64,000 nucleotides of DNA from an uncultured Methanosarcinales archaeon (GTDB taxonomy: Archaea > Nanobdellota > Nanobdellia > Woesearchaeales > JAGLXL01): assembly GCA_964384425.1 (NCBI GenBank), contig CAYLKE010000003.1, positions 26,147 through 90,146 of the forward strand, given 5' to 3'. The first letter of the stretch is position 1. Each line of letters begins with the position of its first letter. The notes beneath the pieces are model-generated. The model saw only the letters and a list, made by a program, of their open reading frames with translations, was not told the origin of the DNA and ran no database searches. Positions 1 through 64,000 of the stretch are shown here, piece after piece. The translations under genes and the position numbers were made by a program.

Positions 1-630
1 ATTAGAATCATCAAAATCATCAAGAGAATATTGAATTATTTTTGGAACCCTATCTTTATATTCAACATAAATTGTTGCTTTTTTTATAATAGTAAATTCT
101 CCATCTGAAACTGTTAATGAAACATTATATTTTCCACTATCACCTAATATAGTATTCCATTTTCCATTTTCATCAAGAGGATATGAAAAATCAATATCTA
201 AATTGTCATTATCAATATCATTAATATTATATACTACTTCAATACTATCTCCTTCTTCAATCCAATATTCTGGCTGTAATTCTACATCAGGTGCTTTGTT
301 TTTTGCCTCAACCACTAACAATACCTTTTCTTCAATAATATGTTTAGCATCAGATATTGAAATATTTATAACATACTCTCCTCTATCTCCATAATCTGTC
401 TGCCATTCCCCATTTTCATCTAAAGGATAAGAAAATTTGTAATATACATCATCTCCATCAGGATCAATAACAAGAGGTTTTATTTTAACAAACTCTGTTT
501 CTTTGACAATTATTGTTTTTAGATAAGGATTGTCTGCATAAGATATATAAGAATAAGAAATAGTAAATATTAATGAAAACAAAATTATAGCAAATACAGC
601 TTTTTTGATTTTTTGTTTATTGTTTTTCAT
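1..630 (-). CDS. Surface/secreted repeat protein, N-terminal part (runs off window start)
   Basis: Own translation from ATG at 630 gives MKNNKQKIKKAVFAIILFSLIF (signal anchor). Two ~90-aa modules follow with DPDGD...YPLDENGEWQTDYGD.GEY, an Ig/cadherin-like signature. The frame is open to position 1 and the protein is a paralog of 673..1779. Confidence 0.6.
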   Translation of the reverse strand, partial: MKNNKQKIKKAVFAIILFSLIFTISYSYISYADNPYLKTIIVKETEFVKIKPLVIDPDGDDVYYKFSYPLDENGEWQTDYGDRGEYVINISISDAKHIIEEKVLLVVEAKNKAPDVELQPEYWIEEGDSIEVVYNINDIDNDNLDIDFSYPLDENGKWNTILGDSGKYNVSLTVSDGEFTIIKKATIYVEYKDRVPKIIQYSLDDFDDSN

Positions 631-672
631 ATTATATCAAAAATATTTTAAAAAAATAAAAAATAAAAGTTC

Positions 673-1779
673 TTATTCAAGAACTATGTCCATTATTTCT
701 GGAGGCATGTTTACATCATTTACAATAAGAGTTATTTTTTCTTCTGTAATGTCTTGTCCATCATCTGCAGTTATTGTTACAATATATTCTCCATTTTCAG
801 TATAACCTATCTCCCACACTCCATCATTTCCAACAGGTTGAGAAATAGATATGTCAACTTCATCTCCATCTGGATCTGTAACAACTGGTGAAAGTTCAAG
901 TGTCTCTCCTTCATTAATAGATATTTCTTTTTCTATATTTGCAATTTCAGGAGCCCTATTAACATTTTCAACATAAAGTTTTGTTGTTTCTGAAACTTTT
1001 GCTTCTCCATCATCAGCAGTTATTGTTATTGTATATTCTCCTGCACTTTCATAATCTGTCTGCCATTCTCCATTTTCATCTAAAGGTTTTGAAAAAGTGA
1101 TTTCAACATAATCTTTGTTTTTATCTAATACTTTTGGGGACAAAGATACAATTTCTGTTTCTTTAATTTTTATCTCTTTAGGTACATCATTTATTTCAGG
1201 AGGAACATTTTTCTTTTCAACAACAAGTAATATTTTTTTATCATTTGAATGTACTCCATCTGTAACACTTATTGTGACTTCATATTCACCTGCATCAGCA
1301 TATTCTGTCTGCCATAAACCATTTTCATCTAAAGGTTCTGAAAATGAATATGATAATGTATCTTCATCTTTATCTGATGCTTTTATTGTTAAATTGATTA
1401 ATTCGGTTTCTTGAACAGTAATTGTTTTAAAATAATCATTACTATCATCAACATCATCTATAACTTCTTCATCTATATTGATTTCTTGTTCATCTTCTTT
1501 AGAAATTTCTGAATCTTCTTCTACAAGATTATCATCTAACACTTCTTCATTTACTAAATCATCATTAGTTGTATTTGTATTTTGTGCATCAACTTCATTT
1601 GTATTTTCAATTGTCTGTTGAGCATCTGTATTTTCAAGTTGTTGTTCTAATGCTTTTAATTGTGCATCAATATCATCTTGTTGTTCTATTTCCTGAACTT
1701 GTGATGAACAAGAAGCTATAAATAACACTAGAATAAATGTTAAAATTATATTTGTTTTCTTAAACATTCTGACCCCCAT
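673..1779 (-). CDS. Putative surface lipoprotein with acidic linker and tandem Ig/cadherin-like repeats
   Basis: N-terminus has a hydrophobic segment plus FIASCSS (lipobox-like), then a D/E/N/Q-rich linker. At least three repeats carry PLDENG.WQT.Y..AGEY..TI...DG. Confidence 0.6.
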   Translation of the reverse strand: MGVRMFKKTNIILTFILVLFIASCSSQVQEIEQQDDIDAQLKALEQQLENTDAQQTIENTNEVDAQNTNTTNDDLVNEEVLDDNLVEEDSEISKEDEQEINIDEEVIDDVDDSNDYFKTITVQETELINLTIKASDKDEDTLSYSFSEPLDENGLWQTEYADAGEYEVTISVTDGVHSNDKKILLVVEKKNVPPEINDVPKEIKIKETEIVSLSPKVLDKNKDYVEITFSKPLDENGEWQTDYESAGEYTITITADDGEAKVSETTKLYVENVNRAPEIANIEKEISINEGETLELSPVVTDPDGDEVDISISQPVGNDGVWEIGYTENGEYIVTITADDGQDITEEKITLIVNDVNMPPEIMDIVLE

Positions 1780-1972
1780 TTTTTGATTTTCATTTAGTTG
1801 TTATCCTTAAATAGTTATTAAGTATTTCTATTTTAGAATAGTCTCATCTTTTTAAATATTGTTGGTATGTTTTAATTGAATTTTAGAATATAAATTACAA
1901 ACTTAGTAATTATATTATATACTACTTAAGAATATTATAATTTAAATATAACTAATTTAATTTTTATTAAAA

Positions 1973-3205
1973 ATGAGCTTATTTAAGAAATTATTTCGAA
2001 AGAATGAAAAAAAGATAGATTGGCCAAGAATAGATATAAATTCAAGTAGATTTCTTTTTGAAAGTCCAAATATAATATATAAGACAACAGGTCAAAGACA
2101 TAAAAAAATTGTTTATACTATCTGTGGTGAATTAATACCTAATGATATTACAATAAACATATCTCCTTTACAAACACCAGATAAATACTTACCAGTTGTC
2201 AAATTTATAGGAGATGAAATAAATGGAAAGTATAAGAATATATATAAAAAAGATTTTGAAAAAAATATTTATTTAAAAGGCATATTTGATTCAAATGAAA
2301 ATATAATTAATTCCTTATTAGATAAGAATGTGATAAATAATAAAATATTTTATACAGAATATGAAGGATATGAATTTGATAGTATAAATAATAATTATAA
2401 AAAAAATAAAAATAAACAATATCATGGGGAAAATATACAAGACATACCCAGATTTAAAAACAATATAAAATCAACCGAACCTATACAAAAAGTTTATTCT
2501 GATAATGAAAGGTTTATGAAATTTGCAAATGAACTTGAAGAAAAAAACATAATTGATTCAATTGAATATTTGATACAACTTGAAGACAACCACATATATA
2601 AACTAAAATTAATCAGTACCAAAAATAATAAACGATTAGTTGAAGGTAAAGAACAATTCACACTTACAGGATTAACAAACCCATTATATGCAAAATTACA
2701 ATTTATAGGTTATGATAAATTGGATAGGGATGATGTAAATGAAATGTATGAAAAAAAATATCAATTAAAAAATAATTCTGAAAAAGATGATATGGAAAGT
2801 TTAAATGCACTTATTGATAATTCTTACAAGGAATCTATAGAATTTGTTAAAGACATACAAAATCAAAGTATATTATCTATAAGACATAAACAACTTGAGA
2901 ATTGTATAGAATCTATGGCTTATTATGGATCTAGTGTTTCTGCAAGAGGTACAACTGAAAAAAATTTTACTATGAAAGATAACACTTGTTATATAAGAGA
3001 TTATAGTAAGATAATTAGAGATCTTGATAATAAAACTGCTATAGGTCAAAGTATTTATTTTCTTATATATCAAACAAAAAAAACACATGATTTTAATGAC
3101 ATAAAAAAACTTATGGAACAAAAACCAACAGTAATTTGGGGTAATAGTCCAAAATCATATAAAACAAGTGGAAAAATAAAAAAGATATATAAGAGAATAA
3201 TATAA
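1973..3205 (+). CDS. Hypothetical N/K-rich protein
   Basis: 410-aa ORF with no motif I can recognise. Confidence 0.4.
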   Translation: MSLFKKLFRKNEKKIDWPRIDINSSRFLFESPNIIYKTTGQRHKKIVYTICGELIPNDITINISPLQTPDKYLPVVKFIGDEINGKYKNIYKKDFEKNIYLKGIFDSNENIINSLLDKNVINNKIFYTEYEGYEFDSINNNYKKNKNKQYHGENIQDIPRFKNNIKSTEPIQKVYSDNERFMKFANELEEKNIIDSIEYLIQLEDNHIYKLKLISTKNNKRLVEGKEQFTLTGLTNPLYAKLQFIGYDKLDRDDVNEMYEKKYQLKNNSEKDDMESLNALIDNSYKESIEFVKDIQNQSILSIRHKQLENCIESMAYYGSSVSARGTTEKNFTMKDNTCYIRDYSKIIRDLDNKTAIGQSIYFLIYQTKKTHDFNDIKKLMEQKPTVIWGNSPKSYKTSGKIKKIYKRII

Positions 3206-3212
3206 TTGCTTC

Positions 3213-4337
3213 TTAGATCTCATTCAAAAGATTTCTAAAATTCTTATCAGTTCTATTTTTCTTATATATTCTTGCGAGTTTTCTTACTTTCAAAGGTTTA
3301 TTTACAAGATGGTATTGTGTTATAAATTGTATAAATTGAGTAACATTTTTTGTTTTTTCAGTTTTATGACATCTTTCAAAATCAATAAAAACAGGTTTAT
3401 TTTTTATGATAATATGTTTTATAGGATGGTGCATTTCTTTTTTATTTACTCCAATATCATCCATTCTCCTACATTGTCTTAGTATGTCTTTTAATATACT
3501 TTTAGTTTGTTTAGGATTATCATTGATGAATTTAAAAATATTTTTACCTTCTACAAATTCATAAACAAGCATCTTATTTGTATGAAAAAGATAATTAGGT
3601 CCAATATCAATCTCATTCATTTTTTTCATCCAATATGTTTCTTTTTTTATAACATCTTTAGCTTCTGTTTTTGGATTTTTTATTTTGATAGCAACCTTTT
3701 TTCCATCATATATTCCAGTATAAATTTTACCTCTTTTTCCTTTTGTAAAATATCTAATTTTAGTTATATCTTTTTTATTCATATATTTTAATATATTTGA
3801 TTTTTTAACAGAATAAGTGTAAAGTGTCTCAAATGAAACTTTTTTTGTTCCCAGTAAGCGAGATTCAAAAAGATTATTTTCTATAATTTCATCTACTTTA
3901 TTTTTTTTTGTTAATGAAGAAAATACAATCAATATCCTACCATCATCTTTTAGAAAATCATTTACTTCTGAAAAAAATCTTGCAATAAGTTCATATCCTT
4001 TCTTTCCCCCAGTAGTTGCTGTTCTTGAATCAAGAGGCTCACGTTTATCTTCAGGCAAATAAGGAGGATTAAAGATTATTGTATCAAATTTTCCATTAAT
4101 TTTATCAAATAAATCAGAAACAACAAAATTTATTTTATTTTTTTTAATATTCTTTCGGCAATGATTTATAGATCTTTTACTGATATCAACCGCAACAACA
4201 TTTTTAGTTTTCTTATTAGAAAATGCTTCTGCAGCTTGGATACCTGTTCCTGTTCCAACATCCAACACATTTCCTGCTGCATATTTCTTTACAAAACTCT
4301 GAAGTAAATAAGAGTCTTCTGCAGGCTGATATATCAT
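3213..4337 (-). CDS. Fusion of HemK/Mtq2-type N5-glutamine methyltransferase and small Ser/Thr-kinase-like (Bud32/RIO/COG2112-like) domain
   Basis: N-terminal half has SAM motif LDVGTGTGIQA and catalytic FNPPYLP. C-terminal half has GKRGKIY...KKVAIKIK (Gly-loop plus VAIK-like Lys) and a short kinase-like core. Confidence 0.6.
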   Translation of the reverse strand: MIYQPAEDSYLLQSFVKKYAAGNVLDVGTGTGIQAAEAFSNKKTKNVVAVDISKRSINHCRKNIKKNKINFVVSDLFDKINGKFDTIIFNPPYLPEDKREPLDSRTATTGGKKGYELIARFFSEVNDFLKDDGRILIVFSSLTKKNKVDEIIENNLFESRLLGTKKVSFETLYTYSVKKSNILKYMNKKDITKIRYFTKGKRGKIYTGIYDGKKVAIKIKNPKTEAKDVIKKETYWMKKMNEIDIGPNYLFHTNKMLVYEFVEGKNIFKFINDNPKQTKSILKDILRQCRRMDDIGVNKKEMHHPIKHIIIKNKPVFIDFERCHKTEKTKNVTQFIQFITQYHLVNKPLKVRKLARIYKKNRTDKNFRNLLNEI

Positions 4338-4446
4338 ACCTTATTATGTATACCTTCTTTGTTTATAGTATTTATTAACTACGATTTAGTACTTAATATT
4401 TAAATAATTTAGCAAGATTTTTAAACTATCTAAAAAAAGATATCTT

Positions 4447-4848
4447 ATGGAAAAAGTTTTTTTTGTTAATATAAGATATAAAAAAGAACCTAAAAAAAAA
4501 GATATAAATCAAAAACTTCTTTTATTGGGTAATGCATTAGGTTTATTTAGTGCAAGAGATAAAGATAAAAGTCGTTTTAGGATATTTATCTCTCTCTTGA
4601 AAGCAAGAAAAAGAGGAATACTTCTTAGTTCTGATCAGTTAGCACACACATTACATTTAACTAGAGGAACAGTTGTACATCATCTGCATGAACTTATGGA
4701 TCAAGGAATTGTTGTTATTTATGATGGAAGATACACATTAAGATCTGATTCAATAAAAGGAATAGTGGAAAAGATTGAAGAAGATGTAGTTAAAATGATG
4801 AGTAATGTCAAAAGATTAGCAAAAGAAATAGATAATGAGATGGAGTAA
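4447..4848 (+). CDS. Winged-HTH transcriptional regulator (ArsR/TrmB-like)
   Basis: LSSDQLAHTLHLTRGTVVHHLHELMDQGIVV is a typical HTH recognition segment. Confidence 0.5.
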   Translation: MEKVFFVNIRYKKEPKKKDINQKLLLLGNALGLFSARDKDKSRFRIFISLLKARKRGILLSSDQLAHTLHLTRGTVVHHLHELMDQGIVVIYDGRYTLRSDSIKGIVEKIEEDVVKMMSNVKRLAKEIDNEME

Positions 4849-5006
4849 TCAACTTATTTTATATATTTTGTAATTTATTCTCTAATAATTATTGATTAAT
4901 TTTATATTTATGAGTAAAAATGCTTTTATGTTATTACTAAAAACTTTTTCAAATTCTACTATTATTTGTTTAGAAAAATTAAATATATAAAAATAATTAA
5001 AATAAA

Positions 5007-5462
5007 TTACTCTTCATTAGCTCTTCTAAGAACTCTTACAGATTCAATCTTAACAGTGATAGGTATAGGTACTGCTGCTTCTAATAATTCAACAACAACA
5101 TCTCCTTTTGTTTGATCTACTCTAACAACCTTTGCCTGTTCTCTTTTGAAAGGACCAGCTGTTAATTCAACAATATCACTTTTATTGATTTTAACTTCTG
5201 TTTTAACTTGTTCAAGCATATGATCTATTTCAGAATATTCAACATTACTTGCTAATAATCCTCTTGCATAAGGTATTCTTGAAATAGCTTTCTCAACATC
5301 ATTTCTTGTTTCTGCTTCGACAAAAATATATCCTTTCATACCTTGAGTTCTTATAATAGAATAAACCTCTATTTCTGGATGATTTTCTAATTTTGAGATG
5401 ATAAAGTCCATAACTTGATCTTCTCTGTTAGCTGTTGTTCTTAAAGCATATATTGTTGGCAT
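5007..5462 (-). CDS. spt5: Transcription elongation factor Spt5 (NusG family)
   Basis: NGN-like N-terminus (YALRTT.NRE..V) and a C-terminal KOW (GPFKREQAKVVRVDQTKGDVVVEL). Sits immediately downstream of secE, the conserved archaeal arrangement. Confidence 0.85.
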   Translation of the reverse strand: MPTIYALRTTANREDQVMDFIISKLENHPEIEVYSIIRTQGMKGYIFVEAETRNDVEKAISRIPYARGLLASNVEYSEIDHMLEQVKTEVKINKSDIVELTAGPFKREQAKVVRVDQTKGDVVVELLEAAVPIPITVKIESVRVLRRANEE

Positions 5463-5471
5463 TTTTTCTCC

Positions 5472-5684
5472 TTAAAATAATAATTGTTTTGTTATAGTAA
5501 ATAAAAATCCAATAAACCCAATTGCTAGAATTCCTAATCCTGCTACTTTTACAACTGTTAGATATTCTTTTTTATTTGGTTTACTAATTATTTTCATTAT
5601 TCTTACACATTCCTTAAGAAAGTGTTTAGCTTTTCCGAATATTCCCATTTTTATCTTTTTTTGAGTTTTATTTGTATTTCTCAA
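5472..5684 (-). CDS. secE: Preprotein translocase subunit SecE/Sec61-gamma
   Basis: Small protein with a single C-terminal TM (VAGLGILAIGFIGFLF), adjacent to spt5. The true start may be the internal Met at 5648. Confidence 0.7.
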   Translation of the reverse strand: MRNTNKTQKKIKMGIFGKAKHFLKECVRIMKIISKPNKKEYLTVVKVAGLGILAIGFIGFLFTITKQLLF

Positions 5685-5837
5685 TACTTTAACCTTGTTT
5701 TGTTAAAATATATAAGAATATATGTTAATAATATAAGCTATTTATAAAAGTTTTGGTGGATTACTATAAAATTGTTATTTATTTTATTATTTTAGTTAGA
5801 TAAAAACACGCCGCTTTGTTTGTGCTTTTATTCTTTA

Positions 5838-5864
5838 AATAAAAAAACACGCCGAGAGGGGGAT
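5838..5864. repeat. Direct repeat of the tRNA-Ser 3' end plus flank (partner at 6037..6064; shorter third copy 5802..5813)
   Basis: aaataaaaaaacacgccgagagggggat occurs identically at both sites. The second copy overlaps the last 15 nt of tRNA-Ser. Confidence 0.8.
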
Positions 5865-6049
5865 GTAAACGAAACTTGTCAACAATTTGTGAAAAAATTA
5901 CAAATTCTCGAGCACATCCTTGTTTTGAAGTTAATGGGATGTTTTGAAAAAGTTTATATGAAAATCATAGATTTTCAATTCTCCAAACAAGTTTGAAGAC
6001 ACCAAAATGAAGTATTTCGCTTTGCTCAATACCAATAAATAAAAAAACA

Positions 6050-6131
6050 CGCCGAGAGGGGGATTTGAACCCCCAATCCCAAAGGGACCAGCTTAGCAGG
6101 CTGGCGCAATACCAGATTATGCGATCTCGGC
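6050..6131 (-). tRNA. tRNA-Ser (anticodon GCT), type II with long variable arm
   Basis: Hand-folded: acceptor GCCGAGA/TCTCGGC, anticodon arm CCAGC-CTGCTAA-GCTGG, variable arm CCC-TTT-GGG, T arm GGGGG-TTCAAAT-CCCCC, discriminator G. No encoded CCA. Confidence 0.85.
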
Positions 6132-6191
6132 ATGATAAAACAATCAGAATCCCTAGCCTTCTCTTTTTAAGACAGCTTCAGTTAAAAAACA

Positions 6192-6293
6192 TGGGTCCGA
6201 GGGGATTTGAACCCCCGACCACCAGCTGTCTTAGATTTGTGTAGAACACAGCCTTATAAGACTGGCGCTCCAACCAGACTGAGCTACGGACCC
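6192..6293 (-). tRNA. Intron-containing tRNA, best read as tRNA-Ile (anticodon TAT) with a 27-nt intron after position 37
   Basis: Acceptor GGGTCCG/CGGACCC, D arm GCTC..GAGC, anticodon stem CCAGT/GCTGG, T arm GGGGG-TTCAAAT-CCCCT. 34 nt lie between the anticodon-stem strands; CTTATA|27 nt|A gives a 7-nt loop with U33 and anticodon TAT. Confidence 0.7.
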
Positions 6294-6302
6294 AGTATGA
6301 AG

Positions 6303-6375
6303 CGCCCCGAACCGGATTTGAACCGGCGACCTGACGGTTAACAGCCGTCCGCTCTAACCACTGAGCCATCGGGGC
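6303..6375 (-). tRNA. tRNA-Asn (anticodon GTT)
   Basis: Hand-folded 73-nt cloverleaf: GCCCCGA/TCGGGGC acceptor, GACGG-CTGTTAA-CCGTC anticodon arm, GCCGG-TTCAAAT-CCGGT T arm. Confidence 0.9.
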
Positions 6376-6404
6376 AATATTAAATAAGAATTATTAAGAG
6401 TTTA

Positions 6405-6413
6405 TTTATAAAT
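6405..6413 (-). promoter_or_regulatory. TATA box for the tRNA cluster
   Basis: tttataaat lies 30 nt upstream of the tRNA-Asn 5' end on the minus strand. Confidence 0.5.
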
Positions 6414-6420
6414 TTAACTC

Positions 6421-8523
6421 TTATTCAAGGGGCACATTGCTCCAAAATTTCCAATCTTCACTTGGACTATATGCTCCAATAACATGATAAGTTGGATTTG
6501 CTCTCCCATGATAAGCATTATGTACATTATTCCATGTGGGGCCAGTGATTCCATCAGATGAGAATCTTCCCAATCCTCCTACATTCATACCTAAATTCTT
6601 CCAAGTTTTAACTAATCCATGGAAATCTTTTCCACCAATTGTTGCATCAGCACCTGGCTCTATAACCATCTGTCCATTGAAACCTTGTTTTTTCATTCTT
6701 CTTATCATTTCTTTAACAGGAGTATTTCCATCTCCAGGTGAAAGATGCTCGTCACTATATCCAAAATTATCAACAAGATGTACTGATCCAATTCTATCAT
6801 TTTTTGCCATTTCTTCTGTTTTTTCAAGCAACCACTCATCAAATTCTTTTTGATTCTCCTCAACAGATTTTTTAGGATCTCCTTTCCAATATTTTCTCCA
6901 CATATTAAGATGTCCTGTATCAAGATGTCCTTTAATATGTTTTTTTGCAATTTTCATAGCCTCATTTTTAGATAGTTTATTTTCTTTCATAAGTTTATTA
7001 GCCATTGTTTTTCTCGCACCATCTACAAGTTTTATCCATTCATCTGGATGAGCACCATATGTTTCTGGAAATATATTTTCCATAGCGACGAATATAGGTT
7101 TTTTTAATTTTCCTTGTTTCTCAAGTTGTTCTGACTGCCTCATAGCTTTCATTCCTGCTTGAGCATACCCATCAAATGATCTTTTTAATGCATAATCTTC
7201 AACATTCTCCACATTTTGTATAAAGTTCTTATAATCTTTAACTTGAGTCATCTGACCCACAACACTAGTTTTAAGGTGATTTATTTGATTATCTATTTGA
7301 GATATCATAGAATTCATTTTATCTATCTTTTTTATTTTTCTACCCATTTGATCCATTTCATATAATGAAGCCTTATCCTCTTCAGATGTTGCTCTTTCCT
7401 CTATCATTTTAAGGGTTTCTCTCTGTTTCTCAATAGTTTGCTTTTCTTCAATAAGTTTCTTTATATCACTATCTTTTTTATAATAATTTGCCCAACCTTC
7501 TGCAGTTGCTATTTGATTTTCAAGTGTAGCAATAAAGTATGCTTCTTCAGGTTTTATGTGAATCTGACTAGGAGAAGAATATTCATTATTAAGAAATCTT
7601 TTCCAGGTAGAGTTATTAAATTCTTCTTGAGACATTTCTCCATTTTTCCATCTTTTCCATTCCTCTCTTGCCTCATTTGTGAGTTCTTTTGCTTCATCAT
7701 CAAAATATTCCCATTCTTGCATTTTGACTTCAAAATCTTTTTTATCAGGATCATATAATGGATGTCTTTCTGATCTATGCACTCTTTTATTTGCATAATC
7801 AGTGTATATATTATCATTTGCTTGAGCAACTTTTTTAGTTCCATCAAAATCAATGTATTCTTGGCCTTTTTTAGCCATCTGCCATTCAGGACGTGCAATT
7901 GCTTTAGATCTTTTAACTTGTTGTATTTCACCTGTTTCTCTATTTACAATCTGCATGACTTCTTCTTTTTCTTCATCTTCAAACATCTGAAATTTATCTT
8001 TCCATCTTCCATCCTTATTCCAGTTAGCTGACTGGACACCCCTATTAAACTCTCCGACATGAACAACAACATTTCCACCACGAGCAACGTCTGATGCAAA
8101 TTCAATAGCCCTATTTATTTCTCTCAAACCTTGTACTTGTTGTGCTTTAGAAAATCCTTGTTGTCCTCTTCCACTTAATCCAAAAACACCAACAGTTGCA
8201 TGTGTTCCAAATTCAACACCACTTGATTTCGCAATTTCTCTCAATGCTTGTCTCTGTTCTTTCCCATAAACTCCAGGAGTTTTTTGATTTCCTTGTGCTC
8301 TATCTACTCCACTAAAAGCAAGTTCTATTTTTTTTACACCAGTTCTTATCTTAGCTGCAACACCATGTGCATTATGTCCTGCAACACCAAATGGATGTGC
8401 CATTCCCACATCACTTAAAGAAAGTCCTAAATCATCTTCTTCAGCTTTTTGATTAGGTTCTGGATCACGATCTAAAGGATGAAAATAATTTATGTCGTGA
8501 AATTTGCCTCCGAAGTCAACCAT
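6421..8523 (-). CDS. Xylose-isomerase-like/AP-endonuclease-2-like TIM-barrel protein split by a ~330-aa charged insertion
   Basis: The N-terminal (...GGNVVVHVGEF) and C-terminal (HLDTGHLNMW..., GSVHLVDNFGYSDEHLSPGDG, MVIEPG) segments resemble sugar-phosphate isomerase/epimerase TIM-barrel strands. The middle is K/E-rich and coiled-coil-like. Confidence 0.4.
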   Translation of the reverse strand: MVDFGGKFHDINYFHPLDRDPEPNQKAEEDDLGLSLSDVGMAHPFGVAGHNAHGVAAKIRTGVKKIELAFSGVDRAQGNQKTPGVYGKEQRQALREIAKSSGVEFGTHATVGVFGLSGRGQQGFSKAQQVQGLREINRAIEFASDVARGGNVVVHVGEFNRGVQSANWNKDGRWKDKFQMFEDEEKEEVMQIVNRETGEIQQVKRSKAIARPEWQMAKKGQEYIDFDGTKKVAQANDNIYTDYANKRVHRSERHPLYDPDKKDFEVKMQEWEYFDDEAKELTNEAREEWKRWKNGEMSQEEFNNSTWKRFLNNEYSSPSQIHIKPEEAYFIATLENQIATAEGWANYYKKDSDIKKLIEEKQTIEKQRETLKMIEERATSEEDKASLYEMDQMGRKIKKIDKMNSMISQIDNQINHLKTSVVGQMTQVKDYKNFIQNVENVEDYALKRSFDGYAQAGMKAMRQSEQLEKQGKLKKPIFVAMENIFPETYGAHPDEWIKLVDGARKTMANKLMKENKLSKNEAMKIAKKHIKGHLDTGHLNMWRKYWKGDPKKSVEENQKEFDEWLLEKTEEMAKNDRIGSVHLVDNFGYSDEHLSPGDGNTPVKEMIRRMKKQGFNGQMVIEPGADATIGGKDFHGLVKTWKNLGMNVGGLGRFSSDGITGPTWNNVHNAYHGRANPTYHVIGAYSPSEDWKFWSNVPLE

Positions 8524-8560
8524 TTTAAATATAAAAATTAATTAATAAAAAATAATAAAA

Positions 8561-8845
8561 TTATTCCTCAATTGTATGAGGTGCTTGATGAGATGGTATT
8601 GCTGCTTTAGCTATTATCATTACATCGCCAACTGCCTTTACTAGATTATGTGGAATAATAACTCCTCTTGCATTATCCAATATTGATGTCAATAATGAAT
8701 TTTTAGTTGCTTTTATTTTCCAACTAGATACTTTATTAGGTCCTAGAATAGCTTCGTCAACATCACCAAAATAATACCCTTCATCTGTAAAGACTTTCAT
8801 ATCATAACAATGTGTGACTTTTCTTATTTTTAATACTCCTTTCAT
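8561..8845 (-). CDS. PRC-barrel domain protein
   Basis: 94 aa with V.TDEG...G.V.D..............I.. and a pattern typical of archaeal PRC-barrel proteins. Confidence 0.45.
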   Translation of the reverse strand: MKGVLKIRKVTHCYDMKVFTDEGYYFGDVDEAILGPNKVSSWKIKATKNSLLTSILDNARGVIIPHNLVKAVGDVMIIAKAAIPSHQAPHTIEE

Positions 8846-8959
8846 TTTTCCCCTCCTTTTGTTATTAGGTTTTTATAAATATTATTTTTATAGTATAAGA
8901 GTAATGCTTTTTAATTGTTTCTATTGTGCATAGTATTAATTAATATGTTTATATATAAT

Positions 8960-11212
8960 TTAATCACTTTCTAAATTTATTCCCAACATTTGATATTTAT
9001 CACTTATAGTTTTTATGCTTCCCAATATGTTAAGATCTTCCATCACTAATCTGTCTTTTGGAATTTCATCAAATGCAAATTCAAATATATTTAATATAAT
9101 TTTATCTGATGAATAAAGTTGTCCTGCTTCAATACTTATCTGTCCTTCATATCCTCCCATAAACATTTCTGAATCTATAACAATTGATGGAACATCAAAT
9201 TTTCTAGTATCTTCAGTAGCTTCTTTAATTATAGGATCATAAGTTGTAGGATCAAGAACATCTACATCTTGTTCAATTTCTCTTTCTTCTTTTGTTATGT
9301 TTATAATCACTGGAGTTATAAGTTTTGCATCAACATCATATTTTCCAGGTATTAAAGAAATATACTCATCAAAAAGATATTTTTTAACTGCAACTGAAGG
9401 TATTTCTCCTGTTGGGAGTTCATCATACAAGTGTCTTTCCATAGAAAGTAATACTTTATCATCTGACTCCATTTCTGAATCAGTCCTTATAAACATCCAA
9501 GCTCCTCTATTACCTCTTTTACTACCCAATATATCATAAGTTTCCATAAGATTATTAGGTGAAAGAGGATTAATTTCTCTAAAACAAGTATATTCTGTAC
9601 CTTTTCTTTTACAATTATAAAGTTTATTTATCTTAACTTCAATAGGTATTTTCTTTATCTGCCAAAGATCTATTTCAGCTAAATCATTCTCGCCCATAAG
9701 GTAAGTATCAAGAAAAATATTTTCTGTAGAATAACCTTCTCTTTCTGCAGATAATATTCCTCCAAATCCTTCAGGAACTTTTGCTGTTAAAAAACCATTT
9801 TCTCCAGTAATACCAATTGGACAACTTCTAATTTCATTTCCATAGAAAACAGACACATCTTTTAATGGTCTTTTTGTATGTCTATTTGTAACTTTTATTT
9901 TTATTTCTTTTGTTAATCCTTCAGGTTCACACATCATAGAAGGTATAAACATAATTGTTTTGTTTATAACTTCAACATCTCCCTTAGGAGCTAGATTATT
10001 TCTTATATTTCCTTCTAATCCAAAATTAAATGTAAATCCCTCTCCATCAAATGCTTTTCTTTGTTCTATAGAAACAACTACAGGAAATGAATAATCTATT
10101 ATAGTATCATATCTATTTATACATGTTGAACCAAATAAAAATGGAACACATGTTGATTTTGGTTTTATAAGTCCATTTTCTTCATTTACATCAAAATAAG
10201 TATTCCAATTTGGAAGATAATTATGTTTTATTTCATAATCAGTAATTTCCTGTTCTGAAATATCTGAATTATTTATTGGTATGGACCAATGATTTATTAT
10301 TGCGTTTTTAACATCTGAATATTCACTATTATCTCCTAGAGGAATAAATTGATTATAAGTATTTCTTATCTGAAGAAGAGGTATATGTGTAAACATCAAA
10401 TCATCAACATATCTTTTAACAAGTTCTTTTACCCAGAAATTACTTGCTACTAATGAAGTTCCTACATCTCTCATAGGAGGTAATCTACTATTTTTTCCTT
10501 CATAAAGAGAATAAACATTCAAAAAAAATTCTTCAAGATATTTATTTTGAGATTGAAATGTTGAAAGATATGATGCCATTTCATGCATTTTTTTAAGTCC
10601 AACATTATGAGATGCAAAGAAATTTGATATATCATCACTAACTCTTTCTTTTGATACTTTTATTTTATGTATTAATAATGCATCTACTGAAGAATCAGAT
10701 ATCCTCACATTTATATCATAATTTTCTCCTTCCTCTATCTCATATCCTATTTTCTTTAATTCAGAATAATCATCAAGACATTTTATTGTTTCTGTTAAAA
10801 CATAATTTTCAAGTTCTTTTTCCATAAAATTTTTTGAAGGTATTTTTAGAACATTTCTATATGATTGCTCATTTTTATCTGCATTATAATTCCAATAAGC
10901 AGTTTTTATGCCCTTATCATCCCAAACAACTCCTTCAGATTCAGTAGGAGATTGATAATTATATTTTCCTTCAAGATATATGTATCCACCTTGTTCACCC
11001 AAAAGTTTTATTCCTTGTTTAAGTGATCTTGCAAGACATCCATCAGTATATGTTTTTATAGGAAGAATCTCTGATTTGACTTCTTCAATTGTAGGTGTTA
11101 CTGTATCAAGTTCACCTGTCTGAAAATTCCTTATACCAATAATAATTCCAATAGAAGCAACTATCACAATACCTATAATGATAAATAATGTCAACTGACC
11201 TCTTTTTTTCAT
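8960..11212 (-). CDS. Large membrane-anchored extracellular protein, unknown function
   Basis: N-terminal TM (LTLFIIIGIVIVASIGIIIGI), then 720 aa with no recognisable catalytic motif. Confidence 0.5.
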   Translation of the reverse strand: MKKRGQLTLFIIIGIVIVASIGIIIGIRNFQTGELDTVTPTIEEVKSEILPIKTYTDGCLARSLKQGIKLLGEQGGYIYLEGKYNYQSPTESEGVVWDDKGIKTAYWNYNADKNEQSYRNVLKIPSKNFMEKELENYVLTETIKCLDDYSELKKIGYEIEEGENYDINVRISDSSVDALLIHKIKVSKERVSDDISNFFASHNVGLKKMHEMASYLSTFQSQNKYLEEFFLNVYSLYEGKNSRLPPMRDVGTSLVASNFWVKELVKRYVDDLMFTHIPLLQIRNTYNQFIPLGDNSEYSDVKNAIINHWSIPINNSDISEQEITDYEIKHNYLPNWNTYFDVNEENGLIKPKSTCVPFLFGSTCINRYDTIIDYSFPVVVSIEQRKAFDGEGFTFNFGLEGNIRNNLAPKGDVEVINKTIMFIPSMMCEPEGLTKEIKIKVTNRHTKRPLKDVSVFYGNEIRSCPIGITGENGFLTAKVPEGFGGILSAEREGYSTENIFLDTYLMGENDLAEIDLWQIKKIPIEVKINKLYNCKRKGTEYTCFREINPLSPNNLMETYDILGSKRGNRGAWMFIRTDSEMESDDKVLLSMERHLYDELPTGEIPSVAVKKYLFDEYISLIPGKYDVDAKLITPVIINITKEEREIEQDVDVLDPTTYDPIIKEATEDTRKFDVPSIVIDSEMFMGGYEGQISIEAGQLYSSDKIILNIFEFAFDEIPKDRLVMEDLNILGSIKTISDKYQMLGINLESD

Positions 11213-11533
11213 AGTACAACCTTTGTATATTTCTTAATAAGATTATATATTGATTTATATATTAGAGTATTTAAATATTTTGTTTAGAATTGTTTTACGA
11301 AAATATAAATATTGAATTTGTATAGTATGAAATAATGTAAAATATTATTTCAAAAAAGATAAAAAATAAAGGAATAGTAAATAGGGGAATAGTATTTTTA
11401 TAAGAGTAAAAAGATAATAAGAATAATTATTTGCATATTGAATAAACTTTGAAAATATTTGAAATAAAAAAATAAAAACATTTTAATACTATCATATAAC
11501 ACTAACTTATTATAACAACTAAAAGAGGTAATA

Positions 11534-13021
11534 ATGGCTGAAAGAAAACCAATTAAAGATTATACAACAAAAAAACCAATTATCCCTTCTCTAAAAAAAG
11601 ATTTAGGATTATTTCATACAACAGTTTATGGAGTGGGGCTTATTCTTGGAGCAGGAATTTATGTTCTTGCAGGAAAAGCAGCAGGATTGGCAGGAAATGC
11701 TGTATGGATATCTTTTTTAATTGCTGCAGTTATAGCTGCTCTTACTGGATTAAGTTATGCTGAATTATCTTCTCGTTTTACAAATGATGCAGGAGAATAT
11801 TATTATGCTTGGAAAGCACTTGGAAAAAAGATTGCATTTGTTGTGGGTTATCTTGTAATTCTTGCAGGAATAATATCAACATCAACAGTTGCACTTGGAT
11901 TTGCAGGATACTTTGCCTCATTATTAGGAATAAATTATCTTATTTTTATTGCAATAGGCATTACTCTTTTATTTTCAATAGTAAATTTTGTAGGTATAAA
12001 AAAAGCTGCATGGTTGAATATTATTTTTACAACAGTTGAAGTTGCAGGACTTTTGATAATAATTGCATTAGGTTTTAATTTTCTAGGTAGTGTGAATTAT
12101 TTAGATTATACTTCATTGTGGGAGGTATTTTCTGCATCATCACTTATATTTTTTGCATTTATAGGTTTTCAGAGTGTTGTTAAACTTGCAGAAGAAACAA
12201 GAAATCCTTCTAAAACAATTCCTCGTGCACTAATACTTTCAATAATCATAACAACAATACTTTATATTTTAATAGGAGTATCTATTGTGAGTGTTATGGG
12301 TTGGGAACAGCTTGGTGCATCAAATTCTCCTCTTGCAGATGTTGCAGCCATAGCAATGGGAAGTAAAGCATTCTTGCTTTTATCTATAATAGCATTATTT
12401 TCTACAGGAAATACAGTTCTTATTGGACTTATATCTGTATCTCGGATGGTTTATGGAATGAGCAAGTCAAATTGTTTTCCATCTTTCTTAAGTAAAGTCC
12501 ATAAAAAAAGAAAAACACCTGTTAATGCAATAATTGCAGTAACAATGCTTTCATTATTATTTATATTATTTGGAGATGTTGAGCTCATAGCAAGAACAAC
12601 AAATTTTATGATATTTTTAGTTTTTATAGCAGTTAATCTTTCTGTAATAATATTAAGATTTAAAAATAAAGGAGAAAGTAATTTTAGAGTACCTTTTAAT
12701 TTATTTAATGTTCCAATTCCAGCAGTTTTAGGAGTTATAACATCTATTTTTATGTTGTTTAATCTAGACATAGAAGTTATTATAATTGGATTATTGCTTG
12801 TAATAGCAGGAATAGTGTTGGAAATTGTTATGGATAAGTTCTTAAATGGAAGAAGAAAAATTAAAATTTATCCTGTTAAAGAGATTAAAACAAATGTAAA
12901 AGAAACTAAGAAAAAGATAAAGAAAATCAAAAAAGTTCATAAAAAAACTAAGGGAAAAGTTAAAAAGAAAGTTAAGAAAAAGATAAAGAAAACTAAGAAG
13001 AATATTAAAAAGAAAAAGTAA
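11534..13021 (+). CDS. APC-superfamily amino-acid/polyamine permease with lysine-rich C-terminal tail
   Basis: About 12 hydrophobic segments and an N-terminal G.G.I.G.GI(Y/F)V signature (GVGLILGAGIYVLAG). The last ~55 aa are K-rich (KKIKKIKKVHKKTKGKVKKKVKKKIKK...). Confidence 0.75.
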   Translation: MAERKPIKDYTTKKPIIPSLKKDLGLFHTTVYGVGLILGAGIYVLAGKAAGLAGNAVWISFLIAAVIAALTGLSYAELSSRFTNDAGEYYYAWKALGKKIAFVVGYLVILAGIISTSTVALGFAGYFASLLGINYLIFIAIGITLLFSIVNFVGIKKAAWLNIIFTTVEVAGLLIIIALGFNFLGSVNYLDYTSLWEVFSASSLIFFAFIGFQSVVKLAEETRNPSKTIPRALILSIIITTILYILIGVSIVSVMGWEQLGASNSPLADVAAIAMGSKAFLLLSIIALFSTGNTVLIGLISVSRMVYGMSKSNCFPSFLSKVHKKRKTPVNAIIAVTMLSLLFILFGDVELIARTTNFMIFLVFIAVNLSVIILRFKNKGESNFRVPFNLFNVPIPAVLGVITSIFMLFNLDIEVIIIGLLLVIAGIVLEIVMDKFLNGRRKIKIYPVKEIKTNVKETKKKIKKIKKVHKKTKGKVKKKVKKKIKKTKKNIKKKK

Positions 13022-13034
13022 TTAAAAATAACAA

Positions 13035-13475
13035 TTATCTATTAATTGAATATTTGAATATATCTAAGGGAGATTTCTTAATTTTTATTATATTCAAATT
13101 ATTATGAGATCTTATTTTGTAAACACCTATTCTACCCACAAGAATTTTATAATTAAATTTAATAAATTGATAATAATTATTTAATTGTTTTTGAATCTTT
13201 TTTTTAACATTATATATTTTACGATCAGAAGAATTACTTTTAATGGTTTTTGCTTCAACAACATAAAATCCATTATATGTATCTCTTAATATAAGGTCTG
13301 CATAAAAAGTTCCTTTTGAAGAACTCATCTTAACTTCTCTAAATGTTTCAACTATATTACTCAAACCAATTGTTTTAGGACTATTTTGAATAGATTCTAT
13401 CAAACTATCATGAGCCCTATTACTATCTGTATTGTTTTTTTCATTATTTTTTCTCAAAAATTGTAACAAATCCAT
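13035..13475 (-). CDS. Hypothetical protein, possible PD-(D/E)xK (YraN/Hjc-like) nuclease fold
   Basis: YADLIL...x9...FYVVEAKT resembles a D...ExK motif. The evidence is weak. Confidence 0.3.
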   Translation of the reverse strand: MDLLQFLRKNNEKNNTDSNRAHDSLIESIQNSPKTIGLSNIVETFREVKMSSSKGTFYADLILRDTYNGFYVVEAKTIKSNSSDRKIYNVKKKIQKQLNNYYQFIKFNYKILVGRIGVYKIRSHNNLNIIKIKKSPLDIFKYSINR

Positions 13476-13535
13476 AATAACAAATAAATAGAATATAATT
13501 TTAAATATTTTTTGTTAAAATAAAAGAAAAAGTAA

Positions 13536-15428
13536 TTATCTTAATCTTATTGTTTCTAGATTTTTAGGACTTATTGTCTCAACTTTCATTGTCTTATATA
13601 TCTTACTTGCTAATTCATTAACACTTCCTTGTTCACCGTGTTGTACAATAACTTTTCTAGGTCTAGGAACTGATTTTGTGACAAAATTCATAAGTTCTCT
13701 TCTATCTGAATGTCCTTTTACAGTAACCTTAGCAACTTCAAGATTTAAATTATATGTTGTAAAATTACCATTTTCTTTGAATGTTATTGCTCTTTCACCT
13801 TGCTGTATTCTTCTTCCTAAAGAATTCTGTGCTTGATAACATGAAAATATTAATGTATTCTTTTTATTTTCACCAAACATTTTCAGATACTGAACAGAAG
13901 GTCCTCCTGTAAGCATACCAGATGTTGCAAGTATTATGCAAGGTTCTTCATGATCTGCAAGTGCTAATCTTTCCTTATGAGATCCAACTTTCTTTATATT
14001 AGACATAAGAAATGGGTTCTCGTCTTTGTGGAAAATCTGTCTTCTTATATTTCTATTAAGAAATTCAGGATAAGCTGTATGAATAGCAGTTATATCCCAA
14101 ACCATTCCATCAATATAAATTGGAATAGCAGGTATTTTCTTTTTCTTAATAAGATTATGTAATATTATCAATATCTCTTGTGCTCTTCCTGAACCTAATA
14201 CAGGCATAAGAATTTTTCCTTTTCTCTTTATTGTCTTAGAAACAGTATCTACAAATTCATCATCAATTTCTTTTTGTGTCTTAACTTGAGATTCTTTTCC
14301 ACCATAAGTAGATTCAATAATCATAGATTCCATTCTTGCGAATTTGTTATTTGCTCCTTCTAGAAGATTTGTTCTTCCATACTTAAGATCTCCAGTATAA
14401 AGAAGGTTATGAAATCCATTTCCAATATTAAGATGTACCATTGATGAACCTAAAATATGTCCTGAATTAAAGAATGTTAATCTCACATCTGGTGTCACAT
14501 CTGTAACTTCATCCCACCCAACACAAATAGTATGCATTACCATCTTTTTTATGTCTTCTGTTCCATAAATTGGGTTTTTACCTTCTCCTGCTTGTATCTT
14601 TATCATATCCATCTGCAATAAAGCCATTACATCTCTAGTAGGGGCTGTACAATAAATAGGTCCTTCATACCCATATTTGAAAAGATATGGTATAAGTCCA
14701 CTATGATCGACGTGAGAGTGAGATATGATAACTGCATCAAGATCATTTATATTGAATTCTGGTGCTTCTAAGAAAGGGTATGCATCTTCATCACTTGCTG
14801 CAACATCTATTCCACAATCTAATAAAATACGTGATTCAGGAGTCTGTAAGTACATACATGATCTCCCTACTTGTCTTGCTCCCCCTAAAAACGTTAATCT
14901 AATCCATTCTTGTTTCTTTCCTCTCAACCACCCATCATAAATTCTATGACCTACTTTGTCAAGAAATTTTCTTCTATAATCAGAATTTTCATAAAGTGTT
15001 GCTCTTGTTTTTTCAATTATTTTTGATCTTATAGGAGGAATTCTTTTTACTATTGGTGTCCATAATGTTTTTTCTTTTATTTTTTTTAATAGTTCACCTT
15101 GTTTTCCTATTACCATTCCTGGTTTATCAACATGAATAATTAATCGAGACCTTTGTGCATCAAATATAATATCTGATATGTCTACATCTTTAGGGAGAAT
15201 TTTCTTGATAGCTTTCTTTGTATTGTCTGGATCCATTGTTATTGCTGGATCTGCTCTGACTTCTACTCGTTTTTTGAATTCATTAACTATCTTTCTTATA
15301 TCTTCTCTATTGTCTTTAAAGAATTCTCTATCTTTTGTGTAAAGAACAATATTTGCTCCTTCAAAATTTGCCTCGCTTATAACTTTGCTTGGTAATCGTT
15401 CTAATATTTCTTTTAATATATTTGCCAT
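13536..15428 (-). CDS. aCPSF1-type KH/metallo-beta-lactamase/beta-CASP ribonuclease (archaeal transcription termination factor FttA family)
   Basis: Two N-terminal KH-like modules (VIGKQGELLKKI), MBL motif HSHVDHSG, a beta-CASP C-terminal region, and the ~630-aa length typical of aCPSF1. Confidence 0.9.
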   Translation of the reverse strand: MANILKEILERLPSKVISEANFEGANIVLYTKDREFFKDNREDIRKIVNEFKKRVEVRADPAITMDPDNTKKAIKKILPKDVDISDIIFDAQRSRLIIHVDKPGMVIGKQGELLKKIKEKTLWTPIVKRIPPIRSKIIEKTRATLYENSDYRRKFLDKVGHRIYDGWLRGKKQEWIRLTFLGGARQVGRSCMYLQTPESRILLDCGIDVAASDEDAYPFLEAPEFNINDLDAVIISHSHVDHSGLIPYLFKYGYEGPIYCTAPTRDVMALLQMDMIKIQAGEGKNPIYGTEDIKKMVMHTICVGWDEVTDVTPDVRLTFFNSGHILGSSMVHLNIGNGFHNLLYTGDLKYGRTNLLEGANNKFARMESMIIESTYGGKESQVKTQKEIDDEFVDTVSKTIKRKGKILMPVLGSGRAQEILIILHNLIKKKKIPAIPIYIDGMVWDITAIHTAYPEFLNRNIRRQIFHKDENPFLMSNIKKVGSHKERLALADHEEPCIILATSGMLTGGPSVQYLKMFGENKKNTLIFSCYQAQNSLGRRIQQGERAITFKENGNFTTYNLNLEVAKVTVKGHSDRRELMNFVTKSVPRPRKVIVQHGEQGSVNELASKIYKTMKVETISPKNLETIRLR

Positions 15429-15522
15429 AATATTTCACCTTTTAAAAACTAAATCTTTTCATAATAAAAACTGAGGTTGTTTTAAAAATCAAATGAAAAA
15501 ATCATTTGAAAAAATAAAAAAA

Positions 15523-16158
15523 TTATTCAGAAAGTTTGTATACTAATTCTTCTCCCTTTAGATATTCTGCTCCTTTTGTTGTTACTTTAGCAATATCTAT
15601 TCCATTTCCAGAAGCACTGTCTCTTTGTAATGCTGCATTTACACATTTTATAACTAATTTAGTTGCTTCAGATTCTGTTAAATCTTTTTTATATGCAGAT
15701 TCTAAAACACCATATGCAAATACAGATCCACTTCCAGATGAGACATATTTATCAATTTCTGTTATTGATCCGTCTGGGAATATATCATATAAATGTTGGC
15801 CATCTCCATCTTTTCCACCTAATAAAAAGTGTGTTACAGATGGCATCATACTTGGCTGTCTTATACCACTATATAATATGCTTCCTAACATATTTGCTGC
15901 TTCTTTTATTGTTATATTTCTTTCTGTTCTAATCTCTTTTAATGCTACTTCTGCTTTTATGTACTTTATGAATAATTGAGCATCAGAAACATTTCCAGCA
16001 ATTGTCACTGCAATGTTTGGGTTTAATATATGTAGTTTTTTTGCCTTTTTATCCACAATCAAATTTCCTGCTGTTGCTCTCCTATCAGTTGCAAGGATCA
16101 CACCATCTTTATATTTTATTCCAACAGTTGTTGTTCCTGTTTTCAAGTTTTCTGTCAT
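15523..16158 (-). CDS. psmB: Proteasome subunit beta
   Basis: Short propeptide followed by the catalytic TTTVGIKYKDGVILATD. Ntn-hydrolase pattern throughout. Confidence 0.9.
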   Translation of the reverse strand: MTENLKTGTTTVGIKYKDGVILATDRRATAGNLIVDKKAKKLHILNPNIAVTIAGNVSDAQLFIKYIKAEVALKEIRTERNITIKEAANMLGSILYSGIRQPSMMPSVTHFLLGGKDGDGQHLYDIFPDGSITEIDKYVSSGSGSVFAYGVLESAYKKDLTESEATKLVIKCVNAALQRDSASGNGIDIAKVTTKGAEYLKGEELVYKLSE

Positions 16159-16335
16159 TAATACACCTCCTCTATAAATGTAAGAGTAGAATTTAATTTA
16201 TATATTGTTTTGATAATGGGGTTTATAAATGTTTTGTTTGAGTCTGAAAATCTTTCGGATTTTTTACCCATAGCTTTTTATACCTTAATTTTCAATTTTA
16301 TTATAGGATTCATGTTAAATAACGGAGGAAATAAA

Positions 16336-17625
16336 ATGAAAAGAACTCTTACTAATGATATCAAAGATAAAATTGGAAAAAATATTATGGTTAAAGGTTA
16401 CATCAAAAATATAAGAAAATTTGGTGGTGTAACTTTTTTAGCATTAAATGATTTATGTGGAAATCTACAATTAATTAGTAATGACGAAGACAAATTTAAT
16501 GATGTTAAAAAAAATGATATTGTTGCTGTTGAAGGACTAATTAGGGAAGATGATAGGTCCAAATTAGGTTACGAAATGTTAACTAATAAAATTGAAGTAA
16601 TTTCAACAACATCAGAAAAATACCCCTTAAGCATTAGTCCAAAAAGCCAATATAAGTTAGATAAAATTCTAAAAAATAGGCCATTAACAATCAGAAATCC
16701 AAAAATCTTAGATGTGTTTAAGGTTCAAGGAACTATTGCACAATCATTTAGGGGATTTTTAAATGATAACTATTTTAAGGAAATATTTACTCCAAAAATT
16801 GTTTCTCAAGTGGCTGAGAGTGGATCAGATATTTTTGCATTAGATTATTTTGGAAATAAACTTTCATTGACTCAAAGTCCTCAAATCTACAAACAAATAA
16901 TGGTTGGGTCGGGCCTTGAGAGAGTTTTTGAAGTTGGTCATGTATATAGAGCAGAAAAACATGATACTAAAAGACATTTAAATGAATATGTAAGTTTAGA
17001 CATTGAAATGGCATTTATTGATTCATATCATGATTTAATGGATTTAGAGGAAAAAATGATTAGGAAGATTGTTGGGGATGTTAAGGAAAAGCATTCAGAT
17101 GTATTAAAAAATTATTCTGTTGAAATTAACTTGCCTGAAAAAATTCCTAGAATGCCTCTCCATGAAGTTAAAAAAATATTAAGGGAAAGGTATAATCATA
17201 AAATCCCGGATTCAAAAGACATTGATCCTAAAGGAGAAAAATTAGTTGGTAAATTCTCTAAAGAAGAATATGGTTCTGATTTTATATTCTTAACAAAATA
17301 CCCAAAACTAAGTCGACCATTTTATACAAAACTTTGTAATAAAAATCCAAATTTAACAGATTCATTTGATTTTTTGATGAATGGAGCAGAAATTACAACT
17401 GGTGGACAAAGAATTCATGATTATTCTATTCTTCTTGATAGTATGAAAGACTTTGGATTAAATCCAGAACATTACGAAGATTATTTATCTGCATTTAAGT
17501 ATGGAATGCCACCTCATGGTGGAATGGGAATTGGAATAGAAAGATTGACTATGAAGATACTTAATTTAGATGATATCAGGGAAGCAAGCTTATTCCCAAG
17601 AGATAAAATAAGATATAAACCATGA
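16336..17625 (+). CDS. aspS: Aspartyl-tRNA synthetase, archaeal type (class IIb)
   Basis: OB-fold N-terminus, motif 2 YRAEKHDTKRHLNEY, GGQRIHD, motif 3 GMGIGIERL. Start moved to the ATG at 16336, preceded by ggagga; the track ORF starting at 16210 reads through the promoter region. Confidence 0.85.
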   Translation: MKRTLTNDIKDKIGKNIMVKGYIKNIRKFGGVTFLALNDLCGNLQLISNDEDKFNDVKKNDIVAVEGLIREDDRSKLGYEMLTNKIEVISTTSEKYPLSISPKSQYKLDKILKNRPLTIRNPKILDVFKVQGTIAQSFRGFLNDNYFKEIFTPKIVSQVAESGSDIFALDYFGNKLSLTQSPQIYKQIMVGSGLERVFEVGHVYRAEKHDTKRHLNEYVSLDIEMAFIDSYHDLMDLEEKMIRKIVGDVKEKHSDVLKNYSVEINLPEKIPRMPLHEVKKILRERYNHKIPDSKDIDPKGEKLVGKFSKEEYGSDFIFLTKYPKLSRPFYTKLCNKNPNLTDSFDFLMNGAEITTGGQRIHDYSILLDSMKDFGLNPEHYEDYLSAFKYGMPPHGGMGIGIERLTMKILNLDDIREASLFPRDKIRYKP

Positions 17626-18326
17626 GTTTGAAAATAATTGCAATTGGCGGTGGAGAAATTAATTACAATGGTAGTAGTCAAACTATTGCAATTGATGAGG
17701 AGATTATTTCACTTTCTAATAAAAAAACTCCCTTAGTTCTTTTTGTACCCACTGCAAGCAATGATTCTGATAGTTATTTTAATTCATTTAAATCATATTA
17801 TGAAGAGAAATTTAATTGTAATGTTCAAGTTCTTAAATTGATTGAAAGTAATATAAGTGAAAAAGAAATTGAAGAAAAAATATCTTTATGTGATATTATT
17901 TATGTTGGTGGCGGGGATACAGAAAAGTTAATGAATGTTTTGAAAGAAAAAAATATCAGAAAGATTATTAATCGTTATGCTAATAAATTAGTCCTTTCAG
18001 GTATCAGTGCTGGAGGTATTTGTTGGTTTAATGAAGGATATTCAAAAGATAAAAATATGTTCATGAGGGGCTTAAATCTTACTAATATTAGCTTTTTCCC
18101 ACATTATAATAAAAACGACGATCTTCTTATAAAAAAAATTGTTGAAAATAAAAAAATAATTGCCTGTGAAAATAAAACAGCTCTTGTTGTCTTAGGAGAT
18201 CAATTTAAAATAATTAATTCTGATAATTTTTCTTTTGCTTATTTATTTTACTTGGAAAATAACACTATAAAAAAAGAAAAACTAATTATCAATAAATTTT
18301 ACCCCTTAAGTGTGTTGAATTCTTAA
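17622..18326 (+). CDS. Peptidase S51 (dipeptidase E/cyanophycinase-like) family protein
   Basis: GGGDT...L and the nucleophile elbow SGISAGG. Its start overlaps the aspS stop. Confidence 0.65.
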   Translation: MSLKIIAIGGGEINYNGSSQTIAIDEEIISLSNKKTPLVLFVPTASNDSDSYFNSFKSYYEEKFNCNVQVLKLIESNISEKEIEEKISLCDIIYVGGGDTEKLMNVLKEKNIRKIINRYANKLVLSGISAGGICWFNEGYSKDKNMFMRGLNLTNISFFPHYNKNDDLLIKKIVENKKIIACENKTALVVLGDQFKIINSDNFSFAYLFYLENNTIKKEKLIINKFYPLSVLNS

Positions 18327-19597
18327 AGATTTTTTATTGCCCATGTTAAAAAATCATTAAAGAAAATACATTTTTGTTCATCACATATTAATTCTTTTTT
18401 ATCAGGATGCTTCATAATGCTTTGCATAGGACAGACCCCACCACAAACAGTTAATGCCATACAATCAGCACATTTTTTGTGATTTAATCCTGTTCTCCTA
18501 AACCAAGATTGAATTTCATCGTAATCAAAATCCTTTATCTCATCAACTTTTTTATTGAATAATTTTTTGCTATAATTGATAGTACAATAACTAACTCTTC
18601 CATCAGGTGTTATGGATACAGTAGCATTATCAAATGTATTTGAACAAGTTTTTAAGACAGGTGTTTTGTCTTTTAATGCATTTATAATTTGAGATACAGG
18701 AGATGTTAGATTAACATTATTGTCAATACATAATCTAAGTATTTTTTTCATTTTATTTGAAAACATAATCCCATCAATTCCCCAAGAATAATTATGTTGT
18801 GGCATGTTTATTGTAATAGATTTAGGTTTTAATTCCCTTATTACAAATTCAGCTAATTCATCTAACACATCAATATTATTTTTAGAAGGAGTTAGTAATA
18901 TAAAGTTGTTTACATTATTTTTCTTTAATAATTTAAAACCTTTTATTGTGATGTCATATGTTCCTTTTTCATTAGGAGTTACTCTGTTATTATCATTCAT
19001 TTCTTTTGGCCCATCTATTGAAACACCCACTTTAAAATTATTCTTATTAAAGAATTTAGCTTTTTCTTCTGTTATTAAAGATCCATTTGTTGTTATAACA
19101 TAATGGCATTCTTGATTTTTCTCTTTTAAGTATTCAACTGCTTTTTTTATTAAATCAAATTTTAATAAAGGTTCTCCACCAAAAAATTGAATTATGATTT
19201 TCTTTGATTTATTATTTTTGATTAACAAATTCAATGATTTTTTTATACTATCCCATGTAATATCTTCTTTATTTCTATTAACAAAACAGTATTTACAAGC
19301 ATAATTACAATTATTAGTTAGCAATAACCTATACGAATTAATATTGATCTTTGAATTAGATATTTTGTTTTTTATTTTTGATGAGTCTTTATTATCTGAT
19401 TTATTTACTATAAATCTATTTTGAGTTAAATAATCAAATATTTCTTTCTCAGTTTTCTTAATTTTTTCAAATAAAGAATTTTTCATTAAATCGAATAATT
19501 CTTTATCGCATTCTAAAACAAGTAAATTTATTCTATTAAAAATAAAATATTTTTCTTCTTCATTGAACATATAAGTGTTTTTAGATAATTTATACAT
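18323..19597 (-). CDS. Radical SAM/SPASM peptide-modifying enzyme with N-terminal RRE-like domain
   Basis: CNYACKYC (CX3CX2C), GGEPLL, C-terminal CADCMALTVCGGVC (SPASM CX2CX5CX3C). About 95 aa precede the radical-SAM core. Confidence 0.8.
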   Translation of the reverse strand: MYKLSKNTYMFNEEEKYFIFNRINLLVLECDKELFDLMKNSLFEKIKKTEKEIFDYLTQNRFIVNKSDNKDSSKIKNKISNSKININSYRLLLTNNCNYACKYCFVNRNKEDITWDSIKKSLNLLIKNNKSKKIIIQFFGGEPLLKFDLIKKAVEYLKEKNQECHYVITTNGSLITEEKAKFFNKNNFKVGVSIDGPKEMNDNNRVTPNEKGTYDITIKGFKLLKKNNVNNFILLTPSKNNIDVLDELAEFVIRELKPKSITINMPQHNYSWGIDGIMFSNKMKKILRLCIDNNVNLTSPVSQIINALKDKTPVLKTCSNTFDNATVSITPDGRVSYCTINYSKKLFNKKVDEIKDFDYDEIQSWFRRTGLNHKKCADCMALTVCGGVCPMQSIMKHPDKKELICDEQKCIFFNDFLTWAIKNL

Positions 19598-19643
19598 AAA
19601 ATACGTAAGATTTATTGTTTTATAATATTTACTGTCTATATCT

Positions 19644-19659
19644 CGAAAAACTTTCGGAT
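19644..19659. promoter_or_regulatory. Operator-like palindrome between divergent TATA boxes
   Basis: cgaaaaactttcggat (GAAA-N3-TTTC + GGAT) lies between TATA-like elements at ~19617-19625 (minus) and 19674-19682 (plus). Related copies occur at 16245..16260 and 22657..22671. Confidence 0.35.
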
Positions 19660-19673
19660 TACATATGAAAAAC

Positions 19674-19682
19674 TTTATAAAT
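19674..19682 (+). promoter_or_regulatory. TATA box for the small ORF / radical SAM operon
   Basis: tttataaat is centred 28 nt upstream of the ATG at 19706. Confidence 0.5.
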
Positions 19683-19705
19683 CTCTTTTATTAAATTTAC
19701 ATAAA

Positions 19706-19771
19706 ATGAAAATAAAACAAAAAGAAATAAAACTAAAAATCGAATCACATAAAACATGCGGTTCAATATAA
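19706..19771 (+). CDS. 21-aa small ORF, candidate RiPP precursor peptide (MKIKQKEIKLKIESHKTCGSI)
   Basis: Found by hand and absent from the ORF track. TATA at -28, a 27-nt T-rich spacer, then the radical SAM gene at 19799. Single Cys near the C-terminus. Confidence 0.45.
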   Translation: MKIKQKEIKLKIESHKTCGSI

Positions 19772-19798
19772 TTTTTTTATTTTCTTTTATTTTTTAAA

Positions 19799-20668
19799 AT
19801 GAAACCATTTATAATTTTACTAGATAAGTGTAATCTTAATTGTAAGTATTGTTTTTATAGACAAAAGAACGATGCATTAAATAAAGAACTTGATTTTGAT
19901 TCTCTTAAAGGATTTTTATCTTACACAAAAAGATTTATTGATAATGAGATTATGGTTACTGGTGGTGAGCCTTTATTATATTCTCGTTTTGATGATCTAA
20001 TGGATTATTTTATTGAATCAGATTATAAAATGAGACTAAATTCTAATCTTACTTTGTTAGATACAGTTAATCAAAATAAATTAAAACAAGCAGTTAGTAG
20101 AGTAGATACAACAATAGATCACTTAGATGAAAAAATCCATAACTTGTTGAGAGGTGGACATAATAAATCAATGCAAAGTCTGAAAACATTGAATGACATG
20201 AATATCCCATTTGGTATTTCTATTATTATGAATAAAAATAATTATTTAGATACAGAAAAAATATATGAAAACTTATCAACTTTAAATCCAGATTATATAT
20301 TCTTTCAACCAGTCCATACTTTTTCTAAAAAATATGAGAAAATGTTTGGGTTAGGTGATATAGGTCATAATTCACTTAAAAAAATGACTACTAATCTAGA
20401 AAGATGGGCAAAAGAACAAAATCAAGAACACAAGTTAGAGATGTTAAAAGATTATTATCTTAACAATAAAGGACCAGATACTTACTGTCAAATGATTCAA
20501 AATAATTTTGTAATTAATTGTAATGGAGATGTTAATCCTTGTTTTCATATAAGTAATGCTGAATATGGTAATTTATACAAAGATAATACTATGAAGATTA
20601 TTGAAAACATCAAAAATTATGATAAAAGAAAGAAATGCTTCGCAGAGAAATGTTTTCCTCTTTATTAA
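19799..20668 (+). CDS. Radical SAM enzyme (short, Cys-rich C-terminus)
   Basis: CNLNCKYC (CX3CX2C), GGEPLL, and C-terminal Cys residues (YCQ...NCNGDVNPC, KKCFAEKC) suggesting an auxiliary cluster. Confidence 0.75.
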   Translation: MKPFIILLDKCNLNCKYCFYRQKNDALNKELDFDSLKGFLSYTKRFIDNEIMVTGGEPLLYSRFDDLMDYFIESDYKMRLNSNLTLLDTVNQNKLKQAVSRVDTTIDHLDEKIHNLLRGGHNKSMQSLKTLNDMNIPFGISIIMNKNNYLDTEKIYENLSTLNPDYIFFQPVHTFSKKYEKMFGLGDIGHNSLKKMTTNLERWAKEQNQEHKLEMLKDYYLNNKGPDTYCQMIQNNFVINCNGDVNPCFHISNAEYGNLYKDNTMKIIENIKNYDKRKKCFAEKCFPLY

Positions 20669-21423
20669 TCGATGTTTAAAATTTTCTTAATCATTTTAAT
20701 GTTTTCATTAGCAATTCTATTTTCTAATATATGGCCTAATTCTGAGGATGAAAGAAGGGGATCACCAATAACACCTATTTTACTTACATCTTTTAAATCT
20801 CCTCCTTGGAGTAATTTTTGATGATTATATTTCATAATATTGCCTTGTTGAATTTTTGTTTTTCTTACTTTATTAGGATATTCATTAAGCATAAAAGATG
20901 TTTCATATAAACCTGCATGACAAGAGTGAATGTCATGATTACCTATATTTGTTTTGAGATGAGTTCTTGCTTCAGTATCAATTATTTTGTCAAATTCATC
21001 TATTAAAAGAAAATTGATTGGAATAGTCAAGTTTTGTTTTATTGTTTGTATATTGTTATTAATTGGATTAATATTGCCCCCATGAGTTGTTATCAAGATA
21101 ATTCTCTTAAACCCATGTTTTTGAAGTGATAAAAATATATCATTTAATAAAAATGCTAAAGTTCTTTCTCTAAGTGTTATAGTTCCTTTAAAACTCATAT
21201 GGTGTGAGGAATATCCAAATGGGATAATCGGGGCAACAAGGATATTGTCCACTTTTTTTATAATCTTCTTAGCAATTGAATATGATGATAATGTATCAGT
21301 ATTTATGGGTAAGTGAGGTCCATGTTGTTCCATTGCTCCGATCATTACTAAAACTGCATCTATACCATTTTTTATCTCATGGTTTACTTCTTTCCAGGTC
21401 ATGTTTTCAATAAATCTTTTCAT
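20665..21423 (-). CDS. Creatininase-family amidohydrolase (MftE-like peptidase or ArfB-like deformylase)
   Basis: GAMEQHGPHLP..TD, TTHGGN and HAGLYETS are the family metal-binding motifs. Confidence 0.75.
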   Translation of the reverse strand: MKRFIENMTWKEVNHEIKNGIDAVLVMIGAMEQHGPHLPINTDTLSSYSIAKKIIKKVDNILVAPIIPFGYSSHHMSFKGTITLRERTLAFLLNDIFLSLQKHGFKRIILITTHGGNINPINNNIQTIKQNLTIPINFLLIDEFDKIIDTEARTHLKTNIGNHDIHSCHAGLYETSFMLNEYPNKVRKTKIQQGNIMKYNHQKLLQGGDLKDVSKIGVIGDPLLSSSELGHILENRIANENIKMIKKILNID

Positions 21424-21435
21424 TTTATATTCTTA

Positions 21436-22620
21436 TTATAGTAATCTTCTTTTTGATAAAACAGGAAATAAATTTGATTTTTTTATGTCATCATCTTTCA
21501 TTAGTTCACAAAACATGATATCTACTCCCATTCCAATTCCACAACTTGGTGGACTACCACAAGCAAGAGAATTAATATAATTTTCAAAATTATTTTTATT
21601 TAACCCTTTTTTCTCAATATTTGCAATTAATTCATCGGAATTAATTACTCTTTCTCCACCAGATGCAATGTTTGAAAAAATATTTCCCCATAATTCAAAT
21701 GAATGACAATAATCTTTTTCATCTTTAGTAAATGTTTTGTTAAAAAATGCTTTTGATTTTAGAGGATAATTCATTACCCAGAAAAAATCAGTATTAACAT
21801 ATTTTCTAATATCATTCATAAGGCCTTGATTTATTTGATGACTTTCACCCCAATTTACAATATGTCCTTTTTTGTTTAACATAGACAATACGTCGTCGTA
21901 AGTTATTTTATCGAATGTAAATTCTCTTTCTGGTGCAGTTGATTTAATTAATCCTTCAAATAGATATATAAATTGATTTTTATTAGTATATGATTGGGTA
22001 ATGTCTAATACTTGAAATTCATCAAGACGTGATTTTCTTGGCTTATCGTTTTTTCTAAATAATTTATCAATTTCATACACTCTATCAAAATCAGAACTAA
22101 TCAATATTTGGTGATAAATTATATTACTTATTTTCAAATTTGCATCTTTTCCATAGAAATCAAGATTAAATGAATTGGTTTTACTTTGAACATGATCTCC
22201 AACAATCGTAGGGGAATTTACTTCCATGAATGTGTTATTCTGTAAGTAATTTCTAATATTATGTAAAAAATTAGACTTTTTTTTGAAATATTCTTTTGCT
22301 TCTGGATCAGATAATTGGTATGAACGATGATTATAATCAATTGTTCCCCATTTCTTTCTTTCATAAGGATAAGGAAGTCCTTTTTGATTTTTAGATAATA
22401 TTTCTAATTCACTTCCATTAATCTCATAAGTAAATTTATTACTTAATGATTCTTGTAAATTCCCTTTTACACATACAATATCTCTTAATGAAACAGATCT
22501 ATTTAATTTGCTTTTTACAATTACTTGGTATTTTTCACTATCATTCTCTATGATATAGAAATCATAATTCTTAGTTTTATTTATATTCATGACTCTTCCA
22601 TAAATTTTATTTTCATCCAT
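21436..22620 (-). CDS. Divergent class IIb aminoacyl-tRNA-synthetase paralog (Asp/AsnRS-like) with degenerate catalytic motifs
   Basis: OB-like N-terminus and motif 1-like FMEVNSP. Motif 2 reads LFRKNDKPRKSRLDEF where aspS has YRAEKHDTKRHLNEY. Motif 3 reads GIGMGVDIM where aspS has GIGIERL, so the Arg is lost. Confidence 0.6.
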   Translation of the reverse strand: MDENKIYGRVMNINKTKNYDFYIIENDSEKYQVIVKSKLNRSVSLRDIVCVKGNLQESLSNKFTYEINGSELEILSKNQKGLPYPYERKKWGTIDYNHRSYQLSDPEAKEYFKKKSNFLHNIRNYLQNNTFMEVNSPTIVGDHVQSKTNSFNLDFYGKDANLKISNIIYHQILISSDFDRVYEIDKLFRKNDKPRKSRLDEFQVLDITQSYTNKNQFIYLFEGLIKSTAPEREFTFDKITYDDVLSMLNKKGHIVNWGESHQINQGLMNDIRKYVNTDFFWVMNYPLKSKAFFNKTFTKDEKDYCHSFELWGNIFSNIASGGERVINSDELIANIEKKGLNKNNFENYINSLACGSPPSCGIGMGVDIMFCELMKDDDIKKSNLFPVLSKRRLL

Positions 22621-22744
22621 GAATATTCTTACTTTTTATTAATTAAAAAGGTTGTTGGAAAAAATTCGGATAATTTTCGATTTATTCTTTTTTACAGATA
22701 TAAATTTGTTTTTTATTGCAGGTTTGTCCCAAGACTCTACTAAA

Positions 22745-22969
22745 TCATAAAAAGATATTATGAAGTATTGCTTTGCAATATATTTCGCTTCTTGCAGAAC
22801 GAATTAATTTTGAACTTACATCACTTCCAAATTTTTGCTTAAATGAATGAAAAGTACTTTCAACCATATTTCTCTGGTTGTATCTTTTTTTTGGAAAATT
22901 TCTTTTCATCATTAACCTAAAATCCTCTTTTTGCACCTTTTCTCGAAGGAATAATAATTTCAATACCAT
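22745..22969 (-). pseudogene. C-terminal fragment of an IS5/IS4-type DDE transposase
   Basis: RYNQRNMVESTFHSFKQKFG matches the Y..R..VE..F...K..fG C-terminal transposase signature. Only 74 aa remain. Confidence 0.6.
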
Positions 22970-22983
22970 TATTCCTAAATAAT

Positions 22984-23210
22984 TTATTGAATAAAATATT
23001 CAGAAAATGCTTTATTATGATGTTTTACATAATGAATCGTAATAACTTCTTCTTTAATTTCAAAAATGATTACAAATGAACCTAAATGTGCTCTTCTATT
23101 TCCTTTTAAAATATTTTTTAGAGGTTTATAATGTTCTGGATTTTGTTTTAACTCTTTTATTTTTTTAATTGTTTTTCAAAAAATGGAGTAAAACGTATTG
23201 AATAATTCAT
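22984..23210 (-). pseudogene. RelE/ParE-family toxin gene interrupted by a frameshift in a poly-A run
   Basis: Own translation gives MNYSIRFTPFFEKQLKKK*. The +1 frame continues IKELKQNPEHYKPLKNILKGNRRAHLGSFVIIFEIKEEVITIHYVKHHNKAF, a RelE/ParE pattern. The ATG lies 1 nt after the antitoxin stop. Confidence 0.6.
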
Positions 23211-23211
23211 T

Positions 23212-23499
23212 TTATAAGGAATCAAAATAATTATCCATATCTTTGTCACTCTTAATGACTTTGCCCTTGCCAGACTTAGCTTCAGCCATGCTTTGTTTGA
23301 CACCAGCAATTAGTCTTTTATCACTATAGATTAATCTTTCATCCATATCATGGATTATTGGTCTCAATTCTTTGAATTCTTCTCGAATTCCACTTCTAAT
23401 AAGATCACTAAAATTAGAGAATAAACCTCTATTAACGAGTTCCATTCCTTCTTCATACAAGTTTTTTGGTAAAGATATTGTAAGTTTTTTAAATTCCAT
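23212..23499 (-). CDS. Ribbon-helix-helix (CopG-like) antitoxin
   Basis: LTISLPKNLYEEGMELV...FSNFSDLIRSGIRE is an RHH signature. Lies directly upstream of the RelE remnant. Confidence 0.6.
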   Translation of the reverse strand: MEFKKLTISLPKNLYEEGMELVNRGLFSNFSDLIRSGIREEFKELRPIIHDMDERLIYSDKRLIAGVKQSMAEAKSGKGKVIKSDKDMDNYFDSL

Positions 23500-23709
23500 T
23501 TATACCACCTTAATACATACTGAATAAGTATTATTATATAAATGTTACTAATTTTAAGATTTTTTAGTTTTGATATTATGTCTATAAATGAATTATTACA
23601 AAAAAACACTTGATAAATACAAAAGTGCCATTAATGCGGTTTAGGTCATTTGAAGTTAGTTGGTTATTAAGAATTTATTTAACACTAATTAAATCAAAAA
23701 TAGAAAATA

Positions 23710-24432
23710 CTAGTTTGTTATAAGATATTTATCTGTATTTTTTGGAGTATAATCTTTATCTCGTGAGTTCATTTCAAAAAACTTATTTGCATCCCTATAT
23801 TGTACATCTGCATCATTTTTCAAATGAGCATCCATGCATTTTATATTTGATGCAACTACATCATATTTATTTCTGTTAGTATCATTTTTTATTAAATCAC
23901 ATAATTTACTATCTATTTTCATTTCATTTCTTTTGAACTCAAATGCTCTGTACTGACCTTGGTGAGAATATACAAAAGCCACTCTCAAATCTTTTTCATT
24001 AGAATTTGAATTATTTTTTGCAACTTTTTCTTTTTCTGCAACTTTTTCTGTAAGTTTTTTGTAATCTGATTCAATATAATTTAATGTGTCTTCTATACTA
24101 TCACCATAAGATTCTCTAAAAATAATTTCATTATCATTATTTTCTTCAAAATAATCTTCTATGTTTAATTTTCCTGTTGAAAATATTAAAGCATATGCAC
24201 AATTTCCTTTTCCTAAATCATTTAAATGTCTTTTATAATTTTTAAGAATATCTTTGCCTTTTTTTAGTTTCAGTGATTCATATTGTCTTCTTGTACTTGT
24301 ATCAATAGTTATAGGTGATTTAGAGCCATCTGTAATTTCTTTTGGTTTTTCATCTGTAATGATACTTGTAAATGGCTTAGAACTATCTGTAAGATAAGCT
24401 GCTACAGGTATTTCATACTTTGATTGTGCCAT
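23710..24432 (-). CDS. Hypothetical protein
   Basis: 240-aa ORF, divergent from 24536..25654. No recognisable motif. Confidence 0.4.
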   Translation of the reverse strand: MAQSKYEIPVAAYLTDSSKPFTSIITDEKPKEITDGSKSPITIDTSTRRQYESLKLKKGKDILKNYKRHLNDLGKGNCAYALIFSTGKLNIEDYFEENNDNEIIFRESYGDSIEDTLNYIESDYKKLTEKVAEKEKVAKNNSNSNEKDLRVAFVYSHQGQYRAFEFKRNEMKIDSKLCDLIKNDTNRNKYDVVASNIKCMDAHLKNDADVQYRDANKFFEMNSRDKDYTPKNTDKYLITN

Positions 24433-24535
24433 TTTATTATATATAATAGATTGTACTATTTAAATATTTCTAATTATTTTTGTATCTCTAGAATAGGACA
24501 TAAACTTTAAAAACACAATCAAAAATCATTTAAAA

Positions 24536-25654
24536 ATGAACTATAGAGAAATAAATGATGATAGAAGAAGAAAACAATATCAGAAAAATCAAGAAAGAAC
24601 TTTAATTAGATTAGAGGATATTGATAAAGAAGTTGCTGAATATATTGAAGAAAACACTTTAGATATTAAAGTTTTGAAAGTTTTGGAAGTTTTGAAAGAA
24701 AAGCATTCTGATAGTGGACTTGTCAATATAAATTCTTTTGAAGATTTAGATAAAATAAATAATAATTATGAATCTGTTAGTTCTTTTTATGAAATATTTA
24801 CGAGATCATTAAGTTCCTACCTTGATGGTAGAAGTCCTTTGATAACTGTAATGAGTTATAATAATGAAATGAAATACTTTGGAGATATGGCTAAAAAACA
24901 CAGACATATAAAACATATTCCTGTGAAATGTGGTGTAAAAGCAAATGAATTCCTTAAAAATGATTTAGTTGATTTGATGATAGCAAATTATGATTTTATA
25001 GAAGATGGACATGGTACTAAAATAATTAATTCATTAATGCAATCAAAAGCTAAACTACTTATTGTACCTTCAAAAGAATCTTCTGTAACAGCTAGTTATG
25101 ATTTATTTTCTTTTCCTCATTATTTTGAAATAACTCCTATAACTCCTTGTTCTAATGAAGGTTATGAAAAAAGAAAATTAATTGAAGATTCTATTGGTAA
25201 TGATAATAATATTGTAGAAGGGGTTTCTAGTGTGAAGAAAAAAAGAATTGAATTGCCTTATAATGTTGGGAAAGTGATAAATCCTAAAGAAGTATATCAT
25301 CGTTTTTTTGACTCTATTTCAGAAATATATAGATCTGATGAAAAAAATATATCTAATGTAATTCCTTCACTTCCAAAATTATATCTTTTATCATATGAAT
25401 GTGGATTAATTGCAGGTAAAGATAAAGGTAAATTACTTCAAAGAAACAGAGATTTAAGATTAACTAATCCTAGTTGGTTGTTAGGTACATCTGTTCTTTT
25501 AGATAATATGTCTTATAGAGGAGAAATATCTAAAAAAGATAAACATTTAGAACAAATAAGATATATAATAAATACTTGTCCTATTAATAAAACTTCTTTA
25601 TGTGGTGAAGGTATGTGTGATATACAAACAGATGATATTAAAAGAAGACATTAG
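24536..25654 (+). CDS. Hypothetical protein
   Basis: 372-aa ORF upstream of the kinase genes. No recognisable motif. Confidence 0.4.
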   Translation: MNYREINDDRRRKQYQKNQERTLIRLEDIDKEVAEYIEENTLDIKVLKVLEVLKEKHSDSGLVNINSFEDLDKINNNYESVSSFYEIFTRSLSSYLDGRSPLITVMSYNNEMKYFGDMAKKHRHIKHIPVKCGVKANEFLKNDLVDLMIANYDFIEDGHGTKIINSLMQSKAKLLIVPSKESSVTASYDLFSFPHYFEITPITPCSNEGYEKRKLIEDSIGNDNNIVEGVSSVKKKRIELPYNVGKVINPKEVYHRFFDSISEIYRSDEKNISNVIPSLPKLYLLSYECGLIAGKDKGKLLQRNRDLRLTNPSWLLGTSVLLDNMSYRGEISKKDKHLEQIRYIINTCPINKTSLCGEGMCDIQTDDIKRRH

Positions 25655-25754
25655 TTCTTTAAAATAAAAACATTTATATATTATTACTATTTAATAGTGA
25701 TAAATATAATAAAGTATACAAAATATAATAAATTCCCCATAATTATAAGATAAA

Positions 25755-28700
25755 ATGGCACCAAATATCAATGAAATCAAAAAAATGCTTGTAGATAATT
25801 TTGAAGGAGATAATCGTAAAAAAGTCTTCAAATATCTAAAAAGTAGAAAATTTGATGTAGATAAAATAAAACCTTTTAGATTAGGTGGAAAAGTTATTGA
25901 CCTTAGGCCAATGATAGAGAAAATTGATAATTCTTTAGAAAATTTTGAAACTTCAGAAAATAATACAGTAGATTATAATGATAATCTTACAATGCAAGAA
26001 GATGGTGCTAATAATTCTTTAGGAAAAACACATGAAAAAAGATACACCAATAATGATTTTCTTCATTACGAATACAAAATAGAAGATAGTCCTAATTATG
26101 TTTTTTTACAAAATAAAGTTAAAGATAATACAATAAGAAAATCTCTTATTGAATTAGAGAAAAATAACCCAGATAGATATCATGAAATGAAGTTTTTTGG
26201 AAAACAAGGTGCAATGGGTGCTATGATACTTGCAAAAGACAGAAAAGCATATGATAGTAGTGTGTTGATTAAAGTTCCAAAAGATATATCAAATTCAAAT
26301 AGTTTAATTAGATTTAGAAAAGAAGCAAAAGCAACAAGAATAGCTTCTGAAAAAGCAACTTCCAATCATCTTGTTGATCTTCATATAAAACCTGGAGATG
26401 CTGCTTATTCTGTTCAGAAAAGATTGAGTGACAGATCAATTTCTGGTGCTGATTATCATCTTAGAGCAGGTAATAAAGGAAGTCATCTTAAATCAAAATA
26501 TAGTTTAGATGACATTGTGTCTACTTTTACAAATCTTGTAAAACAAATGGATATTTTATCTCATGAAGGTTTAATACATAGGGATATTAAACCAGATAAT
26601 TTCTTGGTTGATCCTGATTTTAATACAACAGATGTTCTTGATTGGGGTTTAACTAAAATATTAGATGATGATAATACTTTAGAAGATAATGATGTAAGAG
26701 ATAGAGCTGAAGCTTTTAAAAATTCTATGACATTGCATGATGTTATTCTTGATGAAAATGGAAATTATAGTTCAAAAAGTAGAACTAAAGACAATAAAGA
26801 AGTTGTTTTAACAATGAATGCTATGGGAACACCATTGTATATGTCTTCTGAACAGGCAGATTCTGAAAGATTAGATCAAGTATCACATCAAACTGATATT
26901 TATTCTCTGGGAGGAGTTCTTTATTATATGCTTACTGGTACTGATCCTCGTCCTCTTAGTGAGAGAGGAAGAAAGGTTAGTGGATTGCCAGGGATAATGC
27001 TTATGAAATATGATGGTAGTTTTTCAGAAAATCTTGATTACAGAAGAATTAGGAAATTGAAAAAAGGAAAAGCTTTGGAAGGTATGATTAAGAAGATGAT
27101 GGCATTTAATCTTGATGAAAGATATCAAGATTATGGAGAGATTGTTGATGATATTAATAAATGGAAAAATGATGAAGATCTTTCTTGTTATGAATATTCT
27201 AAATTAGACAAGTTTAAGTTTTGGGTAAAAAATCAAACAGGGAAAGCAGTTGGTGCTGGTGCTGGAGCTTTATTTGCAATAGCTTTGATTGCTGGTGGAA
27301 TAGGATTTATGAATTATCAGAGTGGTGTTGAGTTAAAGGAAGCTGAAACAAGATTAGAGTTGAAAGAGAAAGAGCAAGAGAAACAGAAGAGTGAGAATGA
27401 AAAGAAACTAGCTTTGGAAAGAGCTAAGAAAAAAGGATTGGAGAATAAGTTGTTGAGTTCTTTCAATGAAAAGATTAAGAACTTATTTGGAAGAAGAAAA
27501 AAGAAATTGAATACTATAAATGAAATTGGATTTATGAATAACAACCACAATGATAATCTTACATTAATTAAATACACATTAAAAGATAATGATTGGGCAA
27601 ATTACATTACAGATGAAGTTTTTTGGAAATTAACTTATGCTGTAAGACATGAAAATCTAAAAAAACAATTGCCAGAATTATTAGTTAATACTAAAAATGA
27701 AGATATGCAAAAAGCAATTCTTGAAAATTGCAAATATTTTGATATCATAAGATATGATAAAAAAGATCTTGAAGATGAGTGGAAAAGAAAAAATATGTTA
27801 TTAGAACTTAGAAATAATGAAGGATTTAATGTAATAGCAAGATACAATTATTTAGATAGTTTGAGAAAAGTCAAGATAAAAACTTTGTTTAATGAAATTG
27901 ATAAAGAACATGAGATTATCGGATCAAAGATTGAAAAGAATTATCAAAATGCAATATTGGAGATTGCTAATTTCTTGAATGCATCTGCAAAAGATAGATT
28001 AACATTAGATGAGATTCTTAAAATTAAAAATACTTCTAAAGTAAGTTATTTTGTTGAAAGAATGAAAGAAAGAAATAAAAAAGATAAAAAAGAATGGATG
28101 GAAAAATACATTTCTAAGATAGAAGAGAATAAAGACTATCATGAATTATGTTTAGATATATCATTTGATGTTTATGATTTGTTGTTGAATTTTTCAAGAA
28201 GGTCAATGATAAATACTGAAAAATTTGTGAAACAGATAAATGCTGGATTTAATGTATTGCCTGCAGAAAGAAAAGAAAAAAAGATATGGGAAAAGATAAG
28301 AGAATATGATAAAGAAGTTAATAAATTTGATAATAATTTTATTGCAAAATATAAACTAAATTTATTGTCTAGTTTTGGTTATAATCTCACGTCAGACATT
28401 AATTCTGCTAAGTATTTAGTCACATTTCATGGAAAAAATACAAAGGAAAATTTAAATGATTTTAAGAAAAAATTAAATTTTTACTTGAAAAAAAATACAG
28501 AATTTGCTAAATTTAATAACGCTCCTGATGGAGAAAAATTATATAGTTATTTTAATAATGAAAAATCAAAAGCAAAATATTTTTTATTGGAATTTAAATA
28601 CAATATAAGAAAGGAAGATGACATGAATGAAAGAGATAAAATATATCAAAAATATGAAAATAAAATTAATAAATTAATTAATGAAATGAAAGATTATCAA

Positions 28701-28826
28701 AAAGTAATTAGCAGTATTTTGGATTTAACTAATAAACAAAAAAAATGGTTTAATAAAACAATAAATTTTTATGGTTCTGCATGTGAAACAATAAGAAATC
28801 TAATAGAAAAAAATAAGAAAAAATAA
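25755..28826 (+). CDS. Membrane-anchored eukaryotic-like Ser/Thr protein kinase with long coiled-coil/helical C-terminal region
   Basis: GKQGAMGAM (Gly loop), VLIKV, HRDIKPDNF, DWG (DFG variant), GTPLYMSSE. Single TM at AVGAGAGALFAIALIAGGIGF, then EKE-rich coiled coil. Confidence 0.8.
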   Translation: MAPNINEIKKMLVDNFEGDNRKKVFKYLKSRKFDVDKIKPFRLGGKVIDLRPMIEKIDNSLENFETSENNTVDYNDNLTMQEDGANNSLGKTHEKRYTNNDFLHYEYKIEDSPNYVFLQNKVKDNTIRKSLIELEKNNPDRYHEMKFFGKQGAMGAMILAKDRKAYDSSVLIKVPKDISNSNSLIRFRKEAKATRIASEKATSNHLVDLHIKPGDAAYSVQKRLSDRSISGADYHLRAGNKGSHLKSKYSLDDIVSTFTNLVKQMDILSHEGLIHRDIKPDNFLVDPDFNTTDVLDWGLTKILDDDNTLEDNDVRDRAEAFKNSMTLHDVILDENGNYSSKSRTKDNKEVVLTMNAMGTPLYMSSEQADSERLDQVSHQTDIYSLGGVLYYMLTGTDPRPLSERGRKVSGLPGIMLMKYDGSFSENLDYRRIRKLKKGKALEGMIKKMMAFNLDERYQDYGEIVDDINKWKNDEDLSCYEYSKLDKFKFWVKNQTGKAVGAGAGALFAIALIAGGIGFMNYQSGVELKEAETRLELKEKEQEKQKSENEKKLALERAKKKGLENKLLSSFNEKIKNLFGRRKKKLNTINEIGFMNNNHNDNLTLIKYTLKDNDWANYITDEVFWKLTYAVRHENLKKQLPELLVNTKNEDMQKAILENCKYFDIIRYDKKDLEDEWKRKNMLLELRNNEGFNVIARYNYLDSLRKVKIKTLFNEIDKEHEIIGSKIEKNYQNAILEIANFLNASAKDRLTLDEILKIKNTSKVSYFVERMKERNKKDKKEWMEKYISKIEENKDYHELCLDISFDVYDLLLNFSRRSMINTEKFVKQINAGFNVLPAERKEKKIWEKIREYDKEVNKFDNNFIAKYKLNLLSSFGYNLTSDINSAKYLVTFHGKNTKENLNDFKKKLNFYLKKNTEFAKFNNAPDGEKLYSYFNNEKSKAKYFLLEFKYNIRKEDDMNERDKIYQKYENKINKLINEMKDYQKVISSILDLTNKQKKWFNKTINFYGSACETIRNLIEKNKKK

Positions 28827-28831
28827 AAATA

Positions 28832-29500
28832 TTAAATTAGGTTTTTAATAGATTTCAGCATAAAAGAAAATAAAGCCTCATCTTTATCAACAATAAATTT
28901 TTCTTGGGCTATTAATTTATCCCGATAGGTAGCATCAATTCTATAATAACCCTTAACAAGATCATTTATATAAAATTGGCCATCCACTTCCACTATATCT
29001 CCAAAATTTACATTAATTTTATTATATTTTTGTTTTAAGTCTGATGTATAATATAAAATATAATCTAAATCTTCATAATTATCTATTTCACTTTCAATAT
29101 TGAATAGTACACTACTTCCATAATTATAATGAGGAACATCTTGCCAATTATATTGATTAAAATCATAAAGAATATTATTAAAACCAAAATTATTAGCTCC
29201 GTTACTTTCTATACAATTTATTTCACAAGATTCAATACAATCTCTTATTTTTTTCTCAGGATCATCATTATATGTTGGGGTTGTGGTGGTTGGGTTATCA
29301 ACTAGTTCAAATTCTGGTTCTGAAGGGTCTTCATTATTTGGTGGAGAATTACTTCCTATATTAATAGAATCTTCATTTTCACTATCTACAGCTCCACCAA
29401 CACTATACCCAGTCATTCCTCCGAACATGAGTCCGACAAATGTAAACATAATAACAGAAAGTACTAAAGTAACAATGATTGCTTCATTTTTTTTATCCAT
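28832..29500 (-). CDS. Membrane-anchored hypothetical protein
   Basis: N-terminal TM (AIIVTLVLSVIMFTFVGLMFGG), then an acidic linker and a Cys-containing domain. Confidence 0.45.
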   Translation of the reverse strand: MDKKNEAIIVTLVLSVIMFTFVGLMFGGMTGYSVGGAVDSENEDSINIGSNSPPNNEDPSEPEFELVDNPTTTTPTYNDDPEKKIRDCIESCEINCIESNGANNFGFNNILYDFNQYNWQDVPHYNYGSSVLFNIESEIDNYEDLDYILYYTSDLKQKYNKINVNFGDIVEVDGQFYINDLVKGYYRIDATYRDKLIAQEKFIVDKDEALFSFMLKSIKNLI

Positions 29501-29660
29501 ATTAACACCTCTATTTAAACATTCTAATGAAATATTTATATAATAATAGAGTATATTATTGAAATAATATATTTAAAGGTTAGTATTAACTGATGAGTTA
29601 ATATTTATAAAGAAAACTTTATATATTTGTGTTTATTAATTAGTAGTGAAATGAAGTAAA

Positions 29661-30290
29661 ATGATTGAATTATATAAATATGTAAAAACTCGAAAAGCTC
29701 CCATTGATATAAAAAATGAACTAAGTCTATTAAAGAGTATTATGTTTCGCTATAAACGATTACATGAAAAATTATTACATATAAATATTCACCCAAAACA
29801 CATTTTTATTGAAAAACTAGAGAGATCTGAAGCTGAGATTATTAGTTTAAGACTATGTAATCTTCATGAACAAAATAAAAAAAAATATACTGAACTAAAT
29901 CAAGATAAAATTCCAGGGGTTATTCTTTATATGGCTCCAGAAAGAGCTAAAGCTGAGCCTGAAAAATTTAATATTACTACAGATACATATGCATTATCTG
30001 GCATAATTTATTATTTCTTTGCTGAAAAACATCCTGTTCCAGAAAAGTATATTAAAAACAAAAACACAATTGCTTTAATTAGTAAAATTAAATCTGGAAA
30101 AATAGTTGATGAAATTGATTTTGATCCAATTAGAAAATATCCACAAGGAATTGAATTAGAAAAAATTATCAGAAAAGGCATGAGATACGAACAAAAAGAT
30201 AGGTATCAAAGTTGTGATGAAATAATTGTAGAATTGAATAAGTATAATGATTTGGAAAAATACCAAAATAAAAAACAAAATGAATATTGA
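29661..30290 (+). CDS. Kinase C-lobe-only protein (pseudokinase or truncated kinase)
   Basis: LYMAPERA (APE) and D.YALSGIIYY (subdomain IX) are present. There is no Gly loop, VAIK or DFG, and the catalytic loop is degenerate (LHINIHPKHIFI). Confidence 0.55.
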   Translation: MIELYKYVKTRKAPIDIKNELSLLKSIMFRYKRLHEKLLHINIHPKHIFIEKLERSEAEIISLRLCNLHEQNKKKYTELNQDKIPGVILYMAPERAKAEPEKFNITTDTYALSGIIYYFFAEKHPVPEKYIKNKNTIALISKIKSGKIVDEIDFDPIRKYPQGIELEKIIRKGMRYEQKDRYQSCDEIIVELNKYNDLEKYQNKKQNEY

Positions 30291-31206
30291 ATATATTCTT
30301 AATGAATTTGAAAGATATAGGAGGAAAAAGTTTCTTATAGGTCAAGGAATAATAAAAGAAGAAAATGAAAAGGATAAAAAATTAAAAAATGTCACCAATT
30401 TAAATTCTGATGAAATTGAAGAAATAGAATATATTGTTGATTTGGATATTAATAATGATTTAATTAATGAAAAAGATGATCTATTTGATTATTATGAAAA
30501 ACAAGAACCAAAAAACACTATTGAATTGATTAAAGATGAAAGTGCATGGGATTTAGAAGAAAGTAATCCTTATGAGAATATTGATCAAATAAAAGAAAAA
30601 TATGAAATAAGAATTGACAAGTTCTTTGAAATGTGTAATAAAAATGATGCGCCAATAAGAGAAGAATTAGATCTCTATATTGAATGTATTAATGATTATT
30701 TGGTTGATGAGAAAATTATTGAAAATTTATTCAAGTATAAAGAATCAAATAATAAATTATTTTCAGACTATATTGATAAGATTATTAAATTATCAAATGA
30801 TAAAACAAAAGAAATTATTTCAGAAAAATTAAAATATACTAAAATAGACAAACAAATCCTTTCGTTACATAAATATTTTCTCAAAAAAAGTATGAATGAA
30901 ACCATGAAAGTTAATTCTCTTAAATCTTTATCTAGGATAATAGAATTAGATATCGATACATTTATTAGATTTTATAAAAAAACACTTCCCAAATTAGATG
31001 GTAGAGAAGCATACGAAGCATCATTGTTATTAGAGAAAATAGCTGAAAAAAATGAAGACAAAGCAATAAATTTGTTAGATTTGCATTTAGATTCTGATTT
31101 GTCTGTAACAGAGAGAGAATATAAACAAGCAGGAGTTATGAATTTCTATCTTAATTCAAAAAAAATATCAATGGAAGATAAGATAAATATGATTATAAAA
31201 ATATAG
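30280..31206 (+). CDS. Acidic helical protein; may be the N-terminal part of the downstream kinase gene
   Basis: ATG at 30280 overlaps the upstream stop. The downstream kinase frame is already open from 31182 and overlaps this ORF's end at an A5 run. Confidence 0.45.
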   Translation: MNIEYILNEFERYRRKKFLIGQGIIKEENEKDKKLKNVTNLNSDEIEEIEYIVDLDINNDLINEKDDLFDYYEKQEPKNTIELIKDESAWDLEESNPYENIDQIKEKYEIRIDKFFEMCNKNDAPIREELDLYIECINDYLVDEKIIENLFKYKESNNKLFSDYIDKIIKLSNDKTKEIISEKLKYTKIDKQILSLHKYFLKKSMNETMKVNSLKSLSRIIELDIDTFIRFYKKTLPKLDGREAYEASLLLEKIAEKNEDKAINLLDLHLDSDLSVTEREYKQAGVMNFYLNSKKISMEDKINMIIKI

Positions 31207-31343
31207 AATCAAGAAGAGTAATCATACATAAAAACCTATTTTCTAATTTACATATACTATTTAAAAATTATCAGAATGATTTTAGTTACATCATAAAAAA
31301 ATACTTTGGACATGTTAGTAAGACAGAACCAATAACACAATCA

Positions 31344-33086
31344 TTGATAAAATGTTTAGATTATGATATTGAAAGAGTTTTGAGTATTTTAGATTATAAA
31401 AATATAAGTTACACTCCATCAACTACAAATCTTATTAAAAAAGCCTATTTAATGAATTCAAAATTAACTGCAGAATATGTTAAGAAATATTTAAAAAAAG
31501 AAAATAAAGATAGCAAATATTTGTATCTTGCATTTAGGTTTATGGTAAAACACGATGCTGAAGTATTTGTAGATTTATACAAAAATATTACAAATAATAT
31601 TTTTGATAATCTATTTAATAATTCAAAAGACTATTCTGAAATAAGGCCCATAGTAAAAGCATTGAATTACTTAGTAAGAAAAAATATTAAATTATTTAAT
31701 GAATTGAGAGAAATGAGCAATACTTTTTTAGATTTTGAAATTGATGATAGCGACGATGAAAATTTATCTTTTAAAAAAATAATTAGTGTGTGTGAAAATT
31801 TTAAATATGCTTCTCAAAATTATGTTTTTAATTCTCCAACACAATTCTTAACTGATTATAATAATATAAATAATCAAATGAAAAAATTATTGTATATTAA
31901 TAAAATCAATGAAGAACAATTTAATACATTAAAGGAAGTGTATGTTCTCCCTGCATTAAGAAAATTAGCTAAAACCTTAGATTATGAAAAAATAAAACCC
32001 ATGGAAGAAATAGAATATAAATTTGTTAAAAAACTACTTAATGCGAATTTTATAAAGTGGGAAGGATGTGAAAGTGAAGAAGATATATTAAAAAAAATTA
32101 ATCCTTTATTTCATACAAGGAATAAATCTATACATTATAAAAAATATCATTCTATATTAGACGAGAAAAAGATTACGTCATTAAAAGAATTGCTTGAATG
32201 CGCTTCATATGATTTTGAAGGCATTTTCATAAAAAAATTAGGAGAAGGGTCTTTTGGTAATACTTATCTTGCCAAATTTATTGACAAAGGAGATAGGGCA
32301 GTTAAAATTATTAAAAAAAACAAAAACTTAGAAGAATCAATTATTTTGGATAAATTAAATCACAAGAACATTGTGAAGCTTTATCATTCGTCAGATAATG
32401 AGATTTCTAAATATGGAGAAGATTGTTCTTCTATATTTATGGAGTACATAGACGGAAAAGAACTAAGAGATATAATCGACAATAAAGAATTTAAAAAAGA
32501 AGATGCAAAGGAATGGACTTTAAACCTATTGGATGTTGTAAATTATCTTAATGAAAAAGAGATATACCACAGAGATATTAAACCAAGAAATATTAAAATA
32601 GATAGCAAGGGAATTTTAAAATTATTAGATTTTGGTGTTGCAACAACTAACATAGAAGAATATGAAGAAAAGTACAATAGAAAATATGGTGGAAGAAATA
32701 ATCTTTATTCTTTAAGTCTTATATCTTACGAATTATTTACAAGAGAATATCCTATTAAAAATGAAAAATTATTATCTACTAATTCCTTTAAAGATATGTT
32801 GAAAATATTAAAAGATGAGATGTTAGATAATGGAATCCTCAAAGATAAGTACAGATCTAAAATAAAAGAAAACATGCCTAAAGAGTTTCAAGAACCTATC
32901 ATTGCTGCTTTAGAATACAGACCACAAGAAGAATTAAATAAAGCTTTTTTTAATTTGAATGAAATAATCAAAATAAAAGAATTTGAAAGAAAAAGACCTA
33001 AAATAATCCAAACAATGAAAGATTGTGGATTTAATATTGATGGTATTACATATGATAAATATAAAAAAATAAAAAAATCATTTTAA
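31344..33086 (+). CDS. Ser/Thr protein kinase with N-terminal helical-repeat region
   Basis: GEGSFGNTY, AVKIIKK, HRDIKPRNIKID and LLDFGVA in the C-terminal 300 aa. The annotated start is TTG, and no ATG occurs in the open frame back to 31182. Confidence 0.75.
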   Translation: MIKCLDYDIERVLSILDYKNISYTPSTTNLIKKAYLMNSKLTAEYVKKYLKKENKDSKYLYLAFRFMVKHDAEVFVDLYKNITNNIFDNLFNNSKDYSEIRPIVKALNYLVRKNIKLFNELREMSNTFLDFEIDDSDDENLSFKKIISVCENFKYASQNYVFNSPTQFLTDYNNINNQMKKLLYINKINEEQFNTLKEVYVLPALRKLAKTLDYEKIKPMEEIEYKFVKKLLNANFIKWEGCESEEDILKKINPLFHTRNKSIHYKKYHSILDEKKITSLKELLECASYDFEGIFIKKLGEGSFGNTYLAKFIDKGDRAVKIIKKNKNLEESIILDKLNHKNIVKLYHSSDNEISKYGEDCSSIFMEYIDGKELRDIIDNKEFKKEDAKEWTLNLLDVVNYLNEKEIYHRDIKPRNIKIDSKGILKLLDFGVATTNIEEYEEKYNRKYGGRNNLYSLSLISYELFTREYPIKNEKLLSTNSFKDMLKILKDEMLDNGILKDKYRSKIKENMPKEFQEPIIAALEYRPQEELNKAFFNLNEIIKIKEFERKRPKIIQTMKDCGFNIDGITYDKYKKIKKSF

Positions 33087-34010
33087 ATTCAATCCATAAA
33101 TAGGAGATCCAGATTCATATATCTTGAATGCAATATTACATAAAATATGAATAATTCTAATTTCTTGTTTAGGAACTTTTTCTATTAATTCTAATCCTTT
33201 GTTATTCCATTTAGTTTTGTTATTTGCAATTCTTTCGCCTAATACTAAATCAAATGTATAATAGAAATTATAAAGATCATCAACCATTTTATTTACTTCC
33301 TTATATAAATTCATTGTAGATTTAGATACTGTAATGTTTTTTTCTTTAATTTCATCCATATATCTACAAATATACTTATAATCATCTGCAAGATCTTCTA
33401 GCCTCTGTAACAACAAAAACATAACTGTTGGTGTTTCAAATAAATTCTTTTGCATATTAACAACCCTACAACAATACATATAAAATTTATTTTGAGCATA
33501 TTCAAGACTTGCAATATTTTTTAATTCACCATATCTTTTATTTTTAATAGCATCATAAGATTCATTTGCAATAGATTTAGTTAAGAGAAATAATCTTCTA
33601 AATGATTTATCAAACTGCCCTTCATCTGTCTTAAATATGCTTTTTAAAACAACTATGCCTTTATTTTGTTCTGTTATTTCAAAACCCATCAATAAAGGTA
33701 AAGTTTTTTGGATGCTTTTAAGCATAGAAGTATCTTCATATTTTATTGATATCTCAGAAATACCTTTTCTATATAAATTAAATAGTGTTCTAGTTAGATG
33801 TCTTTTCCCTTGAATTTTCTTAAAAGAAAGTTCTATTTTCTTTTTTGTATTATATTTATCATAGTACAAACTTAATTTATTACCTTCTTCAACCAAATCA
33901 ACCTCATCTCCTTTCTTCACATTATTTGCCTTAACCCATTTACTTGGTAAACTCACCATCAATGTTGCAGGTCCTTGTTGTACGACTTTTCTTTTCATAT
34001 TTTTCACCAT
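33078..34010 (-). CDS. AbrB/SpoVT-domain + PhoU-like regulator
   Basis: N-terminal VVQQGPATLMVSLPSKWVKANNVKKGDEVDL (swapped-hairpin AbrB type), followed by a helical PhoU-like region. Confidence 0.6.
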   Translation of the reverse strand: MVKNMKRKVVQQGPATLMVSLPSKWVKANNVKKGDEVDLVEEGNKLSLYYDKYNTKKKIELSFKKIQGKRHLTRTLFNLYRKGISEISIKYEDTSMLKSIQKTLPLLMGFEITEQNKGIVVLKSIFKTDEGQFDKSFRRLFLLTKSIANESYDAIKNKRYGELKNIASLEYAQNKFYMYCCRVVNMQKNLFETPTVMFLLLQRLEDLADDYKYICRYMDEIKEKNITVSKSTMNLYKEVNKMVDDLYNFYYTFDLVLGERIANNKTKWNNKGLELIEKVPKQEIRIIHILCNIAFKIYESGSPIYGLNLK

Positions 34011-34129
34011 TTATTCTTATTTTTTAAAATATTCGAATATTATTATGCATTATTATTATATTAGGATTAAGTATATATAAATCTTTTCCATTATTCGTAA
34101 TATATTCAAAAAAGAGGAGGAAAACCAAA

Positions 34130-34582
34130 ATGAAAACGAAAGACATGAAAATTATCGCACACCTAAGGCAAAACGCAAGAATGCCTTTAACAAAAATGAG
34201 TAGAAAAACCCATATTCCAGTATCAACACTATTTGACAATTTAAAAGCAAAAGAAAAATCAATCATAAGAAAACACACAAGTCTTCTAAACTTCAGTAAA
34301 TTAGGATATGATGCAAGAGCAAATATTGCATTAAAAGTAGACAGAGATGATAAAGAAAATCTATTAAAACAATTGAAGATGGCAAATGAAGTTAATTCTC
34401 TGTATAAAATAAACAATGGATTTGATTTTATGATAGAAGGGATATTCAAGAATGTTAGAGAAATGGAATCTTTTATAGAAAACTTAGAAAATAAATTCAA
34501 GATAACAGACAAGAAATTCTTTTTTATTATAGAAGATCTAAAGAGAGAGGAATTTATGGGGAATCCTAATCTAATTAATTAA
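34130..34582 (+). CDS. Lrp/AsnC-family transcriptional regulator (copy A)
   Basis: HTH_AsnC N-terminus (KIIAHLRQNARMPLTKMSRKTHIPVSTLFDNL) plus a RAM-like C-terminus. Near-identical to 36992..37441. Confidence 0.8.
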   Translation: MKTKDMKIIAHLRQNARMPLTKMSRKTHIPVSTLFDNLKAKEKSIIRKHTSLLNFSKLGYDARANIALKVDRDDKENLLKQLKMANEVNSLYKINNGFDFMIEGIFKNVREMESFIENLENKFKITDKKFFFIIEDLKREEFMGNPNLIN

Positions 34583-34601
34583 TTTTTTATTTTGTTTTTA
34601 T

Positions 34602-35210
34602 TTAATATTTACTTAACACATACTCTTCAATTAATTGCCTAAATTCTATTGCTTTATCAACTGCTTTCTTTGCTTCATGCATTTCAGCCAATCTTGTCAT
34701 TCTATAAGTAAAGAAGTTTCTATTGTCTTTTTGTTTTTTCAAATCTCTTGCACATTTTTTAACTCTCTGTAATTCCAAAGTTTCGTCTTGTAAATCTTGA
34801 AACATTGCCAATGCTTTTGACATCCTACTAGTTGTTATTTTGTTGTTATTTTTTTGTTCAAGTTCAGAACCTTTAATAATATAATAAAACAAAAATGCCA
34901 AATAGGTTTTTTTATGAGTATCTTTCACATTATCTGGAAGTTTTTTATTATCTAAACTCAAAAGATATTCTACTTCAAAAAACATAGAATAATAACTTTG
35001 AGTAATTATCCAAATAAAAACACTTTCGTTATCATTCAATTCATTTGTTTTTTCTATCTTATCCAAAAGATAAATTGATAAGTTCAATGAATCTTTTGCT
35101 TTTCTTTTACAATGTTCTATAAATTCTTCAGAAGGTATTTTCCAAATATTTTTATTATCCCATTTAATAAAAACTTTTTTTGCTTCTTCAATATCCCTTT
35201 TCTCTAACAT
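34602..35210 (-). CDS. HEPN-domain protein (pair 1)
   Basis: All-helical, with QSYYSMFF and NRNFFTY motifs. Overlaps the stop of the upstream MNT gene. Confidence 0.55.
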   Translation of the reverse strand: MLEKRDIEEAKKVFIKWDNKNIWKIPSEEFIEHCKRKAKDSLNLSIYLLDKIEKTNELNDNESVFIWIITQSYYSMFFEVEYLLSLDNKKLPDNVKDTHKKTYLAFLFYYIIKGSELEQKNNNKITTSRMSKALAMFQDLQDETLELQRVKKCARDLKKQKDNRNFFTYRMTRLAEMHEAKKAVDKAIEFRQLIEEYVLSKY

Positions 35211-35826
35211 ACTGTTTCACCATTGCATAATATTGTTCTGTTCCAAAAACAACAATTCCATGTTGAAAGGCACTTCTTCCGACACTATTTCTTTTTTCAA
35301 GCATCTTCATAAAATCTTCAACACAAACAATATTTATGTCTTTTTTGAATGCAGTATGTAATCTAGATATTTTATTAAGTCTTTCCTTGTATTTCTCGGT
35401 ATCTTTCCGATAAGGAATAATAAAAAGTAAATCCAAATCTGAATTTTTAGTATGTTTTTGTTTTGCATAAGAACCAAAAATAACTAAACTATAAAACATA
35501 TCATATAAATCTTCTTTTATTTCTTTTAAAAAAAGAACAATTTTTGGTTTTTTCTTCAAAAAATTATTTCCCTCATATAATATAGCAGAACTTAACCTAT
35601 CTATTGAAACATTGCAAAAATCAATAGATATCAAATTAGATCTTCCTTTTTTCTCTAATTTTATTATTTTTCTCTTAATCAATCCAGGAATTATTTTATG
35701 TACTGTTACATAAGACAAATTAGTTTCTTTTGATATTTGGTTTAAACTTTTACTTTCCAAAGGAGATCTAAGTAATTTTCCAATTATTTTATTTTTAGTA
35801 TCAGTATAATTTTTCATATTATTCAC
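35188..35826 (-). CDS. wHTH + minimal nucleotidyltransferase (MNT) protein (pair 1)
   Basis: IFGSYAKQKHTKNSDLDLLFI (GS...D.D NTase motif) with an N-terminal wHTH. Confidence 0.75.
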   Translation of the reverse strand: MNNMKNYTDTKNKIIGKLLRSPLESKSLNQISKETNLSYVTVHKIIPGLIKRKIIKLEKKGRSNLISIDFCNVSIDRLSSAILYEGNNFLKKKPKIVLFLKEIKEDLYDMFYSLVIFGSYAKQKHTKNSDLDLLFIIPYRKDTEKYKERLNKISRLHTAFKKDINIVCVEDFMKMLEKRNSVGRSAFQHGIVVFGTEQYYAMVKQYVREKGY

Positions 35827-35932
35827 TTAGTATATAATATTATATACTAAATATATAAATGTTTCTATACTTATATTAAATTGTTAATTATTTTACATAA
35901 AAACCATTTATTATATTATTAATATAAATTAT

Positions 35933-36874
35933 CTAATGAAGAATTTTCTCAACTTCTATTCTATATTCCATAATGGTTGCATCACCAATATGTTTATGAA
36001 TCTCTTTTCTTATTTTTTTATATTGTTCGTCTTTTTCTGTTTGAAATGCATAATATAAATTAACATATCCTACTGCTTTAATGATTATTACAAAATGAGG
36101 ATTTCCTCTGGCCCATTTAATAAATTTCTCAATCTTTTCTTCTTCAGCAGGATTAATTCTGCAAATAAAGGTATACTCTCTAATTCCAATTTTAGGAAAT
36201 TCAACTAAAGGGTAAAATCTTTGAATAATGCCTTCTTTTTGTAATTTTTTCATTCTTCTCTTAATAGTATCATGATGAACATTAATTTTTTTAGACATAT
36301 CTAATATATGCATTCTAGAATTTTCTTTTAATAAATGAATAATTCTTTTATCAGTTTCATCAATAATTATATTTTTAGTTTTATCTTTTATATCGCATTT
36401 AGCAATTTTATCTTTATTTAGTAATCTTGTGAGATAAGTATAACTCCTGACACTTTGAAAACTAATATAATTAGTTACATGATCCTTTAAAATTTTAAGA
36501 ACCTTTGTTTGTATTTTATCATATTCTTCAATTGTTTTAGTCCAGACACTCACATATAATTTCCATTGACTGATTTCATGTAAAACATAACAGCAACTAA
36601 TCTTTTTAATTTTTAAAATTTCATTTATTTTTTTATTTATTTCATCATCATAAGTATTTTTAAGATCAAAATATATTGAATGTCTATTCATACTTAAAAG
36701 TTGATAATTAATCATAGTAGTAAATTTAGTTATAATGCCTTCATTAATCATCTTATTGATTCTATTAGAAATAGTTTTTTCAGGTATTTTTGTTATTTTT
36801 GACAATTGTTTATTTGATAACCTTGAATTTTGAAATAATTCAAATAATATTATTTTATCTTTTTTATCGAGCAT
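35933..36874 (-). CDS. Tandem (double) Lrp/AsnC-type regulator
   Basis: Two HTH_AsnC modules (KIILFELFQNSRLSNKQLSKITKIPEKTISNRI and RIIHLLKENSRMHILDMSKKINVHHDTIKRRM). Start set at MLDKKDK. Confidence 0.7.
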   Translation of the reverse strand: MLDKKDKIILFELFQNSRLSNKQLSKITKIPEKTISNRINKMINEGIITKFTTMINYQLLSMNRHSIYFDLKNTYDDEINKKINEILKIKKISCCYVLHEISQWKLYVSVWTKTIEEYDKIQTKVLKILKDHVTNYISFQSVRSYTYLTRLLNKDKIAKCDIKDKTKNIIIDETDKRIIHLLKENSRMHILDMSKKINVHHDTIKRRMKKLQKEGIIQRFYPLVEFPKIGIREYTFICRINPAEEEKIEKFIKWARGNPHFVIIIKAVGYVNLYYAFQTEKDEQYKKIRKEIHKHIGDATIMEYRIEVEKILH

Positions 36875-36991
36875 AAAATAATTAAAAAGCATATTTTATA
36901 AATATTTGCTTAATTTCAGCCATTTTTCTTAAAGAATATATAATAACATGAAAAATATTTTCTTTGTAAACAAAAAAAAGGAGGATTTACA

Positions 36992-37441
36992 ATGAAACCG
37001 AAAGAATTGAAAATTATCGCACACCTAAGACAAAACGCAAGAATGCCTTTAACAAAGATGAGCAGAAAAACCCATATTCCAGTATCAACATTATTTGACA
37101 ATTTAAAAGCAAAGGAAAAATCAATTATAAGAAAACATACTAGTCTTTTAAACTTCAGCAAATTAGGATATGATGCAAGAGCAAATATTGCATTAAAAGT
37201 AGACAGAGACGATAAAGAAAATCTATTAAAACAATTGAAGATGGCAAATGAAGTTAATTCTCTGTATAAAATAAACAATGGATTTGATTTTATGATAGAA
37301 GGGATATTCAAGAATGTTAGAGAAATGGAATCTTTTATAGAAAACTTAGAAAATAAATTCAAGATAACAGACAAGAAGTTTTTCTTTATCATAGAAGATC
37401 TGAAAAGAGAGGAATTCATGAGTAATGAGAACTTGGTTTAG
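36992..37441 (+). CDS. Lrp/AsnC-family regulator (copy B) with replaced C-terminus
   Basis: Near-identical to copy A up to ...REEF. It ends MSNENLV where copy A ends MGNPNLIN, because an inserted cassette starts at ~37417. Confidence 0.8.
   Translation: MKPKELKIIAHLRQNARMPLTKMSRKTHIPVSTLFDNLKAKEKSIIRKHTSLLNFSKLGYDARANIALKVDRDDKENLLKQLKMANEVNSLYKINNGFDFMIEGIFKNVREMESFIENLENKFKITDKKFFFIIEDLKREEFMSNENLV
37336..37420. repeat. 85-bp direct repeat, left copy (right copy 43873..43957)
   Basis: Base-by-base comparison shows the copies are identical except one C/T at 37417/43954. Confidence 0.9.
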
Positions 37442-37541
37442 GCATATAATGTCGGAAAGTTTACGAAATCTGAAACATATAATTAATATAGACTTTTCAT
37501 TATATTGTATTTTTATATATGTATTAAGACAATTCAGAAAA

Positions 37542-38408
37542 ATGAATAAAATTAAAGCAAATAAAATAAATCTAGCAATTATTTCTCCTTTTAATTATTT
37601 GGAACACTCTCTAAAAGGAGATATACACATGGCTTTAACTCATTTAGTTCTAAATGAAGATAATTTAGAATATGTTCAGTTTTATCGTCAATCGAATAAA
37701 TATAAAATATTAGATAATTCGGCATTTGAGCTAGAAGAATTAGGGGTTGGGTTAAAATCAAACCTAGTTTTAAAAGCAGCTGATATTATTTCAGCAGATG
37801 AAATAATTGCAACAGATGTACTTTACAAAGCAGAGGAAACAATTGAATCAACAATAAATTTCATAAATGATGTAAAAAATAAAAATAAACATTCAGATTA
37901 TAAAATTCAGGCTGTTGCTCAAGGATCATCAAAAAAAGAGATTTTATATTGTTTTCATGAATTAATGAAAATGAATAGTGTTAATGTGATTGGATTAAGC
38001 AAATTAGGAATTCCTGCTTCATATAAAGATCACATAATGGAAGGCGATGTCATGAGATCAAGAATTAGTTTCATTAACACAATAATTAATTCTAAAAAAT
38101 ACAAATTAATAAATTCACAACTTCAATTTAAAGATTATTCTCCAAAAAGCTTACATTTATTGGGGAGCGATAACAGGGGCTTTCAAGAATTATGGTACTA
38201 TAGGAATATTCCATTCATAAGATCCATGGATACTTCAATGCCTATTTGGTATGCATTAAATGGAAAATACATAAGTGAAAGTGAAAATTTTATTCCTGAA
38301 TTATTTAAAGAGAAAGTTGATTTTAAATATACAGAAGAAAATAAAAAATTGTCCTCAAAAAGAATTAAGAATAATTTAGAAAAACTAATGAAAAATTCAT
38401 GGAGGTAA
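37542..38408 (+). CDS. TGT-superfamily TIM-barrel protein, DpdA-like (putative base-exchange transglycosylase)
   Basis: Ordered motif matches to tRNA-guanine transglycosylase: LDNSAFE (cf. DSGGFQ), QAVAQGSS (cf. GIVQGG), NVIGLSKLG (cf. AIGGL), LHLLGSDN (cf. YLMGVG), SMDTSMP (cf. FDCVLP). No Zn site or PUA domain. Start set at the ATG at 37542. Confidence 0.5.
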   Translation: MNKIKANKINLAIISPFNYLEHSLKGDIHMALTHLVLNEDNLEYVQFYRQSNKYKILDNSAFELEELGVGLKSNLVLKAADIISADEIIATDVLYKAEETIESTINFINDVKNKNKHSDYKIQAVAQGSSKKEILYCFHELMKMNSVNVIGLSKLGIPASYKDHIMEGDVMRSRISFINTIINSKKYKLINSQLQFKDYSPKSLHLLGSDNRGFQELWYYRNIPFIRSMDTSMPIWYALNGKYISESENFIPELFKEKVDFKYTEENKKLSSKRIKNNLEKLMKNSWR

Positions 38409-38782
38409 AAATGAAAATCAAAAGATGGGTAACTATAAAAACATCATTTAATGGAATTCATAATTGGGAAAGATGCCCTATCAAAAGTGTAAATTTTCTT
38501 AAATATCCACATAGACATAAATTTTTAGTTAATTTAAGCATTCAAGTAAATGATGCTGATAGAGAAATTGAATTTTTTGTATTTCAAAAACAAATCAATG
38601 AAATAATAAAATCTTTATTTGAGAAACAAGAAAATGGTTGTTTGAATTTGGGATCAAGAAGTTGTGAACATGTATCTGATTTAATTTATAATAAAATAAG
38701 TGAAATTTATGGTAATGCAAATTGCCGAATAACTATTAGTGAGGATGGTGAAAATGAAGCAACCTGTGAATATGTCAATTGA
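38399..38782 (+). CDS. QueD/6-pyruvoyl-tetrahydropterin-synthase-like (T-fold) protein
   Basis: FNGIHNW..C...YPHRHKF.V.L (His triad plus Cys pattern), SCEH, and a C-terminal ...ATCEY comparable to the QueD C-terminus. Overlaps the upstream gene. Confidence 0.55.
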   Translation: MEVKMKIKRWVTIKTSFNGIHNWERCPIKSVNFLKYPHRHKFLVNLSIQVNDADREIEFFVFQKQINEIIKSLFEKQENGCLNLGSRSCEHVSDLIYNKISEIYGNANCRITISEDGENEATCEYVN

Positions 38783-39776
38783 AGAAAAATACATGAAGAT
38801 AGCTATTGAATTATCTAAAAAAGGTAATTTAATTCATAGTCCTTATGTTGGATGCGTTGTTGTTAAATCAGATAAAATTATTGGAAAGGGATTTTACGAA
38901 TATGAAGGAGCTCAACATGCTGAAGTAATGGCTTTTAAGAATATACCTTCGAATGATGCAAATAAATCTACAGTGTATGTAACTGTAGAACCATGTTCAG
39001 TTTATTCACGTACTCCTCCATGCACCAGACTTCTAATAGAAAAAGGTATTGAAAAAGTAGTTATGGGTATGTTAGATCCAAATCCATTGACTAAGGGAAG
39101 AAGTATTAAAAAATTTAAAGAAAATAACATTGACTTCCAAATTGGGATTTACGAACAGGAAATAATTAAATTAAATCAAAATTATATAAATACTGTATTA
39201 AACAACATAGATAATAAGGAGTGTTTTAAATATCGTGGTGTTCTTTCATTATGTGGGTTACCCGGATCAGGAAAAAGTCAAATAAGTAGAATCGTAAAAT
39301 CAATGTATGATATTGATGTTTTAGATGTTAGCTCAAAGTTACGAAGTATATCTATTGAACGATATGGCAATTCAAACAGAAACAATCTCATAAAAACTAG
39401 AGAAAAGATTATTAATTCTATGGGCAAAACAGGAGTTTTGGAATTAGCTTTATCAGAACATAAACTCAATTCTGATATTCTTTTAATCGATAGTGTTAGA
39501 ATTCTAAAAGACATAGAATTATTGTATAATAAATTTTCATCTTATTCTAAGACTATTGGGGTAATTGCTTCAAAGTATCAAAGATATCAAAGAATAAAAG
39601 AAAGAAGTAACAATAACATTTCCCATGAAGAGTTTATATCAAGAGATAAATGGGAGAAGAAAATAGGTGTCACAGAATGTATTGCTTCTTCAGATTATGT
39701 AATAAATAATTTGACTGATTTAAGCAACTTAAAAAAACAAATCCATGATTTGTTAGACCATTTTTATTTATTATAA
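38772..39776 (+). CDS. RibD-type cytidine/deoxycytidylate-deaminase-fold domain fused to a P-loop nucleotide kinase
   Basis: HAEVMAF...TVYVTVEPCSVYSRTPPC...MLDPNP (RibD deaminase signature), then GLPGSGKS (Walker A) and an R-rich lid (QRYQRIKER). The start is ambiguous (38739 GTG, or 38754 or 38772 ATG). Confidence 0.7.
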   Translation: MSIEEKYMKIAIELSKKGNLIHSPYVGCVVVKSDKIIGKGFYEYEGAQHAEVMAFKNIPSNDANKSTVYVTVEPCSVYSRTPPCTRLLIEKGIEKVVMGMLDPNPLTKGRSIKKFKENNIDFQIGIYEQEIIKLNQNYINTVLNNIDNKECFKYRGVLSLCGLPGSGKSQISRIVKSMYDIDVLDVSSKLRSISIERYGNSNRNNLIKTREKIINSMGKTGVLELALSEHKLNSDILLIDSVRILKDIELLYNKFSSYSKTIGVIASKYQRYQRIKERSNNNISHEEFISRDKWEKKIGVTECIASSDYVINNLTDLSNLKKQIHDLLDHFYLL

Positions 39777-40558
39777 TTAGAACAGGAAGAATTAATTTTG
39801 CAAGAAGAACATAATTTTTTACTACAACCATATGAACCTGTAATCCACATAGCCCTATCTAAATCAAGAATATTAATATCATTATCTTTGCAGTAATCAG
39901 TATAGAATTTCTGTAGCTGAGATGCATAAAAATATTTGTCTTCTCGTGAATTTGTTTCTAAAGCAATTTTTGTCCACAAACTAATATTTACATCATGAGA
40001 ATCAATAGGCATCATCAATCCATCTAAACTTTTTGGACTTATAAGTTTTTGTTCTATCATGAAAAAGACGAGTAAATTTGATATTTTTGGACCAAACCCA
40101 TAAAAGTCAGATAAATTATTTAAGATATTCTTCACATCACCCTTAAAGACATTTTTTACATTCGATTGGTAATTATTAACTAATAATTGTGAATTATTTA
40201 ACCATCTTTTAATAGCTTGATTAGGAAATCTAGGTTTTAAATATTTTCTTAGATCTGATGATAATGTTTCTTCTTCATATTTAATAATTTGTTCTGCATC
40301 AAATAATTTGGGATTTTCATTATACATAGCAATCCCTCTTTCAATCAAAGAACTCATTTTAGTCCCATAATTAATGGAATTCATATAAAATAAAAATTTA
40401 AAGTGTTCTTCACTACCTGTTTTTATTGATGAAGGAATATTTTGATCAGGAGTGATAATATTCTCAGTAAATATGCCTGTTTTGTTATAAAATGAACTCA
40501 TTAATTCATTAATGACTTTTTTACTACGAGACAAATTAAATTTTAATTTATATTTCAT
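39764..40558 (-). CDS. HhH-GPD superfamily DNA glycosylase with C-terminal 4-Cys (Fe-S loop-like) motif
   Basis: HhH FYGFGPKISNLL, catalytic-Asp region MPIDSHD, and C-terminal GCSKKLCSSCKINSSC (C-x5-C-x2-C-x5-C, close to the EndoIII/MutY cluster spacing). Confidence 0.65.
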   Translation of the reverse strand: MKYKLKFNLSRSKKVINELMSSFYNKTGIFTENIITPDQNIPSSIKTGSEEHFKFLFYMNSINYGTKMSSLIERGIAMYNENPKLFDAEQIIKYEEETLSSDLRKYLKPRFPNQAIKRWLNNSQLLVNNYQSNVKNVFKGDVKNILNNLSDFYGFGPKISNLLVFFMIEQKLISPKSLDGLMMPIDSHDVNISLWTKIALETNSREDKYFYASQLQKFYTDYCKDNDINILDLDRAMWITGSYGCSKKLCSSCKINSSCSNYNK

Positions 40559-41465
40559 ATTTTTTTAGTATGTGGTCTATTTTCTTTATTGCGTAAGATG
40601 TTGTTTTTATAAATCTATCAGTTTTAATAAGGTTGTTAATTTTTTCATGATTCAAATTAAAATCATACCCTACTTGACTAATAGATTCACTAGCAATAAA
40701 AGTAGCAAATTTTAATGAACTGATTAAATTATTAGTTAAATTATAATTATATATAAAACTAGTTGCAAAGAAGTCTCCCGCACCAGTAGAGTCAATTTCT
40801 TTATTTGGATACGAACTAGTATGGTAAATTTTATTATTTTTAAATAATAAAGAACCTTCTTTATCTAATGTAACAAATAACATCAAATCTTTGTTACTTT
40901 TTGTTAATTGATTTATAGTACTTATTGTATTTTGATTTTCTAATTCTTTAATTTCACTCTTGTTAACAAATAAATAATTAACATTTTTAGAGATAGATAA
41001 TAATCTTTTAAGATTCCGAGCATAATCTCCTTGTGGGGAGAATGCCAAAGGAATATTTTCTCTCTTTGCTTTATTGGAAACATTTTTATGAAGTGAGTAA
41101 TTTGAAGTACATAAATAAATGAATTCAGAGTTCCAGAATTCATAAGGTAATCTCTCTAATTTCATTAATTTTTGTGATTCTCCAGATATCAATACTTTCC
41201 TTTCGTCTTCACAACGATAATCCAAAGTTATTCTTTTTGTTTTGACATTTTCTTTATTAATCTTCAAATTAATATTTTTCTTTTTAAGAAAATCAATAAA
41301 TTTAGGAGAGAAATCGTTGCCTATTGTAGTATATAATGAAACATCTGATTTAAATTGTGTAAAACTCAGAGATGCATAAATTGCAGAACTTCCCATTAAA
41401 GTAATTTCTTTATCATTATAAATTAAATTATCTATAGAGATTGAACCAAGTACAGAATATTTCAT
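40548..41465 (-). CDS. PfkB-family (ribokinase-like) sugar/nucleoside kinase
   Basis: C-terminal signature DSTGAGDFFATSFIY. Length and N-terminal beta-strand pattern are typical of the family. Confidence 0.75.
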   Translation of the reverse strand: MKYSVLGSISIDNLIYNDKEITLMGSSAIYASLSFTQFKSDVSLYTTIGNDFSPKFIDFLKKKNINLKINKENVKTKRITLDYRCEDERKVLISGESQKLMKLERLPYEFWNSEFIYLCTSNYSLHKNVSNKAKRENIPLAFSPQGDYARNLKRLLSISKNVNYLFVNKSEIKELENQNTISTINQLTKSNKDLMLFVTLDKEGSLLFKNNKIYHTSSYPNKEIDSTGAGDFFATSFIYNYNLTNNLISSLKFATFIASESISQVGYDFNLNHEKINNLIKTDRFIKTTSYAIKKIDHILKKYEI

Positions 41466-42442
41466 TTTTCTAGATCTATTATGTCTCCAATATTTGGACC
41501 TTTTGTTAAAAGAGCCACCTTAACATTCGTTTGTTCTTCTATAAAGTTAATGGTTTTTTGAACATTTCTATCTATTTCATTGTTCATTGAAATATAATCT
41601 GTGAAAGTTAATGCTATTTTAGTTGCACCATTTACTATAGAAGCATTTTTAATCAAATCAACATCCAGACCCCCAACTCTCCGTAATCTTTTAGTTATCG
41701 ATGAATATTCTTTTATATTACTATTTGTTTCTTCTTGATACAATCTTCCTGGTCCAACTCTGCTTTCTCTACATCTTACAACTAAATAAACCTCTTTAAC
41801 TCTTTGAGGAGATAAGCCTAGACTAGACAGAGCCTCTGAAGTTGTTGTATCTCTACTAGTAACGTAAGGATAATCTCCATGATATAAAGATAATCCAAAT
41901 CCTTGACTCCCTTCGACAATCAAAGAATCTCCATTATTTAATCTTGAATTTATCTCTTTTACTGTATCTATTTGATATTCACTTAATATTTTAATATCTT
42001 TCATCAATTTAGCTTTTCTTAAAATTCTATCAGAATATGCTTCTCCAACACCTGATAAAGTTGATCCAACTTCTTTTTCAAGAAATTTATTTTGTTTTTC
42101 TCTAAGAATATATTCTTCTTCAATAACTGCACTAAATTTATCGACTTTGACTCTATTTGGGTTTAATTTAAACATATTGATTTCAGTAAGTAATGTCTGG
42201 GGGTGAATTAACATTCCTCTAGATAAATACAATGTTGTGTTATTGTTTGTAACTCCTGCAGGAATATGTCTTAATACTATTTTTTCATTGTTGTAATGAA
42301 TAGTATGTCCTGAATTATATGATCCTACTCTTGCCGCCATATTAAAATTATCTCTATTACATAAATAAGATGAAATTCGCCCTTTTCCTTCATTACCATA
42401 TTGAGATCCAATAACTAGAGTAACTTCATTTTTATAATCCAT
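41462..42442 (-). CDS. Short adenylosuccinate-synthetase-family enzyme (PurA/PurZ-like) with Asp->Asn in the P-loop
   Basis: GSQYGNEGKGR (cf. PurA GTQWGDEGKGK), NSGHT (cf. NAGHT), VEGSQG, YPYVTS, SRVGPG, KRLRRVGGLD. 326 aa, like short archaeal PurA. Confidence 0.7.
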   Translation of the reverse strand: MDYKNEVTLVIGSQYGNEGKGRISSYLCNRDNFNMAARVGSYNSGHTIHYNNEKIVLRHIPAGVTNNNTTLYLSRGMLIHPQTLLTEINMFKLNPNRVKVDKFSAVIEEEYILREKQNKFLEKEVGSTLSGVGEAYSDRILRKAKLMKDIKILSEYQIDTVKEINSRLNNGDSLIVEGSQGFGLSLYHGDYPYVTSRDTTTSEALSSLGLSPQRVKEVYLVVRCRESRVGPGRLYQEETNSNIKEYSSITKRLRRVGGLDVDLIKNASIVNGATKIALTFTDYISMNNEIDRNVQKTINFIEEQTNVKVALLTKGPNIGDIIDLEK

Positions 42443-42791
42443 TTTGAATCATCCCCTTATCAGTATCAAAACTTAACATATTAATATCATCAATTGGTAT
42501 CCACATTAATTCTTCTGCTTCATTTGTTTTAATTTCTCCATCCCATTGAGATATCAAGTAATAATTTATGTTCAGGACATTTCTTGTTTTAGTTCCTAAG
42601 AATTTAATCTCTTTTGCTTTAATATTTAATTCTTCTTTAATTTCTCTTGTGACTGCATTTTCATGCGATTCATTAGCCTCAACTTTTCCACCAGGAATCA
42701 TGATTGTATCTGGATCTAATAATTTATTTTTCTTTCTTTTTTCAACAAGAATCATATTTTCTTTTTTTAATATAAAAGATACAATTTCCAT
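42432..42791 (-). CDS. Nudix hydrolase (MutT-like)
   Basis: Nudix box GKVEANESHENAVTREIKEELNI fits G-x5-E-x7-REUxEE. Confidence 0.8.
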   Translation of the reverse strand: MEIVSFILKKENMILVEKRKKNKLLDPDTIMIPGGKVEANESHENAVTREIKEELNIKAKEIKFLGTKTRNVLNINYYLISQWDGEIKTNEAEELMWIPIDDINMLSFDTDKGMIQNGL

Positions 42792-42954
42792 AAAGTTAGC
42801 AAATTTAAGTAATATATAAAGATTATCTTAATTTAATAGTATAATGTCGGAAATAATCTGACAGTAAGTTTAATAAATAAGTTTATCACTTAGATGATAT
42901 AAAAAAATAAATCAAAAAGATGCTAAAAAATATGCATTACAATAATTTAAGAAA

Positions 42955-43344
42955 ATGCCTGAATTAGAAAAGCAGTGGAATATTATTCATTCAGAATCAA
43001 TAATAGAAATATTGAACGTTATTGCTACTAACAAAAATATGAATTTAGAAAAATTCTTTTCTTTGGCATGGCTACATGATATTGGAAAAATTAAATCAGA
43101 AAAAAACCATGCAGAAATAAGTTTAGAAATGTTAAAAGAAGAATTTGAATTGGATGAAATTGATAAAGATTGTATTTTAAATCATGGATCCTCATCAGAA
43201 CCAAAGACCAAAGAAGGAGAAATATTTCGTTATGCTGATGGATTATCTTTATTTACTAATGAATCGATTAAGTTTAGATTCTATGCAGAGGCTAAAGAAG
43301 GATTAGATTTTGAACAAATCAAAGAAAAACTCAAAAAGATATAA
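42955..43344 (+). CDS. Small HD-domain phosphohydrolase
   Basis: LAWLHDIGK (HD dyad) with downstream H (NHAE, LNHG) and D (YADG) residues. 129 aa. Confidence 0.6.
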   Translation: MPELEKQWNIIHSESIIEILNVIATNKNMNLEKFFSLAWLHDIGKIKSEKNHAEISLEMLKEEFELDEIDKDCILNHGSSSEPKTKEGEIFRYADGLSLFTNESIKFRFYAEAKEGLDFEQIKEKLKKI

Positions 43345-43421
43345 AAAGTATAAGATAAAATATTAAGATTTGAAAACAACATTATATTTTCAAAGAAACT
43401 ACATCAGCTAAAAATACAAAA

Positions 43422-43871
43422 ATGAAAAACTTAACTAAATTCCTAAAATATGCAAAAAAGAAAGCATATGCTTCGAAATTAACTTTTCCTAAGAAGACAA
43501 TTTTTAATGGTAAACGACATATAATTAAAAAAGATGATTTGATTTATATTGATACTTATTATGGAGATAAAACATTTTCAGGTAAGGAAGTTATATTAAT
43601 TAAAAAATCTCCTGTTTGGTCTATGGTTTATTATGGAGGTATTAAAGATAATGACTTAAATAAAAAAGATATTTACAAATTCTTAAAATATTGTTTAAGA
43701 GATATTCCAGATACATTTCCAATAAGAGGGAAAAACAATATTGTTAAAAATAGATTCAAATATGTAAATAAATGGAAAGGGGATTTAAAATCATTTGAAG
43801 GAAACGAAAGGATTTATTTTAAAGAAAAATTAGTGTATTCTTTGAGATATATTGGTGGAAAAATCAATTAA
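43422..43871 (+). CDS. Hypothetical protein (DUF5680-like by recollection)
   Basis: The pattern Y.D.Y.G...F.G.E.V......P.W.M.Y.GG is recalled from DUF5680-type proteins. The assignment is unverified. Confidence 0.3.
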   Translation: MKNLTKFLKYAKKKAYASKLTFPKKTIFNGKRHIIKKDDLIYIDTYYGDKTFSGKEVILIKKSPVWSMVYYGGIKDNDLNKKDIYKFLKYCLRDIPDTFPIRGKNNIVKNRFKYVNKWKGDLKSFEGNERIYFKEKLVYSLRYIGGKIN

Positions 43872-43872
43872 A

Positions 43873-43981
43873 TATAGAAAACTTAGAAAATAAATTCAAG
43901 ATAACAGACAAGAAGTTTTTCTTTATCATAGAAGATCTGAAAAGAGAGGAATTTATGGGGAATCCTAATCTAATTAATTAA
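43873..43981 (+). pseudogene. Orphan 3' fragment of the Lrp/AsnC gene
   Basis: Its 5' part is identical to copy B (37336..37416). Its 3' part and downstream 17 nt are identical to copy A (34553..34599). It encodes ...EEFMGNPNLIN*. Confidence 0.85.
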
Positions 43982-44002
43982 TTTTTTATTTTGTTTTTGT
44001 TT

Positions 44003-44107
44003 ATTATGATTTATAAATTCCTCGCTAGTACTTGTCCAGTGTGTCCAGTGGAATCATTCCGAATAATTGTTAGAAGTGTTTTTAAAAAATATTTCTTAAG
44101 AAAAGTT
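44003..44107. repeat. Junction repeat A, copy 1
   Basis: attatgatttataaattcctcgctagtacttgtccagtgtgtccagtggaa + hairpin ggaat-c-attcc + ..ttgttagaagtgtttttaaaaaatatttcttaagaaaagtt, ending at a start codon (44108). Confidence 0.85.
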
Positions 44108-44761
44108 ATGGAAAACCGAAAACTATTTAAATGTTTAAATAATATAAACAATTGTTTAAAAATGTTAAACATAATAAATAAAGGTTATAAAAAGATATTG
44201 AAGTTATTTTATGATAATAGAAAGAGTTTTCATCTTAGGGAAATTGCTAAAAAAACTTCTCTTAATGAAAATAGTGCATATCGTTTTCTTAATGTTTTAG
44301 AAAAAGAAAACATATTAAAATCAAATAAAAAAGCTAATCTTAAGCTTTTTTCATTAAATAAAAACAATAAAGTTTATTCTTTGTTGTCTTGTTTTGATAT
44401 TGAAAGATATGAAAAACTTCCTTCTATAAAAAAACAAGCAATAGGATATTTTTTAGAAAAATTAGATAAAAAACCATTTATAGTGATACTATTTGGTTCA
44501 ACAGCAAAAGAAACTTATAGAAAAGATTCAGATATTGATTTGTTTTTAATAGTCAATGAAAAGATAAATACTAGAAAAGCAAAAAATTACACTGATTCAC
44601 AAACAGCACAAATAATAAATGATTTTCAAATAAGTTTTAATGATTTTAAAAAAGATCTTAAAATGAAATCAGAAAAAGTTCTGCAATCAGCTCTTGAAAC
44701 AGGATATCCCATATTAAATCATATTGAGTTTTATAGGTGTGTTGAAGATGAAGAAATATGA
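44108..44761 (+). CDS. wHTH + MNT nucleotidyltransferase (pair 2)
   Basis: LFGSTAKETYRKDSDIDLFLI. Start moved to the ATG at 44108, because the track's N-terminal extension translates repeat A. Confidence 0.75.
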   Translation: MENRKLFKCLNNINNCLKMLNIINKGYKKILKLFYDNRKSFHLREIAKKTSLNENSAYRFLNVLEKENILKSNKKANLKLFSLNKNNKVYSLLSCFDIERYEKLPSIKKQAIGYFLEKLDKKPFIVILFGSTAKETYRKDSDIDLFLIVNEKINTRKAKNYTDSQTAQIINDFQISFNDFKKDLKMKSEKVLQSALETGYPILNHIEFYRCVEDEEI

Positions 44762-45263
44762 TATTGATAGATATCTTGATAATAAAAATCTTGTTGAAAA
44801 AAAGATAAATGAATTTATTAAGGATAAGGTAATTGTTAAAGAAACTTCTCCATCTGAGATAAAAGGACATATGCTAAAAGCAAGTCATAATCTTGAATTT
44901 ATAAAAAAGATAAGTAAAACAGAATTTAAAGATTGGGCTGTTACTGGATGTTATTATGCTTCGTATCATGCAGCATTGGCTTTGATAATGACAAGAGGAT
45001 ATTCTTCTAAAAATCATCTTGCCACTTTTTTAATAATAGTAAAAGAATTCTATAAAAAAGGATTAGAAAAAGAAGATATTGAAGTTTTTTCAGACATGTT
45101 GGATTATGAAGATATATTATTTTATGTTGAGTTTAAAAACAAAAGAGAAGATGCAAGTTATTCAACTAATCTTTTATTTGATAAAAAAGATGTTGAAGAA
45201 TTAAGAATAAAAGCAGTATTGTTTGTTTCTAAGATAAGATCTATTATTAGGAATAATTCTTAA
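44748..45263 (+). CDS. HEPN-domain protein (pair 2)
   Basis: GCYYASYHAALAL...SKNH...REDASY. ATG at 44748 overlaps the MNT stop. Confidence 0.65.
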   Translation: MKKYDIDRYLDNKNLVEKKINEFIKDKVIVKETSPSEIKGHMLKASHNLEFIKKISKTEFKDWAVTGCYYASYHAALALIMTRGYSSKNHLATFLIIVKEFYKKGLEKEDIEVFSDMLDYEDILFYVEFKNKREDASYSTNLLFDKKDVEELRIKAVLFVSKIRSIIRNNS

Positions 45264-45295
45264 ATATTTAATAATAGATTTAAAATTTTTGATGT

Positions 45296-45649
45296 TTATT
45301 TTTTGAGATTAGTCCATTTTATATTTTTTTCTCCTCTAGAAATAGATATTTTTTTACTCATATCATCACTTACAGAATACTTTATATATTCATCAAAATA
45401 ACAATCAATATAATTTAATTTATTTTTTAAATACCAAATTATTTGTTCATAAAATTCTGGAAGACAAACTATACAATATCCCTTTCCCAAATAATCACCT
45501 TCTTTAATTTTATTGTCAACAATACTTTCTGCAAATTCTTTAGCTTTTATAAGGTCTTTTTCAAATTCTTTATGAGAGACATCTTTAACCAATATATTAT
45601 AGTCATATTCTCCTTCATACCAATGATATTCTATTTTAAAAATTCTCAT
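45296..45649 (-). CDS. Hypothetical protein
   Basis: 117-aa ORF with no recognised motif. Confidence 0.35.
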   Translation of the reverse strand: MRIFKIEYHWYEGEYDYNILVKDVSHKEFEKDLIKAKEFAESIVDNKIKEGDYLGKGYCIVCLPEFYEQIIWYLKNKLNYIDCYFDEYIKYSVSDDMSKKISISRGEKNIKWTNLKK

Positions 45650-45684
45650 TTTTCCCCTCCTTTTTAATAATAATATTTTTAGAA

Positions 45685-45843
45685 ATTATGATTTATAAAT
45701 TCCTCGCTAGTACTTGTCCAGTGTGTCCAGTGGAAAGATACTAAAAACTCAAAAGTTTTGGTATCTTAAAAAATCTTTGATTTTTGTAAGATTTCCGATT
45801 AATTGTTAGAATCACTTTTAAAAGAATTTTCTTAAGAAAAGTT
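45685..45843. repeat. Junction repeat A, copy 2 (with 53-nt insertion 45738..45790 in the hairpin loop)
   Basis: First 50 nt are identical to copy 1. The insertion is flanked by aagat/aagat and contains a 12-bp stem (agatactaaaac/gttttggtatct, one U-G pair). The repeat runs into the radC start. Confidence 0.85.
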
Positions 45844-46500
45844 ATGAAAATAAAAGAGATGTGTGTAAGGGAAAGACCAAGAGAGAGGTTGAAGAAAGAT
45901 GGAGTTAGTTGTTTGAGTAATTCTGAGTTGTTAGGTGTTGTTTTAGGCAATGGAAGTAGAAAAGAGAATGTTGTTGATATGTGTAATAGATTGATTTCTA
46001 ATATTGGAATGAAGAAGTTGAGTAAAAGTAGTTTGAAAGAGTTGCAAGAGTTTCATGGAGTTGGTTTTTGTAAAGCTTGTCAGATACTTGCTTTGTTTGA
46101 GTTTTGTAAACGGGTGGAAGTTATTAAGAATGAAAGAGTTATTATTAAAAGTGCTAAAGATGTTTTTAATTATATTTATCCAAAAGTTAAAGATTTAGAT
46201 AAAGAACATTTTATTGTTTTGATGTTAGACACAAGAAATGGAATTATTAAAGATGAAGTTGTATCAGTGGGAACGTTAAATAGTTCTTTAATTCATCCTC
46301 GTGAAGTGTTTAAGTCAGCTATAAAAGAAAGTGCAAATGCATTGATCCTCGTTCACAACCATCCATCAGGTGATTGTAGTCCATCAGATGAAGATATTGA
46401 TGTTACAAAGAAGTTGATAAAAGTTGGAGAGGTTGTTGGAATAAAAGTACTAGATCATGTAATTGTTGGAGGAGGGAAATGGTGGAGTTGGGATGGATGA
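45844..46500 (+). CDS. radC: RadC-like JAB-domain protein
   Basis: N-terminal RERPRERL...LSNSELLGVVLG, HhH-like region, JAMM motif HNHPSG...PS..D. Confidence 0.85.
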   Translation: MKIKEMCVRERPRERLKKDGVSCLSNSELLGVVLGNGSRKENVVDMCNRLISNIGMKKLSKSSLKELQEFHGVGFCKACQILALFEFCKRVEVIKNERVIIKSAKDVFNYIYPKVKDLDKEHFIVLMLDTRNGIIKDEVVSVGTLNSSLIHPREVFKSAIKESANALILVHNHPSGDCSPSDEDIDVTKKLIKVGEVVGIKVLDHVIVGGGKWWSWDG

Positions 46501-46515
46501 GTTATGTTTTTTCTT

Positions 46516-47019
46516 TTATTCATTTTGTATGATATCTTCTGTTTTTTGAATAAAATCTAAAACTTGTTTTTCATATAAATTTATTAATTTATTTGTAAAA
46601 TATTTATCTGTTTGATAACTTGCATGGTGTCTATCTGATTTAAGATTTGTGTATAATTCTGCATCTTCTTTGTTAATGGATAAGTTATTAATCAAGTCAG
46701 CTTCTTTTTTTGTTATACTATATTCTTTTATTAAAATAAGGATTGTTGCATAATGATTTTTAGAAGAATAATTTTTATTAGTTATTAATGCTAAAGCTGA
46801 ATGATAAAGTGCATAATATAAAATAACAATAAGCCAATCATTGAAATTGCTTTGATTTTTGTTTATTTTATAGAAATTTATATTGTGCTTTGCTTTTTTT
46901 AAATATGATTTAACTAATTCATTGTTTTCGTCAATTTTAAGAATGTGTTTTTTCTTTATGAAAAATTGCAATTCTTTTTCTAAATATTTTTTATTAATAA
47001 ATAATTCTTCAATATCCAT
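46516..47019 (-). CDS. HEPN-domain protein (pair 3)
   Basis: YYALYHSALAL...SKNH...DRHHASY. Confidence 0.65.
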   Translation of the reverse strand: MDIEELFINKKYLEKELQFFIKKKHILKIDENNELVKSYLKKAKHNINFYKINKNQSNFNDWLIVILYYALYHSALALITNKNYSSKNHYATILILIKEYSITKKEADLINNLSINKEDAELYTNLKSDRHHASYQTDKYFTNKLINLYEKQVLDFIQKTEDIIQNE

Positions 47020-47581
47020 CTAAAAGCACCTCATAAAAATTCTGTTCTTTATATATTGGAAATCCTGTTTTTCTTGCTTGAATAATAACATCATCAATAT
47101 TTTTTATAAATTCACGAATATTATATTGAAAAATATTAATTGGGTAATTTGATATTAATTCTCCTTCTTTTTTATTTTTATTTATATTTATTTTTTTATG
47201 TGAGATTATTAATAAATCTATATCACTTCCTTCTCTTTCTTGTTTTCGTGATGCAGAACCAAAAAGAATTATTGTGTATATTCCTTTGTTTATGTTTTTT
47301 AGGAAGTTATTTAGTGGTATTCTTACTCCTCTGTTTAATTCTTGGAATTTTTTTATTGCTAGTTCAGAAAATTTCAATTCAAATAGTTTTTTATTTTTTA
47401 TTGTATAATAGGTATTTGATTTAGTTTTTTCTTTAGATAATATTTTATTTTTTATTAGTTTATTTAATGTATTAGTCAAAGAACTATCTGATAGTTTTGA
47501 AAGTTCTTTTATTTCATTAAAATATAATCTACTTTTTTTACTCTTGAAATATGCTTTATATACTTTTTCTTCAGGTCTCAT
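47009..47581 (-). CDS. wHTH + MNT nucleotidyltransferase (pair 3)
   Basis: LFGSASRKQEREGSDIDLLII. Palindromic TATA atttataaat at 47603..47612, 26 nt upstream of the ATG. Confidence 0.75.
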   Translation of the reverse strand: MRPEEKVYKAYFKSKKSRLYFNEIKELSKLSDSSLTNTLNKLIKNKILSKEKTKSNTYYTIKNKKLFELKFSELAIKKFQELNRGVRIPLNNFLKNINKGIYTIILFGSASRKQEREGSDIDLLIISHKKININKNKKEGELISNYPINIFQYNIREFIKNIDDVIIQARKTGFPIYKEQNFYEVLLDGY

Positions 47582-47611
47582 GTTATGTTAATAAAAGTCC
47601 TTATTTATAAA

Positions 47612-47707
47612 TGCTTCTGTTTTTGAAGTGATTGCTTCTGTTTTTGAAGTGTTAAGTTTAGTTTATATGTATTAAGTTTAGTTTATACATATTAAGTTTA
47701 GTTTATA
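47612..47707. repeat. Two sets of short tandem repeats upstream of the MNT promoter
   Basis: tgcttctgtttttgaagtg x2 (47612..47630 and 47633..47651). ttaagtttagtttata x3 with 20-nt period (47652, 47672, 47692). Confidence 0.85.
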
Positions 47708-47786
47708 CTAAAGTAAGCTCTGATTTTTGTAGACCACCATCTTAATATCTTGATTTTTCTTATGAATATATTTCAATTACAAAAAT

Positions 47787-48639
47787 TTAGTATAATTTAT
47801 TCAATATTGTTTTTGTGTTTTTATTAAGTTTTGAGAAAGCAAACCATTTCTTACCAAGATCCTTTAATGATGCACCTATATGATAAAGTTCTTTGTTATC
47901 TATTATCATAAATCTATCATGAGAATCTTTAAATTGTTTTATAGTTATTTTTGAATATTGGTTATTATGTTTTTCTAAATCTAGTTTTAGTTGTTTTGTT
48001 AATTCTTTAGTGTATATAATTACCTTAACATTTTTTTCTTTTTGTAAATAATGTTAGAACAGAATCATCAATGTAATTATCTATTAATATTATTTCTTTT
48101 TTAGCTGAACGAATTAAGTCTGAAATGAAAATATGTGCATCAAATACTTGTCCATTAAAGAATACTCCTTTTGATGGTTTGATATCTTTGCTTTCAATCG
48201 CTTTGAAAACTTTTTCAAACTTTTGATCATGTTCTAGTTGTTTATGTTCTATTTTATCTAATCTTTGATAAGTTAAAAGATTAGATGAAATCATCTTTTT
48301 TATATGAACAAAAGCACGAATTATAAGAATATTGACACTAATAGCTGTTTCACTATTTAAAACACCTGAAAGCATTGCAACACCATGTTCTGTAAATGCG
48401 TAAGGAAAACTAGTTGAATGTTTCAAGTTTTTGAACCGGTCACAATTTGTGACCAGTTTGTTTTTTTCTTTTTCTGATAATTGAAACATGAAATCGTTTG
48501 GAAATCTTATAAGGTTTCTTTTAACAGCCTGATTTAACACTTTAGTGCTTACTCCATATAACTCAGCTAAATCCCCATCTAACATAACTTGTTTTCCTCT
48601 AATTGTTTGGATTTTATTTTTAATAGTTATTTCATTCAT
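47787..48639 (-). pseudogene. ORF6N-domain DNA-binding protein gene, frameshifted in a poly-A run near 48025..48035
   Basis: The track ORF 48025..48639 ends ...LFTKRKKC*. A shifted frame continues KNVKVIIYTKELTKQLKLDLEKHNNQYSKITIKQFKDSHDRFMIIDNKELYHIGASLKDLGKKWFAFSK...*, the expected C-terminal half. Confidence 0.6.
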
Positions 48640-48660
48640 ATAACTTAAAGTAGAAAATTA

Positions 48661-48815
48661 ATTTATAAATTTCTCGCTAGTGGTTGTCCAGTGTGTCCAG
48701 TGGAAAGGTTTCCGATTAGTTGTTAGAAGTGCTTTTAAAAAATATTTTTTTAATTAGTTATATGAAGATAAAAGAGATGTGTGTAAGGGAGAGGCCTAGA
48801 GAGAGGTTGAGGAAA
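48661..48815. repeat. Junction repeat A, copy 3, including an 18-codon radC 5' fragment (48762..48815)
   Basis: atttataaatttctcgctagtggttgtccagtgtgtccagtggaaaggtttccgattagttgttagaagtg..., then atgaagataaaagagatgtgtgtaagggagaggcctagagagaggttgaggaaa (MKIKEMCVRERPRERLRK). Homology to radC stops there. Confidence 0.85.
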
Positions 48816-48853
48816 TTTATCATTTTGTCTGAGCCAACAAAATGCCTTATTAT

Positions 48854-49291
48854 TTAATCATTAGTAATTTTCTTATATATTTTATTTGTAAAATCCATTG
48901 CTTTTTCTGCATATTCTTTATCTAAAATAGTTCCATAATATAACATTCCATTTCTAAAATATCTTAATTGATCAGTAAATTGTACGTCTTTTTCATTAAA
49001 TCCTAAAATCCTCATATATGAAACCTCTGCTTCATGCGCTCCATGTCCAGAAGAATTATATCCTTTCAATAACATCTTGGCTCTTATAGACTCCATAATA
49101 ACATCATAACAAGATTTAACAATATCATTTGCATTTTCTTCATCAATACCAAATACTTTTATTTTTTTAAGTAAAAAATTATAAGATTTTTCTGATTCTT
49201 TTATAAGAAATTCTGCTCTTGATTTATCAGGAGATTGTTTTTTTACAATACCTTCTTCTATGAATTCTTTAAATTGCTTTATTGCTTTCAT
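48854..49291 (-). CDS. HEPN-domain protein (pair 4)
   Basis: Helical 145-aa protein whose ATG overlaps the stop of the MNT gene (ATGA). RYFRNGMLYYG motif region. Confidence 0.55.
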   Translation of the reverse strand: MKAIKQFKEFIEEGIVKKQSPDKSRAEFLIKESEKSYNFLLKKIKVFGIDEENANDIVKSCYDVIMESIRAKMLLKGYNSSGHGAHEAEVSYMRILGFNEKDVQFTDQLRYFRNGMLYYGTILDKEYAEKAMDFTNKIYKKITND

Positions 49292-49845
49292 AATTCAAAT
49301 CCTCCAATAAGCACAATCCCATTTGCTAGATTTTCTTTTAGATTTTTATGTATTTTTTTAAATGATTCATAAAAGTTGATATTTATTTCTCTTTCTAATA
49401 ATTTTTCATATTTATTTAAATTCGTATCTTTTTCTTTTCTTCCTATAATTGCAATATCAATATCTGAATTTATTGTGTCTTCACCTCTTGCATAACTTCC
49501 AAAAAGAATAATTGTTGCTCCAGCATATTCTTTTTCTAAATAATCAACTAAATTAGATTCATATACTTGTAGAAGGTTATCAACTCTCTTTAATTGCATG
49601 ACTTCATGATTTTGTGTATTTAATGATATTGACCATCTTTTTGTTTCTTTGTCTTTGTTTAATTTGATAAGATTATTTTTTTCTAATAAAGGAATTGCTT
49701 TTATTATGGCTGGCTGAGAAACATTTAATGCTAGTGCTATCTGTCTTTGATTTAGAACAGAACCTGTTTTAATGAATAATAATCTCAAAATCTGATTCTG
49801 TAAAGATGTTAACTTAAGTTTATATATGTTTACCATTGTTAACAT
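49288..49845 (-). CDS. wHTH + MNT nucleotidyltransferase (pair 4)
   Basis: LFGSYARGEDTINSDIDIAII. tgttaac-type 10-nt periodic repeats span its start (49837..49863). Confidence 0.75.
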   Translation of the reverse strand: MLTMVNIYKLKLTSLQNQILRLLFIKTGSVLNQRQIALALNVSQPAIIKAIPLLEKNNLIKLNKDKETKRWSISLNTQNHEVMQLKRVDNLLQVYESNLVDYLEKEYAGATIILFGSYARGEDTINSDIDIAIIGRKEKDTNLNKYEKLLEREININFYESFKKIHKNLKENLANGIVLIGGFEL

Positions 49846-49890
49846 ATGTTAACTTATGTTAATATATAAATGTTTTGGTTTTTTGATTAA

Positions 49891-49964
49891 AAGAATTCCT
49901 GATGGTTGTTAGAAGTGTTTTTAAAAGAATTTTCTTAAGAAAAATCATGAAGATAAAAGATATG
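49891..49964. repeat. Junction repeat A, partial copy 4, with radC start remnant (ATG 49947)
   Basis: gaattcctgatggttgttagaagtgtttttaaaagaattttcttaagaaaaatcatgaagataaaagatatg. It lacks the ctcgctagt...ccagtgg half. Confidence 0.75.
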
Positions 49965-49972
49965 AATGAGAC

Positions 49973-50473
49973 TTAGATTTTTTGGAATTTCTCTCTTATA
50001 TTCTTTATTTGTTGAATATTTAAGTTGTTAGCATAAGCTAATATTTTAATATTAAATTCTTTTGCAGTTTTAATTCTTTCAGAACATTTTTCTTTATTTA
50101 TTGGTTCAGAATCAGTTACAGGTACATAATATTGATTATCTATTCTATCTGTTTTAAATTCTGAAAAAATGTCATGTAATTCATCTAATTCAAATATTTT
50201 TTTTATCAACTTTACTGCTGCTGAATGATTTTCACATTTTATTCCACATTTAAAAAATAATGACAATACAGAATTATATATTGAATAGTATGCTTCTGAA
50301 ACTGAATTTTCATAAATCCCTGCACTATATGCCAATTCAGCAACTTTTATACATTTATCACTTTTTATTAAATAAGATTTTGATATTTCTTCAGAAGGTT
50401 CAACTAATTCTAAAACTTCTTTTCTTTTTAATTTAGTCAAAAAACTTAATTTTTTCATAATATTTTTCTCCAC
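49973..50473 (-). CDS. HEPN-domain protein (pair 5)
   Basis: EAYYSIYNSVLSL...CENH...DRIDNQYY. Confidence 0.6.
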   Translation of the reverse strand: MEKNIMKKLSFLTKLKRKEVLELVEPSEEISKSYLIKSDKCIKVAELAYSAGIYENSVSEAYYSIYNSVLSLFFKCGIKCENHSAAVKLIKKIFELDELHDIFSEFKTDRIDNQYYVPVTDSEPINKEKCSERIKTAKEFNIKILAYANNLNIQQIKNIREKFQKI

Positions 50474-50984
50474 CTTTTAATATTACATGATTTTTTATTA
50501 TCTCTTTTATTAATAAATTATTTGGATTAAATTTTCCTATCTTTATACTTAGTGAGGGGTAGATCTCTTGTGTAGCTTTTTTTATTTTTTGACTTGTTGT
50601 ATCTATATAAATATCTATATCACTATCTTTTTTTTCTTTTCCTTTTGCATAGCTTCCAAATAAGATTATCATTGAATTAGAACTTTTAATTAATTGTTTA
50701 ACAATTGGCTCTAAAAAAGTGTGTTTTCTTAATAATCTTATTAATTTATAATTTTCAGCATTTAATAATAATGATTTTGAAATAATGTTTTTTTTAATAA
50801 AATAAACATGGTTTTTCCCTACTTTCCTATAATCTACTGCATTAATATCTCTTAATTCTTTTAATACAGATTGTATTCTAGTGAGAGAAGTATTAAGTAT
50901 TTTTGCAAGTTCTCTCTGATGCATCTCTGATTTTAATAGAGAAAGTAAAACTTCATATGTGTAATTGACTTTTATTTGTTTCAT
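50433..50984 (-). CDS. wHTH + MNT nucleotidyltransferase (pair 5)
   Basis: LFGSYAKGKEKKDSDIDIYID with an N-terminal wHTH (HQRELAKILNTSLTRIQSVLKEL). Confidence 0.75.
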   Translation of the reverse strand: MKQIKVNYTYEVLLSLLKSEMHQRELAKILNTSLTRIQSVLKELRDINAVDYRKVGKNHVYFIKKNIISKSLLLNAENYKLIRLLRKHTFLEPIVKQLIKSSNSMIILFGSYAKGKEKKDSDIDIYIDTTSQKIKKATQEIYPSLSIKIGKFNPNNLLIKEIIKNHVILKGGEKYYEKIKFFD

Positions 50985-51004
50985 ATGACTTTTAAATAAG
51001 TCAT

Positions 51005-51060
51005 AGTATTTAAATGTTTCTTTAATTTGATGTTTTGGGGTGTTGTTAGAAATTAGTATA
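51005..51060. repeat. Junction repeat A, partial copy (gttgttagaaatt variant) plus shared minus-strand promoter block
   Basis: agtatttaaatgtttctttaattt...gttgttagaaatt parallels 52418..52476. Confidence 0.6.
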
Positions 51061-51154
51061 ATTTATTTGATTGTTTAAAGTCACGTAATTTCAAATTATT
51101 AGTTTATATTTCAATTTATTAAATAATTATTTCTCTTTGATTAATTTCTTTTTT

Positions 51155-51598
51155 CTAAGAAAGTTCTGTTTCATAAGCAATTAATTTATTTCTAGCTTTG
51201 ATTCTCTCTTGTAATGAAATTCTTTCTTCTATTAATTCTTGTTTTCTTGTTTGAATAGCAAAATAAGACTGAGCAAATGATATCTCATCTTTTCTTGAAT
51301 CTCCATTTTGAGTAATTAAATAACATGCATATCTTGTAAGCATAATGTCTTGTATTTCTCTTTCTGCTCCAGAACCTAATTGGACCTTTTTGTCTGCTTC
51401 GACAAAATGGTCTAATATATCTACTCCTGAATTTTTACAAGATTCTTTAGCTTTTTTTATAACACCTAAAAACTTTCTCCATTCAACATAGCCCAATAAC
51501 TTTTGTAAATCTCTAGCAAACCAAAATTCAACTCCTTCTGTTTCATTAGAATGGTCTTCAAATAGCTTTTTGAGTTTTATTATTAATTCTTTGTTCAT
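51155..51598 (-). CDS. DinD-like (DNA-damage-inducible protein D family) N-terminal fragment
   Basis: WFARDLQKLLGY.EWRKF...AKESCKNSG..ILDHF....K.V..GSGA.R.I.DI.LTRYACYL..QNGD......AQSYFAIQTRKQEL closely parallels E. coli DinD. It stops at ~147 aa, whereas DinD is ~270 aa. Confidence 0.65.
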   Translation of the reverse strand: MNKELIIKLKKLFEDHSNETEGVEFWFARDLQKLLGYVEWRKFLGVIKKAKESCKNSGVDILDHFVEADKKVQLGSGAEREIQDIMLTRYACYLITQNGDSRKDEISFAQSYFAIQTRKQELIEERISLQERIKARNKLIAYETELS

Positions 51599-51618
51599 AT
51601 CAATTGTTAGTTATTATT

Positions 51619-51719
51619 CTTTATAAATTCCTCGCTAGTGGTTGTCCAGTGTGTCCAGTGGAAAGATTTCCGGATGATTGTTAGAAGTGTTTTTAAAAAA
51701 TATTTTTATAATTTTTTTA
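51619..51719. repeat. Junction repeat A, copy 5
   Basis: ctttataaattcctcgctagtggttgtccagtgtgtccagtggaaagatttccggatgattgttagaagtgtttttaaaaaatattttt..., ending at the PIN start codon. Its TATA is centred 26 nt from the ATG of the minus-strand DinD fragment. Confidence 0.85.
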
Positions 51720-52139
51720 ATGAAATATTATTTAGATACTTGTATTTGGAGAGATCATTATGAAAATAGAATTGGTTTTAATGGAAGACCGTTAGGAGAC
51801 TATGCTACTAAGCTTTTTTCTAAAATTATGAAAAATAAAGATATTGTTTTATTTTCATCGTTTATTAACTCTGAATTAAAAATAAAATATAATCAAAAAG
51901 AAATTAATGACATGATCAAAATTTTATCTTTAATAAAAATTCTTAAATATGTAAAAATTAATCAGAATAATATTGATGAAGCAAAATTATTATCAAAAGA
52001 AAGAAGAATACCTATGGGTGATGCTTTACATGCTATTTTAGCTAGAAATAATAAAGCAGTTCTTATTACTCAAGATATGAAAGATTATAATAAATTAAGA
52101 GATATTGCAATTATTAAAAAACCAGAAGAAATAATCTAA
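51720..52139 (+). CDS. PIN-domain (VapC-like) nuclease
   Basis: YYLDTCIW (Asp1), GDALHA, LITQD. Start set at the ATG at 51720. Confidence 0.65.
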   Translation: MKYYLDTCIWRDHYENRIGFNGRPLGDYATKLFSKIMKNKDIVLFSSFINSELKIKYNQKEINDMIKILSLIKILKYVKINQNNIDEAKLLSKERRIPMGDALHAILARNNKAVLITQDMKDYNKLRDIAIIKKPEEII

Positions 52140-52399
52140 AGTTTCCACCCATTTTCTTTTGCTAATTCTATTAATGCTTGTTCTCTTATTTGTTTTCTTT
52201 CTTTATTAGTTGTTTTAATTTTGGATTTTCCTTTAAAACTCATAAATTTATTGATTAGTTCTTCTCTAGTTAAGTTTTCAAGTTTATCTCTTATTGCATC
52301 TCTAATAAATTCAGTTCTAGTGCTAAAATTATGTTTTTTAAGAGTATTATCTACATTATTTAACATATTTTCATCAATTTTTAAGCTTATTGTTTCCAT
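52136..52399 (-). CDS. Ribbon-helix-helix (CopG-like) protein
   Basis: ISLKIDENMLNNVDNTLKKHNFSTRTEFIRDAIRDKL. Convergent with the PIN gene, with overlapping 3' ends. Confidence 0.6.
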   Translation of the reverse strand: METISLKIDENMLNNVDNTLKKHNFSTRTEFIRDAIRDKLENLTREELINKFMSFKGKSKIKTTNKERKQIREQALIELAKENGWKL

Positions 52400-52417
52400 A
52401 ATACTTAGTAATACAAA

Positions 52418-52493
52418 GTATTATTTAAATATTTCTTTAATTTAAATGGAATGTTTCCGGATGATTGTTAGAAATTATAATATTTCTTAAGAG
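52418..52493. repeat. Junction repeat A, partial copy 6
   Basis: agtattatttaaatatttctttaattt + tggaatgtttccggatgattgttagaaattataatatttcttaagag. Confidence 0.7.
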
Positions 52494-52693
52494 TAGTAGA
52501 TTAATAAAATATTTTAAGAAAATAATTCAGATACTGATAAGTGAATATATTATTTTAAATATTTCAAGATTATTGTGCTATTTGGTGAGATTGGTTTACA
52601 TTATTATGTTGATGATTGTGGAAATGTTTGTGTTAAGAGATGAAGATTGAGTTTAACTGGAATTGAAACTATTTTATGGATTTTAGGTGTGTT

Positions 52694-52825
52694 ATGAAAA
52701 AATTAAAAGATTATTTAATGGATAAGGAAGATTTTATTGAAGTAATAAAATGGGTTTTTTATGTATTAATATTTTCATTTGCACTTGCATTAATCTTTGA
52801 AGGAGTACAATATTTGTTAAAATGA
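52694..52825 (+). CDS. 43-aa single-TM small protein
   Basis: Hand-found: MKKLKDYLMDKEDFIEVIKWVFYVLIFSFALALIFEGVQYLLK. Its stop overlaps the next ATG (ATGA). Confidence 0.35.
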   Translation: MKKLKDYLMDKEDFIEVIKWVFYVLIFSFALALIFEGVQYLLK

Positions 52826-53094
52826 TTAGAACTAAGAAAAAAGAAACAAAAGCAATTCTGTTTTTTAATGGATTTATGATCTTATTGATGTTTGTAATGT
52901 TCATAACAGGTGTATTAAGTAAAGTTAATTTTTATTTTATAACAATAATCTTTGTATCTTTGATAATAATTTTAATATCTTTGTTGAATATTAATAAAAT
53001 CAATAAATGGATGTTGTGGCATTGGGATGATATTACATTTGTTGCTTGGTTGTGTGTTTCTGGATATTTATTTTTGAAAGCTAGAGGAGTTTGA
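52822..53094 (+). CDS. Small membrane protein (3 predicted TM)
   Basis: Hydrophobic segments ILFFNGFMILLMFVMFITGV, FYFITIIFVSLIIILISLL and FVAWLCVSGYLF. Confidence 0.4.
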   Translation: MIRTKKKETKAILFFNGFMILLMFVMFITGVLSKVNFYFITIIFVSLIIILISLLNINKINKWMLWHWDDITFVAWLCVSGYLFLKARGV

Positions 53095-53205
53095 GAGGTT
53101 TGAGAATAAAAGAATAGTTGTTTTGAATCTAAAATAGGTGGGGTGTTGTTGAGAGGGTTGTTGAGAGGGGATGGACGAGTTAAATTTTTCTTTTATTTAT
53201 TTTAA
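53086..53205 (+). pseudogene. Decayed radC 3' end plus its downstream T-rich tail
   Basis: gtttgagaggtttgagaataaaagaatag ... ggggatggacgagttaaatttttcttttatttatttt parallels radC 46424..46526 (gttggagaggttgttggaataaaagtactag ... tgggatggatgagttatgttttttcttttattcatttt). Contains stops. Confidence 0.6.
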
Positions 53206-53212
53206 AGGATTT

Positions 53213-53401
53213 TTAATTTGAGATTAAATCAATATATTTCTTACATGTTTTTTCATTATTATATTTTTTTACAATCTTTTTATTTCCATATAATTTTGAA
53301 TCATCTAAAGCAACAACAAAAAAAGAATTTTTATCTAGTATCACCTTCCAAAGCCCATCATCTTCATCTAAAAAATATTTATAACCTTTATATTTTTTCA
53401 T
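53213..53401 (-). CDS. Hypothetical small protein
   Basis: 62-aa ORF with no motif. Confidence 0.3.
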   Translation of the reverse strand: MKKYKGYKYFLDEDDGLWKVILDKNSFFVVALDDSKLYGNKKIVKKYNNEKTCKKYIDLISN

Positions 53402-53460
53402 ATTATAATTATTAACAAGTATTTAATAAGAATTACTATAATAAAATCGGAAATAATTCG

Positions 53461-55341
53461 TTATTTTTGCTTTAATCTTTTCTTTAAATAATCAGATAAT
53501 TTTTTATCACAGCAATAAATATAACATCCTTTTTGTCCTCTAGTCATCAATGTTCGATATGTGTTTCTAATTACTTGGTCTGCTAATTTTTTAGCCTTTT
53601 TAGGATTTTCTTTAAGCATTTTTTTTAAACCCCACAAAGATCTATCTGTTGAAGCTCTTTTTGTATGGTCTGTTACAACTTTATCATTTTCGTATCTTAA
53701 GTCTTCTCCAATTATTACACCAACATAATCAAATTCTAATCCTTGTGATGTATGAATACATCCTGCTTGTTTAACAGAATCTGGATCTATTGCCCAAGTA
53801 GAACTATTTCCTAAATTCCAACTCATTTTAAAATCATCCCCAATAACAATATCATAAATATTAGGATTATTTTTTTCTTTAGTTATCCATTTCCAACAAT
53901 AACCAGCCACAATTCTTGATTTATTATTTAATTTATTTTTCTTTTCTATTTCATTTTGCATTTCTTTAGGATTATCAAAAACTTTAATCTCATAATTCAT
54001 CTCAAATCCATCTGCATTTGCTGTTTCTCTTATTCCTAAAACATCATCTAACCAAGCTAAATAGCCATCTGATCCATTACATCTGAATTGAGAATCTAGT
54101 TTATGAAAGAATATTTTTGCATTTAATCTATTTGCAAACTTTTCTATTTCTTCTTTAGAACCAATATCAAAAATATCAACTTTTTGATCTTCATCAATAA
54201 AAAATACACTAAATTTAGAAGCATGAATTATTTCTTTTATCTGATTTTCACCTTTATTTCTAAATAATCCTGATTTTTCATTTAGTCTGTGAGCTTCATC
54301 CACAACTAATGCAGGAAAAACATTCTTTTCAGAATCATGAAATGCTCCAGAACCTCTAAATAAGTGGTTAATTTGACCATTTTTGATATTACCTTTTAAT
54401 TTTGAACAATAAACATTTCTCGGAGATGCGTTTTTTGAAATATATTGAGATGTTATGTTTTTTTCAATAAATTTAACCAATAAATTAATAGCAAGAACAG
54501 ACTTTCCTGTTCCTGGACCCCCTTCAACAACCAATACTCTTTTTTTATCATCTTTGTATGATTTAAGAGCAAGTTTCAATGCTTCTTCATATACAAGTTT
54601 TTGAGAATCAATCATAATAAATTCTTGATTTCCTTGTAGCATGCTACAAACAGAATCTTGTAATGATTTTGAAGGTTTAATTTTTCCATTATTTATTTCA
54701 TATAAATTTTGTTTTTTATCTCCAAATTTTATATGTTTTTTAATAAATTCTCTCAGTTTTAATGCATCTCCTTTCAAGTATAATGGAGCAGCATCAACAT
54801 AGTAAGAATATATATTATTATCTAATTCATCTCTAAATTCTTTTTCAAAATTATGTAAATAAGCACAAGGAAGTAATTTAATTTCACCTTTTTGAATAGT
54901 TTCATTAAAATCACTTATAAATTTAAAATAAGACCATGCTTGATAAGAAGGATGTGTTGTTTCTCTTATTCCTCCACCTAAAAATGTTTTAACAATACCA
55001 TCTTTATCTTCAACTCTTGTAGTATCTTTACCAGACCATTGTTTTAATTCAATAATTATAACATTTCCATTCTTTTTTTCATCATATCCAGAAATAATAA
55101 AATCAATTCTTTTAGATGTTAAAGGAATCTTAAATTCGATAGCAATCCCAGAATCATCAGGAATAGTATCACATGATAATACTTTATACATATAGTTTAA
55201 TGAATTTTTCCAAGATCTAACTTCAGATTCGCTTCCAACATGTAAATTATTTCTTAAGTAAGCACTTCTAATCTTATCTACTATTGTTTCATTAAAAGAA
55301 TCATTCAAAAATTCGCTTTTTGTTGCTTCATATATTAACAT
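53461..55341 (-). CDS. DUF2075-type nuclease-helicase (N-terminal PD-(D/E)xK-like + P-loop SF1-like ATPase)
   Basis: IDFIISG...IIIELKQW (D...ExK), GGPGTGKS (Walker A), VVDEAHRL (Walker B), C-terminal GLEFDYVGVIIG. Start set at MLIYEATK (55341), 1 nt after the MazG stop. Confidence 0.7.
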   Translation of the reverse strand: MLIYEATKSEFLNDSFNETIVDKIRSAYLRNNLHVGSESEVRSWKNSLNYMYKVLSCDTIPDDSGIAIEFKIPLTSKRIDFIISGYDEKKNGNVIIIELKQWSGKDTTRVEDKDGIVKTFLGGGIRETTHPSYQAWSYFKFISDFNETIQKGEIKLLPCAYLHNFEKEFRDELDNNIYSYYVDAAPLYLKGDALKLREFIKKHIKFGDKKQNLYEINNGKIKPSKSLQDSVCSMLQGNQEFIMIDSQKLVYEEALKLALKSYKDDKKRVLVVEGGPGTGKSVLAINLLVKFIEKNITSQYISKNASPRNVYCSKLKGNIKNGQINHLFRGSGAFHDSEKNVFPALVVDEAHRLNEKSGLFRNKGENQIKEIIHASKFSVFFIDEDQKVDIFDIGSKEEIEKFANRLNAKIFFHKLDSQFRCNGSDGYLAWLDDVLGIRETANADGFEMNYEIKVFDNPKEMQNEIEKKNKLNNKSRIVAGYCWKWITKEKNNPNIYDIVIGDDFKMSWNLGNSSTWAIDPDSVKQAGCIHTSQGLEFDYVGVIIGEDLRYENDKVVTDHTKRASTDRSLWGLKKMLKENPKKAKKLADQVIRNTYRTLMTRGQKGCYIYCCDKKLSDYLKKRLKQK

Positions 55342-55342
55342 T

Positions 55343-55705
55343 TTAGTATTCCGAATATTTTTTATTACATCCTTTTGCTTTTTCAACAGGATATTTTTTA
55401 TTGTTTTTTTCAATCTTATCAAATAATTCTGTAGCCAAATCGATATCATATCTTTGTGCTAATCTCAATAAGAAATAAAATACATCTGCCATTTCTTCAG
55501 TTAATTCCTTTCTTTTATTTTCATCTTTAAACATTTCTTTGATTTGTTCTTCTGATTTAAATCTAAAATGTTGTAATAATTCAGATGCTTCTGTAACAAT
55601 ACCTATAGATAATTCCTTTGCATTGTGAAATTGATCCCAATCTCTCACTTCACAGAAATCTTTTACTTTTTCTTTAAGTTGATTTATGTTAGTTTTGTAA
55701 TCCAT
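55343..55705 (-). CDS. MazG-like nucleoside triphosphate pyrophosphohydrolase
   Basis: IVTEASELLQHF and LTEEMADVFYFLLRLA (EExxE/D metal-binding helices). ~120 aa all-alpha NTP-PPase type. Confidence 0.7.
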   Translation of the reverse strand: MDYKTNINQLKEKVKDFCEVRDWDQFHNAKELSIGIVTEASELLQHFRFKSEEQIKEMFKDENKRKELTEEMADVFYFLLRLAQRYDIDLATELFDKIEKNNKKYPVEKAKGCNKKYSEY

Positions 55706-55871
55706 GAATGGAATAAGAAGGTTTTGTTTAAAAATATTGTGAAAACATAAAGCACAGTATTTAAATACTTTTTATACAATAAAAATTATACTCCTATTAG
55801 TGTAAGTTTAATTGGTGTTAATCTCAATAATTTTTTGGGCTACGAACTGTTTAAGGGGGAGAGAAAACTAA

Positions 55872-56432
55872 TTATCTTAAATCTATGATAGTACTTCCAT
55901 TAACATATTTAACTCTTTCAATAGATGTTAAATTGTTATTAGCGACAATAGTTTGATTCTTTTCATTGGTAATTTCCTTTATTCCATCTTTTTTATGTAA
56001 AATAATTGGAGATGATAATCTTGAAAAAAAATTTATCCAATCAAAATCATAAGATATTTCAATATTACAATTGTCAATAGGGGCATTTAGTGACTTAATG
56101 TTTAATAAAATATCTTCATCCATACTAAACCTGTTACATTCAAAGGTATTTATTCCTCTTTTTAAAGAACAATTCGAACTAGATTCTTCTATTTTTAAAT
56201 CATATAATCCCAAATTACATGTATCTTCAATTTTAACACTTAAACTATTTATTGTTTTAAAACCTTTATGATGTATAAAGAAAGTTATATCTAATCCCTT
56301 ATTTAAATCGTTTGTTTTATAAAATCCAATAGCATTAAGATCAAAGGCAGAGTTGACAAAAACATATGTTACTGATAACGTTATGATTGCAATAAAAATT
56401 GCTCCTAAAATTGTTGCAAAGACTTTTTTCAT
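55872..56432 (-). CDS. Membrane-anchored hypothetical protein
   Basis: N-terminal TM (VFATILGAIFIAIITLSVTYVF). Confidence 0.4.
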   Translation of the reverse strand: MKKVFATILGAIFIAIITLSVTYVFVNSAFDLNAIGFYKTNDLNKGLDITFFIHHKGFKTINSLSVKIEDTCNLGLYDLKIEESSSNCSLKRGINTFECNRFSMDEDILLNIKSLNAPIDNCNIEISYDFDWINFFSRLSSPIILHKKDGIKEITNEKNQTIVANNNLTSIERVKYVNGSTIIDLR

Positions 56433-56484
56433 TTTATCCTTATTATTGGTTAAAAGTTATAATTCTTTCTATTTTGTAATTTGT

Positions 56485-56754
56485 TTAATTGAATATTTTT
56501 CTAAAATTCTTTTTAATTTTATTTATAATTCTTTTGCCTGCCATCAAAAGAGTTAATATCTCTAGAATGATAAATACAAAAGCAAGAATTAAAAAAAATA
56601 TTGCCCAATTAGTCATATTTTTTGTTGCATTCCAAAACGCTACAAGAATCATAGCTCCAATAATATATTGGCCAGGAACACCATACATTGCAAGCAAGAT
56701 TTCTACAATGTCTTTTTTTATTTGTTTATTCATATTGATATAAATTATTATCAT
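56485..56754 (-). CDS. Small multi-TM hypothetical protein
   Basis: Two to three hydrophobic segments in 89 aa. Confidence 0.35.
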   Translation of the reverse strand: MIIIYINMNKQIKKDIVEILLAMYGVPGQYIIGAMILVAFWNATKNMTNWAIFFLILAFVFIILEILTLLMAGKRIINKIKKNFRKIFN

Positions 56755-56771
56755 AAATATAAATTTATCTT

Positions 56772-57383
56772 TTAATTTTTATAACTAATTAATTTTAATG
56801 AAATATCATTTGGGTTAATGGTATTTTTTCTTTCAATATGAAACTTAATTTTATATGGGGCAAAATTATCTCCACTAAAAATTAAAATAATGTCATATTC
56901 TCCTGGTTCAATAATAGATTTAATTCCAATACTAACATCATGGTATTTTTCTAAATGGATATCTGAATCAACATTTAATGCTAAAGCAAGATCCAAAAAT
57001 TCGGATTCCCCACGTGCAATATTCAGTCTTTCACCACTTGCTTGATTTATTATTGCTTCTGGACGACCGGCCCACCTAAGAGGAAATCCTTGATATTCGC
57101 CATATTTTTTTCCATTTTTTAGGATAATTTGGATTTGACATCGGCAATTAATTGCGGATGCTCTACCATCATTTTTTACCATAAATCTTAAATATGTTCC
57201 TTTAAAATTAGGATTGTTATTAATAATTGTATTTTCTTTTCTATATGGACTTAATTCAGAATATTTAAATTTTAATGCAGGTTTTATGAACAAAGGTAAA
57301 ATAAAGTCTTTTAATAATGTGAATAAAATTGCAATTATTGATAAGACAATTGGGATCCATATCACATATGTTGATTCAGGCAT
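56772..57383 (-). CDS. Membrane-anchored hypothetical protein
   Basis: N-terminal TM (YVIWIPIVLSIIAILFTLL) followed by a beta-rich domain. Confidence 0.4.
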   Translation of the reverse strand: MPESTYVIWIPIVLSIIAILFTLLKDFILPLFIKPALKFKYSELSPYRKENTIINNNPNFKGTYLRFMVKNDGRASAINCRCQIQIILKNGKKYGEYQGFPLRWAGRPEAIINQASGERLNIARGESEFLDLALALNVDSDIHLEKYHDVSIGIKSIIEPGEYDIILIFSGDNFAPYKIKFHIERKNTINPNDISLKLISYKN

Positions 57384-57418
57384 ATGTTCATTTTTAATTT
57401 CAAATATATAAGTATTTC

Positions 57419-57556
57419 TCGCCCCCAGTATCTTGTTCTAGAAGACTCACTTTGTTCGCACGATTGGACGCCCAAAAAATTACTTCTCACTATCGTTCGA
57501 CACTACGTGGAGATTAACAGGCCCGATGTTAATCTTAATCGAGAAAGAGGGCTAAG
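57419..57556. repeat. GC-rich structured intergenic element E1
   Basis: Core acttctcactatcgttcgac (57482..57501), hairpin gattaaca-ggcccga-tgttaatc (57512..57534), arm tcgagaaagagggc (57539..57552). Markedly GC-richer than its surroundings. Confidence 0.7.
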
Positions 57557-57569
57557 AAAATAAGTATAA

Positions 57570-58343
57570 TTAGACAACAAATGATCTCAAAAATGAACCT
57601 AAATCTTTCTTTTTAATATTCTGGTCCAAAATAGATTGACTAATAACAATTCCATATTTATTAAATAATGCCTGAAGCTTGTTAATAAAATCTCCCATTA
57701 AACAAATTTTATTAAATACTGAATCTACATTAATCCGCTTTTTTTTATAAAATATTTTTTTATTGTTGAAAGTATAATTCTCATGAGCAACACTATTTCG
57801 CAAATCCCTATTAAGAAATTTCAATAAATAATTATAAAAAAACAGATTATGTTTTTTAAATAATAATTCTACATGTTCTGCAGTCCTAATTTGCTCAATA
57901 ACTTGCTGATTATTGTTCGAAATTACATATCGTTTTCCAGATTTAATTTTTTTTGCTATTGGCTTTAAAAAATTAATTAAACAATCGAAATGACTTGCAT
58001 AAAAATGAAGAATTGTATAAATAAACGTTCCTCTTTGAATTTGGTTATTATTTACAAAATCTTTCAGTATTATCAAGTCCATAGCATAATTTTTAAGATT
58101 ATTAGTTCGTAATTGTAATTTATTCATGTCCTTAAAAAAATCTTTTACAGAATAATCAATATTTGAATCATTTATAGCATCATGATATAATAAATCGAGA
58201 TTAAATCGAGAGCTTTGTATTTTCAAATTATGAATCTTCCTAATTGAATTCGCTTTTTTTCTTGCATCTATGGATAGAGAATAATATTTTTTAAATTGTA
58301 CCAAATCCTTTTGTACATCTTGATGAAATTTGCTTACTTTCAT
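57570..58343 (-). CDS. HEPN/Abi-like protein (RNxxAH motif)
   Basis: LNRDLRNSVAHENY fits the Rx4H HEPN/Abi_2-type motif in a helical 257-aa protein. Confidence 0.45.
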   Translation of the reverse strand: MKVSKFHQDVQKDLVQFKKYYSLSIDARKKANSIRKIHNLKIQSSRFNLDLLYHDAINDSNIDYSVKDFFKDMNKLQLRTNNLKNYAMDLIILKDFVNNNQIQRGTFIYTILHFYASHFDCLINFLKPIAKKIKSGKRYVISNNNQQVIEQIRTAEHVELLFKKHNLFFYNYLLKFLNRDLRNSVAHENYTFNNKKIFYKKKRINVDSVFNKICLMGDFINKLQALFNKYGIVISQSILDQNIKKKDLGSFLRSFVV

Positions 58344-58419
58344 ATCATTATGAATATTATAAGTTATTTATATTTCTTTTGAATAATTATACTCATCTAT
58401 CTTATTCTTAATGTATCAC

Positions 58420-58570
58420 ATTCGCTCTTTTGACGAAACGCCCTCTTTCTCGACTTCTCCGTTTCACTCCGACTTTTGCTAAAGCAAAAGAAGATTAACA
58501 TGCCTGTAGTTAATTGCAATTCTAAAATTGCCTATTCTACTACGAGAAACTAACGTTTAGGGAGAGGAGA
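58420..58570. repeat. GC-rich structured intergenic element E2
   Basis: Arm gccctctttctcga (58440..58453, inverted relative to E1). Core acttctccgtttcactccgac. Three consecutive perfect hairpins: cttttgc-taaa-gcaaaag, attaac-N9-gttaat, gcaatt-ctaa-aattgc. Confidence 0.7.
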
Positions 58571-58598
58571 GAAAAAATATATAACAAAAAATATCATG

Positions 58599-60944
58599 TT
58601 ATTCGACTAAATCTAATCCTTTTCTTTTATGATCTTTTTTATTAGGTATATATTCTTCAACACTTAAAATCTTATTGAATTCAGAGATAATATTTGATTT
58701 TGTAATATAATTATCATTTTGTAAAATATTTTCAAATATAATGCTAAAATTAGAACTTCTTAATATTTTATCTCGAGATTTCTTGTCAGCAAAAATATTT
58801 CCCAAAGTTATTAATTCTTCAATATTAATACAACAAAACTTAACTTCCTTTAATCTTTTATAAAATGGGTTTAATTTCTTTTTTCTTTTTATATGAATAA
58901 ATTTATTTTTTTCAATTATTTCATCTATCTTTTGTTGTACCTTATTGAAATCATCCTTATGTGTACTTGAGGTTACAAAAAGATAGTATTTAAGATTACC
59001 CTTCTTATATCTTTTTTCTTTTTTCAATGATTCTAACACATATTGAACATCTTTAATAGCACCTTTCTTTGATTTTTTTGCGTAACTACTTAATTTAGTA
59101 TCATCATATCTTTTTGCATCCCAAAAAATATATTTTATTTCTTCTAAATTTTTTATTCCAATTATCCCATCGGGTAAATTAGGACCTCCCCATAAATCAC
59201 TTATGGGAAAAATATAATTAAATATATTTGCTGTTAATCTTTCATATTGATTACCTTTTTTCTTTTTATCTAATAAATTCTTATTTTTAGTAATCTTTCT
59301 TAATTCAGTAAGAGATTTGTCAAATGAGTTTTCTAATTGTTCAGCTAAAGATTGCGTTAAAACTTTTTCTTTGAAGAAATCATTAAATTTAGTTTCTTTA
59401 AATATTCTAAATATGAATTTTGATGCATCTTCCTGATATAAGAATTCTGGGAATTTTTTAATCTCTCCAGAAAAGTTTATACAATACAAGGGTCTGGGAT
59501 ATAATGAAAAATCTTTCAATAAATCTTTTGTTAAACCTTTCTTATTAAAAAATAAATTAATATCCTTTTCACCATCTAATGAAATCTTATGTAATTCATA
59601 TTTTTTGTTATAAAATAAAGATCTTATTTTTGAATATTTTATTTTTTCTTTAAGTAATTTCTTTTTTAATTGATTTATAATTTCATTAAAATCAAAGTTT
59701 ATATGTTGTCCTTGTACAAAAATTTTAATCTTATTATTTTTTTTACAAAATGGACACTTTTTTGTTCTGAATGCAGAATTGTGCCAACATTTCATCGAAT
59801 TGTAACATTTATATAAATTTACTTCTTTAACATCTTTTACTAGTTTTAAATTATTTAATTTTTCCATAATTTTTTCAAATATTGTTAGTTTACTTTCTTT
59901 TACAGATAAAAAACCTCGAATTATTATTTGTTGAAATAAATTTTCATGAGACATTTTTTCAGTATCAATAATAGGACTATTAATTTTAATTCCTAATTCA
60001 ACAAGATTTTTTTCTAAATCGGAATCTTTATTTTTACTTTTATTCTCTATAAGTAAACCAGAATTTGTTTGTGTAAATTTTAAATAATTAGTATGTTTTT
60101 TGTTAAATCTTATTCTCATATAATCAATATAAGACAAATCAAACTTTTCAGAATCTATAAAAATTGCATCTTTTTTATTTAATAAATTAGATACGTATTG
60201 TTTAATGTTGCCTTGATTAGATTTTATGATTATTTTTTCTCCAGATGAAATATCTGTTATATTAAAACCAATTTCTTCAATTTCAATATCTTTATAATGG
60301 GGATTTATTATCGATTGACTTAAATTTTTCCAAGACCCAATTTCAGGAATTTTTGGTTGAACTAAGGGAGCTTTAATCTCATTTTGTAACAAAGTTTCAA
60401 ATAAAAGACCTAATTTAGGAGGCATATTTTTAATTTTTAACGATTTATTAATTTTATCAAAATAGATTCCAATAATTTCCCTTATATCCTTATTGTTTGG
60501 TCTAATTCTCTTTTTATTTCCTAACCTAGCATTTTCTTGAAGGAGATATAAAATAAAAATAGAATAATCTTTTTCATAAAGAATACGATCTTCATCTAAA
60601 GAAAATCTTTCGTTTTCTCTTATTATTTTAGTCAATCTAACACAAGTAAGTCTAATTGATTTCATCAAATCTTCATCTGCGATTTTGAAATTATCTGGCA
60701 ATTTATATCTTACAACACCTATGTCTTCACTAAAACTAGTTTTAAAATGAGATAATAATATGCTCTTCTGAGAAGGATATTTTTCTACAGTTTCTATGGA
60801 ATCAATAAATTCTTTGTTTTCTTCATAGTATTTTTCTATAGTCTTTATAGTTGGTCGACTATTATAATGAATTTTTTTAAGACTTGTTAACAAACTTTTT
60901 TCTTCAGAAGAGTATTTGGATTTAAACAATATGACCATCTCCAT
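58599..60944 (-). CDS. Large protein with Zn-ribbon and C-terminal PD-(D/E)xK nuclease-like motif (candidate restriction/defence nuclease)
   Basis: CYNSMKCWHNSAFRTKKCPFCKK (Cys4 ribbon) mid-protein. C-terminal LPDGIIGIKNLEEIKYIFWDAKRY gives PD...x17...DxK. Confidence 0.45.
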   Translation of the reverse strand: MEMVILFKSKYSSEEKSLLTSLKKIHYNSRPTIKTIEKYYEENKEFIDSIETVEKYPSQKSILLSHFKTSFSEDIGVVRYKLPDNFKIADEDLMKSIRLTCVRLTKIIRENERFSLDEDRILYEKDYSIFILYLLQENARLGNKKRIRPNNKDIREIIGIYFDKINKSLKIKNMPPKLGLLFETLLQNEIKAPLVQPKIPEIGSWKNLSQSIINPHYKDIEIEEIGFNITDISSGEKIIIKSNQGNIKQYVSNLLNKKDAIFIDSEKFDLSYIDYMRIRFNKKHTNYLKFTQTNSGLLIENKSKNKDSDLEKNLVELGIKINSPIIDTEKMSHENLFQQIIIRGFLSVKESKLTIFEKIMEKLNNLKLVKDVKEVNLYKCYNSMKCWHNSAFRTKKCPFCKKNNKIKIFVQGQHINFDFNEIINQLKKKLLKEKIKYSKIRSLFYNKKYELHKISLDGEKDINLFFNKKGLTKDLLKDFSLYPRPLYCINFSGEIKKFPEFLYQEDASKFIFRIFKETKFNDFFKEKVLTQSLAEQLENSFDKSLTELRKITKNKNLLDKKKKGNQYERLTANIFNYIFPISDLWGGPNLPDGIIGIKNLEEIKYIFWDAKRYDDTKLSSYAKKSKKGAIKDVQYVLESLKKEKRYKKGNLKYYLFVTSSTHKDDFNKVQQKIDEIIEKNKFIHIKRKKKLNPFYKRLKEVKFCCINIEELITLGNIFADKKSRDKILRSSNFSIIFENILQNDNYITKSNIISEFNKILSVEEYIPNKKDHKRKGLDLVE

Positions 60945-60973
60945 TTCTTGATATTATTAAGCATATACTCATT

Positions 60974-61300
60974 TTATAATTGTCTAAATTTAAAATCAAT
61001 CTGATTTTTATATTTCTCTCTTAAATCGCTTGACGACGGTTTCATTAAACAATCATTACATGCATATTTCCAATTTTTTCCATCTTCTAATAACTCATAA
61101 CATATTGTTTCCTTACCACACATCCCACACATTTCTTTTTTTAACCTAACCAAATTATTATATCCTTTATCTAATAACCAATTCATAATTATATTCTTTG
61201 CTCTTATTGAATCTTTATTTCCTAAATATTGGGGTTTCTTAAATAATTCATATTCTCCATCATCCAATGTTAATACAATTCTTTGTGACATCAAAATCAC
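60974..61300 (-). CDS. Small RHH-like + Zn-ribbon protein
   Basis: N-terminal IVLTLDDGEYELF is a beta-strand start like RHH. CGMCGK...CNDC is a Cys4 ribbon. Lies directly upstream of the 781-aa gene. Confidence 0.4.
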   Translation of the reverse strand: MILMSQRIVLTLDDGEYELFKKPQYLGNKDSIRAKNIIMNWLLDKGYNNLVRLKKEMCGMCGKETICYELLEDGKNWKYACNDCLMKPSSSDLREKYKNQIDFKFRQL

Positions 61301-61520
61301 CTCCTGTATACTTTAATATATTAGAATATCTTTTAGTATATAAATATTGTTATTTAATTAAATCAAAAGATTTTTATAATAAGTAGAATTACTGAAATTA
61401 AACGATGGTTTTGAAATCTAAGAACATTAAAAATATTATTTTTGACAATAACTCTCGAGTATTATTTTTACCTTAGAATATATGATTAAATGAATGAGTT
61501 GTAATATTGGGAGCGATAAA

Positions 61521-61577
61521 ATGACTTATCCAGAATTGATATTAATTTTAATTCTTCTTGTATTATTGAAGAATTAA
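61521..61577 (+). CDS. 18-aa hydrophobic micro-ORF (MTYPELILILILLVLLKN)
   Basis: Hand-found. gggag lies 7 nt upstream, and the perfect hairpin aaggga-ttta-tccctt plus a T run lies immediately downstream. Confidence 0.25.
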   Translation: MTYPELILILILLVLLKN

Positions 61578-61626
61578 ATAAGGGATTTATCCCTTTTTAA
61601 AAAGATTAAATTTACTGAATAATAAA

Positions 61627-62589
61627 ATGGCAGAAAAAGTAAAAAATCATTTTATTCCTAATTTTATTATAAACAATTTTTCATTTGTTGAAAAAAATGA
61701 GGGAAAAGATGTTTGGAGAATTTCTTTTTTGATGAAACCCTGCAATTTAATTCAAAAGAATATTCTTTCTAAAACCCAATGTCAAAAAAGATATTTTTAT
61801 TCTAAAAAACATATTTCCGTATTATTAAAGGAATTTAAACACATAAAATTAAATCCTATTTTTAACAATATTAATAACACTCTTGAAGAAAATTTAGATA
61901 TTTATCTTGAAAATAAATTTGCTAGGATTTACTCTAATTTTAAAATGACTAATAATGTTATTGAATTAAATCTTGAAAACGAGTTCATTAAAGAATATTT
62001 TGTTATTCAGTATCTTAGGGCAGAGAAGTTTAAAGATTTTTTAAAAAATAACCCTTTCCACCCTAACATAAATTATGAGCAGACATTAAAAGAAAACATA
62101 CTAAAAACAACAAAAATGCCGTCAAGTAAAGTAAAAAAATTACTTAAAACTAACAAATACAAAAAATTATTATCTAAACATGCAAAAAATTGTAAAGTTA
62201 ATGTCAATAAGTATGCTGATGCTGAGGATAGACATACTCTAGAAATACTAAGCGCAAAAAATAGAGAAAGCATATTTATGGATTACGAATTAAAAAAGAA
62301 AAACATGACTATCTTATTAAATAAAACAGATACCCCTTTTGTGTTATCTGATTGGGGAATATTGATTATGAAATCTAAAAATTCAGAGAACAAAAATGAT
62401 TATGAATTCTTTTTATCTATATCTCCCACTACAAGTATTTTATTCTCAAAAAATATTAATTTAGTTGAAAAAATTTCAGAAGATTATGTAAATTCTATTA
62501 ATCAGATGTTATTTGATGAATCAAAAAAAATAATTTATTCATCAGATATTACATATTTAAAGTCATTTAAAAAGTCTCGTTCTTTTTAA
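61627..62589 (+). CDS. DUF4238-like protein
   Basis: The N-terminal NHFIPNFIINNFSF matches the H.VP..YL..F start recalled for DUF4238. Unverified. Confidence 0.35.
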   Translation: MAEKVKNHFIPNFIINNFSFVEKNEGKDVWRISFLMKPCNLIQKNILSKTQCQKRYFYSKKHISVLLKEFKHIKLNPIFNNINNTLEENLDIYLENKFARIYSNFKMTNNVIELNLENEFIKEYFVIQYLRAEKFKDFLKNNPFHPNINYEQTLKENILKTTKMPSSKVKKLLKTNKYKKLLSKHAKNCKVNVNKYADAEDRHTLEILSAKNRESIFMDYELKKKNMTILLNKTDTPFVLSDWGILIMKSKNSENKNDYEFFLSISPTTSILFSKNINLVEKISEDYVNSINQMLFDESKKIIYSSDITYLKSFKKSRSF

Positions 62590-62599
62590 AAAAGAACCA

Positions 62600-62745
62600 A
62601 AACATCTCCCTTCCAAGTATTTAGTTGCTACACAAGATATAATAAGAAGATTCACGGCAGGTTTTAGAACTTCTTCGCTTCACTCGACTTTTTTAGCGAA
62701 AAGGCAATTAACAAGATTTTAACGACTTCGTTTCACTACATTCAA
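62600..62745. repeat. GC-rich structured intergenic element E3
   Basis: Left part ctcccttccaagtatttagttgcta resembles the E1 left part ctcgcccccagtatcttgttcta. Core acttcttcgcttcactcgac (62669..62688), hairpin ctttt-ttagcg-aaaag, second core copy acttcgtttcact (62725..62737). Confidence 0.65.
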
Positions 62746-62895
62746 ATCTTTTTAATAGATTTAAGATAAAAGAGAATAAGAAATTGAAAAAATATCTGGA
62801 ATATGCTACAAAAAATAGGAACTTTTATAAATTATTTCTTGATACTTAGTACTGATCGTATGAATCTAGAAGATCTGTAAAAAAGAGGTTAAATA

Positions 62896-64000
62896 ATGAA
62901 GAATAATTTTACTGTTGCTGATTTTTTTTGTGGTGCTGGAGGGTTCTCTGAGGGCTTTAGACTAGCTGGATTTGATGTAGTATTTGCTTTAGATAATTGG
63001 GACATTGCAAGACACACTCACAAACTTAATCATCCAAAATCTAAACATCCTGGTCTTGATTGTTTTCATGAAACGAGAGGCGATATACTTTCCATTCCAC
63101 CTGAAAGAGTTGACGAGATTGTTGATGATACTGATGTCATTGTAGGCTCTCCACCTTGTGTTTCTTTCTCATCTTCAAATAGAGCAGGAAAAGCTGATAA
63201 ATCGTTAGGTATAAAGTTGATTGAAAAATATTTTCAGATAGTGGCTATTAAAAAACACAAGAAAAATTCAGTATTAAAGTATTGGATTATGGAAAATGTT
63301 CCTAACGCAAGAAAATTTATAAAAAAATCCTATACATTCAAAGAAATAGGACTTAACAACAAAATTCTAAAGAAGTTGAAGATAAGAAAAAAAGAGAACG
63401 ATGTTGCTCTTGAAATAAATTCCTCTTCAAAGATATATAATTCTGTTTACTTTGGTGTACCACAAAAAAGAAAAAGATTTTTTTGTGGAGATTTTCCAAT
63501 ACCAAAGAAAAAAACAAAATCAAGAGAAGAGACATTCACTTTAGGAATGGTTTTAGACTCATTAAGACCAAATGGAAATCTAAAAAAAGATCCACTCTAC
63601 AATTTTACAATTAATGATAATGAACTTACTGATCATTATTATGATACTACCATTCCCGAATTAGCTTGGAAGCAAGCCAAACTTAAAAAACAACAAGCCA
63701 GATATTATGGCAGAATGTCTTTTCCAGAGAATGAAAAAGCTCCTAGTAGGACCATTATGGCGACTAAATCTAATATGACTCGAGAAGCGATGATTTTTCA
63801 TAATGGAAAACCAAATGTTTATCGAGCACCAACTATAAGAGAAATTGCTTCGATAATGTCTTTTCCAATAACCTATCTTTTTCAAGGTAATAATGAATTA
63901 GATAAATATAGGCTTGTTGGGAATGCTGTCTGTCCAAAAATGGCGTTCGCTTTTGCAGAAGCCATTTTACTTGATCGAAATAAAAAACCTAAACTATCCA
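62896..64000 (+). CDS. dcm: DNA (cytosine-5)-methyltransferase, partial (runs off window end)
   Basis: Own translation, not in the track. Motif I FCGAGG, IV GSPPC, VI ENV, VIII QKRKR, IX TIREIASIMSFP, X GNAV. No stop codon up to position 64000; aagaggt lies upstream of the ATG. Confidence 0.9.
   Translation, partial: MKNNFTVADFFCGAGGFSEGFRLAGFDVVFALDNWDIARHTHKLNHPKSKHPGLDCFHETRGDILSIPPERVDEIVDDTDVIVGSPPCVSFSSSNRAGKADKSLGIKLIEKYFQIVAIKKHKKNSVLKYWIMENVPNARKFIKKSYTFKEIGLNNKILKKLKIRKKENDVALEINSSSKIYNSVYFGVPQKRKRFFCGDFPIPKKKTKSREETFTLGMVLDSLRPNGNLKKDPLYNFTINDNELTDHYYDTTIPELAWKQAKLKKQQARYYGRMSFPENEKAPSRTIMATKSNMTREAMIFHNGKPNVYRAPTIREIASIMSFPITYLFQGNNELDKYRLVGNAVCPKMAFAFAEAILLDRNKKPKLS

Follow-up and report, generated by a model that had tools for sequence, protein, structure and literature searches.

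DPANN archaea depend on hosts and have tiny genomes, and little is understood of the ways in which they acquire and rearrange their accessory and defence genes. In the genome of a Woesearchaeales (DPANN) archaeon (1.05 Mb, 90% complete), GC-rich blocks with a shared order of modules stand between genes, which raises the question of what these blocks are. The window that we analysed comprises 64,000 nt of contig CAYLKE010000003.1 (assembly GCA_964384425.1, positions 26,147–90,146 of the forward strand; contig C3 below). A sequence-only reading had described three such blocks, E1–E3, and had proposed that they are RNA genes or structured recombination or termination elements. Our data demonstrate that E1–E3 are real and related, yet not free-standing, as each is a cassette junction composed of the right end of one cassette, a short spacer and the left end of the next. 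E0–E3 are probably the junctions and recombination sites of a three-cassette integron-like row, possibly run by Xer-like recombinases.

Modules of the blocks and layout of the row

The GC content of E1–E3 is 0.34–0.41, compared to 0.15–0.27 in the surroundings, and the three blocks have in common the order left block, core, hairpin and ATTAAC, both as first described. The core was matched exactly (ACTTCTYCGYTTCACTC) in E2 and E3, whereas the core of E1, initially listed as equivalent, is far more divergent. Beyond E2 and E3, exact copies of ACTTCTYCGYTTCACTC are located on contigs C1, C4 and C12, and a 21-mer version of the core had 0 matches in 100 shuffles. The proposed ATTAAC-N-GTTAAT ending is present in E1 and E2, while E3 contains ATTAAC followed by the degenerate AGATTTTAAC in place of GTTAAT; the longer form GATTAAC-N-GTTAAT was found in E1 and E2 only, against a chance expectation of 0.11 matches. 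The hairpin said to be conserved in position does keep its position, but it is thermodynamically weak and in E1 (cac-tac-gtg) has just 3 bp. Folding bore out the three local hairpins of E2 (z −5.2); E1 taken as a whole block folds no better than shuffles (z −0.9). As for a second core reported beside E3, there is core-like sequence at 62724, but it belongs to a decayed remnant of another right end. Copies of E3 are found on C1 (92% identical) and C4 (88% identical). A fourth boundary, E0 (55816–55866), had been overlooked and is unique in the window. The features of the row are as follows.

55816–55866, + strand: E0, opening the row as the left end of cassette 1; no R″ box to its left
55816–55825: E0 R′/TIR1, TGTTAATCTC
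55829–55840: E0 TIR2, AATTTTTTGGGC
55855–55866: E0 reversed left block, GGGGGAGAGAAA
55816–57519: cassette 1, with ORFs 55872–56432, 56485–56754 and 56772–57383, all on the minus strand; no family match
57418–57552, + strand: E1, junction of cassettes 1 and 2
57418–57434: E1 left block (cassette 1 right end)
57470–57481: E1 TIR2′, GCCCAAAAAATT (cassette 1 right end)
57482–57501: E1 divergent core (cassette 1 right end)
57501–57509: E1 3-bp hairpin (cassette 1 right end)
57509–57519: E1 R″/TIR1′, GGAGATTAACA (cassette 1 right end)
57520–57526: E1 spacer, GGCCCGA
57527–57536: E1 R′/TIR1, TGTTAATCTT (cassette 2 left end)
57539–57552: E1 TIR2, TCGAGAAAGAGGGC (cassette 2 left end)
57527–58500: cassette 2, with a single 257-aa ORF, 57570–58343, minus strand
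58440–58574, + strand: E2, junction of cassettes 2 and 3
58440–58453: E2 TIR2′, GCCCTCTTTCTCGA (cassette 2 right end)
58453–58473: E2 core (cassette 2 right end)
58473–58490: E2 7-bp hairpin (cassette 2 right end)
58491–58500: E2 R″, AAGATTAACA (cassette 2 right end)
58501–58508: E2 spacer, TGCCTGTA
58509–58517: E2 R′/TIR1, GTTAATTGC (cassette 3 left end)
58518–58532: E2 TIR2, AATTCTAAAATTGCC (cassette 3 left end)
58557–58574: E2 reversed left block (cassette 3 left end)
58509–62713: cassette 3, with three cargo ORFs
58599–60944, minus strand: cassette 3 ORF of 781 aa
60974–61300, minus strand: cassette 3 ORF of 108 aa
61627–62589, plus strand: cassette 3 ORF, DUF4238
62605–62723, + strand: E3, closing the row as the right end of cassette 3
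62605–62620: E3 left block
62656–62669: E3 TIR2′, GGCAGGTTTTAGAA
62669–62688: E3 core
62688–62703: E3 hairpin
62704–62713: E3 R″, GCAATTAACA
62714–62723: E3 degenerate R′, AGATTTTAAC
62724–62762, + strand: decayed right-end remnant as read from the sequence, with core-like GACTTCGTTTCACTAC, then a hairpin AAATCT..AGATTT; no TTAAC box

The two ends of a cassette match across the cargo

Joining a cassette's own ends in silico gave a strong fold for all three cassettes. For cassette 1, the fold of E0 with the left arm of its top-ranked partner E1 reaches −28.9 kcal/mol (z −4.7). The value for cassette 2 is −26.5 kcal/mol (z −6.9), including a perfect 14-bp outer stem, and that for cassette 3 is −23.3 kcal/mol (z −3.4). 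The matching was also evaluated over 20 sites of the family in this genome by comparing the 110 nt after the R′ box of one site with the 150 nt before the R″ box of the next. Among the 16 adjacent pairs, the matching end ranked first as partner in 10 (binomial P ~ 6e-10; Mann-Whitney p ~ 8e-7), and clear matching ends were absent in the other six. The complementarity reaches 25–60 nt past the R box, its two halves lying at opposite ends of the cargo. Moreover, positions 8–10 of the box arms agree across the genes and not across the spacer; TGTTAATCTT on the right of E1 pairs with AAGATTAACA on the left of E2, and TGTTAATCTC of E0 pairs with GAGATTAACA of E1. The cassette boundary therefore lies between R″ and R′. 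The mismatch balance used as a test of the folding strand, G-T versus A-C, was 13 versus 25 in noisy alignments.

Along the + strand, a cassette thus starts with a box TGTTAA.., corresponding to the attC R′, and 12–60 nt of cassette-specific sequence, carries one or more genes with their own promoter in its middle, and closes with the complement of the specific sequence, a conserved 30–40-nt module (a ACTTCTTCGCTTCGCTCGAC-like core with its small hairpin) and a box ..TTAACA, corresponding to the attC R″. In a circularised or single-stranded cassette the ends would pair into a single long hairpin with bulges and with TTAACA-spacer-TGTTAA at its tip. On the chromosome this hairpin is split in two, and each intergenic block is therefore a hybrid of two non-matching halves. 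We do not claim a conserved fold for the 30–40-nt module itself, because RNAalifold returned no consensus and single-sequence folds were weak and inconsistent (−3 to −6 kcal/mol).

Boxes, spacers and site length

Averaged over 22 sites, the R″ box matches RYYYAAC at 6.3 of 7 positions, the R′ box matches GTTRRRY at 6.2 of 7, and 5.4 of 7 box pairs are formed. The boxes of E1 are GATTAAC and GTTAATC and those of E2 are GATTAAC and GTTAATT; E3 is without a proper R′. Half of the sites (11/22) are 23–27 nt long and the other 11 are 60–104 nt long with an L stem and a CGA bulge, the inner stem of these long sites varying in sequence from site to site while its pairing is kept and the CGA bulge is constant. 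E1 and E2 measure 23 nt from box to box and contain no L stem. They thus lack what an attC site requires, namely an inner L″/L′ stem, unpaired spacer or extrahelical bases and a length of ~57–141 nt, and what belongs to the next cassette is not confined to TTRRRY, as it would be in an attC site. With minimal E1 and E2 and an E3 devoid of a proper R′, the row in the window may be a fossil.

Sites of the Xer/dif type are defined by two inverted arms of ~11 bp around a central region of 6–8 bp and by binding of a Xer recombinase. The inverted arms of E1 and E2 are 8–11 bp with spacers of 7–8 nt, while the centres of the other sites are 9–12 or 46–90 nt. The spacers of partner sites are unequal (GGCCCGA in E1 and TGCCTGTA in E2) and classical double-strand exchange would therefore be inefficient.

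A family of co-oriented rows with changing cargo

A profile search of the 1.05-Mb genome returned 7 copies and hand curation raised the number of related sites to at least 20. All sites within a row share one orientation (10/10 on C4, 4/4 on C1, 4/4 on C3, that is E0–E3, and 2/2 on C12). Rows are also present in other DPANN MAGs, for example with 4–5 co-oriented copies at L024, and of 300 other genomes in the order only 3 (~1%) contain the core 20-mer. For 15 of 19 copies of the conserved module in relatives, a co-oriented ORF ends ahead of the module, which lies 6–130 nt behind the stop codon, and the ORFs that precede it are mutually unrelated; a BLAST search of 40 relatives with the A-type element returned fragments only.

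The cargo across rows includes AbiE, MNT/HEPN, a UvrA-like ATPase, DUF4238 and orphan ORFs, and in the window annotation with Pfam, PADLOC, NCBIfam and PDB gave nothing except DUF4238. One cassette recurs elsewhere: homologues of the 257-aa cargo protein (63% identity) occupy two unrelated contexts in other Woesearchaeota (L104 and L107), where they retain the cassette end GCCCTCTTTCTCGATTRARWTTAACA and the similarity ends exactly at TTAACA. Together with the co-oriented boundaries, the attC/dif-like boxes and the cassette-specific hairpin halves, this recurrence with the same ends fits the earlier proposal of structured recombination elements. The assembled contigs of three public runs contained neither a circle junction nor an empty site, and the joints seen in them were short-sided artefacts.

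Several other descriptions of the repeats were tried and set aside. A single integrated element between C4a and C4b, bounded by one att repeat, was rejected upon finding many sites between the two, and a CRISPR-like reading of GTTTTAGAAC was rejected because there is no tandem array. A simple AAC...GTT palindrome scan of the genome was unspecific (33 real versus 75 reversed-control matches), and the output of a generic repeat finder was swamped by chance AT-rich matches.

Candidate recombinases

The genome encodes three Xer-like proteins of 269–308 aa, whose genes are C1:27696–28505, C9:~253–1044 and C11:22305–23117. Those on C1 and C9 lie 40–66 nt after a family site, and at locus L037 a row begins beside an Xer-like gene; no recombinase gene adjoins the row in the window. 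The five carrier genomes (G000 and G041–G044) yielded no match above cut-off to the integron integrase model TIGR02249. All recombinases match this model at positions 1–182 and 237–315, skipping the IntI-specific segment (~183–236). A shared Xer-proximal word, TAACACCTAYTTA, was considered as a docking word; it is not general, because its frequency equals the background and none of 13 other genomes has it next to Xer genes.

We infer from these arrangements that a tyrosine recombinase, presumably one of the Xer-like paralogues, would insert and excise cassettes at the TTAACA/TGTTAA core, exchanging strands within the 7–10-nt spacer or next to it. The bulged module might serve as an accessory or strand-selecting element.

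Alternative explanations

Integrons and clusters of attC sites without an integrase (CALINs) have been reported in archaea, including Pacearchaeales and Woesearchaeales (Ghaly et al. 2022, PMC9668308), and the blocks might be ordinary attC sites of such a cluster, recombined by IntI in trans or by an IntI since lost. This would account for the R″/R′ consensus, for the rest of R′ belonging to the next cassette as in integrons, for the co-oriented rows of short unrelated cargo, often defence or toxin-antitoxin genes, and for the long sites (60–104 nt), which contain an inner stem and a bulge that is asymmetric; as in integrons too, each cassette begins with bases that pair with the box at its other end. 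We nevertheless consider an ordinary CALIN unlikely. The carrier genomes hold no integrase with the IntI-specific domain, and the 23–27 nt that make up half of the sites are shorter than any functional attC. In addition, the end-to-end complementarity of 25–60 nt past the R box contrasts with 6–7 nt in integrons, the hairpin is here mostly split by the cargo, the core and hairpin form a conserved bulged module of 30–40 nt, and cassettes have their own promoters and are found in either orientation. To our knowledge, the canonical description of attC contains neither long cross-cargo complementarity nor a conserved 30–40-nt bulge module. The signature words of the family are absent from the supplementary tables of PMC9668308.

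The gene units could instead be transposons of the foldback or TIR type, or be derived from MITEs, each inserting into TTAACA/TGTTAA-like targets; the blocks would then be abutting transposon ends. Terminal inverted repeats of 25–60 nt per unit, starting TGTTAA...TTAACA, the finding of one unit in several contexts and the patchy distribution of the family in the order are all what such elements would produce. Still, this explanation is unlikely, since the units and their surroundings lack a transposase, the genome has no Y1 transposase or TnpB above cut-off (PF01797, no match; PF07282, a single sub-threshold match of 17 bits on another contig, which leaves no IS200/IS605 or omega-RNA association), the flanks contain no consistent target-site duplication, and the cargo differs in every unit. 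The units are always head-to-tail in one orientation, for which site-specific insertion into an existing site is a better fit.

The option of small structured RNA genes, or of conserved 3′-UTR or terminator elements, appears very improbable. GC-rich islands in an AT-rich genome, a conserved single-stranded 20-nt word followed by a hairpin of varying sequence and kept position, and the placement of the module behind stop codons in relatives all speak for it. Against it, scanning the window with Rfam yielded nothing relevant, scans with Rfam 15 gave no match at E ≤ 10 in 57000–63000 and none at E ≤ 1 in eight loci with full-length relatives, and tRNA or tmRNA fragments were not found in the region. 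A block by itself folds weakly or not at all, the position-conserved hairpin included, and the strong fold is obtained only when cassette ends are joined across 1–4 kb of genes. Moreover, genes and module have no fixed orientation to each other and the core word is found in just ~1% of the order's genomes.

Comparison with Xer-dependent systems

Integration of Xer-exploiting mobile elements (IMEX) such as CTX-phi, in which a folded single strand forms the XerCD site that integrates at dif, resembles the proposed cassette system in several respects: the enzyme is of the Xer family without a dedicated integrase domain, the site is created by a folded hairpin, spacer identity is not needed, and the core is dif-like, the box GATGTTAAAT resembling the XerD arm, TTATGTTAAAT. 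The systems differ in that many small cassettes lie here in rows at several loci, as opposed to one phage at the chromosomal dif, and in that a role of Xer is here a putative one. The pdif modules of Acinetobacter plasmids are gene modules bounded by Xer-type sites, as the cassettes may be, and the ~100 nt of conserved sequence that flank the core here on a single side recall the accessory arms of the cer and psi resolution sites. Both pdif and cer/psi are double-stranded sites with fixed spacers of 6–8 bp, and we know of no cassette-specific complementarity across the cargo in them, whereas here such complementarity spans the cargo.

Implications for gene capture in DPANN archaea

Integrase-free rows of attC-like sites have been published before for this phylum, and this window is a further, well-resolved example and not a first sighting. 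We tentatively suggest that Woesearchaeales-type DPANN archaea have a form of gene capture that parallels the integron with different parts, in which an Xer recombinase without the IntI domain moves promoter-bearing cassettes whose sites are long split hairpins with a bulged module. If so, many captured cassettes would carry defence or toxin-antitoxin genes, and folded-DNA cassette capture would not be limited to IntI, being either older than IntI or having arisen repeatedly from Xer recombinases. With such a system, the principle of the integron would hold for Xer-type enzymes too; it would also explain the mosaic defence islands in these genomes, and the structure-dependent recombination sites could in principle become molecular tools. 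In practice, cassettes of this kind can be delimited by pairing their ends across the genes.

Neighbouring cassettes meet in the GC-rich blocks

The GC-rich intergenic blocks E1–E3 are hybrids, in which the ends of two neighbouring units are brought together and the matching halves lie across the cargo. Their GC content is 0.34–0.41, against local values of 0.15–0.27 in the window, and reading and alignment bear out the order noted from the sequence alone, a left block followed by a core, a hairpin and ATTAAC, in all three. The core, ACTTCTYCGYTTCACTC, is found without mismatch in E2 and E3 but is divergent in E1; the hairpin described as kept in position occupies its place in each block, that of E1 having 3 bp; and ATTAAC-N-GTTAAT is present in E1 and E2 while E3 lacks GTTAAT. 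The form GATTAAC-N-GTTAAT is limited to E1 and E2, with 0.11 matches expected by chance. The three local hairpins of E2 were also recovered (z −5.2), and the fold of the whole of E1 was not better than that of shuffled sequences (z −0.9).

Boundaries of the cassette row in the window
55816–55866: E0, boundary at the start of cassette 1
57418–57552: E1, junction of cassettes 1 and 2
58440–58574: E2, junction of cassettes 2 and 3
62605–62723: E3, end of the row

The right part of E1 (TGTTAATCTTAATCGAGAAAGAGGGC) is the reverse complement of the left part of E2 (GCCCTCTTTCTCGA..AAGATTAACA), a complementarity broken only by the E2 core and hairpin, and the right part of E2 is the reverse complement of the E3 left arm. 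The partner of the E1 left arm lies at E0 (TGTTAATCTC, AATTTTTTGGGC, GGGGGAGAGAAA), a boundary absent from the list of the sequence-only reading.

Predicted folding of the joined ends of each cassette
Cassette 1 (55816–57519): −28.9 kcal/mol, z −4.7, long bulged hairpin
Cassette 2 (57527–58500): −26.5 kcal/mol, z −6.9, long bulged hairpin
Cassette 3 (58509–62713): −23.3 kcal/mol, z −3.4, long bulged hairpin

The recurring unit consists of TIR1 (10 nt, holding the box), TIR2 (12–20 nt, unit-specific), the cargo, the counterpart arm TIR2', a conserved module of 30–40 nt and TIR1'. The module, made up of the core and a small hairpin, is found at the right (TIR2'–TIR1') end of the unit only and does not fold convincingly by itself. 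Box arms agree at their outer positions across the cargo and not across the spacer, which places the boundary of the unit between TTAACA and TGTTAA.

Copies in the genome and in relatives

Further copies, for which a genome-wide check had been proposed, were found in the genome under study (1.05 Mb, 23 contigs), where a profile built from the known copies gave seven and the core ACTTCTYCGYTTCACTC also occurs on contigs C1, C4 and C12. GC-rich intergenic islands together with hand curation defined 20 sites in four rows, each co-oriented (C3, which holds the window, C12, C4:80983–97447 and C1:20171–23096). Of the 16 adjacent pairs, 10 show their best pairing between the end 3' of a site and the end 5' of the next (binomial P~6e-10; Mann-Whitney p~8e-7), and clear matching ends are missing in the other 6.

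Relatives carry the 20-nt core, then a conserved segment (..CCCACGCTGCGCTCTCAC..TTCGGGG..) and (T)TAACA, and are found in DPANN MAGs labelled Pacearchaeota, Nanoarchaeota and Woesearchaeota as well as in low-GC metagenome contigs; one 8-kb locus (L024) has four to five co-oriented copies spaced 0.6–2 kb apart. On the 3' side of TAACA there follows a 9–13-nt spacer or a 46–90-nt hairpin, then CGATGTTA(T/A). The stem of this hairpin varies in sequence by site yet remains paired, and its inner words CCTTGCAGG and CCCAAAT are conserved. The stop codon of a co-oriented ORF precedes the module in 15/19 cases in relatives, and these ORFs are mutually unrelated.

Rfam, applied to the window, to the region and to eight loci carrying full-length relatives, gave no match for the blocks, and nothing tRNA-like lies at them, as had been stated. 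Of 300 further genomes from the order, only 2 contain the exact core word, a rarity that argues against a housekeeping RNA. Neither a Y1 transposase nor any TnpB above cut-off is encoded in the genome.

Homologues of the 257-aa cargo protein of cassette 2, with 63% identity, are found on two other Woesearchaeota contigs among unrelated neighbours: L104 has an NTP-transferase, a sugar kinase and a tRNA, and L107 a SurA-like protein. Both keep the end GCCCTCTTTCTCGATTRARWTTAACA 3' of the stop codon, and their likeness to the window ends exactly at TTAACA; on the upstream side, the end of each is led by TGTTAA or TTAAGG and comes with a small hairpin and a partner resembling TCGARRAAGAGG. The shared end, the stop at TTAACA and the unrelated neighbours thus indicate that the 257-aa gene moves with both hairpin halves as a unit. 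No recombination product was seen in the assembled contigs of three DNA runs.

Comparison with integrons and candidate recombinases

Archaeal integrons and integrase-less attC clusters have been published, including from Pace- and Woesearchaeales (PMC9668308). The E1–E3 family resembles integrons in box consensus (6.3/7 and 6.2/7 positions of RYYYAAC/GTTRRRY, 22 sites), row and cargo, but departs from them in length (E1–E3), hairpin placement and the integrase IntI; of these 22 sites, half are only 23–27 nt long. In the literature we found no description of split, cassette-specific hairpins, or of a Xer-run cassette system, in DPANN.

The genome encodes three Xer-like tyrosine recombinases (269–308 aa, mutual identity 39–46%). 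No protein of the source genome or of four other carrier genomes reached the cut-off of the integron-integrase model; all recombinases of these five genomes match model positions 1–182 and 237–315, skipping the IntI-specific segment. A site of the family lies 40–66 nt upstream of each of two Xer-like genes out of the three (those on C1 and C9), a row of three sites in another carrier genome starts beside a frameshifted Xer-like gene, and in G043 a TTTAACACCTATTTA..CGATTTTAT site lies upstream of the sole Xer gene. A presumed Xer-proximal docking word was rejected, as it is no more frequent than background and, in 13 other genomes, does not adjoin Xer genes. Because this word is not specific and no recombinase gene adjoins the window's own row, we infer, rather than observe, that a Xer-like enzyme serves the cassette sites.

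Several TTTAGGG/CCCTAAA repeats (C1:27403–27520), just upstream of the site preceding the C1 Xer-like gene, could be arm-type binding sites. Inside the C4 row, adjoining AbiE and MNT/HEPN pairs, a 347-aa ORF (C4:83801–84844; L016:5790–6833) combines an archaeo-eukaryotic primase domain (TOTE AEP) with a partial tyrosine-recombinase domain in one fusion.

Proposed mechanism

A tyrosine recombinase would bind at the TTAACA/TGTTAA arms, with strand exchange in or beside the spacer. A circle set free by recombination between a pair of junctions would carry a perfect extended palindrome as its site, and this site, as a single strand or cruciform, would form the long hairpin, in the manner of attC and CTX-phi attP. 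That the arms are kept cassette-specific yet complementary argues that pairing, and not protein recognition alone, is under selection. The one-sided module could govern strand choice, like the extrahelical bases of attC, or could bind accessory factors, as in cer and psi. Given its non-identical spacers, its 23-nt minimal sites and, in E3, a degenerate R' in place of the TGTTAA.. box, the row in the window is possibly an old one that has in part become fixed.

Other sequence features

The word CCACTGGACACACTGGACAA is repeated at 48665–48836 and 51623–51689 of the window, promoter-proximal and adjoining a TTTATA box ahead of several genes, and is also found on C1, C6, C8, C12 and C13. Between two ORFs, a G/T-rich island (53124–53190) unrelated to the cassette sites has direct repeats (GGTGTTGTTGAGAGGG, twice). 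A 102-nt tRNA between tRNA-Ser and tRNA-Asn (6192–6293), called by Rfam and not by ARAGORN, is probably an intron-bearing archaeal tRNA. A relative, genome G026, has the core-like word AACTCTTTCGCTTCGCTCGAC immediately 3' of an intron-bearing tRNA gene (L009:1501–1640). The word GGGATTGATTTTTAGTGCAACGATGCCGAGGG flanks the C4 row on both sides (C4:79207–79388 and C4:97443–97492), its second copy adjoining a reverse-transcriptase gene (C4:96051–97364).
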